From: an uncultured Nitrospiraceae bacterium
GTDB taxonomy: Bacteria > Nitrospirota > Nitrospiria > Nitrospirales > Nitrospiraceae
DNA: 64,000 nt
Direction: 5' to 3'
Assembly (NCBI GenBank): GCA_963730935.1
Contig: CAVSTP010000002.1
Span: 736,001-800,000, forward strand
The translations under genes and the position numbers were made by a program. Positions 1 to 64,000 of the stretch are shown here, in pieces (the first letter of the stretch is position 1; each line of letters begins with the position of its first letter). The notes under the pieces are model-generated. The model saw only the letters and a list, made by a program, of their open reading frames with translations. It made no database searches and was not told the DNA's origin.

Positions 1-682
1 CGATCAGAAGAAGCAACGTGACGGCCGTGGCGCCATTGAAGTCGATGCCGGGTAGAAGCGCAACACTGGCCGTCGATCGGGCGGCAGCGGTGAAGATGTC
101 AGGAAATTCCAACGTGCCATACAGTGAGTAAGCCAATGCGATAGCGGCGAGAAAGGCGACGTCACCAACACGCAAGATGGTGAACGTGCGGAAAGCACCT
201 TCAAGGGTCCCGGCATGGCCATGGTTGTGGATCAGAATATAGAGCAGATAACCCAGGATCTGCCAGAAGACGAACAGCATCATGAGATTTCCGCTTGAGA
301 CCATGCAGAGCAGGACGCAGATCGCAACGCCGATCGTGCTGAAATACCGGCGCTCATGAGGCTCCTGATACATGTAATTGAGCGAGTAGGTGTAGATGAT
401 GGTTCCGATGGCGGAAATCAACACCATCATGACGGCGCTAAGACGATCGATATAGAAGCTGATCGGTAGCGGAAGTATGTTCGCATCAGCGGGATCGTAC
501 AATCGGACCGAAATCGGTCCGCTCGTTGCGACCACGTAGAGAGTCCAGATGGCGCCGAAGAAGGCAGCGCCGAGCGGCCAGGCGCCCATTTTCATTCGCT
601 CGCGTCTGCTAGCCTCACGGCCGGCAAGGACGATGAGGACCGTCAAGAGAGGAAGCAGCGGGACAAGCAGAGCGGCGGTCAT
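1..682 (-). CDS. NuoL/ND5-like proton-conducting membrane subunit, probably DabB/MpsA inorganic carbon transporter subunit (5' part; runs off window start)
   Basis: Not in ORF track. Manual translation from ATG 682: MTAALLVPLLPLLTVLIVL...FYIDRLSAVMMVLISAIGTIIYTYSLNYMYQEPHERRYF...SGNLMMLFVFWQ...TFTILRVGDVAFL, typical NuoL-family motifs; divergent from DUF2294 and carbonic anhydrase. Confidence 0.85.
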   Translation of the reverse strand, partial: MTAALLVPLLPLLTVLIVLAGREASRRERMKMGAWPLGAAFFGAIWTLYVVATSGPISVRLYDPADANILPLPISFYIDRLSAVMMVLISAIGTIIYTYSLNYMYQEPHERRYFSTIGVAICVLLCMVSSGNLMMLFVFWQILGYLLYILIHNHGHAGTLEGAFRTFTILRVGDVAFLAAIALAYSLYGTLEFPDIFTAAARSTASVALLPGIDFNGATAVTLLLLI

Positions 683-880
683 CAGCGCCTCATGTCTCCA
701 TGAAACAAAAAAAGCCAATCGATCCATCGACAGAGTCGATGGGACTCGGTTGGCTTGTACTGCGGCAGGCCGTCAGGCGAACAGCCGGCCACCCTACGGC
801 CTAGAGGAGAAATCCGGCGTCCCGTTTGTCCGATACAACCACTGGAAAAACAGCAGCGCCGTCCGATCCTGGACGGCCTC
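683..880 (-). promoter_or_regulatory. Structured ~200-nt 5' leader (candidate cis-regulatory RNA)
   Basis: Hairpins GCCGTCC/GGACGGC and AGGCCGT/ACGGCCT, closing pair TTGTA/TACAA, terminator; TTGACG -35-like hexamer at 911-906. Confidence 0.55.
707..756 (-). terminator. Intrinsic terminator-like hairpin in the 5' leader of the NuoL/DabB-like gene (attenuator)
   Basis: Minus strand AAGCCAA-CCGA-GT-CCCATCGAC-TCT-GTCGATGG-A-TCGA-TTGGCTT running into a T7 tract, about 25 nt before the start codon. Confidence 0.7.
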
Positions 881-1003
881 ATAGATAATATGATGGCGCG
901 AACGACGTCAATATCGGAGTCGGCCTCAGGCCTCAATACCGCTGCCGGATAGCACGAAAGGCCCACAGCAGACCGAATGGTGAGACAAAGGGCTCACGGC
1001 ATC

Positions 1004-1033
1004 TTGTTCGAAACTCTCTTGCAACTCTATAAT
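1004..1033 (+). promoter_or_regulatory. Putative sigma70 promoter for mpsC-can operon
   Basis: TTGTTC (1004-1009), 18 nt spacer, TATAAT (1028-1033). Confidence 0.45.
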
Positions 1034-1052
1034 CCGCGCGAAAGGTCCAACC

Positions 1053-1397
1053 GTGGAAACAGCGATTCGCAACGCCATCATCAAGTTCGAACAGGAATTC
1101 ATGGGCAGGGGACCGGACGATGTCCGGGCCTCTATCGTCCGTGATCTGGTCGTGGTCCGGCTCAAGGGCGTCCTGACACCTGCCGAACGGCAGTTGGCAA
1201 AAACTGCGGAAGGTGTCGACATGGTGAAGCGACTGCGGCAGAATTTGATTGCGCAGGGGCGTGACAAGCTCTGCGAGCAGGTAAGCGAGATTACGCGAGC
1301 CAAGGTCTTGGGCGTCTTCACCGACATCGATGTCCAGCTGGGCGAGCGCGTGTTCGTGTTCACGATGGACCGAGAACTGCAGAACGGCGGACGGTAA
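1053..1397 (+). CDS. DUF2294 / MpsC-family protein
   Basis: EQEFMGRGP...VVVRLKGVLTPAERQL...TDID...GERVFVF signature, 114 aa. Confidence 0.85.
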   Translation: METAIRNAIIKFEQEFMGRGPDDVRASIVRDLVVVRLKGVLTPAERQLAKTAEGVDMVKRLRQNLIAQGRDKLCEQVSEITRAKVLGVFTDIDVQLGERVFVFTMDRELQNGGR

Positions 1398-1403
1398 CCG
1401 GCA

Positions 1404-2051
1404 ATGGAAAAACTCGTCAAAGGATTCCTGAAATTCCGGGGCGAGGTCTTCGGGAAGAAAAAGGACCTCTTCACCCGGCTCTCTCAAAAGCAGGAGCCTC
1501 GCGCGCTGTTCATCACCTGTTCAGATTCCCGTGTGGATCCGACCCTGATGACGCAGGCCGAGCCGGGAGAGCTCTTCATCCTGCGAAATGCCGGCAACAT
1601 GGTGCCGCCCTACGGATCGATGCAGGGCGGGAGCACGGCGACCATCGAATATGCGATGGCTGTCCTCAAGGTTCCTCACATCATCGTCTGCGGCCATACG
1701 GATTGCGGCGTCATGAAGGCGCTCCTGCATCCCGAAGAGGTCCATGACTTGCCCGCCGTTAAAGAATGGGTGGGACAGGCTGAAACCACCAGGCGCCTGA
1801 TGCGGGAACACTACGTCGATCTCGAAGGCAACGACCGCCTGATCAAAACGACCCAGGAAAACGTCAGGGCTCAACTCGATCACCTGCGCACTCACCCCTC
1901 TGTCGCGTTGCAGCTTCGAAAGGGAAAGGTTGATCTCCATGGCTGGGTCTATTCCATTTCGACCGGCGACATCTGGGTCTACGATTTCGGAAGCGAGCAG
2001 TTCACTTCCCTCCTGGAGGAGCCGCCAACGCGGTTGAAAGCGGCCCCCTAG
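1404..2051 (+). CDS. Beta-class carbonic anhydrase
   Basis: CSDSR, RNAGN, HTDCG zinc-ligand motifs, LHGWVY. Confidence 0.95.
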   Translation: MEKLVKGFLKFRGEVFGKKKDLFTRLSQKQEPRALFITCSDSRVDPTLMTQAEPGELFILRNAGNMVPPYGSMQGGSTATIEYAMAVLKVPHIIVCGHTDCGVMKALLHPEEVHDLPAVKEWVGQAETTRRLMREHYVDLEGNDRLIKTTQENVRAQLDHLRTHPSVALQLRKGKVDLHGWVYSISTGDIWVYDFGSEQFTSLLEEPPTRLKAAP

Positions 2052-2070
2052 CCCTGGCATCCTGGTGTCC

Positions 2071-3546
2071 ATGGGCGATCGTCATCTTGAAACCCTCTCG
2101 TTCGACAACACCTATGCCCGGCTCCCGGATGCTTTCCACGCGAAGCTGAACCCCACTCCATTCTCCTCGCCGCCTTATCTGGTCAGTCTCAACGCCGCCG
2201 CTGCCGATCTCATCGACCTCGACCTTGAAGAAGCCAAGAGACCGGAGTTCGCCGCACTCTTCGGCGGCAACATGCTGGCGCCGGGCATGGAGCCGCTTGC
2301 CATGCTCTATTCGGGCCATCAATTCGGCGTCTATGTGCCTCAGTTGGGAGATGGCCGCGCCATTCTTTTGGGCGAAGCCACAAATGCACGGGGCGAACAC
2401 TGGGATCTGCATCTCAAAGGAGCGGGGATGACACCCTTTTCGCGGGACGGCGATGGCCGCGCCGTCTTGCGGTCAACGATACGGGAATATCTGTGCAGTG
2501 AGGCGATGCACGCGCTCGGCATTCCCACCACACGAGCCTTGTGCATCGTCGGCAGCGACGACAAGGTATACCGCGAACAGGTCGAAACCGGTGCGACACT
2601 GCTGCGTATGGCGCCCTCGCATGTGCGATTCGGCACCTTCGAGATCTTTTATTATCGCCGCCAACACGAACATCTCAAGATTCTGGCCGACTATGTCATC
2701 GACAGTCATTACGCTCACCTTCGAGAGGCCACGGAGAAATATGCGGTCTTTTTTGGCGAGGTGGTCGAGCGCACGGCAAAGTTGATTGCGCGCTGGCAGG
2801 CGGTCGGCTGGGCGCACGGCGTCATGAATACCGACAACATGTCGATTCTGGGCCTGACGCTCGACTATGGGCCGTTCGGCTTCATGGACGACTATGATGC
2901 CGGCCTCATCTGCAATCATTCGGATCATAACGGACGTTATGCCTTCAATCAGCAGCCGTATATCGGATTGTGGAATCTCAGCTGTCTCGCCCAGGCGTTG
3001 CTGCCACTCGCAGACAAAGAGGCATTGAAAGCGGCACTCGATTCCTACATGCCGACGCTCGAGCGCGAGTATCGAGCCCTCATGCGGGCCAAGCTCGGCC
3101 TAACACAAGAACGGGGAGATGACGACGAACTGATCCGCGATTTCCTAGGCCTGCTCCAGGGGAGTCATGCCGACTTCACGATTGTGTTCCGCGAGATGGG
3201 CAGGTTCTCGTCACAACCGGGAATGAAGAACGAACATTTACGCGAGCATTTCCTGAACCGCGACCGGTTCGATGAGTGGGCAGGGCGTTACCGCGATCGC
3301 TTGCAGAGCGAGGGGGGCCGGGACGAGGAGCGGCAGGACGCCATGAACCGGGTCAACCCGAAGTATGTGCTCCGAAATTACCTGGCCCAGCACGCGATCG
3401 AAAAGGCGCAGCAAAAAGATTTTGCCGAGGTGGACCGCCTTTTTACGCTTCTGCAACACCCCTATACCGAGCAGCCTGGAATGGACGCCTACGCCGCTCC
3501 TCCGCCCAATTGGGGCAAGCACTTAAGCGTGAGCTGCTCCTCTTAG
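2071..3546 (+). CDS. selO: Protein adenylyltransferase SelO (YdiU)
   Basis: YSGHQFG, LGDGRA, LKGAG.T, HGVMNTDN, NPKYVLRNY, C-terminal SCSS. Confidence 0.95.
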   Translation: MGDRHLETLSFDNTYARLPDAFHAKLNPTPFSSPPYLVSLNAAAADLIDLDLEEAKRPEFAALFGGNMLAPGMEPLAMLYSGHQFGVYVPQLGDGRAILLGEATNARGEHWDLHLKGAGMTPFSRDGDGRAVLRSTIREYLCSEAMHALGIPTTRALCIVGSDDKVYREQVETGATLLRMAPSHVRFGTFEIFYYRRQHEHLKILADYVIDSHYAHLREATEKYAVFFGEVVERTAKLIARWQAVGWAHGVMNTDNMSILGLTLDYGPFGFMDDYDAGLICNHSDHNGRYAFNQQPYIGLWNLSCLAQALLPLADKEALKAALDSYMPTLEREYRALMRAKLGLTQERGDDDELIRDFLGLLQGSHADFTIVFREMGRFSSQPGMKNEHLREHFLNRDRFDEWAGRYRDRLQSEGGRDEERQDAMNRVNPKYVLRNYLAQHAIEKAQQKDFAEVDRLFTLLQHPYTEQPGMDAYAAPPPNWGKHLSVSCSS

Positions 3547-3706
3547 AAGGCCTCTTATTGGAGGTGTCCTCCCCTGAGCGAAACAGTCCCCTGTATTGCA
3601 CTCCTCGCCGGGGTGGTCGAAACAGGAGTAGCTTCCTATTGCAGTCCCCCTAATCCACTGTTGTACAGTGGGTCCCACTTTTTTAGTCGAATAGGAGTAG
3701 CCCCCT

Positions 3707-6700
3707 TTGGCCAAACCGCGCGGTGATTCAAAATTAGCGGTGGCGGGTGCGCTGACGCTTGTGCTGGCCATCGCGGGTATCCTGCTGGTCAAGGAGCCTC
3801 TGCGCAGTTCGCGGCCCGTCGGCAGCGGCCTGGAGATGAAGCAGGCCACAGGCGAGCAATTGGTTCGAGCGCGCCTCTGGGAAGATCCCGTTGCGGCGGT
3901 TGAACGGGCGATACGCGAGAAAGCGCCCACCAAGACCGGAAGCGGATTGTCCTTGGCCCAACGGCTCGCCTCTCTGCGTCATGCAATTGCGCATCGCGTC
4001 CGCAGCGGACAGCGCCTGACTGTGCTGCTCGTCACCACGACCGGAGGGCCTTATGTCGAAAGCACCGAATCGCGCCTCCGTGACCGGTACGCCGTCGGCA
4101 CAGCGCTGGGCGCCGCCTGTTATGTCCCTGAGGATGAAAACCGTCTCTCCTTTCTGTATTGGGAACCGGAAAGTCCCGTTCGAGGGCTTCCCTATGAATG
4201 GTACCGGCTCAGAAAAACCCGCTTGTGCAGCCCGGCAGGTACACGGGCAGACAGTATTCTGGTCGTGTGGCTGCCGGACGAGGCCTTGACCAGCGGCTTT
4301 CTCGGGACATTGACTTCGTTGTCTCAAGGACTCGTCTGCCAGGAGACGGCGAAGCAGGAGTGTCCGCTTACCGCAACCACGCCTCCTCTCGTGCGATTGG
4401 ATCCCGCCTTGCAGCGGGCGGTGTCTTTCAAAATCATCGGGCCCCGGAGTTCGTCCGCCTACCGCGGGCTTCTCGACGAGGCCGGGCGCCTTTATGGATC
4501 TCCGCATCCGGACGTCGGGACCTGGCCCAACGCCGACGGCGCGATCGAACTCTACTCGCCCTGGGCCAGCGCGATGAAGGGACTGCTCGCGTATGGCCTC
4601 AAGGCTGAATCCGGCAAGGGCACAGCCTGCGTGACCTATGAAGACTGCGAACACGAATTTCATCGACGGCTTTCGGATGCGAACATTAGGTTGGTCTATG
4701 ACGTCGGCAGCGACGACCTCCGCTTCCAGTCTCTGATTGCCGAATTGGAACGAAGGCAGGTTCGCCTCGGCTGGGATGCCGTCATCCTGATCGGGGAATG
4801 GGACTCCTTTTATGGGCGGGCGCTTCCCCTCGAGTTCCGGGCGGCAGCCTGTACGAAAATCGCTACTTTTTCTGAAGCGGATCTCAAGACGATTCAGGTG
4901 CCGATCGATATCAAGCAGTGGTGTCAGACGGTGCCGCAGGCGATCGATCTGCAGATTCAACATCCCGCCGATTATGAATCACTCACTCTCAATGTGTTCC
5001 GCTACAGCTATCTTGGCGGCCTGGATGGAGAAATTCCTGGGGACGATGCCGCCCGCGCAGCACGCGCGGCCAAGGCGGCCGACCAAGGCAAGGATGCCAC
5101 GAGAGACCGGCCGGAAGGCACCGGCCAAACGGACTATGTCAAGGCGCTCGTTGCGCGCATTCATGATGAGGGAGAGGGTGCCAGAGCCATCGGCATCATG
5201 GGGACCGATCCCTACGATGCGCTCCTCATCATCAAGGCCCTGCGCCCTGCCTTTCCGCACGCGATCTTTTTTACCCTCGATTTGGATGCGCGCCATTTGC
5301 ATCCCAGCGAATACAAATCCACGCGCAACATGGTGATTGCCGCACCCTTCGGCCTACAGCTTGAGGGAAATTTTCAGCGAGACGTCCCGCCGTTTCGCAG
5401 CAGTTACCAAACATCGGCGTATTTTGCCGTGTTGCAAGCCGTCGGCCACGTTCGCTGCGAGTTGCACGGTCATCAGCAGCAAACGGCGCCCTGTACGACC
5501 GGTTATCACGTCGCGCTGACACCGGACGATCGGCTCTATGACGCTGGCTCCCATCCGCGTCTATTTGAAGTGGGAAGGGACGGCGCCGTTGACTTGAGCG
5601 TGGTCGAGAAGGAGGGCGTGCGAACGATTCATCCGATGCGGCCCGATCTCGATCATACGGAAGAGATGGGCCAACTCAAGCAAGGCATCGGGTTAGACAA
5701 CACCGCCGTTGCGGTCATGTTGCTCGTCGCGCTGTTCATTGGAAGTATCATCGCCTGGAGCAATCAGCGTCTGTGGCTATGGGTTTCGCGGAATATGCGG
5801 CTCTTGTCTACCATTGGGCTTATTGTGTTGGCCGCATTCTCGGCCTTTCTGGCATTAGGCGGGGTTTCTGCTTTGCTTGCAGGTCATGATGAAGGCGAGC
5901 CATTCTCGTTGACTGCTGGAGTGAGTGTCTGGCCGAGCGAATTGATTCGTCTCTTCGTCGTCGTGCTCTGCCTGGTGTTGCTTGCAAACGGGTCGCGCGA
6001 CCTGCTCAAGAACGGCGACCGCATTACGGATGCCTTTCTGTTCCAAGACGAGTCTGGATTTCAGGGCTTTTCACTGAAGAGCTTCTGGACCAACCTCAAG
6101 CGGGTCTATCATCCGGCCGCGACGATGACCGCGACGACGGTCGATCAAGCCTGGTCGTGGTATCGCGAGGCTAGCAAACCGGCACAGTGGATGACGCGAA
6201 CGGTTCTGTTGTTCATGCTGTATATCGGGATGATGTGGCTCTTAGGCTACTATGTCCTGGACGAGGAGTACATTCATCCCTGCCGCGGTCAGCTGAGTTG
6301 CCGAGTGGACTGGATTATGACCGTGGCCAGCACGGCCTTGGTGGTATTTCTCAACCTTGCCGTGTTCGACGCGGTGATGTTATGCCGCCGCTGGATCAGC
6401 TGGGTCACGGCGTCGACAGGCGGCTGGTCTCAACAGGTGCAGGAACAGTATCTCGTCGATTATGGCTTGAGTGAGACTCAGAAGGCCGAATTCGACAAGC
6501 TCAAGCATTTGGCCGTCGTAGACCTGATCGGACAGCGGACTGAAGTAGTAAATCGCCTGATCCGGTATCCATTTATTGCCTTGATCATCCTGATCGCCGG
6601 GCGTAACGATTACTTCGACATCTGGAATTACCCCACTCTTTTACTGCTCTCGTGGGCATTGAACGTGCTGCTGGCGTTGCTGGCCGCATATTTACTGTAT

Positions 6701-6931
6701 CAGGCGGCGAGCCAGGCCAAGGCCGCAATGCTGGATGGCCTCAGCAGGAAGATGGTGCAGGTCTTGGGCAGCGGCAAAGACCACGACCTCCGAATGAAGC
6801 AGGTTCAATTTATTATCGACAGAGTGGAAGCCCATGAACAAGGCGCATTCGTGCCTCTTTACCAGCAGCCGGTCATCGAGTCGTCGCTGTACGGCCTCGT
6901 GGCGCTTCTTCAATACCTGTACGTGCGATAA
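3707..6931 (+). CDS. Large uncharacterised membrane protein: N-terminal anchor, ~640-aa Cys-rich extracytoplasmic region, ~7-8 C-terminal TM helices
   Basis: 1074-aa ORF, TTG start after AGGAG; hydrophobic segments read by eye. Confidence 0.8.
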   Translation: MAKPRGDSKLAVAGALTLVLAIAGILLVKEPLRSSRPVGSGLEMKQATGEQLVRARLWEDPVAAVERAIREKAPTKTGSGLSLAQRLASLRHAIAHRVRSGQRLTVLLVTTTGGPYVESTESRLRDRYAVGTALGAACYVPEDENRLSFLYWEPESPVRGLPYEWYRLRKTRLCSPAGTRADSILVVWLPDEALTSGFLGTLTSLSQGLVCQETAKQECPLTATTPPLVRLDPALQRAVSFKIIGPRSSSAYRGLLDEAGRLYGSPHPDVGTWPNADGAIELYSPWASAMKGLLAYGLKAESGKGTACVTYEDCEHEFHRRLSDANIRLVYDVGSDDLRFQSLIAELERRQVRLGWDAVILIGEWDSFYGRALPLEFRAAACTKIATFSEADLKTIQVPIDIKQWCQTVPQAIDLQIQHPADYESLTLNVFRYSYLGGLDGEIPGDDAARAARAAKAADQGKDATRDRPEGTGQTDYVKALVARIHDEGEGARAIGIMGTDPYDALLIIKALRPAFPHAIFFTLDLDARHLHPSEYKSTRNMVIAAPFGLQLEGNFQRDVPPFRSSYQTSAYFAVLQAVGHVRCELHGHQQQTAPCTTGYHVALTPDDRLYDAGSHPRLFEVGRDGAVDLSVVEKEGVRTIHPMRPDLDHTEEMGQLKQGIGLDNTAVAVMLLVALFIGSIIAWSNQRLWLWVSRNMRLLSTIGLIVLAAFSAFLALGGVSALLAGHDEGEPFSLTAGVSVWPSELIRLFVVVLCLVLLANGSRDLLKNGDRITDAFLFQDESGFQGFSLKSFWTNLKRVYHPAATMTATTVDQAWSWYREASKPAQWMTRTVLLFMLYIGMMWLLGYYVLDEEYIHPCRGQLSCRVDWIMTVASTALVVFLNLAVFDAVMLCRRWISWVTASTGGWSQQVQEQYLVDYGLSETQKAEFDKLKHLAVVDLIGQRTEVVNRLIRYPFIALIILIAGRNDYFDIWNYPTLLLLSWALNVLLALLAAYLLYQAASQAKAAMLDGLSRKMVQVLGSGKDHDLRMKQVQFIIDRVEAHEQGAFVPLYQQPVIESSLYGLVALLQYLYVR

Positions 6932-6939
6932 CATTGTTC

Positions 6940-7659
6940 ATGCGGCAAGACCATATCGGAGGCTTGAAGATCCGATTGACTGGGGGAACGGACGGTCGGG
7001 GCGGCGGTAACGGTCCTGTCGTGATCTTGTTGCACGGTTACGGTGCTCCCGGAGACGATTTGCTCCCGCTCGCGGAGGTGCTGAGCGGTCCGGCAGGGAC
7101 GCGGTGGATCTTCCCTGAAGGGCCCTTGCCGCTCAACATGGGTTTCGGTGATTCCCACGCCTGGTGGCTGATCGATATGGCGCGTCTCGAAGCAGATCGT
7201 GCAGCCGGACGGGTGCGTGACTTGTCTTCTGAGGTGCCGCGTGGACTTCTCCAAGCACGGCAAGCGCTCGAGACATTCCTGACCGACTTGCCCCGCAAGC
7301 TGCCGGTAGATCCTCGAAAAACGATCATCGGCGGATTTTCGCAGGGTGCGATGCTCACGTGCGATCTTGTGATGCGCACGGCTTTCCCGTTTGCGGGGTT
7401 GATTCAGCTCTCCGGGTCGCTTCTTGCCAAGCAGGATTGGCGGCCTTCCGTTGGCAAGCGGGCGGGCCTGCCCGTCTTCCAAAGCCACGGGACGCTGGAT
7501 CCCATTCTTCCGTACGTCATGGCGGAGCGGCTGCGGGATGAGCTCACTTCAGCCGGATTGAAGGTGCAGTGGCACAGTTTTCAGGGGGGCCATGAGATTT
7601 CCGAACCGATCCTGACGCGGCTGAACGGATTCATTACGAAGGTACTGGCTAAGGCATGA
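6940..7659 (+). CDS. Phospholipase/carboxylesterase (alpha/beta hydrolase)
   Basis: LLHGYG, GGFSQGAM, HGTLDP, GGHEI. Confidence 0.9.
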   Translation: MRQDHIGGLKIRLTGGTDGRGGGNGPVVILLHGYGAPGDDLLPLAEVLSGPAGTRWIFPEGPLPLNMGFGDSHAWWLIDMARLEADRAAGRVRDLSSEVPRGLLQARQALETFLTDLPRKLPVDPRKTIIGGFSQGAMLTCDLVMRTAFPFAGLIQLSGSLLAKQDWRPSVGKRAGLPVFQSHGTLDPILPYVMAERLRDELTSAGLKVQWHSFQGGHEISEPILTRLNGFITKVLAKA

Positions 7660-8501
7660 CCCTCCACACGTTTGAATTGTCAGGGGCGGACGGCAAACTG
7701 ATACGAGGCGATCGAGCCGACGGCAGCGGCCGTCAGATTCTTTTCATCACGGGCTTTCTCTCGAAGCGCTGGGGGAATAAGAGCAAGGCGCTGGCCCAAT
7801 GGTGCGCAGAACAGGGATGGGGCTTTTGCTGCTATGATGTTCGTGGATTCGGGGATTCCGAAGGGAAATTTGCGGACTACACGCTCTCGGATTGGATCGC
7901 TGATGCCCGGTCCGTGATCTCGATGTTGCTGGGCACAACAGATCTCACCCCACCCACCCCGGCGCGCCGAGACGCGCCCTTTCCCGAGCTCACCCGCCCA
8001 ACCCCAGCGCGCCAAGGCGCGCCCTTCCCCCGGCTCACCATCGTCGGAAATTCATTGGGCGGGTGGATCGCGTGGCTGATGGCACAAGAACGTGATCAGG
8101 TAGAGCGATTGATCCTCATCGCGCCGGCCTTCAACATCATGGGTATACGCGCGAAGGCCATCTCGCCCGAACGACGGCATGCTTGGCATAGCGCCGGATG
8201 GATGCCGTGGGACGATGATCCACTCCACCGGGATTGGCCGCTGTCCTGGAAATGGGTGGAAGAAAGCGAATCCTACTGGGCCTCGAGCTTCGATCGAATG
8301 AGGCCGTTGAAAACGTCGATTTTGCACGGGTCCGGCGACACAGTGATTTCTCCCGAAGGCAGCCGTGAATTTGTGGATCTCCTGCGCCGTCGGGATCCTT
8401 TCTATCCCGTAGAACTCCATCTCGTTTCGGGAGACCATCGGTTGAGCGGTCTCGAGCACATGGAACACTTGCGCCGGCTCCTTCTTGAGCCTATGGTCTA
8501 A
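7656..8501 (+). CDS. Alpha/beta hydrolase with an in-frame 30-aa repeat insertion
   Basis: YDVRGFGDS, GNSLGG, HGSGD, GDHRL; ATGA overlap with upstream gene. Confidence 0.88.
   Translation: MTLHTFELSGADGKLIRGDRADGSGRQILFITGFLSKRWGNKSKALAQWCAEQGWGFCCYDVRGFGDSEGKFADYTLSDWIADARSVISMLLGTTDLTPPTPARRDAPFPELTRPTPARQGAPFPRLTIVGNSLGGWIAWLMAQERDQVERLILIAPAFNIMGIRAKAISPERRHAWHSAGWMPWDDDPLHRDWPLSWKWVEESESYWASSFDRMRPLKTSILHGSGDTVISPEGSREFVDLLRRRDPFYPVELHLVSGDHRLSGLEHMEHLRRLLLEPMV
7944..8033 (+). repeat. Two tandem 45-bp palindromic REP-like units inside the hydrolase CDS
   Basis: CTCACCCCACCCACCCCGGCGCGCCGAGACGCGCCCTTTCCCGAG and CTCACCCGCCCAACCCCAGCGCGCCAAGGCGCGCCCTTCCCCCGG; related copy at 8706-8749. 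Confidence 0.85.
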
Positions 8502-8685
8502 GGGCCAACATGCTCACGCTGATTCATAAGGAATGTGGTGGGCCGGCGCTTGAGCCAAACACGGCCGTTGGTGAAGTCTGCGCCCTTCCGGTCGACCGCC
8601 TCCCCTTCCCCTGCTTCAGCTGTCTGGAAGAAATCGTGGATGAATCGGAGCTCCGGCTGTCCGAAGAGCTGGGTATGTAGCCAAT

Positions 8686-8805
8686 CTGTTGAAAAAGGCC
8701 TCATCGCACCCACCCGGCCCCTGCGCGCCGAGACGCGCTCTTCACCGAGCCTCGTTCTCAGTCGTCAGACTCCCTGCGGCCTCGCTGGACCGCCTCTCTG
8801 AACAG
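8686..8805. mobile_element. Degenerate MITE/REP-like element with imperfect 14-bp terminal inverted repeats
   Basis: CTGTTGAAAAAGGC (8686-8699) vs GCCTCTCTGAACAG (8792-8805), 11/14 complementary; internal GCGCGCCGAGACGCGC unit. Confidence 0.55.
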
Positions 8806-8833
8806 CCTGAGCACGGAATTCAGGAACGGCGTT

Positions 8834-9616
8834 TCAGCTGTCCAAGAATTCTCGCAAGGCTTTGGCGGACGGTTTCTGAAAGGTCGCCAGCCGGCTGGCG
8901 CCGGTGCCGTTGAAACGGTTCAATGCCACCGCCGTTTCCGTCATCTTGGCCAGCACGGCGATGCAATTCAGGACCAGAGCCTTGCCGACTGTAAAGTTCT
9001 TTAGTCGTGAGAACAACAGAGAGGGAAGTCCACCTGCCGGTATGATCACTTCGATCCCATCCTTCACCAACGGTTCGACTTGCTTGCGGAATTGATGCAA
9101 GACCGTTTCGAACGTCTTTCTCTCGGTGAAAGCGCGCACCAGCAGTGCGGGATCCGTCTCGATTGCCTTCACGGCCACCACGCGGCGTGAGAGGCCATAA
9201 CGCTGAATCTGCTCCTCATGCATCGGGATGAACACGGGATTAATGGTGACCAACCCGATTTTCTGTCCCAGCGTGCAGGCATACAGCATGGCCGCTTCAC
9301 CTAAACCCAGCACCGGGATGTCCACCGTCGATCGCGCTTCGTAGAGACCGCCATCTTGAAAATGGCCAATCGCAAACGCGTCATACCCTTGCCGCTGCGC
9401 CTCGACGGCATGGCGGATGACCTGCCGCGCACAGCGAAACTCTGTTAGACGATGCAGTTGGAGATCTGGCGGCACGATGCCATGCACGTCAAATCTGACA
9501 TCCTTTCCTGCCATGCGGTTCAGCGCTTGCGCGAGGGTCTTGCCGTACGCGGATTGCTGATCCGGATCAACAAAACTCTGATACCAGATCTTGACGCGCC
9601 TCGGCTGGCTGGACAT
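8834..9616 (-). CDS. Asp/Glu/hydantoin racemase family protein (atypical active site)
   Basis: GYDAFAIGHFQDGGLYEARSTVDIPVLGLGEAA, YGLSRRV, GIEVIIPAGG. Confidence 0.85.
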   Translation of the reverse strand: MSSQPRRVKIWYQSFVDPDQQSAYGKTLAQALNRMAGKDVRFDVHGIVPPDLQLHRLTEFRCARQVIRHAVEAQRQGYDAFAIGHFQDGGLYEARSTVDIPVLGLGEAAMLYACTLGQKIGLVTINPVFIPMHEEQIQRYGLSRRVVAVKAIETDPALLVRAFTERKTFETVLHQFRKQVEPLVKDGIEVIIPAGGLPSLLFSRLKNFTVGKALVLNCIAVLAKMTETAVALNRFNGTGASRLATFQKPSAKALREFLDS

Positions 9617-9780
9617 GGTGGCTCTCCCGGGTACTCATGAACGGCCCCTCATGTACCACAAAAGGCGGTCGTCGGTCAGGTGCGTTCTGGTGTGGCGGTC
9701 GAAGGATTGTGCGGCGGCGCAAGCGTCTGGTAAGGTGCCAGCTTTGCCACGACACGATCAAAGAAGGAGCCACGAATCTC

Positions 9781-11463
9781 ATGGCCACGAACGACAAACA
9801 AGTCATTTTCTCTCTAGTCAACGTCGGCAAAGTGTATCCGCCGAAGAAGCAGGTCCTCCGTGAAATCTATCTCGGCTTCTATTATGGAGCCAAGATCGGC
9901 GTGCTCGGATTGAACGGATCCGGCAAGAGCAGTCTCCTCAAAATCATCGCGGGCGTCGATCAGAATTTCACCGGTGAAATTTCTCGCTCCAAAGGCTACA
10001 GCGTCGGCTTGCTCGAGCAGGAGCCGGAGCTCGATTCCAACAAGACCGTGAAAGAGGTGGTCGAAGAAGGTAAGAAAGAACTGGTGGCGTTGCTCAAAGA
10101 ATACGAAGCGGTGAGCAACAAGATCGGCGAATCATCACCGGACGAAATGGAGAAGTTGCTCGATAAGCAGGCGCAGCTCCAAGAGAAGATCGAAGCGGCG
10201 AACGGGTGGGAGCTGGAGAACCATCTGGAAATCGCGATGGACGCGCTTCGCTGTCCTCCCGCCGATCAAAAAATCGGCACGCTTTCTGGCGGGGAGAAAC
10301 GACGCGTTGCTCTGTGCCGGCTGATGATTCAGGAACCGGACATCCTGCTCCTCGACGAGCCCACGAACCATCTGGACGCGGAATCCGTCCAGTGGCTCGA
10401 GCAGCACCTCCAGCAGTACAAAGGCACTGTGATCGCTGTGACGCACGATCGATACTTTCTCGACAACGTTGCCGGTTGGATCCTCGAGCTCGACCGGGGC
10501 CACGGCATTCCATTTCAAGGCAACTATTCGTCGTGGTTGGAACAAAAGCAGGAACGGCTGGCCCAGGAGGAAAAGGCTGAATCCAAACGCAAGAAAACGC
10601 TGGAGCACGAGTTGGAATGGATCCGGATGTCGCCGAAGGCGCGCCAGTCGAAGGGGAGAGCCAGGCTGAACCGCTACGAAGAGCTGGTCAATCAGAAGCA
10701 GGAGCAACGCACCGAGGATCTGGAGATCTACATTCCGCCGGGGCCGCGTCTGGGCGATGTCGTCGTGCAGGCCAACGGAGTGACCAAGGGTTTTGGCGAT
10801 AAGCTCCTCTATGAAGGCATCAGCTTCGACCTGCCTAAGGGCGGGATCGTCGGTGTCATCGGTCCGAACGGCGCGGGAAAGACCACGCTCTTTACAATGA
10901 TCATCGGGAAAGACAAGCCTGATTCCGGCTCAATCAGGATCGGTGAAACCGTGAAGCTCGGCTATGTGGATCAGGACCGCAGCCTCGACGGCAACAAGAC
11001 CGTCTACGAAGTGATTTCCGAGGGGCAGGAGACGGTGAAGCTCGGCAAGGTTGAGGTCAATGCCCGGGGCTATTGCGCCCGGTTCAATTTCGCCGGCGCG
11101 GATCAGCAGAAGAAGGTGAAGGACCTGTCCGGTGGGGAGCGCAACCGCGTACATCTCGCACGCATGCTCAAGGAAGGGGCCAACCTCATCATCCTCGATG
11201 AGCCGACGAACGATCTTGACGTCAATACGCTGCGAGCACTGGAAGAAGGGCTTGAGAATTTCGCCGGCTGTGCGGTGATCAGCAGTCACGACCGGTGGTT
11301 TCTCGACCGGATTGCGACGCACATCCTGGCGTTCGAAGGCGACAGCAAAGTGGTCTGGTTCGAAGGCAACTATAGCGACTACGAGGCCGACCGAAAGAAG
11401 CGTCTCGGCAAGGAAGCGGATCAGCCGCATCGCATTCGGTATCGCAAGCTCACACGCCAATAA
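9781..11463 (+). CDS. ettA: Energy-dependent translational throttle protein EttA (ABC-F)
   Basis: GAKIGVLGLNGSGKS, two ABC domains, LSGGE, ARQSKGRARL linker, C-terminal PHRIRYRKL; RBS AAGGAG before ATG 9781. Confidence 0.95.
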   Translation: MATNDKQVIFSLVNVGKVYPPKKQVLREIYLGFYYGAKIGVLGLNGSGKSSLLKIIAGVDQNFTGEISRSKGYSVGLLEQEPELDSNKTVKEVVEEGKKELVALLKEYEAVSNKIGESSPDEMEKLLDKQAQLQEKIEAANGWELENHLEIAMDALRCPPADQKIGTLSGGEKRRVALCRLMIQEPDILLLDEPTNHLDAESVQWLEQHLQQYKGTVIAVTHDRYFLDNVAGWILELDRGHGIPFQGNYSSWLEQKQERLAQEEKAESKRKKTLEHELEWIRMSPKARQSKGRARLNRYEELVNQKQEQRTEDLEIYIPPGPRLGDVVVQANGVTKGFGDKLLYEGISFDLPKGGIVGVIGPNGAGKTTLFTMIIGKDKPDSGSIRIGETVKLGYVDQDRSLDGNKTVYEVISEGQETVKLGKVEVNARGYCARFNFAGADQQKKVKDLSGGERNRVHLARMLKEGANLIILDEPTNDLDVNTLRALEEGLENFAGCAVISSHDRWFLDRIATHILAFEGDSKVVWFEGNYSDYEADRKKRLGKEADQPHRIRYRKLTRQ

Positions 11464-11541
11464 GCGGATCGGGGTTCCCTTTGCTGGGTGGTGTGATGAT
11501 TCCCTTCTCAGTGAGCCTTTGTATCAATCACAGGCGCTGAA

Positions 11542-12423
11542 ATGGCACCGCGTGCGATCATCACTGGAGCGGCGGGGTTGATCGGACAGTACCTCGTGAA
11601 ATCAGCTCCGCGCTGGGCGCCCGGCTGGACGGTGGAGGGGATCGCTCGGCCGGACCTGGATCTTACCGACCAGTCCGCAGTCTCTTCCGCCTTTCAACGA
11701 TACAATCCGGACCTCATCATTCATTGTGCGGCGTTGAGTCGCACCAAGGATTGTGAGCAAGACCCGGAAGGAGCCGCACGGATCAACGTCGCTGCCACGA
11801 GCCTGCTTTCGCGGATCGCCCGAAACACCCGGTTCGTGTTCCTGTCGAGCGGTGAAGTCTTTGACGGCTCAGCCGGCTGGTATGACGAGAATGCTCAGCC
11901 GAATCCCATCAATGTCTACGGACGAACGAAGCTTGAGGCCGAGCGCCTCGTGTTGCAAAATCCGGCACACACCGTCGTGCGCATTGTCCTGACGGCAGGA
12001 ACTTCAGAACATCGCAATCGGAGCTTCGTCGAGGACATGTGCCGGACCGCCAAGGCGGGGAAGGACATCACGCTGTATGCCGACGAGTTCCGCTGTCCGC
12101 TCCCGGCCGGTGCGGTCGCCCGGGCATTGTGGGAGCTGGCCCAGCAGCACAAGCCGGGCCTGTATCATCTTGGCGGCAGCGAGCGTCTCTCCCGTTGGGA
12201 AATCGGAGAACTCCTCGTCCCATGGTTTCCTGAACTGACCGGCCGGCTCATTCACGGCACGGCACGCAACCATCCGGGAGCGCCGCGGCCGGCGGACCTG
12301 TCCTTGTCCTGCGGCAAGATTCAGCAAGTGCTGTCTTTCCGTTTGCCGGGTTTGCGGTCTTGGCTCACAGCGAGGAGGCAGCCGGACCACGACCTCTGGG
12401 ATTATCACCATCATGACCTCTGA
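11542..12423 (+). CDS. SDR oxidoreductase, RmlD (dTDP-4-dehydrorhamnose reductase)-like
   Basis: ITGAAGLIG, YGRTK, PRPADLSL. Confidence 0.85.
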   Translation: MAPRAIITGAAGLIGQYLVKSAPRWAPGWTVEGIARPDLDLTDQSAVSSAFQRYNPDLIIHCAALSRTKDCEQDPEGAARINVAATSLLSRIARNTRFVFLSSGEVFDGSAGWYDENAQPNPINVYGRTKLEAERLVLQNPAHTVVRIVLTAGTSEHRNRSFVEDMCRTAKAGKDITLYADEFRCPLPAGAVARALWELAQQHKPGLYHLGGSERLSRWEIGELLVPWFPELTGRLIHGTARNHPGAPRPADLSLSCGKIQQVLSFRLPGLRSWLTARRQPDHDLWDYHHHDL

Positions 12424-13216
12424 TCCGCTCTCATTGGTCCTTACTGGGTACGGAGCCATGGTGGTCTTCATGCTCGGCCTGTGGGCCGTGCAGTTGCGCG
12501 TGCGCAACGCTTCGATTGCGGACGTTGGTTTTTGCATAGGATTGATCGCTGTCGTGCTTTGGTATGCCCGAGAGGCGTCCGGAGAGACGGAGCGGAAGTT
12601 GCTGGTGATACTCATGGTGTGCCTGTACGCGGGTCGGCTTGGATTCTTTCTTCTCTTCAACCGCGTGATCGGTAAGGCGGAGGACGCCCGCTATCAGGAG
12701 TTGCGCCGGTCCTGGGGCACGCATGAGCGCTGGCGGATGTTCGGCTATTTCCAGCTGCAAGCGGCGGCGGTCACGGCGTTTTCATTGCCGTTTCTGGTCG
12801 TCATACAAAATCCGAGGCCGCCCTTCGGGCTCGGAGAATTGGCAGGTCTGCTGCTCTGGATTGGAGCCGTCTCTGGTGAAGCCGTTTCGGATTGGCAGCT
12901 GTCACGCTTTCGCGCCCACCCCTGGAATCGCGAGCGTGTGTGCCGCGACGGGTTTTGGTATTGGTCGCGTCATCCCAACTATTTCTTCGAGTGGCTTCAC
13001 TGGTGGGCCTATGTCGTCATGACCGTTGGCGCGCCTGGCTGGCCGTTGACGCTGATCGGTCCCATTGGGATGGGATGGGCGCTCATCAATGTCTCCGGGA
13101 TTCCTTTGGCGGAGCGGCAGGCTCTGAAGACGCGGGGACAGGACTATAGAGAATACCAAGAAACCACCAATGCGTTTGTGCCGTGGAAGCCCAAACGGCC
13201 GGTCAGCCAGCGTTAA
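12413..13216 (+). CDS. DUF1295 membrane protein (steroid 5-alpha reductase-like)
   Basis: NASIADV, EDARY, DWQLSRF, WSRHPNYFFEW. Confidence 0.9.
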   Translation: MTSDPLSLVLTGYGAMVVFMLGLWAVQLRVRNASIADVGFCIGLIAVVLWYAREASGETERKLLVILMVCLYAGRLGFFLLFNRVIGKAEDARYQELRRSWGTHERWRMFGYFQLQAAAVTAFSLPFLVVIQNPRPPFGLGELAGLLLWIGAVSGEAVSDWQLSRFRAHPWNRERVCRDGFWYWSRHPNYFFEWLHWWAYVVMTVGAPGWPLTLIGPIGMGWALINVSGIPLAERQALKTRGQDYREYQETTNAFVPWKPKRPVSQR

Positions 13217-13427
13217 GCTTGGCGAGCCGTTCGCGGGCCGATTGCGCCTGCGGACTCGAAGGATACAAACGGATCACTTCTTCGTAGAGCTGCTTGGCAT
13301 GCGGAACGTTCATTTGCCGCTCTTCGAATTCGGCGGTCTCCAGCAGTTCCTTTGCCTTGTCGCCACTGCAGCCGCCCAGAACCAGCGAAAGCAGCAAGGC
13401 CGCGCCGGCCATATTCCTCAGGGTCAT
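13203..13427 (-). CDS. Small lipoprotein with TPR-like helix pair
   Basis: Lipobox LGGC; AKQLYEEVIRLYPSSPQAQSARERL. Confidence 0.75.
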   Translation of the reverse strand: MTLRNMAGAALLLSLVLGGCSGDKAKELLETAEFEERQMNVPHAKQLYEEVIRLYPSSPQAQSARERLAKLNAG

Positions 13428-13468
13428 GGCGTAGTGTAGCCGGTTCTCGGCCTGCGACGCCAGGCGAA

Positions 13469-15040
13469 CTATTCGAGCCATTTTTGCCACCAGGAGGTGC
13501 TCCGAAGCCCCCGTCTGCCCGCATAGGAGGCGCCGCGCATCTTGTCCCAGTCCACCAGGACCTTTCCCTGGTTGGCTTCGTGCTGTAGCTGCCAGTTCTG
13601 GAGGAGGTTCAAGCACGCGTGGTCAATATGCCGTAAGGAGGTGCTATCCACGCTGATTTCCGCGAACGGCGGTGCAGTTTCCAGCGTTGCGGCCAGTCTC
13701 GGCAGGCTCACAAACGTGGCAATGCCTTGTAGATGAAGCGTGAGTCTCCCCGTCGCGGAATCCTGGTCAAAAAACGTTTCGAGATTCTGTGTCGTATACA
13801 GCAACTTGGCGAGCGCGAGGCACAACCCGAGAATCACCCCTGTCAGCAAATTCACGAAGACAATGGTACCCATGGTGGCAAAGAAGATGACCACTTCGCC
13901 GCGGCCGTGCTTCTTGAGTTCCGGAAGGACGCCGAAGTTCATGAGCTTGTAGCCGGTATACACCAGCACGGCGCCGAGGCTGGCGGTCGGGATGAAGCGG
14001 AGCACGGACGGCAAAATGGACACGAACACGAGCAGCCAGGCACCGTGAAAAATCGTCGAGGCTCTCGTCTTGGCGCCTGCCTCGACATTGGCGGAACTGC
14101 GAACGATGACGCCCGTCATGGGCAATGATCCGATGAATCCGCACAGCATGTTGCCCACGCCTTGCGCAAACAGCTCGCGGTTATATCGCGTACGCGGGCC
14201 GGTATGCAGCTGATCGACCGCCGACGCGGATAACAGCGTTTCGACGCTGGCGATGAATGCCAGGCCCAGGGCCTCCGCGAGGATGTCGGTATCCAAGAAA
14301 TGAGAGAGACTTTGGAGCGTGGGAATGTGAACGATGGAGAACAGATTGTCCTGCACCTCGATGCGCTGGATCGGAATCTCGAGAAGTGCGGACACGGCGG
14401 TCGCAACAGAGACGCCCATCAATACCGCCGGCATCACATGAAACCGTTTGGGGAGGATCAGGTTCCAGCACACCATCGTGCCGATGGTGAGCACGCCGAT
14501 CCGGGCGGCCAGATGATGATTCATTGGCGTGCTGTCGTCGTCGATCAGGCCTTTCCAGACGGCGGAGGGCAGGGAAAGAATATTCTCCAGGCCTGAGCCT
14601 TTGGGCAAATCATCGATCATGATGTGAAACTGACTGGCGAAGATGAGCGCACCGATGCCCGCCAGCATGCCGTGGATGACCGCCGGCGAGACGGCGCGAA
14701 ACCATTGCCCGAGCTGCAGCCACGACCAGAGGATTTGGATCAGGCCGGCCGCGATCACGATGACAGCGAAGGCTTCCAGCCCCTGGTCGCGAATCAGTTC
14801 ATACACGACCACGGTAAGACCGGCGGCAGGGCCGCTGACCTGCAACGGAGAGCCGGAGAGCCATCCGACGACGAGGCCCGCCACGATGCCGGTGACAATG
14901 CCGGACCCGGTGGGAGCGCCCGAGGCGATCGTGATGCCGATGCAGAGCGGGAGGGCCACCAAAAACACGACGACCGAGGACAACGCATCGTGGCGGAGAT
15001 CGGCAAACCTGTTATAAGAGCCGAAGGATTGGAAATTCAT
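13469..15040 (-). CDS. SulP/SLC26 anion (likely bicarbonate) transporter
   Basis: VVFLVALPLCIGI, VSGPAAGL, ETLLSA, GVIVRSSAN, short STAS-like tail. Confidence 0.92.
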   Translation of the reverse strand: MNFQSFGSYNRFADLRHDALSSVVVFLVALPLCIGITIASGAPTGSGIVTGIVAGLVVGWLSGSPLQVSGPAAGLTVVVYELIRDQGLEAFAVIVIAAGLIQILWSWLQLGQWFRAVSPAVIHGMLAGIGALIFASQFHIMIDDLPKGSGLENILSLPSAVWKGLIDDDSTPMNHHLAARIGVLTIGTMVCWNLILPKRFHVMPAVLMGVSVATAVSALLEIPIQRIEVQDNLFSIVHIPTLQSLSHFLDTDILAEALGLAFIASVETLLSASAVDQLHTGPRTRYNRELFAQGVGNMLCGFIGSLPMTGVIVRSSANVEAGAKTRASTIFHGAWLLVFVSILPSVLRFIPTASLGAVLVYTGYKLMNFGVLPELKKHGRGEVVIFFATMGTIVFVNLLTGVILGLCLALAKLLYTTQNLETFFDQDSATGRLTLHLQGIATFVSLPRLAATLETAPPFAEISVDSTSLRHIDHACLNLLQNWQLQHEANQGKVLVDWDKMRGASYAGRRGLRSTSWWQKWLE

Positions 15041-15127
15041 GGTCGATAAAGTTCTCTACGACCACTGTAGCCGACTCTCGAGTGTCTCCCAAGAGAATGC
15101 AGGAAATGGGCAGCTCTGGGAAGGGGT

Positions 15128-15433
15128 CTACGTACTGGCGTCAATGCCATACCTGGGAGCGGTGATGCTCTCGCCTCGGCAGCGTGGGCAGCGGCCCGGT
15201 CTGGTGAGTTTCGTGCGGTCGCGAAAGACAAAGCCGCAGTCCTGGCAGCAGGATGGTTCCAGGATGAAGCGTCGGGCTCGATCCCGCGCGACGGTTTTCA
15301 CGACATGTGTGAGATGATCTTCCACTTGCCGCTCAGGAATGCCGAGGAGTTGCGCAAGCTGGTAGGAGGACAGCCGGGATCCGGTCAAGAGCCCGACCAA
15401 GCGCTGACGCACCGTCTGTGACACAGGCGGCAT
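15128..15433 (-). CDS. Small HTH plus Zn-ribbon protein (putative transcription regulator)
   Basis: LAQLLGIPERQVEDHL; CQDCGFVF...PGRCPRC. Confidence 0.8.
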   Translation of the reverse strand: MPPVSQTVRQRLVGLLTGSRLSSYQLAQLLGIPERQVEDHLTHVVKTVARDRARRFILEPSCCQDCGFVFRDRTKLTRPGRCPRCRGESITAPRYGIDAST

Positions 15434-15509
15434 GCCGGCCATCCTAGGGGAAGGGCGGCGTGAATTCCAAGTTGAATGCCTTCCGGGACTTTGGCAGGAT
15501 GAAGCCACG

Positions 15510-16955
15510 ATGCCTTTCACGCGTGTGGACGAAATGGCCGACCTGGCACTAAAGCGCGTGGCGGCTTCCGGCGCCGAGTACGGCGACATCCGCTTCCTCA
15601 AGAGCACCAGCCAAACCATCAGCGGTGAAGACCGGCGGATCGCATCCATCCGCGATATGGAGGACAGCGGGTTCGGCGTGCGTGTGCTCTATCACGGAGG
15701 GTGGGGGTTTGCCGCCAGCTCGGTGCTGTCCCTTGAGGAAATACCGCGTGTGGCCGACTTGGCCGTTGACATCGCCAGAGGATCGGCCTCTCTCGCCAGC
15801 GAAAAGACTCGATTGGTGGAGGAACCGGTCCACCGCGACCGGGTAGCGACCCAAAGCCGGATCGACCCCTTCACCGTGCCGCTCGATCGAAAAACGACGC
15901 TGCTGCGCGAGGTGATGGACTGTGTTCAGCGAGAACCGGAGATCGTTCGCAGCAGCGCAAGCCTCTGGGCACGCCGCGACCGCAAACTGTTCGTGTCGAC
16001 CGAGGGGACAAGGCTCGAATTTGACCTGTGCGCCGTGCAGGGCGAGTTCACTGCGACCGCCCGGTACGATGGCCGCTTCGCGTCCCGCACCTTCTCGACC
16101 CCACATTTGCGCACGGGCTATGAGTTGATCGAGGCAGCGGACTTCATGGCCCACGCGCCCCGAATCGCCTCGCAGGCGGTCGAAAAGGTCAAGGCGCCGA
16201 CCGTCCGGCCCGGCCTCTATGACCTCGTGCTGGATCCCGAGCATCTCTCCTTGACCATGCACGAATCCTGTGGCCATCCCAGCGAATTAGACCGCGCCTT
16301 GGGTTACGAAGCGAACTATGCCGGCACCAGTTTTCTCACTCCGGAGAAACGCGGCACCTTCCGGTACGGGTCCCCACATGTGAACCTCGTCGCAGATAAC
16401 ACCGAACCCGAGACCCTCGCCGCCACCGGATACGACGACGACGGGGTGGCGTGTCAACGGTGGGACATTGTCCGGGACGGCCTGTTCGTCGGCTATTGCA
16501 CCAACCGTGAGGTCGCCGCAAAGATCGGCGAAACCCGGTCGCGGGGCTCAAACCGGGCGGATAGTTGGGGCAGCGTCCCGATCGTGCGCATCGCCAATAT
16601 CGGCTTGGAACCCGGCTCGGCCTCGATGGACGATCTTCTTGCCGACGTGAAGCGGGGCATCTACATCGAAGGCCACGGGTCCTACAGCATCGATCAGCGG
16701 CGCTATAACTTCCAGTTCGGCGGCGATGCCTTCTGGTTGATCGAGAACGGCAAGCGCACCCACATGCTGCGGGACGTGATCTACCACGGGATCACGCCGG
16801 AATTCTGGAACAGCTGTGACGGCGTGGCCGACCGCCGCCATCGCTGCCGCTTCGGCTTCATCACATGCGGCAAAGGCCAGCCGGGCCAATCCGGTTGGAT
16901 GACGCATGCCGCGTCCCATGCGCGGTTCCGCCGTGTCGCGGTCATCAAAGGATAG
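15510..16955 (+). CDS. tldD: TldD metalloprotease subunit
   Basis: GFGVRV, HESCGH (HExxxH), DDDGV, TCGKGQPGQ. Confidence 0.9.
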   Translation: MPFTRVDEMADLALKRVAASGAEYGDIRFLKSTSQTISGEDRRIASIRDMEDSGFGVRVLYHGGWGFAASSVLSLEEIPRVADLAVDIARGSASLASEKTRLVEEPVHRDRVATQSRIDPFTVPLDRKTTLLREVMDCVQREPEIVRSSASLWARRDRKLFVSTEGTRLEFDLCAVQGEFTATARYDGRFASRTFSTPHLRTGYELIEAADFMAHAPRIASQAVEKVKAPTVRPGLYDLVLDPEHLSLTMHESCGHPSELDRALGYEANYAGTSFLTPEKRGTFRYGSPHVNLVADNTEPETLAATGYDDDGVACQRWDIVRDGLFVGYCTNREVAAKIGETRSRGSNRADSWGSVPIVRIANIGLEPGSASMDDLLADVKRGIYIEGHGSYSIDQRRYNFQFGGDAFWLIENGKRTHMLRDVIYHGITPEFWNSCDGVADRRHRCRFGFITCGKGQPGQSGWMTHAASHARFRRVAVIKG

Positions 16956-16960
16956 CCGAA

Positions 16961-18304
16961 GTGAGCACTGCCAACGCCAAGACCTGGCCGAAATTGACAA
17001 GCGCGGACGAATTTCGATTCCTCGCCGACCTCGTATTGAAACGATCAGAGGCGGACTATACCGTGGTCAATTGTCATGATCATCACGGTGGGACGACTCG
17101 GTTCGCGAACAGCCGCGTCGTCCAAAACGTCGATACCAGACGAGGCACGCTGACGATCGCCGTTGCTTTCGACCGCAGACGCGGCTCGGCCTCCACCACG
17201 GATTTTACGGCCGGTGCAGTCCAGGACGCACTCGCCCGCGCCGAAGGAATCGCCCGAGTGTCTCCGGAAGATCCTGAGTTTCTCCCACCGCCGGAGCCGC
17301 AGGTCTTTCCGACGCTCTTGACGAGCCGGCCGGAGACGGCGGCGGCAGGACCGTCTCGGCGGCTCGAATACGCCAATGAAGCCATCGGACAATGTCGCAT
17401 TGAAAATCTTCAGGCCGCCGGTATCGTCTCGTCGTCCGTCGCCTCGGTGGGCATCGCGGCGAGCAACGGCTTGTTTGCGCAGGAGGAACGCACAGAAGCG
17501 CGTTTCAGTCTCACCGTGCAGGCCGAGGATGCCACCGGGTGGAGTGCAGCTACTCATCGTTCCATTGATCACCTGAAAATCCAAGACCGGACCTTGTCAG
17601 CGATCAACAAGGCGAAGCGCAGCCGCGACGTTCAGGAGCTGGCGCCGGGGCGCTACCGGGTCATCTTGGAGCCTGCGGCGGTGGCGGGTCTCTGGAGTTG
17701 GATGCTCTGGACGCTGGATGCAAAATCCTATGACAAGGGAACGAGCCCTTTCGCAGGACAGCTCGGACGCCAGATTCTGGACGAACGGCTGACCCTTCAA
17801 AATCTTCCCGAACATCCCGACCTCCTCGGCACCGGCTTCACGCACGAGGGTTTGCCGAGTGAAGGCTCGCTCTGGATCGAAAAGGGCGTGTTGCGACAGC
17901 TGGCCTATGACCGGTTCACCGCAAAGCAACACAGGATCAAACGCATCGCGACTCTTGAGGCGCCCTGTTTATCCGCATCCGGACCCGCCGCATTTAAAAC
18001 TCAGGAACTCATCAAGCGGTGCGAACGCGCCATCCTCGTTACCAACTTTTGGTACATCCGCACGGTGAATCCGACCGATTTGACGCTGACCGGCATGACA
18101 CGAGACGGCACCTTTCTCGTTGAAGACGGCCAAATCACCACGGCCGTGCGGAATTTCCGTTTTCACGAAAGTCCATTGCGGGTGTTCAAACAGGTGGACG
18201 CCTTTACGGAGCCAGTGGAAGCCGTGACCTCCGAGACGGGCAAGATGCTGGTCCCCGCAATGCTCCTTCCCGATTTTCATTTTTCTAGCGTCACAAAATT
18301 TTGA
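16961..18304 (+). CDS. TldE/PmbA family subunit
   Basis: TRFANS, PGRYRVILEPAAV, TGMTRDG, NFRFHES; follows tldD. Confidence 0.88.
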   Translation: MSTANAKTWPKLTSADEFRFLADLVLKRSEADYTVVNCHDHHGGTTRFANSRVVQNVDTRRGTLTIAVAFDRRRGSASTTDFTAGAVQDALARAEGIARVSPEDPEFLPPPEPQVFPTLLTSRPETAAAGPSRRLEYANEAIGQCRIENLQAAGIVSSSVASVGIAASNGLFAQEERTEARFSLTVQAEDATGWSAATHRSIDHLKIQDRTLSAINKAKRSRDVQELAPGRYRVILEPAAVAGLWSWMLWTLDAKSYDKGTSPFAGQLGRQILDERLTLQNLPEHPDLLGTGFTHEGLPSEGSLWIEKGVLRQLAYDRFTAKQHRIKRIATLEAPCLSASGPAAFKTQELIKRCERAILVTNFWYIRTVNPTDLTLTGMTRDGTFLVEDGQITTAVRNFRFHESPLRVFKQVDAFTEPVEAVTSETGKMLVPAMLLPDFHFSSVTKF

Positions 18305-19959
18305 GGAAACGGGTGAGTGCCGATCGAGGATGGTCCACAAGACCTGTCGTGCGTGTGGTCGGCGCCCTGCTGTACCTGTGGTGGGCCGCACCCCTCATCG
18401 CTCACGGAGAGCCGCAACTGTATGACAACCTTGGCACGCTTCATCATCCGATCAGCACCGCGTCGGATCCGGCGCAACGGTATTTTGACCAGGGGTTGCG
18501 GCTGGTCTATGCCTTCAATCATGAAGAAGCGATTCGCTCGTTCGAGGAAGCGGCCAAACAGGATCCAAGCGCGCCCATGCCCTACTGGGGAATCGCATTG
18601 GCGTTCGGACCGAACATCAATGCGCCCATGTCGAAGGACGACGGACGCCGGGCGGTCGAGGCCATCAAGCAGGCGCGGGCCCGTCTGTCCACCGCAACTG
18701 CGGCCGAGCGCGCCTACATCGAGGCCTTAGCGAAGCGCTACCTTGGTTCTCCTCGCGCGTCGCGCGCCGCCTTGGACAAAGCCTACGCGGACGCGATGCG
18801 GTCGATGTGGAAGACCTTTCCCGAGGACGTGGACGCCGGCGTGCTATTCGCCGAGGCCATGATGGATCTTCGGCCTTGGGACTTCTGGACCGCGGAGGGG
18901 ACACCGAAGCCCGGGACCCAAGAAATCGTCTCGACGCTCGAGGCGGTCATCGAGAGGCAGCCAGATCATCCCGGCGCCTGTCATTACTATATTCATGCCG
19001 TCGAAGCTTCGCGTGAACCGCAGCGCGCGCTGGCTTGTGCCGACCGCTTACCGGGGCTCATGCCCGGCGCAGGCCACTTGGTCCATATGCCGGCGCATAT
19101 CTACGCTCGCGTCGGGATGTATCACCAGTCATCTGAACGCAATGCCGAAGCGGCCCATGCCGATGAACGGTATCTGGCCGGTGCGCATTTGACCGGCGAA
19201 TATGCCGACGGGTATTACAGCCACAATCTCCATTTTTTGTGGTCTTCGCTCATGATGGAAGGACGTAGCGCAGAAGCCTTGAAGGCGGCGACCTCGCTCG
19301 TGTCCACCATTACGGACGAAGAAATCAAAGCGAACCGCAGCAAAGAAGCCTATCTCACGACGAAACTGTTCACTCGAATCCGTTTCGGCCATTGGGAAGA
19401 CCTGTTGCGGGAACCTCCGCCTACGAAGGGTCTGCGTCTTCTCGAGGGCGCCTGGCGACTGGGCCGTGGAATGGCCTTGGTTGCAACCGGACGCGTACCG
19501 GGCGCGGAGGGTGAGCGGCAGGCGCTGCTGACGCTCACAAAACAGTTCAGACGAAGCAGGAATCAGCAGGACAAGCTCGAGCGCGACCTTTTGAAAATCG
19601 CCGAGCGCCTGCTGGCCGGTCAAATCGCGGCTCAGCGCCGCCGCCACGATGAGGCCATCAAGACGTTGCGAGAGGCGACGAAGATCGAGGACTCATTGCA
19701 GGGCGCTGAACCGCCGCATTGGGCGCTTCCCGTTCGCCATTACCTCGGCCCAGTCTTGCTGCTCGCCGGTCGTGCGCCGGAGGCCGAAGCCGAGTACCGG
19801 GCCGACCTGAAATGGAATCCGGAAAATGGGTGGGGATTGTTTGGCTTGCTTCAAAGCCTGAAGGTTCAGCGAAAGGATGCCGACGCCGCCGAGGTCTCTG
19901 ACCGGTTCGAAAAAGCCTGGGCCCATGCCGACGTCACGCTTGCTGCCTCTCGATTCTAA
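18301..19959 (+). CDS. Exported TPR-repeat protein with His-rich motifs
   Basis: Signal-like N-terminus; AQRYFDQGL, GPNIN, HPGACHYYIHAVE, GHLVHMPAHIY; start uncertain. Confidence 0.82.
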   Translation: MRKRVSADRGWSTRPVVRVVGALLYLWWAAPLIAHGEPQLYDNLGTLHHPISTASDPAQRYFDQGLRLVYAFNHEEAIRSFEEAAKQDPSAPMPYWGIALAFGPNINAPMSKDDGRRAVEAIKQARARLSTATAAERAYIEALAKRYLGSPRASRAALDKAYADAMRSMWKTFPEDVDAGVLFAEAMMDLRPWDFWTAEGTPKPGTQEIVSTLEAVIERQPDHPGACHYYIHAVEASREPQRALACADRLPGLMPGAGHLVHMPAHIYARVGMYHQSSERNAEAAHADERYLAGAHLTGEYADGYYSHNLHFLWSSLMMEGRSAEALKAATSLVSTITDEEIKANRSKEAYLTTKLFTRIRFGHWEDLLREPPPTKGLRLLEGAWRLGRGMALVATGRVPGAEGERQALLTLTKQFRRSRNQQDKLERDLLKIAERLLAGQIAAQRRRHDEAIKTLREATKIEDSLQGAEPPHWALPVRHYLGPVLLLAGRAPEAEAEYRADLKWNPENGWGLFGLLQSLKVQRKDADAAEVSDRFEKAWAHADVTLAASRF

Positions 19960-20064
19960 AGCTTTGCCCTCCTCATCACCTCCCTCCATACGCTCGTACG
20001 GGCGCTTTTTTGACAAACGCCGCGTAAAACCGGCTACAATCTTCCCACTTTCGGGGGCAATAGG

Positions 20065-20634
20065 ATGCGTTACGTCGTTGGAGTCATGGGGCCCGCCAAG
20101 GCCAGAAGAAAAGATGTGGAAAATGCGCGTGTGCTCGGAGAACTCATTGCCAGGCGTGAGTGGGTGTTGCTCACGGGCGGCCGCGATGTGGGCGTCATGC
20201 ATGCGGCGAGTCAGGGAGCCAAGAAGGTCCCTCGCAGTTTGACGGTTGGAGTGTTGCCGACGACCAGAGACAGGATTTCCAAATATGTGGATGTGGCGGT
20301 CATCACGGAAATGGGCAACGCGAGAAACAACGTCTGCGTCCTTTCGAGTCAGGTGATCGTCGCCTGCGGCTTAGGGGGGGCAGGCACCGTGTCGGAAGTG
20401 GCGTTGGCGCTCAAGGCTGGAAAAGAAGTGGTGCTGCTCGGCGCGACGCCCGCCGAAGAGAAATTTTTCAAAAACCTGGGCGGCCGGCTCGTGTCCAGTG
20501 TGCAGACACCGGAAGATGCGATCAATGCCATCTTGAAACGTTTTGAGCGCGGCAACGGCTCGGACATGCAGGCGCCCCAACCGTGGGAGGGCAGTGGACC
20601 ATTGCAGCCATCCACCGGCAGGGAACGACCGTAG
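20065..20634 (+). CDS. LOG/SLOG family nucleotide-binding protein
   Basis: LLTGG..GVM, GNARN, GGAGTVSEVALA. Confidence 0.85.
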   Translation: MRYVVGVMGPAKARRKDVENARVLGELIARREWVLLTGGRDVGVMHAASQGAKKVPRSLTVGVLPTTRDRISKYVDVAVITEMGNARNNVCVLSSQVIVACGLGGAGTVSEVALALKAGKEVVLLGATPAEEKFFKNLGGRLVSSVQTPEDAINAILKRFERGNGSDMQAPQPWEGSGPLQPSTGRERP

Positions 20635-20677
20635 AGATGTGGAGGTGCTCGACGGAGTATCGCCGAAGGAGGAAATC

Positions 20678-21301
20678 ATGACGGCCCTGCGATGGGCGAG
20701 GACGCTCATACTGTCAGGCATTGCGATAGCAACCGCACACTTCGCCTTGGCGCAATCGACCACATCCGGAACATCCTCGATGGCCAAGGCCTATTTTGCC
20801 GGTGGATGCTTTTGGTGCATGGAGGAAGCCTTTGAGAAGGTGGATGGTGTGCTTGAGGTCGTGTCGGGATACATGGGAGGCACCGTCAAAAATCCCAGTT
20901 ACGAACAAGTCTCGGCAGGACAGACGGGACATGCGGAATCGGTCGAGGTGCGCTACGACCCGGCGAAAGTGACGTATACGCAGTTGCTGGAAGCCTTCTG
21001 GCGCAACGTCGACCCTGTGACCCCCGACGCGCAGTTCTGCGATCACGGGAATCAGTACCGGGCGGCGATTTTCTATCAGACCGAAGAAGAGAAGCGGGCT
21101 GCGGAGGAGTCGAAGCGGGCGATCGAACAATCCAAGCGGTTTTCAACGCCGATCGTCACCCAACTGACAGCCGCATCGGAATTTTATCCGGCCGAGGAGT
21201 ATCATCAGGATTTCTACAAGAAAAATCCCATTCGTTACAAATACTACAAATTCACCTGTGGCCGCGCACAGCGTCTCGAAACCTTGTGGGGCAAGTCATA
21301 A
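20678..21301 (+). CDS. msrA: Peptide-methionine (S)-S-oxide reductase, exported
   Basis: FAGGCFWC, SGYMGG, GHAE, FYPAEEYHQDFY; signal peptide; RBS AGGAGG. Confidence 0.95.
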   Translation: MTALRWARTLILSGIAIATAHFALAQSTTSGTSSMAKAYFAGGCFWCMEEAFEKVDGVLEVVSGYMGGTVKNPSYEQVSAGQTGHAESVEVRYDPAKVTYTQLLEAFWRNVDPVTPDAQFCDHGNQYRAAIFYQTEEEKRAAEESKRAIEQSKRFSTPIVTQLTAASEFYPAEEYHQDFYKKNPIRYKYYKFTCGRAQRLETLWGKS

Positions 21302-21456
21302 GCGGTGAGGATCCCTCAGCCGACTGCCTCAAAAAGGAGACGCTCGCTGCACAGTCCTGTGCAGTTAGTCGCACATGTCGAGATAGACATTCTCCACATG
21401 TTTCGCGGTCTTGCATGAAACCGATCTCGGCATGGATGTTGACCGCTTCATGAGGG

Positions 21457-22062
21457 ATGGACTGGTGGGACAACCCTATCTTTCGAAGGGCGGCTCGCAG
21501 CAGCTGCATTGGCCTCATGGCCGTGCTGATGGTCGTCCTGGCTCCGGTCGCCACGATTTCCGATTCCGAAAATCGTCTGCACTACTCGAAGCAAGACATT
21601 CGACGGGCAATCACCTTTTACGCGAAACGCTACCGTCTTGATCCTGCGTTGTTGCGCGCCGTGATCAAGGCCGAGTCGGATTTTCGTCAACACGTCGTCT
21701 CGAAGAAGGGAGCTATCGGGCTCATGCAGCTGACTCCCGACACGGCAGCGACCTTGCGGGTGGCCAATGTGTATGATTCCGTGGAAAACATCCACGGCGG
21801 CGCCAGGCAGCTCCGCCACCTGCTGAACCTCTATCAAGGGGATCTCCCACTCGCGCTGGCTGCGTACAACGCTGGTGTGCATCGCGTGAAAGGAGGCCAG
21901 GTGCCACAAATCAGAGAGACGCGGCTGTATGTGAGGAAGGTGCTCCGCTACTACCGTCAGCTGCACGCTCGGCCACGAGCACTCCGAGAACCCCCCGGCA
22001 AGTTTCTCTCTGGTCGGATTCGTTCGGCATCCCGAACGGTGGCGCGAGGGTCAGGCCATTAG
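21457..22062 (+). CDS. Lytic transglycosylase (SLT domain)
   Basis: AESDF, GAIGLMQL, ALAAYNAG, ETRLYV. Confidence 0.92.
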   Translation: MDWWDNPIFRRAARSSCIGLMAVLMVVLAPVATISDSENRLHYSKQDIRRAITFYAKRYRLDPALLRAVIKAESDFRQHVVSKKGAIGLMQLTPDTAATLRVANVYDSVENIHGGARQLRHLLNLYQGDLPLALAAYNAGVHRVKGGQVPQIRETRLYVRKVLRYYRQLHARPRALREPPGKFLSGRIRSASRTVARGSGH

Positions 22063-22421
22063 GGGTTGACCTTCATCAAGATAGACCGGAGCCGTTCGCG
22101 CTGTGCGGGCCTGATCCCGGTGAATTCCATTCCAAAGCTTTGGCCATCCACCCATCGGACCACCGCATGATCAATCCGTAACGGCCACTGTTGATCCTGG
22201 AGAAACAACGACAATTTCAGCGATTGGCCGACTTTCACTTCCGTGAGGGACGTCGCCTTGCAGCCGTTCGTGGAAATGTCCAAGACCGTGGCTTCGCCCT
22301 CGAATTCCCCCTCGCCGAAAAAGAACAGACGACGATTCATCGTGAGCCGTCGGCCACGCCGCTCGAAGAGTGGGTCTTCCTCGGGGCTCTGGGGCCTCTG
22401 ATCCTGCGTCGTCTTACTCAT
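22059..22421 (-). CDS. PilZ domain protein
   Basis: RRGRR (RxxxR), DISTNG, VVRW...FGMEF. Confidence 0.88.
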   Translation of the reverse strand: MSKTTQDQRPQSPEEDPLFERRGRRLTMNRRLFFFGEGEFEGEATVLDISTNGCKATSLTEVKVGQSLKLSLFLQDQQWPLRIDHAVVRWVDGQSFGMEFTGIRPAQRERLRSILMKVNP

Positions 22422-22657
22422 TCGATCAACCCTCAGCATTCCTTTTCACTGGTAAATACACCAGGAGTTACATTTAGTATAGAAGATTGATTTTTAAATG
22501 CATTCCCCATGAGCATTACCTCGAATGGGCTAACAGTGACTCTAGCACGCGAAGAGATCACTTCCCAGAAAATACGTAAGGTAAGCGGGAAGCGGCAATA
22601 AGGGCGGGCCGAACCGCTTGACGGACTTGGGATTGCTCTGCGACAAGGGTATTCAAC

Positions 22658-23830
22658 GTGAGTGCATTGATGGATGCTAAGCGGACCAATCAACGAATGG
22701 CCGAGTTAGGCCACTCCGAAATCCGGGCGATGACCCAGGCATGCGTGGCGGCGGGAGGCCTCAACATGGCGCAGGGCGTTTGCGATACGCCTGTCCCGCC
22801 TGTCGTGCTCGCAGCCGCAGCGGAGGCGATGGCCCGCGGGAAGAATACGTATTCTCGTTTTGACGGGTTACCCGAACTCCGGGCGGCGCTGGCGCTCAAA
22901 CTGGCACGGGACAACGACATTCACGCCGATCCCGAGACCGATATTACGGTCAGCGCCGGCGCCACCGGTTCGTTTCACGCCGCTTGTCTGGCCCTGCTGA
23001 ATCCGGGCGACGAGGTCATCCTGTTTGAACCCTTCTATCAATATCATGTGAGCGCGTTGCGGGCCGTCGAAGCGGTTCCAGTCATCGCAACACTTGCGGC
23101 TCCCGACTGGACGCTGGCTCCGGACGCCGTCGACCGCGCCGTCACTCCTCGGACCAAGGCCATCATTGTCAACTCACCGGGGAATCCGTCGGGAAAGGTC
23201 TTCACGAGGGAAGAACTGGAAGGCATCGCTCAGATCGCGCTGCAGCATGACCTCTTGGTCTTTACGGACGAGATCTACGAGTATTTTCTCTACGATGGTC
23301 GCCGCCACGTGAGCATGGCGTCCTTGCCCGGGATGGCGGAGCGGACCATTACTATCGGCGGCTATTCCAAAACCTTTAGCATCACCGGCTGGCGCATTGG
23401 CTACAGCGTGGCAGCGCCGCGGTGGGCGCAAGCCATCGGCGCAATGAACGACCTGCTCTACGTCTGCGCACCCACGCCCCTGCAGGCAGGCGTGGCGGCG
23501 GGCATTGAAGAACTGCCGGACGCGTTCTATCGCCAACTGGCGAAGGAGTACCAGCACAAACGCGATCGCTTCTGCGCAGCCTTGGCCCAAGCAGGACTGC
23601 CGCCCGCGGTCCCACAAGGCGCCTATTATGTGCTGGCCGATGCGACAAGGCTGCCCGGCAAGAACGGCAAGGACCGCGCCATGCATGTCCTCAAGACCGC
23701 CGGCGTAGCCGGAGTCCCCGGTGAAGCATTTTTTTCCGGACGCGACGGATCGCGCTACATCCGCTTCAGTTATGCGAAGACCGATGCAGATATCCACGAA
23801 GCCTGTCGGCGCATCGCGCGCCTTTCTTGA
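22658..23830 (+). CDS. PLP-dependent aminotransferase class I/II
   Basis: NPGDEV, NSPGNPSG, DEIY, SKTFSITGWRIG. Confidence 0.93.
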   Translation: MSALMDAKRTNQRMAELGHSEIRAMTQACVAAGGLNMAQGVCDTPVPPVVLAAAAEAMARGKNTYSRFDGLPELRAALALKLARDNDIHADPETDITVSAGATGSFHAACLALLNPGDEVILFEPFYQYHVSALRAVEAVPVIATLAAPDWTLAPDAVDRAVTPRTKAIIVNSPGNPSGKVFTREELEGIAQIALQHDLLVFTDEIYEYFLYDGRRHVSMASLPGMAERTITIGGYSKTFSITGWRIGYSVAAPRWAQAIGAMNDLLYVCAPTPLQAGVAAGIEELPDAFYRQLAKEYQHKRDRFCAALAQAGLPPAVPQGAYYVLADATRLPGKNGKDRAMHVLKTAGVAGVPGEAFFSGRDGSRYIRFSYAKTDADIHEACRRIARLS

Positions 23831-23883
23831 GCAAGGGCTTTGAGAGCTTGTCCGGATCATCCTCCCGTGATATGAACAGACCT

Positions 23884-24342
23884 ATGCGCCACGCGAAGTG
23901 GAATCTCGCCTTGTCGGCCTTCCTATTCTTGTCGGCCACGGCATGCACCACCCCCTCAGGCCACGAGGGAGTCGTGCCGCCGCTCATCATGCCTTCGGGA
24001 GCGCAGGAGGATCGCCGCGTGTTGGCGGGCGAGTGGGATTATGAAGAGGACGCGGTCGTGACCGTGACCCTCGACGAGCAGGGAAACGGCACGTATCCTT
24101 GGAAGGGCGGCCGGTTCGAAACGCATTCGCTGTCGGACCATACTTGGCACGGGAAGTGGATACAGGAAGACAACGACCGCGAGGGAGGCTTTACCGTGCA
24201 GTTGTCTCCGGATTTCTCGAGGGGCGAAGGCCGCTGGTGGTACACAAGAATTGAGAACGATCTGGAACCGACACAAAAGGGCGGGACGTTCCAGATGACG
24301 AAAAAATCTTCCGCGGTGAATGGTACTCCTCCCACTCCCTGA
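23884..24342 (+). CDS. Hypothetical lipoprotein (Trp/Gly-rich beta domain)
   Basis: Lipobox ATAC; LAGEW, WHGKW, GEGRWW. Confidence 0.7.
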   Translation: MRHAKWNLALSAFLFLSATACTTPSGHEGVVPPLIMPSGAQEDRRVLAGEWDYEEDAVVTVTLDEQGNGTYPWKGGRFETHSLSDHTWHGKWIQEDNDREGGFTVQLSPDFSRGEGRWWYTRIENDLEPTQKGGTFQMTKKSSAVNGTPPTP

Positions 24343-24344
24343 CC

Positions 24345-24659
24345 ATGCAAGAACGCAAGCACGTCCGGTTTGCGGTGCAACGGCCCGTGTCCTTTCGTGG
24401 AGATCTCGTGGCCGGCACCGGCACTATCCTCAATATTTCCCGGCAAGGGTGTGCCATTGTCTCCGACACCGTCGCGGAAACCCAGGCATATCTCCAACTG
24501 CAAGTGCAGCTGCTTGAGGAAGAGGAACCGGTGAAGGTGGATCTGGCCGCGGTGCGCTGGTCGAGCGCCAGGAGGTTCGGCGTGGAATTCATCAAGATGC
24601 AGCAGGATGTAGGGGAACGGCTCAGGCAGTTCGTCAAGCTGCTGGAAGCGGAAGGGTAA
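24345..24659 (+). CDS. PilZ domain protein
   Basis: RKHVR, NISRQG, AVRW...FGVEF. Confidence 0.9.
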   Translation: MQERKHVRFAVQRPVSFRGDLVAGTGTILNISRQGCAIVSDTVAETQAYLQLQVQLLEEEEPVKVDLAAVRWSSARRFGVEFIKMQQDVGERLRQFVKLLEAEG

Positions 24660-24675
24660 GCAACGGCCGCGGCCG

Positions 24676-26430
24676 CTACTTCATCGCGACAGCTCTCACC
24701 TGTTCGAAGGTCGTGAGTCCGCCGAGGGCTTTGAGAATCCCGTCCTGCATCAGCGTAATCATGCCCTCCTTTTTTGCCAGGCTGGTCATGTCCGCGGTTT
24801 TCGCCCGGTTCTGAATCATGGTCTTCATTTCATCGGTTCCCTGCAAGAGTTCGTGCAGCGCGACCCGTCCCTTGAACCCCGTCTGACGGCAGTGGTCGCA
24901 GCCGCGGCCTCGATAGAGCCGAAATTTGTCATCATAGGCAGGCAGTTTCATGGTTTCCCACGAGGCCGGCCCGTACTCGCGCAGGATCTTGTCATAGTCC
25001 TGCATGGACGGATGATACGGCTCTTTGCAATGGGTGCAAAGCCGCTTGCAGAGACGCTTTGCCAGGATGCCTTGCATGGCGTCGGCAAAGTTGAAGGGAT
25101 CGCATCCCAGATCGAGGAGGCGGATCACCGTTTCGACCGCGCTGTTGGTGTGCAGCGTACTCAACACGAGATGTCCCGTCAGCGACGCCTCGACGGCGAC
25201 GTCCGCAGTTTCCCTGTCGCGCATCTCACCGATCATGATGACATCCGGATCCGCGCGGAGAAACGACCGCATGGCCGCTGCGAAAGTAAAGCCGATCTTT
25301 GGCAGCACCTGGACCTGTCTGAGGCCTTCCTGCGTGATTTCGATCGGATCCTCGGCGGTCCAGATTTTTCGGGCATCCGTATTTAAACGATGCAGCACCG
25401 CATGGAGGGTCGTCGTTTTTCCTGATCCCGTTGGGCCGACGCACAAAATGATGCCATGCGGCTTTTCGATAATTTCCAGGAGGGCGGTAAGGGTCGACGG
25501 CGCAAATTCCATCGATTCCAGCGGCATGGGTTCTTTCGCGGTGAGGAGTCGCATCACGATATCTTCGTTGTTGCCGGCGGTCGGTAGCGTTGCGACCCTG
25601 ACTTCGATCTCCTTGTCGCGGTTCAGCTTGAACCGAAGTTTGCCGTCTTGCGGTTTCCGGCGTTCGGCGATGTCCAGGCTTGACATGATCTTGATGCGTG
25701 ACACCAGCGCGCGGCGATAGGTAGCCGGAATCCGCATGTAGGTTGAACAGGTCCCGTCGACGCGGAACCGGATCGCCGTTTCCTTGCGGTCGGAGTACGG
25801 TTCGATGTGGATGTCAGACGCCTCGTGCCGGTAGGCCTCGGCAATAATTTGGTTGGCCAGTCGGACAATGGCGGAGTCGTTCTCGTCAATTTCGTCGATG
25901 TCGGCGTCCGAGGATTCCTCGATTCTGGCGTCATGAACGAGCTCGCCAAGGGTATCCTCAATCGATCCGGTCTCGGTCATTCCGAGCGTCGATTGCAGGA
26001 AGCGCTTGATATCGCACTTCAGGCTTACCGCGTACCGGATCGTCATACCGGGAAATGCCCGCTGAATGTCATGTCCCCTGACGATGTCATGCGGGTCGTC
26101 GATGAGCACGTCCAGGACGCTCCCGTATGTTTTCAACGGCAGCCAGGAATGTTTCCACAGGTAGTCGTGGCTCAGATCTTTTGTGAGTTGGGGATCGACG
26201 ATCGTTTTTTCATCAAAGGGAATGTAGGGGCAGTCGAAAAACTTACTCAGCGCTCTGCCGAGCGCCGCTTTGGGCACCCGATACTTTTCGAGCAACACCT
26301 GTTCCAGATCGACGCCCTGCTGGAGGGAATCCTGCACCGCTTTGATCAGATCGCCCTGGCGGATAAAGCTTTCATCGATCAGAAGATCGAAGGCGCGCGG
26401 GTCGGTCGTTCTGCTTACTGTCTTCTGCAT
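24676..26430 (-). CDS. GspE/PilB family secretion/pilus ATPase
   Basis: ASDIHIEP, GPTGSGKTTT, EDPIE, DPDVIMIGEMRD, TGHLVLSTLH, CxxC zinc site. Confidence 0.93.
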   Translation of the reverse strand: MQKTVSRTTDPRAFDLLIDESFIRQGDLIKAVQDSLQQGVDLEQVLLEKYRVPKAALGRALSKFFDCPYIPFDEKTIVDPQLTKDLSHDYLWKHSWLPLKTYGSVLDVLIDDPHDIVRGHDIQRAFPGMTIRYAVSLKCDIKRFLQSTLGMTETGSIEDTLGELVHDARIEESSDADIDEIDENDSAIVRLANQIIAEAYRHEASDIHIEPYSDRKETAIRFRVDGTCSTYMRIPATYRRALVSRIKIMSSLDIAERRKPQDGKLRFKLNRDKEIEVRVATLPTAGNNEDIVMRLLTAKEPMPLESMEFAPSTLTALLEIIEKPHGIILCVGPTGSGKTTTLHAVLHRLNTDARKIWTAEDPIEITQEGLRQVQVLPKIGFTFAAAMRSFLRADPDVIMIGEMRDRETADVAVEASLTGHLVLSTLHTNSAVETVIRLLDLGCDPFNFADAMQGILAKRLCKRLCTHCKEPYHPSMQDYDKILREYGPASWETMKLPAYDDKFRLYRGRGCDHCRQTGFKGRVALHELLQGTDEMKTMIQNRAKTADMTSLAKKEGMITLMQDGILKALGGLTTFEQVRAVAMK

Positions 26431-26621
26431 CGGCCAATGGTTCAAGGAATGAAGAACGAATATGATGGACGGCCGTGGAGGCCCCGGGCGCCCTAAAACA
26501 GCTCTTCAGGACGCGCCCAACGCCGTTCCTCACGCCGCCTTTGAATAGAACCGAGTATACGGGTCCAGCGTCGATCCTCAATGAATAAGTGAAAAGGAAC
26601 AGCGCTGTTGGGAGGAAGTCG

Positions 26622-27515
26622 CTAGGAAAGCGTGGAACCACGGGTCGGAGGATTGACGAGCTCGAAAAGAGCCGAATAATCCAGGTCGCCCAAGCCTTGT
26701 TTGATGGCGCGCTCGAGAAGCAACGGCAACCCTTCCAGCGCGTCCGTCGTCAACCCGCGTGACGCGGCCTCTTGGCAAAACAGCCTCACATCCTTGAGGA
26801 GATGGCGGGTCGAAAAGTTCGGGTGCTGGTAATCACGCTTCAGGAGACGCGGCAGCTTCTTATCGAACGCCGGCGCATAGAGAGCGCTCTCACGGAGAAT
26901 GGCCATGAACGTTTCCACGGCGACCCCCGAACGTTGGACCAATCCGAGGCTCAAGGCAAACGCCGACGTCTCGGCCGCGATGAGGTGGTTCAGCGCCAGC
27001 TTGAGGGCTGCCGCGCTGCCCACCGGACCAATGTGCCGAGGCTCGCGTCCCAGCGAGCGAAAGAGTGAGGACCATGTCGCGAACTGCGCATCCGTGCCGC
27101 CCACCATGACAAACAGCATTCCCGCCTTCGCTTCGGCCAAACTCCCGAGGACCGGCGCTTCGCAGTAGGCGCCTCCCTGTTGTTCAACCTCGCGCTGTAT
27201 CTCCAAACTTTCGTTCGGGGCGATGGTGCCCATTTGCACGATCGTTTTGCCCTTGAGCGCGGCCGAGCAGGCAGGAGTGAACAGCATGGAGCGGATCGCA
27301 GTAGTATCCGTCAACAGCAGGAGTGCGCAGTCGGCCTGACGCACGGCGAGCTCGGCAGCGCCCACGACTGCGATCCCTTGGGTCTGAAGCGGCAGTGCCT
27401 TGGTAGAGGTGCGGTTGAAGGCAACCACCGTATGTCCGACCGCATGCAAACGCTCAGCGATGGCGCTGCCCAGGAGACCTGTTCCCAATAGAGCGATCGT
27501 CGATCGAGACGTCAT
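26622..27515 (-). CDS. NAD(P)-dependent oxidoreductase, 3-hydroxyisobutyrate/6PGD family
   Basis: LLGTGLLG, FNRT, EAPVLGS, LKLALN, LLKDV. Confidence 0.9.
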   Translation of the reverse strand: MTSRSTIALLGTGLLGSAIAERLHAVGHTVVAFNRTSTKALPLQTQGIAVVGAAELAVRQADCALLLLTDTTAIRSMLFTPACSAALKGKTIVQMGTIAPNESLEIQREVEQQGGAYCEAPVLGSLAEAKAGMLFVMVGGTDAQFATWSSLFRSLGREPRHIGPVGSAAALKLALNHLIAAETSAFALSLGLVQRSGVAVETFMAILRESALYAPAFDKKLPRLLKRDYQHPNFSTRHLLKDVRLFCQEAASRGLTTDALEGLPLLLERAIKQGLGDLDYSALFELVNPPTRGSTLS

Positions 27516-28315
27516 GGCCGGTTCTGCTTCAGCCTGGCACGATCAGCATGCGTTTGCAGGAACGGACGCAATTCGGCTCCTGCCGTCGCAGAGACGGCGA
27601 TCACGCCTCGGAACCGGGGAGTGGCCTGGTTGAAGAGAAAGGGGCGGCCCTCCGCATCGGCGACCGTGCCGCCGCTTTCCTGGACGAGGAGGACGCCGGC
27701 GACCAAATCCCATTCATTCTCCGGCTCGATCGTGAGCGTGGCTTGCACGCGACCTACCGCGACCACCGCCATGGCATAGGCGATCGATAGCATCGGCCTG
27801 CATTGGATCCGGCCATCGAAATCCGCCCAGCGGCCTCCTCGATATTCCCACGGGCTTACGAGCACCTGCGACCGCTCGTCGACCGGCGCCGCGGGACTCA
27901 CGGGTCGGCCGTTCAGGCGGAGCCCCTGACCGACAGTCGCCGTAAACAGCTCGTCAGTGGACGGATTAAAAATGGCGCCAAGCACAGGCACCCCGGCTTC
28001 GACCAGTCCGACAGAGATGCAATACTCCGGCAATTTATTGACGTACGCTTTCGTGCCGTCGATCGGATCGACGATCCACACACGCGCCTTTTCCAGTCTG
28101 GCGGGATCGTCCGGCGACTCCTCGGACAGCCATCCGTCGTCGGGGAAGTAGGTTTCCTGCATCTCATGGAGGACCCGGTTGACCTCGAGATCGGCCGTGG
28201 TCACCGGCGAGCGATCCTTCTTGATCTGAATCTCGAATCCCTGCCGGGCTAGGTCCATCGCCCGTTTGCCGGCTTCCCTGATCGCGCTGCTCACTCGAGC
28301 AAGTTCTCGTTCCAT
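27512..28315 (-). CDS. 3'(2'),5'-bisphosphate nucleotidase CysQ / inositol monophosphatase family
   Basis: SPVTTAD, LSEE, WIVDPIDGT, EWDLVAG. Confidence 0.9.
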   Translation of the reverse strand: MERELARVSSAIREAGKRAMDLARQGFEIQIKKDRSPVTTADLEVNRVLHEMQETYFPDDGWLSEESPDDPARLEKARVWIVDPIDGTKAYVNKLPEYCISVGLVEAGVPVLGAIFNPSTDELFTATVGQGLRLNGRPVSPAAPVDERSQVLVSPWEYRGGRWADFDGRIQCRPMLSIAYAMAVVAVGRVQATLTIEPENEWDLVAGVLLVQESGGTVADAEGRPFLFNQATPRFRGVIAVSATAGAELRPFLQTHADRARLKQNRP

Positions 28316-28444
28316 AGGGTCAGGGTAGCAGGTCTGTCGGTGCCGGAAAAGTACAACCTGGCGGCTCCTTCCAGATTCCCCTTGACCCCTTCAACGAACC
28401 TGCGTACAAGCCTGCCTCAAGCCGTTCGACCACAATTGCCTCCT

Positions 28445-29500
28445 ATGAAACTCGTTCAAAAGCGTTCCAAGAAAACCGGCCTTCCTCCTGGCACACTGGT
28501 TCACATCGGTGAGCGGAAGTCGGAAAAAGTCACCGTCGCGGTCTTCCGCTACAGCACCACGAGATGCGAAGAGCTGCAAGTGGAGCAGGTCGACCAGCTG
28601 TCACCGCCTGCCGACGAATCGGTGATCTGGATTAATGTGGGCGGCGTTCACAAGGTGGAAATGGTCGAGATGCTGGGCAAGCAATTCTCTCTGCATCCTC
28701 TGTTGCTGGAAGATGTGACGAATACGGACCAGCGTCCCAAGCTTGACGATTATGAGGCATACATTTTTCTCGTCATGAAAATGCTGTCGTTGACGGACCG
28801 GAAAGATATCGCGGTCGAGCAGGTGAGCTGTGTGCTCGGCAAGAACTATGTGATCTCATTTCAAGAAAATGGGACGGATGTCTTCCAGCCAGTCCGGGAA
28901 CGTCTCCGCGGAGGGAAGGGTCGGCTGCGCCAGTCCGGCGCAGATTATTTGCTGTATGCACTGGTCGACGCCATCGTTGATCAATATTTTGCGGTCTTGG
29001 AGCATATTGGTGAAAAAATCGAGGCTGTGCAACAGGCCGTGGTCGATGATCCCAAACCAGAGACGCTCAATGAGATTCATGCCCTCAAGCGCCAGCTGCT
29101 CTTTGTTCGCCGGGCAGTCTGGCCCCTTCGCGATGTGATGACCAACCTGTCACGCTCGGACTGTCCCTTCCTTCAACAGCCAACCAAGCTCTTTTTCCGG
29201 GACGTCTACGATCATGTGGTGCAAATCGTCGATACCATCGAAATACTTCGCGACATGGTCTCGGCGAGTCTCGACATCTACCTGTCGAGTGTGAGCTACC
29301 GGCTCAACACGATCATGCGGGTGTTGACCGTCATTACCACCATCTTCATGCCGCTCAGCTTCATTGCGAGCATTTACGGCATGAACTTCGAATACATGCC
29401 AGAGCTGAGATCGCCATGGGGCTATCCGCTCGTGCTGGGCGTGATGGCGGCGGTAGGGGTCGGGATGTTGGTGTTGTTCAGGAATAAACGCTGGCTGTGA
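28445..29500 (+). CDS. corA: Magnesium/cobalt transporter CorA
   Basis: GLPPGTL, LHPLLLED, QRPK, YGMNF, MPEL. Confidence 0.95.
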   Translation: MKLVQKRSKKTGLPPGTLVHIGERKSEKVTVAVFRYSTTRCEELQVEQVDQLSPPADESVIWINVGGVHKVEMVEMLGKQFSLHPLLLEDVTNTDQRPKLDDYEAYIFLVMKMLSLTDRKDIAVEQVSCVLGKNYVISFQENGTDVFQPVRERLRGGKGRLRQSGADYLLYALVDAIVDQYFAVLEHIGEKIEAVQQAVVDDPKPETLNEIHALKRQLLFVRRAVWPLRDVMTNLSRSDCPFLQQPTKLFFRDVYDHVVQIVDTIEILRDMVSASLDIYLSSVSYRLNTIMRVLTVITTIFMPLSFIASIYGMNFEYMPELRSPWGYPLVLGVMAAVGVGMLVLFRNKRWL

Positions 29501-29544
29501 GAGCACGTTGAACGTGCTCTCGCGCGAGATTGCTCCGCGCTCGG

Positions 29545-29925
29545 CTACTCTTGGAGCTCGACGCGATCGACGAAGTACGGCGTATCGCCGAAGCAGGTGG
29601 TCGGCAGGTAACGAAACTCTTTGTAGTGGAGCACGACGCGCTTCCCCATCACCTGGGAAAGCTGTTGAGCCACTGCATCGTCCCAGATCGTAAATTCCCA
29701 AAGAACCGGCGCCGTCCCCGGGACGGTCGTCATGGCGAGCTCGCCCTCATGCGTCTTGCAGAGCCATCCCTTCGTTGAGAACTTTTGAATATATCCAGCG
29801 CGATTGCCGTCCGAGTAGCTGTAGTTGAACGCAACCATCAGCGCACCTGCCGCCAGAAAGAACAGCAAGAGCAAGACTCGGGGGCTAAAGAGCCATAACG
29901 GGAAAAGGACCGATGCCCAATTCAT
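29545..29925 (-). CDS. Conserved hypothetical membrane-anchored protein
   Basis: N-terminal TM; YSDGNRAG..QKFS.KGW..KT.EGEL. Confidence 0.75.
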   Translation of the reverse strand: MNWASVLFPLWLFSPRVLLLLFFLAAGALMVAFNYSYSDGNRAGYIQKFSTKGWLCKTHEGELAMTTVPGTAPVLWEFTIWDDAVAQQLSQVMGKRVVLHYKEFRYLPTTCFGDTPYFVDRVELQE

Positions 29926-29939
29926 GCAGCCTCCTTGGC

Positions 29940-30563
29940 CTAGGGACGAATATCGGAGAACAGCCAGGGAGCCTCGACCTTTCGGCGGGCCTCATAGGCT
30001 GCGATCGCGGGCTCATGTTGCAAGCTGAGGCCGATTGAATCCAGTCCTCGATAGAGGCAATCTTTCCTGAAGGGATCGATCGAGAAGCGATAGGAGGTTC
30101 CCTCGGGCGTCGCGACGGTCTGCTCGGCGAGGTCCACGGTCGCTTGATATCCGGGCTTGGACAAGACGTCCTTCATCATCGTCTGAACGTGTTGGGGCTC
30201 CAGGACCACGGGTAGAATACCGTTTTGAAAACAGTTGTTGTAAAAAATGTCGGCGAAACTGGCCGCGATCACGCAACGGAACCCTTGATCGAGCAGGGCC
30301 CAGGGGGCATGTTCGCGCGAGGAGCCGCAGCCGAAGTTGTCTCGCGTGAGAAGAATCGTCGCCCCCTGGTAACGGGGTTGGTTCAAAAAGAATGACGGAT
30401 CGGGCGAACCATCTTTCTGCCGCCTCCAGTCAAAAAACAAGCCCTCGCTGAGGCCGGTTCGCTTAATGGTCTTGAGAAACTGCTTGGGAATGATTTGATC
30501 GGTGTCGACATTGACGCGGTCCAGCGGCGCGACGAGACCGGTGAGTTGGGTGAACGGCTGCAT
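29940..30563 (-). CDS. leuD: 3-isopropylmalate dehydratase small subunit
   Basis: [30 protein letters not shown]. Confidence 0.97.
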
Positions 30564-30570
30564 GCAACAG

Positions 30571-31974
30571 TTACCTCCAGTGACGGATGTCGACGAAATG
30601 GCCTTCGACGGCCGCAGCGACCGCCATTGCGGGAGAGACCAGATGAGTGCGGCCTCCGGCCCCCTGACGGCCTTCGAAGTTGCGATTGCTCGTTGACGCG
30701 CAGCGCTCCCCGGGTTGGAGCACGTCCGCATTCATGGCAAGGCACATACTACAGCCCGGTTCCCGCCATTCAAATCCCGCCTCGGTAAAGATTCGATCGA
30801 GTCCTTCAGCTTCCGCTTGTTGTTTGATGAGCCCGGAGCCGGGGACCACCATGGCCCGCACCGTTTTCGCAATGCGCTTGCCTCTGGCCAGGCTGGCCGC
30901 GAGCCGCAAGTCCTCCATCCGAGAGTTCGTGCAGGACCCAATGAACACCCGGTCGATATTGATGTCGGTGATGAGCATGTTGGCGGTGAGGCCCATATAG
31001 GCGAGGGCGCGCTCGATGGCCTGGCGCGATTTCTCGTCGGCGATCACCTTGGGATCCGGAACCCTGCCGTCCACCCCTGTCACCATTCCCGGGCTCGTGC
31101 CCCAACTGACTTGTGGTGCGATGTCTTCGGCCTTGATGACGACGGTCGCGTCGTAGGCGGCGTTGGCGTCCGTCTTGAGATCCCGCCAGACTTTCACAGC
31201 CTGCTCCCAGGAGTCGCCGGTGGGTGCCAGCGGACGGCCCTTGAGATAGGCAATCGTCTTCTCGTCCGGAGCCACCATGCCCGCCCGCGCCCCGCCTTCA
31301 ATCGACATGTTGCAGAGCGTCATGCGCCCTTCCATGCTGAGTGCGCGGATAACGGAGCCCGTGTATTCGATGACGTAGCCTGTCCCGCCGGCCGTGCCGA
31401 TTGTACCGATGATGGCCAGGATCACATCCTTCGCCGAGCAGCGGTCCGAAAGGACGCCCTCGACCCGGACTTCCATGGTCTTGGGCCGCTTCTGCACCAG
31501 GCACTGGGTTGCCAGCACGTGCTCAACCTCGCTGGTGCCGATCCCGAATGCCAAGGCGCCAAAGGCGCCGTGCGTCGACGTATGCGAGTCGCCGCAGACG
31601 ATCGTCGTGCCGGGGAGGGTGAAGCCTTGTTCAGGGCCGATCACATGCACGATGCCTTGCCGGATATCACTCATGTTGAATAGCGTAATGCCGAAGTCCC
31701 GGCAGTTGTCCTCCAGCGTTTGGATCTGGATTGCGCTCACGGGGTCCGCGATGCCCAGGCGGCGGTCGGTCGTCGGCACATTGTGGTCGGGAACCGCCAG
31801 CGTGGTCCCGGCTCGCCTCGGCCGGCGTCCGGCCAGCTTCAATCCTTCAAACGCCTGTGGCGAGGTGACTTCATGCACCAGTTGCCGGTCGATATACAGC
31901 AGCGTTGTCCCATCCGGCTCTGCGCGCACGACATGGGAATCCCAAATTTTATCGAAGAGGGTCTGACCCGACAT
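30571..31974 (-). CDS. leuC: 3-isopropylmalate dehydratase large subunit
   Basis: [37 protein letters not shown]. Confidence 0.97.
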
Positions 31975-32108
31975 ACCTGCTCCTGATCAATGGATAAGAG
32001 GCGCCATTATACAGAGATTGCCCATGGGATTTACAGGGGCGTTGCCCTTGCCCTCGTGCCAGGGACGTGCTACCACGCTGCGAGCATAGGGATTCAGGGG
32101 CCAAGGTC

Positions 32109-32579
32109 ATGACGCCACAGCCGTGGATGGATCCTGCCGTGGTGCAGTGGATACAGCAGGTGCTCGACAGCTATCGACATTGGATCGGAAGGGAGCTGAT
32201 CGAGCGATATGGCGAGCCGGAGTTTCAAGCTCGTGCCTTGTTTGAGTCGCCGCTGGTCGTGGTGTCGCACGGGACGGAAGCCGATCCCATCCTCAACTAC
32301 GGCAACCAGACGGCGTTGGACCTGTGGGAAATGACCTGGGAACAGCTGATCAAAACGCCATCGCGGCTCACAGCGGAGCCGGTCAATCGCGCCGAACGCG
32401 AGTGGATGCTAGAACAGGCCCGAACACGCGGCTTCATCGATACCTATCGAGGGGTCAGAATCTCAGGGACCGGCCGCCGGTTTCTCGTCGAGAATGCGCT
32501 CATCTGGAATGTGCTCGGTGCCGGCCATGAGCGGATCGGCCAGGCCGCGACCTTCTCGCGCTGGACCTGGCTGCCGTAG
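32109..32579 (+). CDS. Standalone MEKHLA domain protein
   Basis: SHGTEADPILNYGN, PSRLTAE, YRGVRIS, GQAATF. Confidence 0.9.
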   Translation: MTPQPWMDPAVVQWIQQVLDSYRHWIGRELIERYGEPEFQARALFESPLVVVSHGTEADPILNYGNQTALDLWEMTWEQLIKTPSRLTAEPVNRAEREWMLEQARTRGFIDTYRGVRISGTGRRFLVENALIWNVLGAGHERIGQAATFSRWTWLP

Positions 32580-32610
32580 CCGACGCCCTTTGCACAAGAC
32601 ATCGCTCGTG

Positions 32611-32820
32611 CTAGTCCGTCAGACGACGGAACCGCGGCTGGGGACGGCCGTCGATCATCACCGTGTCGAGGAACAAGGCGCGAGGCCGGATCCACAGGCC
32701 CCTCTCACCATACAACGCCCGATAGACGACGAATGGCTCTTCCGTCTCCGAATGTCGTGCTTCTCCGACGACCTCGTAGTCGTTCCCCTTATAGTGCCGA
32801 TAGCGGCCTGGTTCGATCAT
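32611..32820 (-). CDS. DUF1653 domain protein
   Basis: GRYRHYKG, HSETEE, VVYRALYG, WIRP, PRF. Confidence 0.92.
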   Translation of the reverse strand: MIEPGRYRHYKGNDYEVVGEARHSETEEPFVVYRALYGERGLWIRPRALFLDTVMIDGRPQPRFRRLTD

Positions 32821-32849
32821 CGTGTATCCTGTCGGTGGCCCCTATATAT

Positions 32850-33554
32850 ATGAGAAGCGCAGGAAAGAAAATGCCGGGGTCGCCGTCCCTTGCCGTTCTG
32901 ATGGCAGGCCTGCTCCTGTTGAGCCTCTCTTGCCAGGAACAAACGTGGGAATCGGTCATGGCTGCTGGGCAGCAAGCGGTGCAGCAGGGCAACTACGCCG
33001 AGGCCGAACGTATCTACCAGGTTGCGGTCAAGAAGGCCGAGAGGTACGGCCGTGAAGACCTCCGGGTTGCCGTCACTTTGTCGCAATTGGCGCAGGTCTA
33101 TGCCGGACAAGGTAAGCATGTTGAGGCGGAGCCCTTGTATCTGCAGGCGCTGAAGATCTATCAATCCGTGCATGGAGAGACGCACGCTGATGTAGCGGCG
33201 ACCCTGAACAATCTCGGCGTCCTCCATCGCATGTACGGGCAGTATGCGGAAGCCGAGCCGCTGCTGGTGCGAGCGCTGGCCATCAAGGAGCAACTATTGG
33301 GAAGCGACCATCCCGACGTCGCCTTGAGCGCTGCGAATCTCGGACAGTTGTACGTTGCGCAAGGACAGCCCGCGAAGGCCGAGCCCTTCTATCGCCGAGC
33401 GCTCTCGATCCGGCAAAAGACGTTGGGATCGTCGCATCCAGAGGTGGCCAAGACACTCGAGGACCTGGCCAACGTGCTGCGCAAGCTCGGCCGAAGTGGC
33501 GAGGCGGTCGCGCTCGATCTGCAGGCTCGCGAGATCCGCGCCAAGCGGAGTTGA
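32850..33554 (+). CDS. TPR lipoprotein (kinesin-light-chain-type repeats)
   Basis: SLSC lipobox; repeats of HPDVA..LNNL..LY..QG.Y..AEPL..RAL.I. Confidence 0.88.
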   Translation: MRSAGKKMPGSPSLAVLMAGLLLLSLSCQEQTWESVMAAGQQAVQQGNYAEAERIYQVAVKKAERYGREDLRVAVTLSQLAQVYAGQGKHVEAEPLYLQALKIYQSVHGETHADVAATLNNLGVLHRMYGQYAEAEPLLVRALAIKEQLLGSDHPDVALSAANLGQLYVAQGQPAKAEPFYRRALSIRQKTLGSSHPEVAKTLEDLANVLRKLGRSGEAVALDLQAREIRAKRS

Positions 33555-33585
33555 ACCTGCCACGTCTCTCGTTGTAGCGTAGTCC

Positions 33586-33828
33586 ATGATGAAAGACGAT
33601 CAGCCGGCTCCCACCAATTGGCGCATGAACGCAATGGTGGCCCGCGTTGTCGGCATTGTGTCCATCGCCCTCGGATTCATTCTGGGGATGTACGGCCTTG
33701 ATGAGCAGGGATCCCGATGGCTGCAGACGGCGTTGGGATTGCTCGTCACGGGCATGCTGGCACAGGGCTACGCGCTGTATTGTTCCGTCAAGCGGATGCA
33801 GCAACTTCACGATCAATCGAAGACATGA
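33586..33828 (+). CDS. Small two-TM hypothetical protein
   Basis: 80 aa, two hydrophobic segments, ATGA overlap with next gene. Confidence 0.7.
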   Translation: MMKDDQPAPTNWRMNAMVARVVGIVSIALGFILGMYGLDEQGSRWLQTALGLLVTGMLAQGYALYCSVKRMQQLHDQSKT

Positions 33829-34256
33829 AGCTTGCCCGCAGAACGCTCGCATTCCGCGCATGGTTCCTCCTGTTGGTCCTCGCCTTTCTGGCCGCTTGCG
33901 GCGGTCCCTGGCGGGACGGATATTTCAAAAAAGGCGTGGACCGGCTGACGCAGGAGGAAGTCTCCGAGAAGATGGGCCCGCCCCACACGGCCAAGACTCC
34001 TGCGCTCGGCGGCGACACCATTTGGACCTACCGCGTGCCATACAGCGACAAGGACCTGAATCCGATGGACCTGTCAGGCATTACCAATGCGGCAAACGAG
34101 GCAGCGTCGTTAATCGGAAAGGGACCGCAGGAAGGCCCCAAGCCGACCTTGTACTGCTACCGCTATACCTTGACCTTCGATGAGCAAAAAGTGCTCAAAA
34201 GCTGGAAACGAGAGGAGTGCGTTCCGGGCACACGAAATGCCTTGCATACCGACTAG
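33825..34256 (+). CDS. Lipoprotein, SmpA/BamE-like small domain
   Basis: LAAC lipobox; TQEEV..KMGPP, WTY, LTFD..VL. Confidence 0.7.
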   Translation: MKLARRTLAFRAWFLLLVLAFLAACGGPWRDGYFKKGVDRLTQEEVSEKMGPPHTAKTPALGGDTIWTYRVPYSDKDLNPMDLSGITNAANEAASLIGKGPQEGPKPTLYCYRYTLTFDEQKVLKSWKREECVPGTRNALHTD

Positions 34257-34280
34257 GCGAGCAGCGTGGCCGCTCCATCC

Positions 34281-35099
34281 ATGATCACATGGCTTCCGCA
34301 GATCGATAGCTCCATCGTTCTTGACAGCCTCAAGTCCCTTCTACTACTGCTCTCCGTCCTGATCGCTCGGACCCTCACCGTCCGCTCCATCTCCAGAAAT
34401 TCCGCGCTCACGATGGAAGCCAAGCGTCGGTGGGTGGTGACCGTACGCAACTCGATGGTCTTCGTGTTCCTGCTTGGTCTGGTCGTCATATGGGCGCATG
34501 AGCTGCAGGCCTTTGCCGTCTCCCTGGTTGCTCTCGCGGCGGCGCTGGTCTTAGCGACCAAGGAACTGCTCCTGTGCTGGAGCGGAGCCGCGTTGCGCGT
34601 TGGCGGCAAGGTGTACTCGGTGGGAGACCGGATCCAAGTCGCTGGCCATCGCGGCGTGGTGTTGGACCATGATATTTTTGCGACAAAACTATTGGAGATC
34701 GGCCCGGGACAGTCGTCGCACCTGTATACCGGGCGCGTAACGGTGTTCCCCAATAGCCTGCTGTTCACCAATCCGCTGATCAAAGAAAATCCCAACCAGG
34801 AGTACGGTCTGTACACGCTCACGGTTCCGCTGCCGGCCGAGAAGGACTGGAAGGTGGCCGAGACGCGGCTGCTCGAATCGGCCAAGGCTGAATGCGCGCC
34901 GTTTATGCAGGAAGCCAGCCGGCAGATGAAGCTGCTCGAGCAACAGAATCTACTGGAGGCTCCTTCGCCGGAGCCTCGTATTACCATTCAATTGTCGGAC
35001 ACCGGCCGGATTGTGCTGGTGTTACGCTTTCCGGCTCCCGACCGGGGCCGCTCCCGCATCGAACAGGCAATCCTCCGGCGGTATCTGGGGTCAGTCTGA
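34281..35099 (+). CDS. MscS-family mechanosensitive channel
   Basis: Three TMs, YSVGDRI, G.V.D, FPNSLL. Confidence 0.88.
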   Translation: MITWLPQIDSSIVLDSLKSLLLLLSVLIARTLTVRSISRNSALTMEAKRRWVVTVRNSMVFVFLLGLVVIWAHELQAFAVSLVALAAALVLATKELLLCWSGAALRVGGKVYSVGDRIQVAGHRGVVLDHDIFATKLLEIGPGQSSHLYTGRVTVFPNSLLFTNPLIKENPNQEYGLYTLTVPLPAEKDWKVAETRLLESAKAECAPFMQEASRQMKLLEQQNLLEAPSPEPRITIQLSDTGRIVLVLRFPAPDRGRSRIEQAILRRYLGSV

Positions 35100-35283
35100 C
35101 TCCTCTCGATGGCGTATCTCTTGACAGGGTATGGTCCTCATGCGACGCTGGGCGCCCTGACGTCGCCGGAAACTTTCAGCCCATCATCATGCACGATAGC
35201 CTAGGCTTTTCGACAGATCACCGTCCATGAACAGCCTCGGGTCCAACCTTCAGTCAGCCGGCCTGGTCCCGTCGAACAAGACG

Positions 35284-36060
35284 ATGAAAATCGCCACCTA
35301 TAACGTCAACTCGCTTCGTAAGCGACTTCCCATCGTCATCGAGTGGCTGGACAAACAGAAGCCGGACATTCTCTGCCTTCAAGAAACGAAGGTGCAGGAC
35401 AGCGAGTTCCCGCTCATGGCGTTAATCCCCTCAGGTTATGAAATCGGCTTCCGAGGGATGAAGAGCTACAATGGTGTGGCCATCCTCACTCGAACCAAAC
35501 CGGAGTCCGTGCGGGCCGGGTTGGACGACGGCGGTGAACCGGACGAGCCGAGACTGCTCCACGTCGTGGTCGGCGGGATCACCATTCTCAACACCTACAT
35601 TCCGCAGGGATTCGAGATCGATTCGCCAAAATATGTGTACAAGCTCGAGTGGTACAAGCGGCTCCGAGCCTACTTCGAGAAGCACCTCTCACCGACGCTG
35701 CCTGCAATTTGGTGTGGGGACATGAATGTGGCACCGAGGGCGATGGACGTCCATAGTCCAGAAAAACATCTCACGCACGTGTGCTATCACGAGGCCGCGC
35801 GAAAGGCCTATGAAGCGACGGTATCGTGGGGATTTCACGACGTCTTCGTGCGGATGTATCCGGAGCGGCAGCAGTTTACGTTTTGGGATTATCGCGCGCC
35901 GAGTTCGTTGGAGGCGAATAAAGGCTGGCGCATCGACCATATCCTGGCGACGGCCCCTCTGGCGGAAAAATGTCTGCGGGTTGAGGTTGATGTTGAGCCC
36001 CGGCGGTCCAAGGACCCCTCCGATCACACCTTTCTCTGGGCGGAATTCAACATTAGCTGA
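35284..36060 (+). CDS. xth: Exodeoxyribonuclease III
   Basis: TYNVNS, CLQETK, YNGVA, GDMN, FTFWDYR, RIDH, SDH. Confidence 0.95.
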   Translation: MKIATYNVNSLRKRLPIVIEWLDKQKPDILCLQETKVQDSEFPLMALIPSGYEIGFRGMKSYNGVAILTRTKPESVRAGLDDGGEPDEPRLLHVVVGGITILNTYIPQGFEIDSPKYVYKLEWYKRLRAYFEKHLSPTLPAIWCGDMNVAPRAMDVHSPEKHLTHVCYHEAARKAYEATVSWGFHDVFVRMYPERQQFTFWDYRAPSSLEANKGWRIDHILATAPLAEKCLRVEVDVEPRRSKDPSDHTFLWAEFNIS

Positions 36061-36366
36061 GCAAGGCGAGATCGCGGTTGACCAATCGCTTGCATCCCGG
36101 GTGCACGAGCAAGGGGCCGGTGTGGTCGATCCATCGGCTGAGGTGCCTGGCGAGTGACGACGTGAAACCGTTTGTGGGCTGTTAGGAGCATCTAAAAATA
36201 TCACTCAATGAGGCCAGAGGCAGATGTCGAGCTCTGGAGGGCGGGAAGCTCACCGGCTCAGTGGAACCATCGGCGTCACTTCCCGATCATCCGCGAGCGC
36301 GACATCTACGTCTGTCCTATCCGGCGAAGCGCAAGTCGTTCACTTCGGCCGGACGAGGGCACATGC

Positions 36367-36537
36367 TTATGCCGCACGGAGCGTGGGGGGCGTCGAGCGT
36401 ATTCGTACAAGACGGTTTTGTTCGATCAATGGGTCTAGCACCAGCCCGCAGTTGATGCACCGCAAAACGGTTCCGCCGGTAGAATATTCCGGTCGCGATT
36501 CCGCAATCATCAAGCCTTTGCATTTTCTACAGGTCAT
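36367..36537 (-). CDS. Small Zn-finger (CxxC...CxxC) protein, 56 aa
   Basis: MTCRKCKGLM...RCINCG..LDPLI..NR; RBS AGGAGGTG. Confidence 0.8.
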   Translation of the reverse strand: MTCRKCKGLMIAESRPEYSTGGTVLRCINCGLVLDPLIEQNRLVRIRSTPPTLRAA

Positions 36538-36578
36538 GTCCCCACCTCCTGATGAATTCTTTTGTCCATACGACCGCG

Positions 36579-36622
36579 AATGTAGCAATGGAAGATTAAC
36601 GGGGAGTTAACGGTCAGTTAAA
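36579..36622 (-). promoter_or_regulatory. Three 11-bp-period TTAA(C/T) direct repeats upstream of a -10 box (Pho/OmpR-type box)
   Basis: Minus strand TTTAACTG-acc-GTTAACTC-ccc-GTTAATCT, then TACATT. Confidence 0.55.
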
Positions 36623-36756
36623 AATCTCTAATGTGAAACCCCGAGTCCATTAGTAGCCGTATGAGACGCAGGCTTGGTTTCAAGCGGTCTAAGCCATGGA
36701 AACTTTAGCGAGTTTTGCCCGTTCCCGACTGGTTGGCCGTACAGACTCTCGACCGC

Positions 36757-37398
36757 TCAGGCAGGGTGGGCGAAATGTTGACGGAACCATTTCAAGGCCT
36801 CCTCGGCCACTTGCTCGAGCGTCCCCGGTTCTTCAAACAAATGCGTCGCACCCGGAATGATCATCAGTTGCTTTGGGCCTCTGAGAAGCGGGTAGGCATG
36901 CTGATTCATCTCGATCACGGGGTGATCTTCGCTGCCGACCAGGAGCAGGGTCGGGGCGATCACCTGAGGCAGGAAACGTTCGGCGAGGTCAGGCCGCCCT
37001 CCGCGCGACACAATGGCTCCCACCTCAAAAGAAGCTTGTGCAGCGGCTTGGAGAGCGGCGGCCGCTCCGGTGCTGGCACCGAAGTAGCCCAATGGCAGTT
37101 CCTTGGTACGAGAGTCTTCTCGAAGCCAGGCGCTCGCCATCATCACACGATCGGATAAGAGATCAATGTCGAAGACGTTGCGCCGATCCTCCGCCTCATG
37201 CGTCATTAACAGATCGATCAGGAGTGTGGCGATCCCTCCCTGCTGAAGCTGACGAGCCACAAAGCGGTTACGTGGGCTGAATCGACCGCTCCCGCTCCCA
37301 TGCGCAAATAGAACGATGCCGGCGGGTGTGGACGGGATCTCGAGGAACCCGCCGAGGTCCGTGTGGTCATCCCTAATCGTGACTGGCTCCTCGACCAT
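36757..37398 (-). CDS. Dienelactone-hydrolase-like alpha/beta hydrolase
   Basis: VLFAHGSGSGRFSPRN, GYFGASTGAA, VSRGGRPDLA, GATHLFEE. Confidence 0.9.
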   Translation of the reverse strand: MVEEPVTIRDDHTDLGGFLEIPSTPAGIVLFAHGSGSGRFSPRNRFVARQLQQGGIATLLIDLLMTHEAEDRRNVFDIDLLSDRVMMASAWLREDSRTKELPLGYFGASTGAAAALQAAAQASFEVGAIVSRGGRPDLAERFLPQVIAPTLLLVGSEDHPVIEMNQHAYPLLRGPKQLMIIPGATHLFEEPGTLEQVAEEALKWFRQHFAHPA

Positions 37399-37815
37399 GC
37401 CGTTCCTCCGCGATGACGATATGCTTCACAGGAACATTTTGGCGCTTCTGTGATTCAATGAGAACAGGGGAAAAGGGAAGATCCATGCCTGCTCGATGCT
37501 CATTTCCCGTAGGCGGTAAGCTGACAAGTCCCCCGATCGAATTTCGGTCTTGTACTACCCCTTTGCCGCTTGCTATCCTCCCCGCTCCCGTACTACGGAA
37601 ACAGTACCAATAATTGCGCACCGGTATTCGGAGTCGTGCAAGGTCCATCGGCCCACCGCTCTGGTTCCTCCTGGCTCGCTTCCGGACCACGGTTTTTTCG
37701 TGAAGTCTCGAACGTAATAGGACTTCTCGTCCAAGATTCCTTTTGATAGGCGCCCAGCAATCACCTCCATCCTAATTCGACCACGTAAACCCACGAACAA
37801 GAATCGGGCAAACAC

Positions 37816-39540
37816 GTGAACACCAACCTGCCCACAAGAGCACACAGAAGAGGAGTTTCTTCCATCTCGGTGCCCGTCGTGTTGGTTCTCTGCTTTGTGA
37901 CGGCGGTCGCGTTGGATCTGTACGCACTGGTGTTTCTGCGCGCACTGCTCGTGAACGACAGGGGCGGTGATCTCGCAAGCACGGCCGTCAAGGGTGCTCA
38001 CACGCTCGATCGGGTATTGTTTGAGCGGTACGAGGACATCAGAGTGTTCGCGACCGACCGGACTCTCTTGGAAGGTGAGGAGGCTGAGAAGACCAGAAGA
38101 TTGCGGCAATATCAACAGCTCTACGGCTATTACTCCTGGATCGGCACTACCGATGCGGCCGGCCACATGACGGCGGCCACGGAATCGAATGGCCACTCGC
38201 CCGCTGGTAGGTCTCGCCCCCTGGCGTCGTTTGAAACCGTCAAACAGACGCGGCGTGTTCACTTGGAGGTGGCCAGCGGGTCAGATGAGACCGGTCCGGA
38301 GGTGATCTTTTCCGCACCTCTTGATGACCCAGGGGGAGAATTTCGCGGGGCTGTGATCAGCCGTATGCCGCTGGAGCAGTTTCGAGCCATCCTCGATGAG
38401 GAAGGTGAAGTGCAGGAGGAAAAGGACGCAATCGATTGGATTTTGCTCGATCGTGAAGGCGTCATACTTCTCCAAAAAAGTCAGCCGATCGGCGTCCCGC
38501 CCTCTGTTAGAGCCCAGTCTGTCTCCTTTAAACGGGCTGCGGAAGGCCCTGAGAGAAACGGTTTTGTGGAGGAATTGCGCGAACAGGATGGAAGTCCTGT
38601 CGTGACCGGATTTGCGCGGACCAGAGGGTACAGAGACTTTTCCGGATTCGGATGGGTGGTGCTGGTTCAGCTGGATCGTGCCTCGGCGTATGCGCCGATC
38701 AACAAGCTGGTCTGGATGGTCGGTCTCATCGGGCTATTAGTGGTCGCACCCCTCACCGGGTTCGGTCTGTTCGCGTCGCGGAAACTGGTGCGTGAACGCC
38801 AGGATCTGCTTCTCGCGCGTCAGAAATTGGAACAATCGCTCGCGGAGTTGGCGCGTTCAAACTCAGATTTGCAGCAGTTCGCTTATGTCGCGTCTCATGA
38901 CCTGCAGGAACCGTTGCGCATGGTAGCCAGTTACACACAACTGTTGGCGAAGCGCTATAAAGGGAAACTCGACAAAGACGCCGATGAATTTGTTGCGTTT
39001 GCCGTGAACGGCGCCAATCGCATGCAGGCGCTCATTCAGGATCTCCTCGCCTTTGCGCGGGTCGATACGCAGGGCCAGCACTTTGAACCGACCTCTCTCG
39101 AGGCACTCTTAGGCTATGCGCTCGACAACCTCAAAGGCGGAATCGAAGAAAGTGGCGCGGTCCTCACCCATGATCCTCTGCCCACCGTCATGGCCGATGA
39201 ACGCCAGGTCTTACACCTGCTCCAAAATCTCTTGAGCAATGCCATCAAGTTCCGGAAACAGGATCCTCCGCTCGTCCACATCTCCGCCGAAAAACGCGAC
39301 CGAGAATGGCTGTTCTCGGTTCGTGACAACGGCATCGGCATCGATCCGCAGTACGCCGAACGCATCTTTGTCATTTTCCAGCGTTTGCATACGAATGCCG
39401 AATATCCGGGAACCGGCATCGGTCTGTCGATCTGCAAAAAGATTGTGGAACGTCACGGCGGGCGCATTTGGATGGAATCTCAGCTAGGCCAAGGCGCAAC
39501 CTTTTTGTTCACGTTGCCCGTCAGAGACATGCCGTCGTAA
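37816..39540 (+). CDS. Membrane sensor histidine kinase (Cache-like sensor, Cph1-type HisKA)
   Basis: Two TMs; SNSDLQQFAYVASHDLQEPLR, NLLSNAIKF, DNGIG, GTGIGL. Confidence 0.93.
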   Translation: MNTNLPTRAHRRGVSSISVPVVLVLCFVTAVALDLYALVFLRALLVNDRGGDLASTAVKGAHTLDRVLFERYEDIRVFATDRTLLEGEEAEKTRRLRQYQQLYGYYSWIGTTDAAGHMTAATESNGHSPAGRSRPLASFETVKQTRRVHLEVASGSDETGPEVIFSAPLDDPGGEFRGAVISRMPLEQFRAILDEEGEVQEEKDAIDWILLDREGVILLQKSQPIGVPPSVRAQSVSFKRAAEGPERNGFVEELREQDGSPVVTGFARTRGYRDFSGFGWVVLVQLDRASAYAPINKLVWMVGLIGLLVVAPLTGFGLFASRKLVRERQDLLLARQKLEQSLAELARSNSDLQQFAYVASHDLQEPLRMVASYTQLLAKRYKGKLDKDADEFVAFAVNGANRMQALIQDLLAFARVDTQGQHFEPTSLEALLGYALDNLKGGIEESGAVLTHDPLPTVMADERQVLHLLQNLLSNAIKFRKQDPPLVHISAEKRDREWLFSVRDNGIGIDPQYAERIFVIFQRLHTNAEYPGTGIGLSICKKIVERHGGRIWMESQLGQGATFLFTLPVRDMPS

Positions 39541-39626
39541 GCCATAGGAGCATCAATTAGCGAGTGTCGTGAATGAACAAACCCGAGTGAATCCTGCACC
39601 ACTACCACCCTGGAAGGAGGACATCG

Positions 39627-40094
39627 ATGTCGGCAGCTGAAGCGATGAGACCAGTCGAGATCTTGTTGGTAGAAGATAACCCAGGCGATGTACGCCTGAC
39701 GAAGGAGGCGTTGAAGGAAGCGAAGGTCATCAACAACCTGACCGTGCTCAAGGATGGGGTTGAAGCTCTGGCATTCCTACGCCAGCAGGGATCCTACGGC
39801 GGTGCTGTCATCCCTCACCTGATCCTGCTGGACTTGAACCTTCCGAAGAAGGACGGCCGTGAAGTCCTGGCTGAAATCAAAGCTGACGAGAAACTGAAGC
39901 GCATTCCGGTCGTCGTGTTGACCACCTCGCAGGATGAACAAGACGTGTTTAAGAGCTATAACCTGCACGCCAACTGTTATGTGACCAAGCCGGTGGATTT
40001 GGAGCAGTTCATGACCGTCGTCAAATCGATCGAAGATTTCTGGTTGGGAATTGTGATGCTGCCGAAGAACGGAACCGTCCGCCGGCAGGGATGA
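39627..40094 (+). CDS. Single-domain response regulator (Rcp1 type)
   Basis: [32 protein letters not shown]. Confidence 0.93.
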
Positions 40095-40100
40095 GGCGCC

Positions 40101-41552
40101 ATGCGCATCTTGATGGTTGAAGATAGTCCCGGCGACGTCAGGCTGCTGCGAGAGCATCTGGCGGGAAATCATAGCGTCGGCGAGGTGTTCCACGTGGTGC
40201 ATGTCGAACGACTCGCGCTCGCCTTGCAGTCTCTGGACGAGGGCGCGTTTGAGGTCGTGCTGCTCGACCTTTCGCTGCCGGACAGCCAGGGTATCGGCAC
40301 GCTGACCAAAATGCACGCGGCCAGGCCGGGCATGCCGATCGTCGTCCTGACAAGCCTTGATGACGAGACCTTGGGCCTGCAGTTGCTCCAGCGTGGTGCG
40401 CAGGATTACCTGGTCAAGGGAGAGATGACGGCTTCACTCCTGCGGCGTTCGCTCCGTTACGCCGTCGAGCGCAAGCGGGCGGAGGTTGAATTACGAACGA
40501 GCGAAGTCTTTCTCGAATCCATTGTGGAAAATATCCCGCACATGATTTTTGTGAAGGATGCCAGTGAATTGAGGTTCGTGCGATTCAACAAGGCCGGAGA
40601 AGAGCTGCTTGGGAACACGCGCCAGAACCTGATCGGAAAGTCCGACTACGAGTTGTTTCGGAAAGAGGAGGCAGATTTCTTCACGGGCGCTGATCGGGAT
40701 GTGTTCAGGAGCCGCAAGGTGCTTGATATCCCGGAAGAGCCCATCCTCACCAAGGGAAAAGGCCTGCGGTGCCTTCATACGAAAAAAATTCCAATTCTCG
40801 ACGAAAACGACCAACCGCTTTACTTGCTTGGAATCTCAGAAGACATCACTGAACGCAAGCGCGCGGAGAACCAGTTGCAACGGTCATTTGAACTCCTCCG
40901 AACACTCTCTCAAAGGCTGGATGTGGTGCGGGAGCAAGAGCGAACCCGGATTGCCAGGGAGTTGCACGATGAGCTGGGGGTCCGCATGACCTGCATGAAA
41001 ATGGACCTGTCCAGACTGCTGGCCATGATGCGAGAGTCGCTCTTCCCTCGAGAAAAAATGGAGGAGAAAATCCGCGCGATGAACGCAGAAGTCGATACCA
41101 CGATCGCCGAAGTGCAACGGCTGGCGGCGGAGCTGAGGCCCGGAGTGTTGGATGATCTTGGCCTGGTGGCGGCCATTGAATGGCAGTGCCAGGATTTTGA
41201 ACGACGGAGCGGCATACGCTGTCTCTGCGAAGCGTCGTTCGATGAAATCAAGATCAGCCCCTCGCGTGCCACGGCGGCGTTCCGGATTTGCCAGGAGGCC
41301 CTCGTCAATGTAGCACGCCACGCCAAGGCGACGTTTGTCCGAGTGCTGGTGAAGGAGAGCGGCGACGATGTATTGATCGAAATACAGGACAACGGTCAAG
41401 GCATTCCAGCCGAAAAGCTCTACGATGCGGCGTCATTGGGTCTCCTGGGCATGAAGGAGCGTTCAATGGCTATCGGCGGCAGGCTCGAAATCGCCGGCTG
41501 GCCTGGGAAGGGCACGACCGTGACGTTGCGATTACGATGTCAGGATGCGTGA
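40101..41552 (+). CDS. Hybrid REC-PAS-HisKA_3 histidine kinase
   Basis: REC (LLDLSLPD), PAS (IFVKD, DITERK), ERTRIARELHDELG, QEALVNVARHA. Confidence 0.93.
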   Translation: MRILMVEDSPGDVRLLREHLAGNHSVGEVFHVVHVERLALALQSLDEGAFEVVLLDLSLPDSQGIGTLTKMHAARPGMPIVVLTSLDDETLGLQLLQRGAQDYLVKGEMTASLLRRSLRYAVERKRAEVELRTSEVFLESIVENIPHMIFVKDASELRFVRFNKAGEELLGNTRQNLIGKSDYELFRKEEADFFTGADRDVFRSRKVLDIPEEPILTKGKGLRCLHTKKIPILDENDQPLYLLGISEDITERKRAENQLQRSFELLRTLSQRLDVVREQERTRIARELHDELGVRMTCMKMDLSRLLAMMRESLFPREKMEEKIRAMNAEVDTTIAEVQRLAAELRPGVLDDLGLVAAIEWQCQDFERRSGIRCLCEASFDEIKISPSRATAAFRICQEALVNVARHAKATFVRVLVKESGDDVLIEIQDNGQGIPAEKLYDAASLGLLGMKERSMAIGGRLEIAGWPGKGTTVTLRLRCQDA

Positions 41553-41597
41553 GAGGCTCGAGATTGCGGTTGTCGATGATTGTTGCAGAGGACCAGC

Positions 41598-42227
41598 ATG
41601 CTCAAGATTCTGATCGCGGATGACCATTCCATATTTCGACGCGGCCTGAAGGACTTACTGTGCGATGGTCTGGGAGCCGTCACGGTGGGGGAGTGCGCCA
41701 ACGCCTTTGACCTCCTCCAGTTGGTCAAGCAGAAGAAATGGGACGTTGTCATCTTGGATATTGGCATGCCGGGAACAACAGGGACCGATGCTCTCATTCA
41801 AGTCAAACGTCAACATCCGTCGCTGCCGGTGATCATGCTGAGCATGCATCCCGAGGATCAATACGCCGTGCGCATGTTCAAAGCGGGGGCCAATGCGTAT
41901 CTCACAAAGGCCAGCGCTCCTGAAGAACTCGTGACGGCCATCAAGAAAGTCCTGGCCGGCGGAAACTACGTGAGCCCATCGCTCGGAGAACAACTGGTGC
42001 ATCTGTTTCATCGAGGCGAAGAGCGGCCTCCCCACGAACTGCTTTCAGACCGTGAATTCGAAGTCATGCGTCTTCTCTCCTCAGGGAAGACCGTCTCGCA
42101 AATCGCCGAAAGCATGAATCTCGGCACCACCACCGTGAGTACCTACCGCGCCCGCATTCTGGAGAAATTACACCTCAAGAATAACGCCGAACTGATGCGC
42201 TACGCCGTTCAGCAAGGCATCGGATAG
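41598..42227 (+). CDS. NarL/LuxR-family response regulator
   Basis: IADDH, LDIGMP, LSDREFEV, TVSTYRARILEKL. Confidence 0.95.
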   Translation: MLKILIADDHSIFRRGLKDLLCDGLGAVTVGECANAFDLLQLVKQKKWDVVILDIGMPGTTGTDALIQVKRQHPSLPVIMLSMHPEDQYAVRMFKAGANAYLTKASAPEELVTAIKKVLAGGNYVSPSLGEQLVHLFHRGEERPPHELLSDREFEVMRLLSSGKTVSQIAESMNLGTTTVSTYRARILEKLHLKNNAELMRYAVQQGIG

Positions 42228-42419
42228 CCCCTCGCCGTTGTATCCCTCGTGTAGTCCTTCGCCTGTCGTTGGAACGAGGACATCACAATCGTGGTCGCAC
42301 TGATAGTGCGACCCTCAGCGCTCCGCTATAAGTCCCACCCAATGCCTTTGCCGGATAGCGTCGCTATGCCGGTAGCCTATCGAGACCACTGCAGTTGCAG
42401 GAAGAAAGGAACGAGCCGA

Positions 42420-42704
42420 ATGAGCTCCATGACCGTGCAGTCTGCGATTCAATTGCATTTAAGTCGGGAAGGGCCGTGCACTCTCGAGAGTCTGCTCACT
42501 CGCCTGTCTGAATTTTCTTGGAGCGAGATATTCAGCGTGGTGGATCAGCTCAGCCGAGAGGGGAGCCTGGTCCTTCGCCGTCCCGCCCGTTTTGGATATG
42601 AAGTGTCGATCAGCTCACCTCAGGTGGTGTCCGAATCTGCGCCGTCAAGCGCCACATTGGCCTGCAATCGCTCGAGTTGCATGGACGACTACTCGGCCTC
42701 CTAG
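42420..42704 (+). CDS. Small hypothetical protein (possible winged helix)
   Basis: GPCTLESL...FSWSEIFSVVDQLSREG; RBS AAGGA. Confidence 0.65.
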   Translation: MSSMTVQSAIQLHLSREGPCTLESLLTRLSEFSWSEIFSVVDQLSREGSLVLRRPARFGYEVSISSPQVVSESAPSSATLACNRSSCMDDYSAS

Positions 42705-42767
42705 GTCATAACACGGTTCATAAATAGAGACGGGGCGGCAGCAACCCTACTATTGAAGGTACATGTT

Positions 42768-43001
42768 ATGAGATTGGTCGTTATGTGTTGTCTCTGTGAG
42801 AACGTCTACGGTGACATGGAAAAGGAAGTGGGGAAGGCACGCTGGAAGGATCAGAACTGATTTATGGCCAAGTATCAGTTCAGACGAGCTGAGATTCGAG
42901 TTACCCACGGGTACTGCCCAGACTGTTTGCAGTCCTATCGAACCTTTCTGGCGTTACCGCAGGAACGCCGCCGTGCATCGCAGAAGGAAGGAAAGTCATG
43001 A
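42768..43001 (+). pseudogene. Small Cys-rich protein with an in-frame TGA at codon 31
   Basis: MRLVVMCCLCENV...RWKDQN*FMAKYQ...VTHGYCPDCLQ...; TGA 42858-42860; final stop overlaps next ATG; same Cys pattern as 44302-44550. Confidence 0.7.
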
Positions 43002-43996
43002 ACGTGGCGATGGAAGGATCTCCAAGACCCGGTCGAATCTGGTCAATCGTAGTAGGCGGCGGGGACGGCGGTCGCATGACAGACTTCATTCAGCGCTGGT
43101 TGGGATATCCCCGGCCGAAACAATACTGCACCTTTGTCGGAGACCGATCATTGTTCCAACACACATTGGACCGCGCTTCCGCCCTCAGCCGGCAGGAACA
43201 TCTCTTGGCTGTCGTGGCCCGGGAGCATGGTCAAGAGGCATGGTCCCAGTTGGAAGTGCGAGGCGCCGGGACGGTGCTGCTGCAGCCAAGAGAGCGTGAT
43301 TCAGCAGCCGGCATGTATCTGTCATTGACCTATCTGAGAGCGAAAGATTCTCAGGCGACGGTCGTGATCTATCCTTCCGATCATTTCGTGTGTCCGGAGA
43401 CGGGGTTCATGGTCTCCGTCCATCGGGCGCTGTGCGCACTCGAGTGGCTTCCCGATCGGTTCGTCGTCCTTGGCGTGCCTCCTGACCGGCTTGAGCTGGA
43501 CTATGGGTGGATTGTGCCTGGCGAAAAGATCGACCGCTCAGAAACGTATCGAATCCGCACTGTCAAGACCTTCGTAGGGAGACCGAGTGTCGCCGAGGCG
43601 GATGCGGCATTGGCCGGAGGCGCGTTGTGGAATACGTCTGTGATCGCCGCCAAGGCGGAGACGCTGTGGCACATGGGATGGCAGTGTTTTCCCGACCTCA
43701 TGCCGCGATTTGAACGGCTCAGCCGTTCGATCGGAACGTCGAAGGAAGCACAGATTCTCGACGAGATTTATCACAACATTCCCGCCTACGATCTGGCGTC
43801 GGAGCTGCTCCAGCGCGCGCCGGACCGCGCCGCTGTTCTGGAGATGCACGGGGTCCTTTGGAGTGATTGGGGAAAACCGACACGGATTATTGATTCGTTG
43901 CGCAGGATTGGGCGGGAACCAGCCTTTCCGTTGGAGTGTCTGGGGCGTCCGTACGATCGAATTCCACTGGTTGGGGAAGCGGTGGCCGAACTTTGA
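42998..43996 (+). CDS. Sugar-phosphate nucleotidyltransferase (mannose-1-P guanylyltransferase-like)
   Basis: GGGDGGR, PKQY, PSDH, YGWI, LWNT, WSDWG. Confidence 0.88.
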   Translation: MNVAMEGSPRPGRIWSIVVGGGDGGRMTDFIQRWLGYPRPKQYCTFVGDRSLFQHTLDRASALSRQEHLLAVVAREHGQEAWSQLEVRGAGTVLLQPRERDSAAGMYLSLTYLRAKDSQATVVIYPSDHFVCPETGFMVSVHRALCALEWLPDRFVVLGVPPDRLELDYGWIVPGEKIDRSETYRIRTVKTFVGRPSVAEADAALAGGALWNTSVIAAKAETLWHMGWQCFPDLMPRFERLSRSIGTSKEAQILDEIYHNIPAYDLASELLQRAPDRAAVLEMHGVLWSDWGKPTRIIDSLRRIGREPAFPLECLGRPYDRIPLVGEAVAEL

Positions 43997-44016
43997 GCGA
44001 GAGGAGAAAAAAGACT

Positions 44017-44256
44017 ATGAAACAGCAGGCGAGATCACGCGAGCTCCGCACGGGCAAATCATCCAATGGTCTGGAGATAGCACACGCTTCTTCCGATCAT
44101 ATCTATGCGCGCGTCGCGGTATTGGCCTATTCCATGTACGAGCAGCGCGGGCGTCAAGACGGTCATGATGTCGAAGATTGGTTTCAGGCAGAGAAAACGA
44201 TTCTGGAGGAGATGGCATCGCAAGACACAGGAAGCAAAGCTCGTTCCGTTGTGTGA
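44017..44256 (+). CDS. DUF2934 domain protein
   Basis: AY.MYEQRG...G.DVEDWFQAE. Confidence 0.88.
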   Translation: MKQQARSRELRTGKSSNGLEIAHASSDHIYARVAVLAYSMYEQRGRQDGHDVEDWFQAEKTILEEMASQDTGSKARSVV

Positions 44257-44301
44257 TTGAAGAAGCGGCGATAGAAGCGAACAGGAAACGAGGAGAAGCG
44301 A

Positions 44302-44550
44302 ATGCTGCTGATGTGCTGTTTCTGCGACCAAGTACGCGACGAATCGATGGGTCACGGTCACTGGCGGGAACTGCACGTATATATGGGGTCCCGCTCCTCG
44401 AAGCGAGAGGACACCGTCCTGTCGTACATCTGTTGCCACAATTGCATGCAGGATGATCCACGGGCGATTGCGTTCCGAACAAGGCAGAGCGACTCAATCG
44501 AGTCCGATCTTCCAGCTAGGGCACGATCGAGGCGATCGATTGTGGCCTAA
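44302..44550 (+). CDS. Small Cys-rich putative metal-binding protein
   Basis: MCCFCDQVRD...W...LSYICCHNC; RBS GAGGAG. Confidence 0.75.
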   Translation: MLLMCCFCDQVRDESMGHGHWRELHVYMGSRSSKREDTVLSYICCHNCMQDDPRAIAFRTRQSDSIESDLPARARSRRSIVA

Positions 44551-44575
44551 CTGTTGTGCATGGCCAAAAGGAATC

Positions 44576-44971
44576 ATGACGATGTTACAGGATGATGACC
44601 ACAATGCCTCGGCCGCTGTCCCACGCACTGAAAGAGGACAGCTGAATTCAGGTATCGTGGTGTTCTCTTCGACCCGCAAGGCGTTATACGTGAACGAGGT
44701 AGGGCAGCAGCATCTGCTGCAATTGAATCGAAACGAGAACGGACATTCGGCCAATACTGCCATCCCCAGGTCGGTCGATCATCTCTTGGACGAGATGCTG
44801 TCCTTGCTCCAAGTTCGCGGTTCGGATCGGGGTTGGAAACAGTTGGAGGCCAGACGCCTGCTCGTGGCTCCAGATCGATCAGTGTTGGTCAGAACGTTCG
44901 GCATCTCTGATCGCTTGGACATCAAGCGATCATTAATCGTCCTCACGATTCAAGAAACCCACGCGTCTTGA
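44576..44971 (+). CDS. Hypothetical PAS-like protein
   Basis: GIVVFS...LYVNE, ending SLIVLTIQE. Confidence 0.65.
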   Translation: MTMLQDDDHNASAAVPRTERGQLNSGIVVFSSTRKALYVNEVGQQHLLQLNRNENGHSANTAIPRSVDHLLDEMLSLLQVRGSDRGWKQLEARRLLVAPDRSVLVRTFGISDRLDIKRSLIVLTIQETHAS

Positions 44972-45056
44972 CCCGACTATTGGTAGACGCTTCAGCCTTC
45001 TGGCTCATCACCTGTCGAGACCAGCTTCACGCCGTTGCGAACGAGCTGAGTGAGGG

Positions 45057-45914
45057 TCAGCGGATCACGAGGACGGGGCAGGCGACATGATGCACGATCG
45101 CATGGGAGACGCTTCCGAGGAGAAACCGATCCAGCCCTTCCCGTCCATGCGACCCTACCACGACCAGGTCGAAATCTCTTGAGACATGTGAGATCACCGA
45201 GACCGGGTCACCCTTTATCACACGGCTTGAAGTCGTGAACTGCGGCGACGGCAGATGTTCTGCACAGGATCGAGCATACTCTTCGGCCTGACGTGCGACT
45301 TCCTCTGGCCAGGTCGCAAAGGCGGCCGCAGGCGATTCGTCGAACACAGGGAGAATCGGCACGGCCGTCAACACCATCGCTTCCATCGTCGTCCGGAATG
45401 GATGGCGGAGCAACCAATCACAGATCCGTGCCCCATCTGTCCGGCCTTCAATGGCGATCAGCACCCGCCGGACCCGCTTGGCTTCGCCTTTGACCAGCAA
45501 GGTCGGCTGGGTCGCATGCAATAGCACTCGATGCGACACACTGGTCAGCACGAGTTCGGCGACGCGCGAGTGGTCGTGGGTGCCGACCACGATGAGATCG
45601 GCCGATATGGAGGAGGCGGTGTCGAGCAGAAACCGTGCCGGCTTGCCGAAGTCGCAGAGTCGCCGGGGTTTTGGAACGTCTTCGGGCAGCATCGTCTCCG
45701 CCCGCTCCAGCGATTCGCAGCCGGCCTCGAACATCGATTTACGGAAGATGTCATAGCCCTGCAGGTTGGCGGCTTCCGCGACGATGGGATACTCGAACAG
45801 TCCGAGATCGACACCGTGGACCAGCGTGATTTCGTCGGGGCGGTAGAGCAGACCGAGCTGTTCGACGGCGGCAAACGCCGCATCCGACCAATCGATTCCG
45901 GCAACCACCTTCAT
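45057..45914 (-). CDS. Universal stress protein (tandem USP)
   Basis: Two USP domains; DLVVVGSHGR...LGSVSH...CPVLVIR. Confidence 0.93.
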   Translation of the reverse strand: MKVVAGIDWSDAAFAAVEQLGLLYRPDEITLVHGVDLGLFEYPIVAEAANLQGYDIFRKSMFEAGCESLERAETMLPEDVPKPRRLCDFGKPARFLLDTASSISADLIVVGTHDHSRVAELVLTSVSHRVLLHATQPTLLVKGEAKRVRRVLIAIEGRTDGARICDWLLRHPFRTTMEAMVLTAVPILPVFDESPAAAFATWPEEVARQAEEYARSCAEHLPSPQFTTSSRVIKGDPVSVISHVSRDFDLVVVGSHGREGLDRFLLGSVSHAIVHHVACPVLVIR

Positions 45915-45954
45915 GCGTCACTCACGTCGTCGGTCTCTTCTCACCGGGAAGACA

Positions 45955-46605
45955 CTACGCAGCCCGCGATTGTTTCGCGGCCTTCAGGTAATCGAGCACC
46001 TCGGCGTCGTCCATTTGTGGGAAGGAATGGTAATGGTGGCCGACCGCGATGAAGGGCTCAGGCGTGGCCAAGACGACGAGGTCGTCGACCCGGCTCCGCA
46101 AAGGAGAGACGTTTTCTTGGGGTGCGACGGGAATGGCGGCCACCAGGCGTCGAGGGGACAACTCTGAGATGGCCTCAAGCGTTGCGAAGAAGGTCGCCCC
46201 GGTCGCCATCCCGTCATCGACGAGGATGACGGTCCGTCCCGCGACCTCGGCGAGCGGCAATCCGTTCCGGTAGAGTCGTTGGCGCCGGGAAATTTCCTCG
46301 TGGGCAGCTCCGACCAAGGCGTCGAGCTCGGCACGTGAAAGGTGGAACGCCTGAACGGCATCCGGATTGAGATATACGGCCCCGGTTTCACTCAGCGCGC
46401 CGATCGCATACTCAGGGTTGCCCGGCGCGCCCAATTTCCTCGTGACAAAGACATCCAGCGGCAGACGTAGCGCGAGGCTGAGGTCGTAGCCAACGGCGAC
46501 TCCACCGCGAGGCAGGGCCAAAATGAGTCCGCTGGGATCGTCTCGATAGGCTTCGAGCTTCGCTGCCAACAGACTGCCCGCTTCTTCCCGATCATGGAAG
46601 ATCAC
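45955..46605 (-). CDS. Phosphoribosyltransferase-family protein
   Basis: FHDREEAG, LPRGG, RKLGAP, ILVDDGMATG; GTG start after GAGGAG. Confidence 0.92.
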   Translation of the reverse strand: MIFHDREEAGSLLAAKLEAYRDDPSGLILALPRGGVAVGYDLSLALRLPLDVFVTRKLGAPGNPEYAIGALSETGAVYLNPDAVQAFHLSRAELDALVGAAHEEISRRQRLYRNGLPLAEVAGRTVILVDDGMATGATFFATLEAISELSPRRLVAAIPVAPQENVSPLRSRVDDLVVLATPEPFIAVGHHYHSFPQMDDAEVLDYLKAAKQSRAA

Positions 46606-46708
46606 CGAGCTCCTCACCACGATCGCACGGTTGCAACAACAGAGCAATTAGGGTGCGTGTTGGATCAGTTGCGAGGCTGTCTCAAGCGTCGGCCGTCGGG
46701 TCACTGAC

Positions 46709-47221
46709 TCACATGGCATTTGACACGAAGGTGTTTCGCCGAGGTGTCGTTTGCACGGGGGCCATGTGGACATGCTTCGGGCCGTACGTACACATCGCGA
46801 ACACGATGCTGCGGAACAGAAGATCTGCCGCGTCCTCCATGCGGATGAAGGCTACGGCACCGGCTGCGATCATCGCGTTATACAGATAGGGCGTGTACTC
46901 AGCCGACGTGCCGAGGATTACCACTTGTGGGAGAAGCTTCTTGATCCGACGAATAGTGTCAACGCTGTTGGGCAGGTGGGTATCCATCAGCATGAGATCG
47001 ACTGGAATCGTCTTGAGCTGTTCAATCGCCTGGTCGCCATCCGATGCTTCCCCGACCACTTCGACAAGATCCGAATAGCCGTCGAGAATCACACGGATCA
47101 TTTCACGAATGGACGTGTGAGGGTTGACGATTAGTACGCGCCATCGCAAGCCGGCTTCAGTCGTCTTCGACACCGATGAGGGATGGTGTTCAAAGGGTTT
47201 TGTCGACTTAAATGTCAGCAT
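46709..47221 (-). CDS. Atypical standalone receiver-domain protein
   Basis: NarL-like REC fold (VVGEASDG, MLMD) lacking the acidic pair and the conserved Lys. Confidence 0.8.
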   Translation of the reverse strand: MLTFKSTKPFEHHPSSVSKTTEAGLRWRVLIVNPHTSIREMIRVILDGYSDLVEVVGEASDGDQAIEQLKTIPVDLMLMDTHLPNSVDTIRRIKKLLPQVVILGTSAEYTPYLYNAMIAAGAVAFIRMEDAADLLFRSIVFAMCTYGPKHVHMAPVQTTPRRNTFVSNAM

Positions 47222-47360
47222 GACAAGCCCTCCTCGTCTCTCTCAATGTGACTGGATTCCGTGTACGTAGCGCTTTACGGAAGTTTTCAAAACTAGGGAG
47301 GTCCCTAGTCTGCAGAAACACCATGTTAATCAAGTTGTTAAAGGGCTCTTTGACCAAACT

Positions 47361-47390
47361 TTGACCCAATAGGCCGTCGGCTGATACACT
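47361..47390 (+). promoter_or_regulatory. Putative sigma70 promoter
   Basis: TTGACC, 18 nt spacer, TACACT; ~155-nt leader to ATG 47553. Confidence 0.5.
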
Positions 47391-47552
47391 GAGCAACCGT
47401 ACGAGCTACATCCCGCTACCTCGCGCCCCTACCTTCCTATTCCTTGTGTTGCGCGAACCCTTTCGACGTTGCTCTTACGCGGTGCTCTTGTGCCTGTTCG
47501 TCTGGACCCTGCGAGCGTGAAGTACGACAGGAAACTTATGAAGGGAGTACCG

Positions 47553-47780
47553 ATGAAAATGTCCCATGGCTGGAAGTCAAACAGCAGAAAGAAAAAAACC
47601 AAACCGACCTACAAGATTCGTTGGGAGGCATTGGGATTGTCACGGCCGGATCGAACCCAAGCTTCGATCGAGGACATCAGAAGCGAAGTCTCGATGTTAG
47701 CCACTCAAGGATTGAGCGAAAGGATTCAGACGCCATCCGCGAGGACCACCGTCCATAGACCTGGGCACAAACGAAAGTAG
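47553..47780 (+). CDS. Small basic hypothetical protein
   Basis: RBS AGGGAG; MKMSHGWKSNSRKKKTKPTYKIRWEALG... Confidence 0.55.
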   Translation: MKMSHGWKSNSRKKKTKPTYKIRWEALGLSRPDRTQASIEDIRSEVSMLATQGLSERIQTPSARTTVHRPGHKRK

Positions 47781-47810
47781 CAACTGGTTCCTTTCGAGAA
47801 GGAGGACACC

Positions 47811-47999
47811 ATCGCACGAGCAGGAAAGACAACGCTAGCCAAACGCGACCGCGAAAAGAAGCTCCAACAGCAGCGGAAGGAAAAAGAAGCCAAACGTGTT
47901 CTCCGTAAGGCGGAAAAACCCTCGCGGGGCACCACTGCCGAAGGAGAAGATCCGGATCTGGCCGGGCTGCAATGGGGACCGCAGCCCCCAGCGTACTAA
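47811..47999 (+). CDS. Small basic protein with ATC start codon (62 aa)
   Basis: AAGGAGGACACC-ATC; (M)ARAGKTTLAKRDREKKLQQQRKEKEAKR...EDPDLAGLQWGPQPPAY*; not in ORF track. Confidence 0.7.
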   Translation: MARAGKTTLAKRDREKKLQQQRKEKEAKRVLRKAEKPSRGTTAEGEDPDLAGLQWGPQPPAY

Positions 48000-48163
48000 A
48001 CGTGGTCAATGAGAGACGATTCGCAGCGCCTCCCGGTCGGTTCCAGTTACCGATACGTGACTGAAACACGCGCAAAATAGCACGTATTTTCGATCGGTCT
48101 TAAGGAATCTCTCTTGCGTGCGTGCTCCGTGCCTTTTACAATCGCCTCGGCTGAGAGGCGTTC

Positions 48164-49636
48164 ATGCCGTCAGGCTTCCCCCGTCCGTCAGCGATCTTCA
48201 CCACAACATCCATTGCGTCTCTGTTTCTCGGTTTCTTTATACTGGCTGGTGGCTGCGAGAGCGGCCCTGAGCTGGCGCTGCCACCGCCGCCCTCGGGGTT
48301 TGTCGGACCTGCCAATAGAGACAAGGTCCTCATCTTCATCCACGGGGTCACAGCCAGTAACGAGAAGAGCTGGAGAAATCCGTCGACGGGAGCCTATTGG
48401 CCGGAATTGATTCAGGCCGATCCTGACTTTAAGGAGTACGGCACCTATCTTCTCGGATATTACTCACCCAAATTCTCCAAGGCATCGACAATCGCCGAAA
48501 TTGCCAACCGCGAACTGCAGCGGCTCAAAGACGAGGGGCTACTCGCGCCAGACAAACACGTGGTCATTGTCGCTCACAGCATGGGCGGCCTCGTCGCCAA
48601 GGAAATGTTGACACAGTTGAACCGGCCGAACCGCAAAGAACTCGAAAGACTGGATCGAGTCAAGGGCATCATTTTCCTGTCCTCGCCAGCTCAAGGCGCC
48701 GACTTGGGGGAATATGCGTCGTGGATCAGCATGAATCCACAGTTTGGAAACATGCAGCCGGCCGATCTAAACGCCTTTCTCCAACGGCTCGAAGACAATT
48801 GGCAAAACCTGCTGCGCGATCGTGACATGCTGGGCCTCACGGCCCCCAGGTCCTTTTGTGCGTACGAAACGCTACCGACCAGAGGCATGATGGTCGTCAG
48901 TCGCGTCTATGCGGCGAGCCGCTGCGATGCGAACCCGACGCCCTTCGATCTCAATCATCAGGACATTGCACATCCGGCGAGCGCCGCACACGATCCGTAC
49001 ACCTGGGTGAAAGCGCGCATTCGTGACGCCATGTTGGACAAGGATCTCAGCCGGTATGCCCTGCTGACTCGAGCCAAAGCCACGCCGGTTGCGGACAACC
49101 TTCCGCCACCATCCATCTATAAGCCGTTGGTCCTGGCAGCGACGGAACCTGGAATGGTCGGCAAGGAATCGCTGGACACACTGTACCGAGTCATCATTCC
49201 CCGGTTGCAACAGGGCGAACGGATTACGAGCCTCACCTTCGACAGCCAGCCGGGAAAGGAACTCTTTTTTGACTTCGCGATCGCAGAATATCTTAAAGCG
49301 CTCACGGTGAAGGATTCATTCCGCTACATCGTCTTCTTGGAAGAAGGACAATATCGAGGCTGGATGTCGGTTCAGCGGTTCCAAACGATCTTTCATCAGA
49401 ATGGCTATGGCATCACCAAATTGATCAATCAAGGCAACTATGCCGAGCTACGAAAGGCCGGGATGCACGTGGGAAAAATTGCAAGCACGGCGACGGCCTA
49501 TGAGGCATTGGAACAATTGAATAAGACCAACGACGAAGGCATCGCCGTGCTCACGCCGACAGGCGCCCTCGTGGGCATTGCCAGTCTCCAAGCCATTCAA
49601 TCAGAGCTTCGGGCGCAGGCCGGTAAGCCGATCTAG
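48164..49636 (+). CDS. Lipoprotein alpha/beta hydrolase (lipase-like) with C-terminal CBS-like domain
   Basis: LAGGC lipobox; IFIHG, AHSMGG, YETLP, NHQDI; TAYEALEQL...GIAVL..GALVGI. Confidence 0.8.
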   Translation: MPSGFPRPSAIFTTTSIASLFLGFFILAGGCESGPELALPPPPSGFVGPANRDKVLIFIHGVTASNEKSWRNPSTGAYWPELIQADPDFKEYGTYLLGYYSPKFSKASTIAEIANRELQRLKDEGLLAPDKHVVIVAHSMGGLVAKEMLTQLNRPNRKELERLDRVKGIIFLSSPAQGADLGEYASWISMNPQFGNMQPADLNAFLQRLEDNWQNLLRDRDMLGLTAPRSFCAYETLPTRGMMVVSRVYAASRCDANPTPFDLNHQDIAHPASAAHDPYTWVKARIRDAMLDKDLSRYALLTRAKATPVADNLPPPSIYKPLVLAATEPGMVGKESLDTLYRVIIPRLQQGERITSLTFDSQPGKELFFDFAIAEYLKALTVKDSFRYIVFLEEGQYRGWMSVQRFQTIFHQNGYGITKLINQGNYAELRKAGMHVGKIASTATAYEALEQLNKTNDEGIAVLTPTGALVGIASLQAIQSELRAQAGKPI

Positions 49637-49653
49637 GCGGAAAAGCGCGCATC

Positions 49654-50961
49654 ATGAGACGGATCCTTCATCTTCTCCGCCCACAGTGTTGGATCGTGTT
49701 TGTACTCCTGATAATCGGGGGTTGTGCTGTGTTGCCCGGCCACTGGCGGCCTGGTTGGAACAAAGAGTGGACCAGCAAGGAGCCTGTGCCCCAGACCGCC
49801 GGCTCGTGGAACTTGACCGAGCTCGAAACGAAGGACAATCGCTTTCTCGCGCTTGCCATCTCCGGGGGAGGAAGCCGCGCTGCGAACTTTGGCTCCGCCG
49901 TCATGCTTGAATTGCAACAACGTAAGGTGCTCGAACAGGTCGATGTGATTTCCGGCGTGTCGGGCGGAACGCTTCCGGCTGTCTACTATGGGCTGGGCGA
50001 CAAAGCGGGCGCCTTCACCGAGCCAGCCCTCCGAAAGTCGTTGGGGTTTGACTTTCAGGGTAGTTGGATCTGGCGATGGTTCCTTCCGCACAACATCTTC
50101 CGTTATTGGCTTTCGGACTTTACTCGTTCCGATATCATGGTGCAGGTGTTCAACAATGAGCTGTATCATGACGCGACCTTTGCGGATCTTCAGTCACATC
50201 CGAAAATTCTGCTCAATTCGACGGTCCACAACGATCATACCCGTTTCACGTTCACGGACGAGCGTTTTGCCCGGCTCCATTCCGCGCTAGCGTTCTACCC
50301 GGTCGCCAATGCGGTCAACGCCTCCTCGGCATTTCCCGGTGCGTTCCAGGACGTGACGCTTGAGTGGTACATCAACCCTCGGCAATACGTGCATCTCTAC
50401 GACGGAGGCCCGATCGACAACCTGGGTGTCCAGGCCCTCACCGAATACATCAATCGCAATATTCTTGGGAAGTCATTGAAGCGGCTCTTTCCCAACGGAT
50501 GTCTGATCATCATCATCGATGCCACTCCGGCCAGCGAGCACCCCGAGCTGAACACAGGACGGTCCAGCCGCTCGTTCATCGATTACTTCGTCGATACCAA
50601 TGCCTTGGATGCAATGGATGCCATGTTGCTGGAATCCAGGCGCTCGCTGCTCACAGGGATGGGGATTCCTGTCGACCGGCAGGATCAAGAGATGCGCGGC
50701 CGGTTGCCGGTCAACGACCGCGATCAATGCGGCTGCGAAGTGCGCCACATTGCTCTTCGACAGCTCATGTATGCGGGGGAGGAGACGGAGGGTCTGGCCG
50801 AGCGCGTCACGCAGATCAAGACCAAATTCTGGATCGGCGAGGACGAGCAGAATGATTTGTTCACCGCTGCCAAGCTGCTCATGAAACGAGTCGATGAGAA
50901 AAAGCTGCTCACGGAAGAGTCGTTGAAGTTGTCTTGCGCGGTTGAGAAAGATGGGAAATAG
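49654..50961 (+). CDS. Patatin-like phospholipase, lipoprotein
   Basis: IGGC lipobox; SGGGSRA, GVSGG, ASSAFP, DGG. Confidence 0.9.
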   Translation: MRRILHLLRPQCWIVFVLLIIGGCAVLPGHWRPGWNKEWTSKEPVPQTAGSWNLTELETKDNRFLALAISGGGSRAANFGSAVMLELQQRKVLEQVDVISGVSGGTLPAVYYGLGDKAGAFTEPALRKSLGFDFQGSWIWRWFLPHNIFRYWLSDFTRSDIMVQVFNNELYHDATFADLQSHPKILLNSTVHNDHTRFTFTDERFARLHSALAFYPVANAVNASSAFPGAFQDVTLEWYINPRQYVHLYDGGPIDNLGVQALTEYINRNILGKSLKRLFPNGCLIIIIDATPASEHPELNTGRSSRSFIDYFVDTNALDAMDAMLLESRRSLLTGMGIPVDRQDQEMRGRLPVNDRDQCGCEVRHIALRQLMYAGEETEGLAERVTQIKTKFWIGEDEQNDLFTAAKLLMKRVDEKKLLTEESLKLSCAVEKDGK

Positions 50962-51393
50962 GATGTGATGCCCGCCTGCTCCAGTGCCTCAACCCACCGT
51001 ACTATGCTTCGCATCTGCTCGGTTCCCGCAACTTGGTCCGTTTTTGCTTCGCATGAACGGACCGTCGAACAGCGCTCGGCGTCGTGGAGTACGACCGCAT
51101 CTTGCTTAGCAAGTGCAGTACCGCGCTTCGGTACAAGTCACGCGCTTGGCACCCCATCCTCTTTCACGTGGGTGGGGATGGAAAAGCTCGGAGCGAGTGT
51201 CGGCACGGTTCCTGTCGCCGACCACCCCCAGCCGACTGTGCATCCGCTTAACAAGGTCTCGTTGATCGGTGCTACGCGGCCTTTGCGGTTCGACCGGCTT
51301 GATGTTCGCCGGAGAGCGCCAGCATTTCACGATTGAAGGCTGGCAGCTCGGCCGGCTCAAGGCTGCTCACCCGATTGCGATCCCGGCTCCCTG

Positions 51394-52521
51394 TTACCGA
51401 AGCGGTGCAGCCAGCGGTGACGGCGCGAGCGGTGCCGCCAGCGGTGAGGGGCCGAGTGGCTTGGCCAGTGGTGACGGTGGCAGCGGTGTCGCCAGCGGCG
51501 ATTGTGGCAACGGGATGGTCAATGGTGATTGGAGCAACGGCGCCGCCAGAGGCGATGGTGGCAGTGGCGCGGCGAGAGGTGATTGCGGCAGCGGCGCGAC
51601 CAAGGGGGACTGTGAGCCTGGCGGATTGGAGGCAGACGGTGCGCTCGGTGCCGGAGAAGGAACCACGGCAGATGGGGTCGAGGCGGCATCGCGTCCGTTC
51701 ATGGATTGTTCGACCGACGGCAGATGCCGGTTCGACGGATGAAGGTGCCTGGCTCGGCTTAGCAACTCATTGATCTGCTTCACTCTTGCCGGCGTCACAT
51801 AGGCATATCCCGTCAAGGCTTGAGCGACAAGGTCGTCGGCTTGCATCTGATTGAGCAATTGCTGCCTTTGAAGCGTCAGTGCATGTACCTGCTCTGCGGT
51901 ATTGGCCGTGGCCAAGGCTACATTGGCCGCGTCGAGCTGCTGACGGAGTTGTTCGGCCTCAGCTCTGAGTGAGGCGAGTTCCTGTGCGGCGCGTTCATTA
52001 TCTCGAAGCGCGTTGATGGCTTGGATGACTTCACCCTGATCGACCTGCGCCGTGAGATCAACATGGATCACAGCGACGCCGTCCTCGAGGCGCGTGCGGG
52101 TCTGTTGATTGAGCACGCTGACAATACCGGCGGTATACGTCCGGATCTCATCGCGCGTGACGTCCAGGTTTTTCACTTCGGTCACACTCTCGAGATACAC
52201 GGCCACTTGCTCGAGCGCTTGCCGTTTGGCGGCCTCAATGGCCATTCGTGTGGCATCCATTCTCGTGTCATGATCTCCCATTCGATAGTCAGCGGTGGCG
52301 GTCACGACACGGATCACCGGCTCTTGCCGATGAAGGGGCGGCGTGGCTTCGGGCGCCAAGGCAATGGCCTCGCTGCGATACTTCTCTGGGATCGAGTACC
52401 ATTCAGTGGTGAAGTTGAGCGTGCCGGAATCGTCTTTATAACGGTAGATCTGGTTGCCCGCGAAAGCCGGAGCGGCTGCGGTGAGGAGGCAGAAGACGAT
52501 GATGCGAGACAACAGGCGCAT
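51394..52521 (-). CDS. Exported protein: DUF4124-like N-terminus, LPP20-like domain, coiled coil, Pro-rich repeat tail
   Basis: Signal peptide; IYRYKDDSG..NFT; A...A...AKRQALEQ; C-terminal repeats. Confidence 0.75.
   Translation of the reverse strand: MRLLSRIIVFCLLTAAAPAFAGNQIYRYKDDSGTLNFTTEWYSIPEKYRSEAIALAPEATPPLHRQEPVIRVVTATADYRMGDHDTRMDATRMAIEAAKRQALEQVAVYLESVTEVKNLDVTRDEIRTYTAGIVSVLNQQTRTRLEDGVAVIHVDLTAQVDQGEVIQAINALRDNERAAQELASLRAEAEQLRQQLDAANVALATANTAEQVHALTLQRQQLLNQMQADDLVAQALTGYAYVTPARVKQINELLSRARHLHPSNRHLPSVEQSMNGRDAASTPSAVVPSPAPSAPSASNPPGSQSPLVAPLPQSPLAAPLPPSPLAAPLLQSPLTIPLPQSPLATPLPPSPLAKPLGPSPLAAPLAPSPLAAPLR
51397..51609 (-). repeat. Eight 27-bp tandem repeats encoding SPLxxPLxx
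   Basis: SPLVAPLPQ SPLAAPLPP SPLAAPLLQ SPLTIPLPQ SPLATPLPP SPLAKPLGP SPLAAPLAP SPLAAPLR. Confidence 0.92.
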
Positions 52522-52653
52522 GATCGGTCCCCATTCACCATACCATGTCTGACGGGGTGAATGCCGCATGGATTGACTTGGATATCACCACTCGTTATAA
52601 GACCGCGAACGCGTCATGGATGGCCGGACTCACCCGTGTCCCGGAGAGGCAGC

Positions 52654-53166
52654 ATGGACGATGCCGATCCACAGACCACCTATCGCCATCTCCTCGATCT
52701 ATGGACATCGGGCGTCCGGGATTACCACAGCCTCCTGTCTGACTACCTCACGGCCAATTCGATTTTTGTCGCGGCCATCGGGTTTCTTCTCGCCCGGCAA
52801 CCCCTGACACTGATATTCACACTGCTCGTCATTATCCTGTGCTTCTTCGGCGTGCTCATGACATTGCAGATGGCCATCGTGCTTGGCCGTTTCTCGGCCC
52901 AAACCGCCCTGTGGGAATGGCGTCTTCGAGGTATCGAAGGCGATGCCCGCTGGAAACAGCCGAAACTCTTTGTCGATCTTCACCGATACCGGGACGGGCA
53001 CGAAGCCCTCGCTGAGAAGTGCAACAACCCGCCGGTGCTTCAGCCGAACTGGGCGCTCCGCCAACACCATCGGTGGTGGGCTCGCCGTGATGTCAGCTTT
53101 CCCTTGTTATTCGGAACGGTGTACCTGCTGTTCCTCGTCTGGAGCCTTACGCAACTTGTCGCCTAG
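52654..53166 (+). CDS. Hypothetical 3-TM membrane protein
   Basis: RBS GGAGAGG; helical N-terminus, two adjacent TMs, C-terminal TM. Confidence 0.7.
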   Translation: MDDADPQTTYRHLLDLWTSGVRDYHSLLSDYLTANSIFVAAIGFLLARQPLTLIFTLLVIILCFFGVLMTLQMAIVLGRFSAQTALWEWRLRGIEGDARWKQPKLFVDLHRYRDGHEALAEKCNNPPVLQPNWALRQHHRWWARRDVSFPLLFGTVYLLFLVWSLTQLVA

Positions 53167-53189
53167 TAGTCACTTCCCGGGTGCCGAAG

Positions 53190-53825
53190 ATGGCCGGTCT
53201 GCTGTTGTTGATTGCGCTAACAGTGTTCGAAGGAACCACGGCGGTGGCTGGGCCAGAATTCCATCCGTCCTCCGTCGAGAAGGGCGTCTTCTTGGTGGCG
53301 AGCCCGTCACTGAATGATCCGAATTTCCGACAAACGGTCGTGCTGGTCCTTGAGCATGGTCCTGAGGGAACGCTCGGCGTGATTTTGAACCGCGCCACGG
53401 AGGTGCTCCTCTCTGAGGCGTTGCCCGGCGTTCGGGCGCTCAAAGGGACAACGCACCGACTTTTTGCCGGCGGTCCGGTACAGCCAAACATTGTGCTGCT
53501 GCTGTCGCGCTTGAAGGAGCCTCAACCGGACATGCGACCCGTCTTCGACAGTGTGTATGTGGGAGGGAATCCAGACGTGTTGGAACGCCTCCTCAGGCAG
53601 GCCGGTCCCGCGGCCAGGTTTCGGGCGTTTGCCGGCTATGCGGGATGGGCTCCAGGGCAGCTCGGTTTTGAAATGCTCCAAGGATCGTGGGCGGTCCTGC
53701 CTCCGGAAGACAACCTCTTTGAGAAAGATCCCGCATCACTCTGGCCAGACAGTATCACTCAACTCCAAGCGCCGAGAGTGATCTCCCATGAGCGAGAACG
53801 AGAAAGTGGAGTTCTGAAGCGGTAG
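53190..53825 (+). CDS. YqgE/AlgH family protein with a signal peptide
   Basis: FLVASP..DPNF..TVVL, GVILNR, GGPV, GYAGW..GQL..E....W. Confidence 0.9.
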   Translation: MAGLLLLIALTVFEGTTAVAGPEFHPSSVEKGVFLVASPSLNDPNFRQTVVLVLEHGPEGTLGVILNRATEVLLSEALPGVRALKGTTHRLFAGGPVQPNIVLLLSRLKEPQPDMRPVFDSVYVGGNPDVLERLLRQAGPAARFRAFAGYAGWAPGQLGFEMLQGSWAVLPPEDNLFEKDPASLWPDSITQLQAPRVISHERERESGVLKR

Positions 53826-53842
53826 TTGATTTGAGGAGAAGC

Positions 53843-54445
53843 ATGTCGATCTGGTCATATGGAAACAAACTGTCGATGGTGATGTCGATCGCGCTATCGC
53901 TCGCGGCCTGCGCGAAGTCCTTTGACATGTCCGGGGAACGCCTGACGCCGCTTGGACCAGAGTGGGGCGTCGTGATCGGCTCAGTACTCGTCAAACCGGC
54001 AAAGCTCGCAGATGAGAGCACGAAATCCCGGGCCGCCACCGATATGACCTATGAATTTGACATCGTCCAAAGTCAGCCCGGCGATCCTGAGGGCGAAACT
54101 CCCTATGCCGAACGGTATCATCTCCAGGCCAAGGCGGGAGAAGAGCGGATGTTCATCTCCAGGTTGCGCACTGGTAGGTATCTCGTGAAAAGCTTTGCCA
54201 GTGAGGGGATCGCAGGCACCGGCGGAGACCTTGACCTGATCTTCGACAGTATGGCGGGGGAAGTCCGCTACATCGGCCGGTTGCTGGTGGAAGTTCCTCA
54301 GCGTGTATTGCGCGGAAAAGAGTATCGGTTTACCGTCGAAAACGCTCGTGAGGGGACGTTGAAGCACATCTCCGATCGTCACGCGGGGCTGGCCACCCAG
54401 GCGGTCGATGCTCCAATGCGGTCGCGTGAGTCATCGGCGCGCTGA
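53843..54445 (+). CDS. Hypothetical lipoprotein
   Basis: LAAC lipobox, GVVIGS, GEVRYIG; RBS GAGGAG. Confidence 0.75.
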   Translation: MSIWSYGNKLSMVMSIALSLAACAKSFDMSGERLTPLGPEWGVVIGSVLVKPAKLADESTKSRAATDMTYEFDIVQSQPGDPEGETPYAERYHLQAKAGEERMFISRLRTGRYLVKSFASEGIAGTGGDLDLIFDSMAGEVRYIGRLLVEVPQRVLRGKEYRFTVENAREGTLKHISDRHAGLATQAVDAPMRSRESSAR

Positions 54446-54461
54446 CAAGAAAGGATCAGTT

Positions 54462-55196
54462 ATGCACAGTCGTTGTCATTGGCGCTTGGAGAAATGTCGC
54501 CTCTTGATCGGCGTGTGGGCCGTGGTAGGGTGGGCGGTCGTATGCTCGGCTGGCGAGATCGCGCGGTCGGCAGTGACTGACGACAGGGACCATGAACACA
54601 TGCTTGGTGCCGTGGAAGCCATGACGCCTCATCAACGGCATATGGGACCGCATATGAAATGGACGACGTTGCGACCGCTAGGCCCTGGCGATCCTGAACG
54701 CGCTTACCACATCGTCCAAACCGTTCGGCAGGCGTTGGATAAGTACAAGGACTATCACGTGGCGTTGGATGAGGGTTTCATCCCGATGCACCCCGAGCGC
54801 AAGCCGCGGCATTATCATTTTGCCAATAAAGAGCGCCGCCATCTGGCGCGCATGCATTTCGACGCGGCCCGGCCCACCTCACTGCTCTATAAGAAAACCG
54901 GCGATGGGTATGAACTTGAAGGGGCGATGTTTACGGCACCGAAGGGAATGACCGAGGATGAGCTGAACGAGCGCATCCCGTTGAGCATCGCGCGATGGCA
55001 TGCCCACGTCAATATTTGTCTCGCGTCCGATGGCAGTGGACGCCGCATCAGCCGAAGACAGTTCGGATTCAAGGGCACCATTGCCGACGAATCCGAGTGC
55101 CGGAAAGCCGGCGGACAGTTCGTTGCACAAGCGGGAGGATGGATGATCCATGTCTATCCCTTCGAATCGACACCAGAGAAAATTTGGACGCACTAA
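54462..55196 (+). CDS. Exported His/Met-rich hypothetical protein
   Basis: Signal-like N-terminus; HYHF, PTSLLY, WHAHVNIC, GWMIHVYP. Confidence 0.75.
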   Translation: MHSRCHWRLEKCRLLIGVWAVVGWAVVCSAGEIARSAVTDDRDHEHMLGAVEAMTPHQRHMGPHMKWTTLRPLGPGDPERAYHIVQTVRQALDKYKDYHVALDEGFIPMHPERKPRHYHFANKERRHLARMHFDAARPTSLLYKKTGDGYELEGAMFTAPKGMTEDELNERIPLSIARWHAHVNICLASDGSGRRISRRQFGFKGTIADESECRKAGGQFVAQAGGWMIHVYPFESTPEKIWTH

Positions 55197-55211
55197 CGCA
55201 TCGATCGGCTT

Positions 55212-55240
55212 GCCCGCGGCGATCCGAGATCGCCGCGGGC
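55212..55240. terminator. Perfect 13-bp GC hairpin between convergent genes
   Basis: GCCCGCGGCGATC-CGA-GATCGCCGCGGGC; no clear U tract. Confidence 0.55.
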
Positions 55241-55272
55241 CGATGATGAGAGGGAGATGAGCCTGCCGCGCA

Positions 55273-55821
55273 CTACTGCGGATTGTCGACGTCCAGAATC
55301 GTCAAGGTGACGAGAATTGGTTTTCCTGCCAGTGGGTGGTTGTAGTCCATCACTGCGTCGGTATCGGACATTTGCGTGATCGTGGCCTGCTGGCCGGTCC
55401 TACGATCTTCGATGATGTCGCCGGTCTTGACTCCACTGGGGAGTTCCTTGGTCGGCACGACAGTCTTCTTCTTCGAATCGTATGCCCCGAAGGCCTGGTC
55501 TTCACTGAGCTTGACCTCGGTCTTATCGCCCCTCCGCATACCGGATACCGCCTGCTCGAGTGCCGGCAGCATTTGGTGTTCCCCCTGGACGAATTGACTG
55601 AGATCTCTGACTTCGATTTGGTCGTCGCCTGGAACCGTAATCTGGTACAACAGGGTCACCTTTGAACCGTCAGTAATCGGAGCGGATGAACCCTGTGTAT
55701 TCTGGCCGGATGATCCCTCCAGATTCTGACCTGGCTGGGCTGCGATGCCGGCAGGAGCAGATAATCCCAGACATCCGACGATGGCCATCATGGTCACTGT
55801 ATATTGGCGCGCGTTCGCCAT
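55273..55821 (-). CDS. FKBP-type (SlyD/SlpA-like) peptidyl-prolyl isomerase, exported
   Basis: LEQAVSGM..G, AFGAYD, DYNHPLAGK; signal peptide; RBS GGAGG. Confidence 0.9.
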   Translation of the reverse strand: MANARQYTVTMMAIVGCLGLSAPAGIAAQPGQNLEGSSGQNTQGSSAPITDGSKVTLLYQITVPGDDQIEVRDLSQFVQGEHQMLPALEQAVSGMRRGDKTEVKLSEDQAFGAYDSKKKTVVPTKELPSGVKTGDIIEDRRTGQQATITQMSDTDAVMDYNHPLAGKPILVTLTILDVDNPQ

Positions 55822-56189
55822 TAGTACCTCCTTGGTTGGAATCGGACGCAGGCGCTGCGTCCATTTCCGCTACAAACGTCGCAAACCTGTTGCCATGAAT
55901 GAAACTGCAGCGTTTGTGCGGGCTTAAGACTCATGAACCTCGACGCACGCGAAGTGACGGGTGAACAGTCCGTCCTTACTCGCGGAAAAGGATTGGATTT
56001 CAGCCACGTTAGATTCTTAGACAGTCTGTCCTCATCTCATAGACAGGCTGTCTGCCGATACTGGGAGCCTCCCTTGCCATTTCACTCCCTTGCCATTCGA
56101 TGGACACTTTGCTTGACTGATCGGAGCAACATAACCTGCTCCTCCACTCATCTCATTGTGAGGCGCATGATCACTTCAGGAGCTCGTAC

Positions 56190-56817
56190 ATGACCACTTC
56201 AGTACAATGATGCACGGCTATCGTCGTCATTGGATGTCTGTGGCTCGCCGGATGTGCCAAGCTCGCCTATCAGCATATGAACGATCCTTCTCGGGACGCC
56301 TGGCAGAAGCCGAAAGAAGCGATTGAGAAACTAGCGATAGCCCCGGGGTCACGTGTCGCAGACATCGGTGCGGGCGGAGGATACTTCACGTGGTATCTGG
56401 CGGAGGCCGTCGGTGCAGAAGGAGCGGTATACGCGGTCGACATCGACGAGACAGGCTTGAACATCATCCGGAAAGAGAGACAGGCGCGAGGGATGACACA
56501 TGTGGTGCCGGTTCTTGCCGACCCTTCTGATCCCAAACTCCCTGAACGAGTGGACCTGGTGTTCAGCTGCGATACCTATCACCACATGAAGGATCGCGTG
56601 GCCTATTTCAGGTCATTGACTCAATACCTCAAGGCGGACGGGGCGGGTGGCGATCCTGGATTTCCATCCGCACGGCTTCTTCTCAGGTCTACTCGGGCAT
56701 GGCACGGCAGCGGAGGATGTCCTGCGCGAGATGGAAGCTGCGGGCTACCGGCGGGTCGCCAACCTCGACCTCGTTGAGAGCCAGCATTTTCAAGTATTCT
56801 CCCGAAACGGGTCGTGA
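56190..56817 (+). pseudogene. SAM-dependent methyltransferase lipoprotein disrupted by a nonsense codon and a frameshift
   Basis: ATG 56190 after AGGAG; TGA at 56208-56210 before LAGC lipobox; VADIGAGGGYF; extra G in GGGG at 56640-56643 breaks DGRVAILDF...EMEAAGY...QHFQVF. Confidence 0.8.
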
Positions 56818-56864
56818 GCGTTCATCAGGTTGCGGGCAACGGATCGTCCTCGTAAGATACCGGC

Positions 56865-57599
56865 ATGGAATCGAGTGAAGTCACACGCATCAAGACAAAG
56901 ATGCCCGTGCCCTACGAGCTGACGGCGGTGCATCGAGACACGCGTGACACAAAGACATTTTGCTTCGCGTTGCCCGAGGATGCCACGCTGGACATGCTCC
57001 CCGGCGATCATCTCTACGTGCATGCCACGATCAACGACAAAACGGTCAAGCGGCCGTATACGCCGTCGTCCGTGCCCGGCACGACGGGATATTTCGATCT
57101 CACCGTGAAGCGGTATGAAAATGGTCTGGTGTCAAAGTATCTGCATGATCGGGAGGTCGGTGACACCGTGCTGATGAGCGGGCCGAACGCGGGCGGCCAC
57201 TGGGTGGACGGGATGGCCAAGCGTGTCGGGTTTGTGGCCGGCGGCACTGGCATCACACCGATGATCTCCATTATTCGCTGGATGCTGGCGAAGGGGCTCG
57301 ATGTGGAAATATTTCTGCTGTTTGCCAACAAAACCGAGGCCGACATCATCTTCCTCGACGAATGGGATTCGAATGTCCGCGAGCATGCGAGCTTCCACGT
57401 CCATCACGTGCTGGAGCAGCCGCCGGCCGGCTGGGCGCAGGGTACGGGACGTATCACCGACGAGATCTTGCGCCGGCACCTGCCTGCTCCGGGTCCTCAG
57501 ACGGCTATCTTCCTGTGCGGTCCGCCCCTGATGGTGGACGCCTTGGAAGGTACGTTAAAGGCCATTGGTTATTCAGAACAATCCATCGTGCTTCCCTAG
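56865..57599 (+). CDS. NADH-cytochrome b5 reductase-like flavoprotein
   Basis: RPYTP, GLVSKYL, AGGTGITPM, FANKTEADI, CGPP. Confidence 0.92.
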   Translation: MESSEVTRIKTKMPVPYELTAVHRDTRDTKTFCFALPEDATLDMLPGDHLYVHATINDKTVKRPYTPSSVPGTTGYFDLTVKRYENGLVSKYLHDREVGDTVLMSGPNAGGHWVDGMAKRVGFVAGGTGITPMISIIRWMLAKGLDVEIFLLFANKTEADIIFLDEWDSNVREHASFHVHHVLEQPPAGWAQGTGRITDEILRRHLPAPGPQTAIFLCGPPLMVDALEGTLKAIGYSEQSIVLP

Positions 57600-57709
57600 C
57601 CGCCATCCATCCTCCTCTACGTCCGGCCGGAAGCCGTTTGTCGTGACGATCTGGAACACAGGCGCGACGACTTCTGGCGAACCCAAAGGCGCCTGCGTCT
57701 ATTCGCTCG

Positions 57710-58549
57710 CTATTCGATGGTGAAGTTCAGCACCATGCCTTTGGCGGCATGGGATTCACTGATGTGAGGATTGGAAAACAAGCACATGATGGTATAGCGG
57801 CCGGGAGTTAACTCCGCCGTGAAGGTCCCGTCGCGTCCCGGCTCGAGGCCGCTCATGCCGCCGATGAGTGTCCCCGGCAGACGCGAAGGGTTGTCCTGGT
57901 CGAACGCCTTGAGCACATCATCCGCCGATGCATCCGCATGCAGACGGATGATACTCGCCTGATGAGTTTGATGGCCCCGATTGATGACGTAGAAGCTATG
58001 GCGGCCCTTTCTCAGCGGTTGGACCACGACAAACTCATACTCGAACATGGCCATATGGAAGTTGCCTTCAAACTCAGGAGGAGCTGGCTTCGTGTCCAGG
58101 ACACGCAGCGCCTTTTGCATGCCGAGCGACGCATGGCTTTGATGGTTCTTGCCGGGAATGCCGCAGATGATGACGTAGGAACCGGGCTCCAGGTACAACG
58201 TCGCTTCCGACACCTGGCCGGCATCCACCCCGTTCGGACCTCCCATGTGCTTGGCCCAGGACGGAATGGTGCGAGTGCCTGATTTGAGAGCCGTCCCCAG
58301 ATCGGCGGGAGTCTTGCCTTCCTCCAGCTTAAGAAATTGCACTTGATGCGGTTCTTTTCCACGATTGCGCAAGCGGACTGTCGTTTGACCGGCCGTCAGC
58401 TGATCGGGACCATCGAATCTGTGTTCCCAGGCAGAGAATGTGGCAACGTTCGACTGTGGAGGAGGGACCGCCGCTGAGATGATCCAGAATGCAGCAATCG
58501 CGAGACAGGCGACCGCGCTCTGGAATACGAACCAATGACTCAACCGCAT
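57710..58549 (-). CDS. Exported protein with two cupredoxin-like domains
   Basis: H...GSYVIICGIP....SHASLGM and H...GRYTIMCLF.....SHAAKGM. Confidence 0.82.
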   Translation of the reverse strand: MRLSHWFVFQSAVACLAIAAFWIISAAVPPPQSNVATFSAWEHRFDGPDQLTAGQTTVRLRNRGKEPHQVQFLKLEEGKTPADLGTALKSGTRTIPSWAKHMGGPNGVDAGQVSEATLYLEPGSYVIICGIPGKNHQSHASLGMQKALRVLDTKPAPPEFEGNFHMAMFEYEFVVVQPLRKGRHSFYVINRGHQTHQASIIRLHADASADDVLKAFDQDNPSRLPGTLIGGMSGLEPGRDGTFTAELTPGRYTIMCLFSNPHISESHAAKGMVLNFTIE

Positions 58550-58667
58550 GATGTCCTTCCTTTGCTTCAACCTGACTAGGTCATGAGGCACGCGAAGGAC
58601 CGGCCGCCCTATTAATAACTTTACCTACACTGTTTAGCAATAGAGCCATTTGGATCAATGGACGCCT

Positions 58668-59603
58668 CTAGGCCATTGATTCGCGGCCGTGCGGCTCGGA
58701 GAGGTCTTGCGCCGGACCGAGAGGAACAATCCGGGTGGGATTGATGTCGTCGTGCGTGATGTAATAGTGCCGCTTGATATGGTCGAAGTTGACCGTGTCG
58801 GCGATGCCGTCGATCTGGTAGAGATCTCTCAGGTAGCCGAACAGGTGGTGATAGTCGACGATGCGGCGGAGATTGCACTTGAAATGGCCGTGGTAGACGG
58901 CATCGAACCGTACCAGCGTCACGAAGAGCCGCCAATCCGTTTCGGTGACTTCTGAGCCGAAGAGATAACGACGGTCGGCGAGGCGCTGCTCCACCCGGTC
59001 GAGCGTCTCGAACAGTCGGCGCACCGCCCTTTCGTACGCGGCCTGTGAGGTCGCGAACCCTGCGCGATACACGCCATTGTTCACCTGCTCGTAGAGAAGG
59101 CCGTTCCACTCGTCGACCTCCTGACGGAGCGGTTCCGGATACAAATCGAGACGGCTCTTCGTGAATCGATTGAACTCGCTATTGAACATGCGCATGAGGT
59201 CGTCGTCGGAATTCGACACGATGCGCTTGGTCACGGTATCCCACAGCACCGGCACGGTGACGCGCCCACGATATGTGGGATCGGTCGCATGATAGGCTTC
59301 GCTGAGAAACCGGAAGCCATTGAGCGCGTCCTGCGAATGACCCGGTCCGTCCCGAAAGGCCCAGCCCCGCTCATTGCGAATCGGATCGACGACGGTCATG
59401 CCGATCACCGGCTCCAGCTGCTTGAGCTTCCGCACGATGATCGTCCGGTGCGCCCATGGACAGGCCCAGGACACGTAGAGATGATACCGGCCTGCGGCGG
59501 CTGGATAGCCTGAACGGCCGTCCGCCGTCACCCACCCACGGAAGGCATCGTCTTGACGTCTGAACTCGCCGGCCGCCGATTGTTCCATCGGGAATTGCGC
59601 CAT
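58668..59603 (-). CDS. Glutathionyl-hydroquinone reductase (YqjG/Xi-class GST)
   Basis: YHLYVSWACPWAHR, TVPVLWD, NNGVYRAGFA, RFDAVY..HFKCN, HIKRHYY. Confidence 0.93.
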   Translation of the reverse strand: MAQFPMEQSAAGEFRRQDDAFRGWVTADGRSGYPAAAGRYHLYVSWACPWAHRTIIVRKLKQLEPVIGMTVVDPIRNERGWAFRDGPGHSQDALNGFRFLSEAYHATDPTYRGRVTVPVLWDTVTKRIVSNSDDDLMRMFNSEFNRFTKSRLDLYPEPLRQEVDEWNGLLYEQVNNGVYRAGFATSQAAYERAVRRLFETLDRVEQRLADRRYLFGSEVTETDWRLFVTLVRFDAVYHGHFKCNLRRIVDYHHLFGYLRDLYQIDGIADTVNFDHIKRHYYITHDDINPTRIVPLGPAQDLSEPHGRESMA

Positions 59604-59834
59604 CTCTCCCGCTCGAAAGGTACGTCGCTGCCCTAAAGTATGGCACAGAGCCATCCGGTGAAAACAGGTGAGCGCAGGCGGCCCCACAGGAGCTCGTCTC
59701 CAGAAGTCGCACGAGAGCCTGCAGCGGCTTGTGGCTAGAGGTCTGCCGAGTAGCGCCTCCGGCAACTTTCGCCCCTGAATAATAGAGTGGACAGGCCGTC
59801 GAGGAAGAACATCGGACAACCTCAGGAGTAGCCC

Positions 59835-61079
59835 ATGGGGTTACAACCATCGGATCTGGCCCGGTTGCGTGAAAAGGCGGAACAGCTGAACCGGCGGTCT
59901 TTACATGCGCTGCCGAAGGTGACTCCGCAAAATGTGGAGTCGCTAGTGCATGAACTGCGTGTGCACCAGGTCGAATTGGAGCTGAAATGTCAGGAACTCC
60001 ACCGCTTGCAGGCCGAAGCAGAAGAGAGCCGGAACCGCTACCGTGAATTGTACGAATCCATTCCGATCGGCTATGCCACGATCGATGTGACGGGAAAAAT
60101 CCACGATGTGAATCCCGCCGGCGCCGCACTGCTGGGTGTCGACTCGACGCACGAGATGAAAAACCTCTACGCATGTTTCGCCGACGGCGACGGAGATGCA
60201 GCCCTCCTCTTCCTTCGTAACGTATTGAACGATGATGCGGCCGGTTCCTGTGATTTGAGGATGAGGAAGCCGGACGGAGGGATGTTCCTCGCCGCAGTGC
60301 AAGCGGCTCCCGTCAAGAACGGGGAGGGCAAGCGGGAACGGCTCAGGATTGCATTCAAAGATATCACCAGACGCAAGGAGGTCGAGGAATCGTTGCGCCA
60401 GCATCAACTCGAGCTTGAGGCCAACCGGATCGAGCTTCAGGAGTTGATGGCAAAGCTCTTCACCGCTCAAGAAGAGGAACGCCGGCGCATCGCCTGCGAT
60501 CTGCACGATGACCATTGCCAACGCATTACCGCGTTAATTCTCGAAGCGAGCGCTATGGAGAAACTGGTGAGATCCGTGATGCCGTCCTTGATGCCCCGTA
60601 TGAGCTCGCTGAAGAACAAACTCGGCGACATCCTCGACGATTTCCGTCATCTAACCCACGAACTCCATCCGCGGCACCTCGACACGGTCTCTCTGGCCTG
60701 TTCGATGCGGACGTACATCAAAGAGTTTGTGGAATACGCAAGTCTCGATGTGGACTTCAAGGAACATGCCGTGCCGGCCCATTTGCCAATGCCGATCACC
60801 ATTTGTCTGTACCGCTTGTTGCAGGAAAGCCTTGGCAATATCCGCAAACACGCGAACGCTCAGCACGTCTCCGTCCAACTGTCAGGCGACCAACGGGAGG
60901 TCGAGCTTCGGGTCTCGGGTGACGGGACCGGGTTCAACTACGGAGACAGTAAGAAGGGCCTGGGCTTGACCAGTATGCAGGAGCGCGTGCGTCCCTTGCG
61001 CGGCCATATCGCCATTGACAGTTCCCCCGGCCGGGGCACTTCGGTCGCAGTCAAGATTCCTCTGCCTTCAGAGGCGTGA
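59835..61079 (+). CDS. PAS-HisKA_3 histidine kinase
   Basis: HELRVHQVELE coiled coil, PAS, EERRRIACDLHDD, QESLGNIRKHA; G1 box altered. Confidence 0.9.
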   Translation: MGLQPSDLARLREKAEQLNRRSLHALPKVTPQNVESLVHELRVHQVELELKCQELHRLQAEAEESRNRYRELYESIPIGYATIDVTGKIHDVNPAGAALLGVDSTHEMKNLYACFADGDGDAALLFLRNVLNDDAAGSCDLRMRKPDGGMFLAAVQAAPVKNGEGKRERLRIAFKDITRRKEVEESLRQHQLELEANRIELQELMAKLFTAQEEERRRIACDLHDDHCQRITALILEASAMEKLVRSVMPSLMPRMSSLKNKLGDILDDFRHLTHELHPRHLDTVSLACSMRTYIKEFVEYASLDVDFKEHAVPAHLPMPITICLYRLLQESLGNIRKHANAQHVSVQLSGDQREVELRVSGDGTGFNYGDSKKGLGLTSMQERVRPLRGHIAIDSSPGRGTSVAVKIPLPSEA

Positions 61080-61150
61080 GCCGCCACTCGCTCATCGCTC
61101 TCTTCAAAGTAATCAGCACATTCGGGTTCACCCGCACTCCAGAGAGCGGG

Positions 61151-61507
61151 CTATTGTTGTGACAAGAGCCGAATATAGGCCAGGACGTCCTGCATTTCTC
61201 CGTCGGTGAGACGACCCCGCCACGAGTGCATAGGGCTGAAGACGCCGCCGTGCTCGATCATCCGTAACAAGGTCTCATCCGACTTCAAAAAGGAACCGGG
61301 ACGATGGAAGTTGGCCGGCGCGACCGTGAGCAACAAGGCGTTGGGTCCGTCGCCGTAGCCTCGGGCGCCGTGACAGGTCATGCAGTGACGTTCATAGATG
61401 GTTTTGCCTCGGGAAACATCAGCAGGATAGTCCTGCGCCAGGATGAGAGGTGTGGCCGGACCGATCGAGAGTGCGATGGCAATCAGCGCAGCAATGTTGA
61501 TCGTCAC
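61151..61507 (-). CDS. Monoheme c-type cytochrome
   Basis: Signal peptide, CMTCH, GYGDGP, distal Met in SPMHSW. Confidence 0.9.
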   Translation of the reverse strand: MTINIAALIAIALSIGPATPLILAQDYPADVSRGKTIYERHCMTCHGARGYGDGPNALLLTVAPANFHRPGSFLKSDETLLRMIEHGGVFSPMHSWRGRLTDGEMQDVLAYIRLLSQQ

Positions 61508-61675
61508 GAAGGGCCTCTCATTTCCGGTGATACCCGAGCCGGGAAAAAATTTGAGCAAATCCACGGCCGTTTGCAAGGTTCCGGCATGATGATAGTTGAT
61601 TCTGGCAGGAGGATGTACCACACTGCGTCCTCTAGTGTAAAAAATCCACATCGTCCATGAGTGAGGAGTCTATCG

Positions 61676-62953
61676 ATGGTGAGTGCGTCACGTCCCATTG
61701 TCGGCATGCTCGTCGGAGGGGGACCAGCTCCGGGCATCAACAGCGTCATCAGCGCGGTCACGATTCGCAGCATCATTGGCGGTTCGGAAGTGCTCGGTTT
61801 TCTCGACGGATTCAAATGGCTCATGGAAGGCAGCACCGCGCATGTGCATCCGATCTCCATCGAGGAAGTCAGCCGCATCCATTTTCGGGGCGGCTCGCAT
61901 TTGGGCACCTCTCGAGCCAATCCCACCAAGAAGCCGGAGCATCTGGATCGCGTCCTGTCCACCCTGACGAGTCTCGGCGTCACCCGCCTGGTCACGATCG
62001 GGGGAGACGATACGGCATTTTCCGCGCTCAAGTTGGAAGCGCGGTCTCAGGGGCGACTACAAGTAGTGCACGTGCCGAAAACCATCGACAACGACCTGGA
62101 TCTACCCCACGGAATTCCCACCTTTGGCTTTCAGACCGCGCGTCATCTCGGCGTGGAAATTCTCAAAAACCTTATGGTGGATGCGCAGACCACGTCGCGC
62201 TGGTATCTCACGGTCACCATGGGACGCAAGGCCGGGCATCTGGCGCTTGGCATTGGAAAAGCAGCTGGGGCCACGCTCACCATTATTCCTGAGGAATTCG
62301 CCGATCGCCCGGTCAAACTTCAGCGTCTCGTGGATGCCGTCATCGGGACCATGATCAAGCGCTTCGAAAGCGGACGGACGGATGGCGTGATCGTCCTGGC
62401 GGAAGGCTTGGTCGAGATCGTCGATCAGAACGATCTGGGTGGGCTCGATCACGTCGAGCGCGATGAACATGGCCATTTGCGTCTGTCCGAAGTGGACATC
62501 GGGGACCTGCTCAGGCGCGAGGTGACCAAAGGATTGAAAGCGTTGGGGCTCTCGGTCACGGTGGTTTCAAAAAACGTCGGGTATGAGCTGCGCTGCGCCG
62601 ATCCGATTCCCTACGACATCGAATACACCCGCGATCTCGGGTATTGTGCCGCTCAACATCTCCTTGACGGCGGGACAGCCGCCATGGTTTCCATTCAAGA
62701 CGGCCGCTTTGCCCCGATTCCGTTTAAGGCGATGCTCGATCCGGTCACAGGACGCGCGCGTGTAAGGATGGTGGACACGGACTCTCAGTCGTATCACATT
62801 GCGCGGCAGTACATGATTCGACTCGACGATGAGGATTTCAAAGATCCCGAGCGATTGGCGCGCCATGCGGCGCTCGTGCATCTGTCGCCTGAGGCGTTCA
62901 CGCAGCGGTTCGCCCCGGTCGTCCGCAAAGATAGCCGGAAAGGGGCGACGTGA
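61676..62953 (+). CDS. pfp: Pyrophosphate-dependent phosphofructokinase
   Basis: GGGPAPG, GGDD, PKTIDND, TMGR, GYELRC. Confidence 0.9.
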   Translation: MVSASRPIVGMLVGGGPAPGINSVISAVTIRSIIGGSEVLGFLDGFKWLMEGSTAHVHPISIEEVSRIHFRGGSHLGTSRANPTKKPEHLDRVLSTLTSLGVTRLVTIGGDDTAFSALKLEARSQGRLQVVHVPKTIDNDLDLPHGIPTFGFQTARHLGVEILKNLMVDAQTTSRWYLTVTMGRKAGHLALGIGKAAGATLTIIPEEFADRPVKLQRLVDAVIGTMIKRFESGRTDGVIVLAEGLVEIVDQNDLGGLDHVERDEHGHLRLSEVDIGDLLRREVTKGLKALGLSVTVVSKNVGYELRCADPIPYDIEYTRDLGYCAAQHLLDGGTAAMVSIQDGRFAPIPFKAMLDPVTGRARVRMVDTDSQSYHIARQYMIRLDDEDFKDPERLARHAALVHLSPEAFTQRFAPVVRKDSRKGAT

Positions 62954-63810
62954 TGCAAGTATTGGTCGCCACCGACGGATCGAAATACGGGAAATGGGCG
63001 CTGGAGTGGGTCGCCCGATTGCCGCTGGCCGAGCCGCCGACCGTCAAGGTGGTCCATATAGTGGATCTGCGCACGCTCCGAGCGCCGTTCATGCTGCAGC
63101 CGGTGGTGGCTGGGACCGAACGCTATCTCAAGGCCGAGGTGGCGAAATTCCTGACCCACGCGAAGCGTGCGAAGGAAGAGGCAACTGCCGCCATGAAGTC
63201 CTTACGGCTGAGAGGGCGCGTCGTGACCGAGCGTGGGCCGGTCGCGGCAACGATCGTCAAAGCTGCCAAGCGGGGCGTCCAGTTGGTGGCAGTTGGTTCC
63301 CGCGGTTTGGACGCCCTTGACCGGTTCATGTTGGGCAGCGTGTCGACCCATGCCATCCACCATGTCTCCTGCTCAGTGCTGGTGGTGAGGGAAGCGCCGC
63401 GAACGATCCGGCATATGGTCCTCGCCGTCGATGGGTCCGCCGCGTCAAAACGCGCGGTGCAGTTCGTGCTGCGGACAATGAGGCCGACCGCAAACGCACG
63501 CGACCGAGAGCCGGTGATGGTCACGGTCACGCATGCCATGCCGTTTCTGAATTACCCGGAGTTGCGCCAGGCCGGAAGCGCCCTGGTGGAGGAGTGCTCA
63601 AGAAAATTGCTTCAAGCCGGCTATCGTGTCGAGCAGATGCCGACGATCGGCAATCCGGCGGACGAGATTCTGAAAGTCGCCGAGACCCACGAGACAGATC
63701 TGATTGTGAGCGGCGCCACAGGCTTGGGCGCCGTTGGACGGTTCCTCTTGGGCAGCGTATCCACCAGGGTTGTGCAGCATGCGCGCTGTTCCGTGTTGGT
63801 CGTGCGGTGA
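62950..63810 (+). CDS. Universal stress protein (tandem USP)
   Basis: VATDGS, GSRG..LGSVS, second USP domain ending CSVLVVR. Confidence 0.93.
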   Translation: MMQVLVATDGSKYGKWALEWVARLPLAEPPTVKVVHIVDLRTLRAPFMLQPVVAGTERYLKAEVAKFLTHAKRAKEEATAAMKSLRLRGRVVTERGPVAATIVKAAKRGVQLVAVGSRGLDALDRFMLGSVSTHAIHHVSCSVLVVREAPRTIRHMVLAVDGSAASKRAVQFVLRTMRPTANARDREPVMVTVTHAMPFLNYPELRQAGSALVEECSRKLLQAGYRVEQMPTIGNPADEILKVAETHETDLIVSGATGLGAVGRFLLGSVSTRVVQHARCSVLVVR

Positions 63811-63837
63811 CGCATGTGTGATGGAGACAAGCGGCGT

Positions 63838-64000
63838 ATGAGTCGGATGCGCGATCAACGTGGCCTTGGCGCGGGATGCTGGCTTGTGCGACGGGCTGGC
63901 ACCGGACTCCTTGTGTTGCTCTGTCTCTCCGTCTTCTTCCAAATGCTCGGGGTACCGGCGCCGCTGCTGGATGCCGGCGGGTCCTTCGAGATTGATGACT
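63838..64000 (+). CDS. Hypothetical membrane protein (partial, runs off window)
   Basis: RBS GGAG; MSRMRDQ...LLVLLCLSVFFQMLGVP. Confidence 0.5.
   Translation, partial: MSRMRDQRGLGAGCWLVRRAGTGLLVLLCLSVFFQMLGVPAPLLDAGGSFEIDD

Follow-up and report, generated by a model that had tools for sequence, protein, structure and literature searches.

A conserved transcription attenuator beside mpsC points to an RNA switch for inorganic carbon supply

The locus described here bears on how inorganic carbon is sensed, both in chemolithoautotrophs such as Nitrospira and in heterotrophs with MpsAB/DAB transporters. We analyzed a 64,000-nucleotide stretch of a Nitrospiraceae genome (the window; G000:C2:736001-800000, G000 being the source genome), in which a minus-strand operon ordered dabB1-dabB2-ND4-like-dabA-PII-like runs past the window edge, as read from the open reading frames of the genome. 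Its first gene encodes a dabB/mpsA-like membrane subunit (1..682, start at 682; PF00662 plus PF00361) preceded by an RBS-like GAGGCG at 691-686, its dabA matches PF10070 at G000:C2:728726-731800, and the small gene listed after dabA we take, from sequence likeness, to be PII-like. On the plus strand, divergent from dabB, lies the single mpsC (DUF2294) of G000 (1053..1397; PF10057, E 1.5e-34), whose product is a candidate RNA-binding regulator, followed by a gene for a beta-class carbonic anhydrase (1404..2051; PF00484, E 2.4e-48). In many relatives a SelO-family gene comes after the carbonic anhydrase (window 2065-3546); the next gene in the window (3707-6931) encodes a 1074-aa membrane protein, without annotation here. 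RNA runs yielded four contig sets of depth 2-9 over parts of the leader and the genes, one of which crosses the terminator; they are uninformative on ends, strand and level.

Folding and sequence comparison identify the dabB leader as a real, conserved transcription attenuator with mutually exclusive, covarying structures, all on the minus strand. A promoter-like pair (885..911), TTGACG at 911-906 and TATTAT at 890-885, has TTGAC and TATTA conserved in 26 aligned leaders and would place the transcription start near 879-875; a sigma-70 scan did not list it because its two boxes stand 15 nt apart. Of 121 family genomes searched at DNA level, 90 gave a match, the one tally that includes the three unpublished genomes G006, G053 and G076; 30 loci were returned, and the 26 with the dabB start make up the alignment. 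About 50 nt upstream of the -35 box, between both divergent promoters, a motif like GGYCTTTCGGRCC is conserved (window 960-1010, with equivalents in L002-L025); it could be bound by a protein or belong to the mpsC leader. An upstream helix, P1 (816..860), is found in Nitrospiraceae leaders and belongs to the RNAalifold structure of the same alignment; sequence conservation is low and changes are compensatory. Across 22 sequences, 11 of its 12 pairs show two-sided change, and 87% of its cells are paired as against 74.7% in shuffles (0/500 as high) and 36-50% in slid controls.

The conserved antiterminator is a rod (752..801) composed of a GGC/GCC base, an N/AA loop, GUA/URC, a GG/AG 2x2 loop and a 9-bp variable stem. 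In 85 sequences 90.7% of its cells are paired (slid controls 21-47%), and 77 cells carry two-sided changes versus 18 in shuffles; this covariation sits in the upper stem, and the basal GGC/GCC is conserved, without two-sided change in Nitrospirales. The core consensus reads GGC-N-GTAGGGY-stem-CAGTRCAAGCC, and the terminator then opens with the same AAGCC. This intrinsic terminator (703..756; -23.4 kcal/mol) consists of a stem at 756-712, which shares its opening AAGCC with the antiterminator, and a T-run at 713-703; across homologs its base pairs are kept and its upper stem varies. Since the basal GGC (801-799) and GCC (754-752) of the rod sequester the start of the terminator, the two structures are mutually exclusive. 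The stretch 890-700 folds with a z of -3.61, and none of 200 shuffles was equally stable. Within 801-703 the terminator form (-46.4 kcal/mol) is favored over the antiterminator form (-41.5 kcal/mol) by 4.9 kcal/mol. Of 86 homologs, 76 carry the 5' GG, and in these the median advantage of the terminator form is 6.4 kcal/mol (0.5-12.6); the remaining 10, which lack it, are mostly SulP leaders in which, by eye, a shifted GACC could pair deeper in the terminator arm. The rod is fully transcribed before the 3' strand of the terminator. In this genome a GGCC close to the inferred 5' end (877-874) is complementary to the GGCC at the rod foot (801-798), and the two could form an anti-antiterminator; the upstream GGCC is not conserved among the 26 aligned leaders.

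A preliminary description of this DNA had read the leader as a terminator-based switch on an inorganic-carbon transporter operon and as no named riboswitch. That reading is supported: the stem and T-run just before the start are real, conserved covarying structure (rod 801-752, helix 860-816) lies upstream of homologs, and the Rfam check has now been run. Rfam 15 gave no match at gathering threshold in the window, none at E up to 10 on 600-1100 and none in 20 homologous loci; on 16 loci of the divergent type described below it returned just an unrelated Fst antitoxin RNA. The pairings proposed at the time did not hold. The strings it quoted do stand at their coordinates (TTGTA 838-834, TACAA 759-755, GGGAC 823-819, GTCCC 745-741), but when its helices were scored on the 25 other rows of the MAFFT alignment, the first hairpin (GCCGTCC/GGACGGC; 41% of cells paired) and the TTGTA/TACAA helix (39%) were each kept in 2 of 25 homologous leaders, and the suggested GGGAC/GTCCC antiterminator (34%) in 0 of 25, the conserved competitor being GGC 801-799 with GCC 754-752. 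Its inner AGGCCGT/ACGGCCT stem (69% of cells paired) was kept in 8 of 25: the 3' strand belongs to the conserved stem, but its partner there is a GGCCGGC-like strand. A simple terminator scan had missed the long bulged stem at 756-712 and listed only that first hairpin.

How far does the element extend? Of 150 Nitrospirales genomes, model R1 found the core in 122. It precedes dabB, dabA, SulP or Mrp genes and occurs in up to three copies per genome, the three-copy genomes carrying it before SulP, dabA and an Mrp operon; in a phylum-wide set R1 matched 22 of 150 genomes, every one of them Nitrospirales. A GTDB pattern scan returned at least 122 stretches, 116 of those listed being titled Nitrospirota, and one titled Nitrosospira has the same locus; most of those viewed precede dabB with a divergent mpsC, and others dabA or a SulP-family transporter. 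The non-Nitrospirota matches L158, L185, L191, L197 and L209 were judged to be chance. Alignment A4 was made without L158 and L197, and leaving out two mis-anchored rows took it from 87 to 85 of 89. Within G000, blastn, the pattern and model R1 found no paralog. A loose descriptor, which passed 14 of 122 terminators in G000, was dropped; a strict one run over 4.05 Mb gave 2 matches, this element and one weak background match.

A metagenome scan, with a pattern that did not include the 5' GG, the stem or the terminator, gives an independent check on those features. It gave at least 118 matches; among those listed, 59 have a terminator, 56 have none and 3 are cut off. The 5' GG occurs in 57 of the 59 terminator-bearing but in 11 of the 56 terminator-less matches listed, and the mean inner stem among them is -16.3 kcal/mol with a terminator as against -6.1 without; two of the 59 look like chance. 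Downstream genes in the metagenome set also include MrpE-like and CBS plus NhaD-like ones (NhaD-like in L101 by likeness).

Several arrangements around these copies deserve mention in their own right. In some genomes the whole element recurs, ahead either of a second dabB or of a SulP gene that lies downstream of the dab operon (L176:884-959 and 2913-3003; L186, L226). In many Nitrospirales there is also a second, more distant dabB-dabA-PII operon, which has neither the element nor an adjoining mpsC (L344, L347-L349, L351-L354). In genus g40, several members with small genomes have a dabA that is frameshifted or reduced, and mpsC too is missing from some of these (L301:7995-10972 in G251; G183; L309 in G205), and an NhaR-like LysR gene and an NhaD gene stand directly upstream of element copies (L301, L304, L042, L101), which ties Na+ handling to carbon genes there.

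Reading around mpsC in genomes that R1 missed revealed a divergent form, GG-NN-GA...UA-R-GCC at the rod base, again overlapping a terminator, beside mpsC in other Nitrospirota, Planctomycetota and Bacillota. It precedes dabB and mpsC in families f3 and f13; operons for isocitrate dehydrogenase, ATP-citrate lyase and carbonic anhydrase in families f12 and f17; PEP carboxykinase in Planctomycetota; an SbtA-family permease in Anoxybacillus; and an MFS gene in Acetoanaerobium. Across phyla this basal motif alone is invariant and the upper rod changes: outside Nitrospirales the upper loop and spacing vary, with 3 rather than 9 pairs above the base. In the 20 divergent elements 15 of 18 pairs covary, partly by construction because the elements were picked by eye, and one two-sided change falls within the three basal pairs. 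Model R2, trained solely on these 20 non-Nitrospirales elements, ranked 804-747 first of 35 matches in the 64-kb window (E 0.0059, next 0.98; E-values rough), which argues that the Nitrospirales and divergent elements form one family. R1 fails to reach the divergent type, and R2, run at genome level with strict filters, missed every Nitrospirales genome and one of its own training records.

In Nitrospirota the genes that follow held-out R2 matches encode ATP-citrate lyase, isocitrate dehydrogenase and carbonic anhydrase, and some of these matches are on contigs away from mpsC; the four isocitrate dehydrogenase labels rest on likeness to a Pfam-confirmed one (that in G144 on its start only), and one weak match has no terminator. 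Among 101 Planctomycetota genomes, 8 have mpsC, and R2 matched 12: 7 mpsC-positive (6 in training), one with a good element in which no mpsC was found (G314, completeness not given), and 4 spurious, namely simple repeats in G336 and three weak matches without terminators. In Planctomycetota the held-out copies lie before ice-binding-like, baeRF3 and GH94 genes; the link to carbon is thus strong without being universal. The Bacillota sample comprised 7 plasmid-collection records, 5 of them opened; in the mpsA leader of a Staphylococcus plasmid a terminator is present, and neither the descriptor nor R2 found the element. Tandem pairs, each element with its own terminator, lie ahead of dabB, isocitrate dehydrogenase and ATP-citrate lyase genes (L341:8328-8518; L343:11763-11968; L316:1927-2105) and could give a sharper response.

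Which known system does this resemble? RAT hairpins, recognized by BglG, SacY and LicT, are imperfect hairpins with two internal loops, and their regulators are encoded nearby and dimeric. The element is alike in that anatomy, in having a regulator candidate next door (dimeric by prediction, see below), and in a 3' base that overlaps the 5' arm of an intrinsic terminator, as described for RAT (PMC5393181). It also shows a feature general to protein-dependent attenuators, a mutually exclusive terminator and antiterminator conserved with covariation. RAT systems differ in serving sugar PTS genes, whereas the targets here are carbon uptake and carboxylation genes, MpsC shows no recognized fold and the RNA has no Rfam match; the CAT_RBD domain (PF03123) was found in 0 of 5 carriers (G000 and four others), compared with 4 of 14 control genomes. 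The Na+-I (DUF1646), Li+-I (nhaA-I) and Na+-II riboswitches are likewise small, terminator-coupled ON switches, some with Na+/H+ antiporter targets, and the GGGY...CAG run at the stem foot resembles, by eye, published constructs (PMC9337991, PMC9646797). In those classes the competitor of the terminator is a second hairpin (P2) whose loop is G-rich and conserved; here the terminator directly follows the rod, and membership was rejected for want of a P2 between them, again comparing constructs by eye. The element thus works like a RAT-type protein-dependent antiterminator, yet stands outside that family and outside the Na+ and Li+ riboswitches. In S. aureus, RsaX05 is a promoter-plus-terminator element annotated 'Cis-acting leader of ndhF?' (PMC2790875); it resembles our leader in lying, with promoter and terminator, ahead of a CO2-responsive mpsA (ndhF) operon with mpsC, a likeness drawn from a table row. 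The target set is also similar to that of the cyanobacterial low-carbon regulon under NdhR/CcmR, which covers SulP and SbtA bicarbonate transporters, NDH-like CO2 uptake and an Mrp antiporter; that regulon answers to a LysR-type DNA-binding repressor, in contrast to the RNA attenuation seen here.

We propose, leaning towards this reading with modest confidence on comparative evidence, that the leader is a transcription attenuator worked by MpsC, with antitermination under low inorganic carbon. MpsC, probably as a dimer, would bind the purine-rich loops at the rod base in the nascent RNA and hold GGC on GCC, blocking the terminator. When CO2 or bicarbonate is short, polymerase would read into dabB-dabA; when it is plentiful, MpsC would release and the transcript would end near 705. 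The signal could be HCO3-/CO2 itself or a metabolite that reports inorganic carbon. RNA binding by MpsC, the signal and the direction of control are all inferred, the last two being the least certain steps. The preliminary description had listed CO2/HCO3-, pH, Na+ or a protein as candidate inputs, of which a protein, the divergent mpsC product, best fits the comparative data, and Na+ or Li+ riboswitch membership fails. Among the points in favor of antitermination by MpsC are that the terminator is the more stable form, which fits default termination; that the element family adjoins mpsC, mostly ahead of genes for inorganic-carbon uptake or carboxylation; and that an invariant small basal motif beneath an upper rod that changes across phyla would fit a protein site better than a ligand pocket.

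A dimer of MpsC is also predicted from structure. Its AF2 model has a pLDDT of 95.4, and the homodimer scored 0.48 against 0.01 for the best control, with runs agreeing in 100% of contacts at pLDDT of at least 85; among solved pairs 20 of 30 came up to the mark used, and among single chains 1 of 23. In this predicted homodimer the interface comprises strands 27-36 and 86-104, leaving the conserved GRGP 18-21, K59 and R62 outside as candidate RNA or ligand contacts. Against an RNA-binding role, no RNA-binding fold was recognized by Foldseek (best E 0.017) or VIA (best Z 7.7, within background), and sequence and Atlas searches gave no solved relative and nothing clear. B. subtilis YbcI appears in a UV-crosslinked RNA-binding fraction (UV+/UV- 15.5, 3.8, not defined, 2.5; PMC12456014), a weak listing because the list runs to 1520 proteins. 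A term search of PMC12591593 gave no mention of MpsC, bicarbonate or CO2, and the available parts of PMC7857571 have no bearing on the leader.

Does the element travel with mpsC? Among 150 Nitrospirales genomes, 110 have both, 7 mpsC only, 12 the element only and 21 neither, in a hand tally of kin that are not independent; the element thus occurs in 110 of 117 genomes with mpsC versus 12 of 33 without, the latter mostly weak matches (best E above 1e-4 in 8 of the 12, compared with 3 of the 110). Of the 7 mpsC-only matches, two have internal stops, and in G114 dabA is lost and an SbtA-family gene without the element lies opposite mpsC. In G059 mpsC is lost from this very locus, and the element there lacks AAGCC and the terminator. 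In family f13, DabA is present in 27 of 27 genomes and mpsC in 2, and R2 matches exactly those 2, both from its training set. MpsC was absent from 251 genomes of the phylum of G257 and from viral contigs. Linkage and kinship inflate these counts, and since element and mpsC are physically linked in most loci, joint loss can be a single deletion. That leaves room for a further account, in which another protein or no regulator is involved, the leader being a fixed attenuator or a short RNA and the mpsC link shared operon history. We regard it as improbable: element and mpsC are found together in three phyla, each time ahead of unrelated genes; mpsC-positive genomes also have copies on contigs that do not carry mpsC; the conserved 5' GG can serve only antitermination; and the five genomes tested have no BglG-type CAT domain.

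Genomes without mpsC weigh against MpsC antitermination, G314 among them. In 11 copies from 10 genomes with no or a weak mpsC match, the terminators are mostly intact; by eye, about six rods are damaged and about five nearly intact, the latter including the first copy in G615 and those in G670, G690 and G698. On rechecking, G670 holds a broken mpsC remnant, and no mpsC was found in G615 (one contig, 99% complete), G698 or G690 (220 contigs). Such intact-looking elements suit a direct riboswitch, in which the rod itself binds bicarbonate, an alkali ion or a metabolite accumulating on stalled carboxylation, thereby blocking the terminator, with mpsC only a co-regulated neighbor. So do the nearly invariant loop letters in Nitrospirales, the ON-switch layout like that of Na+ riboswitches (PMC9337991) and the copies before Mrp or near NhaD/NhaR, which fit an ion or pH signal. 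Mrp, CBS plus NhaD-like, MFS, ice-binding-like, baeRF3 and GH94 genes, which lack a plain carbon link, also count against MpsC antitermination, as does the Staphylococcus plasmid leader in which the element was not found. The Nitrospirales core, too, varies less than a simple protein site might require, although its letters were set by the search patterns. We nevertheless judge a direct riboswitch unlikely: the upper loop and spacing vary outside Nitrospirales as set out above, matches weaken where mpsC is missing, and a single rod with a 3-bp switch helix would make a small pocket.

Published work on S. aureus bears on the direction of control. A delta-mpsC strain grows normally in air and mpsAB alone complements E. 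coli, and mpsA is lower at 5% CO2 (PMC6689103). The lower mpsA, like the RsaX05 listing, counts in favor of MpsC antitermination. Normal growth is not expected if MpsC were an obligate activator; it fits a direct riboswitch, and together with lower mpsA at 5% CO2 it is accounted for if MpsC is a negative factor that, with CO2 or bicarbonate, promotes the terminator, the first-formed rod giving read-through by default. Such a role would also explain why loss of mpsC is tolerated with terminators kept, and it agrees with the rod being complete before the terminator's 3' strand is made. AAGCC would be protected by merely 2-3 basal pairs, however, the terminator form is more stable, and the conserved motif is present only in the antiterminator form; we consider negative control by MpsC slightly less probable than a direct riboswitch.

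Neither this RNA nor a regulatory role of MpsC is described in the literature searched, which included few subscription papers, and the attenuator family is real and uncatalogued. A 2026 preprint reports that the B. subtilis transporter operon is regulated by medium (bioRxiv 10.64898/2026.09.08.750065), and its available part mentions no riboswitch, terminator, leader or ybcI. Although MpsC carries the name of a pump subunit, transport does not require it (PMC6689103); our finding gives it a candidate job and a 50-nt target, and defines a small regulon in which CO2 uptake and CO2 fixation come together. Standing beside mpsC and for the most part in front of CO2-handling genes, the conserved family suggests that inorganic carbon supply is under an on/off switch not described before. 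A bolder claim, which we put just short of an even call, is that MpsC/DUF2294 and this RNA would be the first known CO2/bicarbonate-responsive antitermination system, spanning at least three phyla and acting on DAB, SulP and SbtA uptake and reductive-TCA carboxylation genes; in its boldest form the rod would sense bicarbonate.

Other relatives of MpsC turned up along the way. A second, divergent MpsC paralog (30-42% identity, without GRGP; L345:9451-9771, L350:14301-14612, L364:1471-1851, L365) has a 3-isopropylmalate/isocitrate-dehydrogenase-like gene nearby in Nitrospira; in Planctomycetota it stands in tandem with canonical mpsC. A distant DUF2294 subfamily precedes the CO2-related formate dehydrogenase genes fdhD and fdhF in Bacillus badius and Alicyclobacillus (L360:5968-7137; L361:3467-6990), where the element is absent. 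On the Anoxybacillus plasmid a second structured leader with a terminator stands before mpsC (L357:7820-7970), mismatching the descriptor and without an Rfam match. A Staphylococcus pettenkoferi plasmid carries a complete mpsA-dabA-mpsC cassette between IS6-family transposases (L359:2490-9102).
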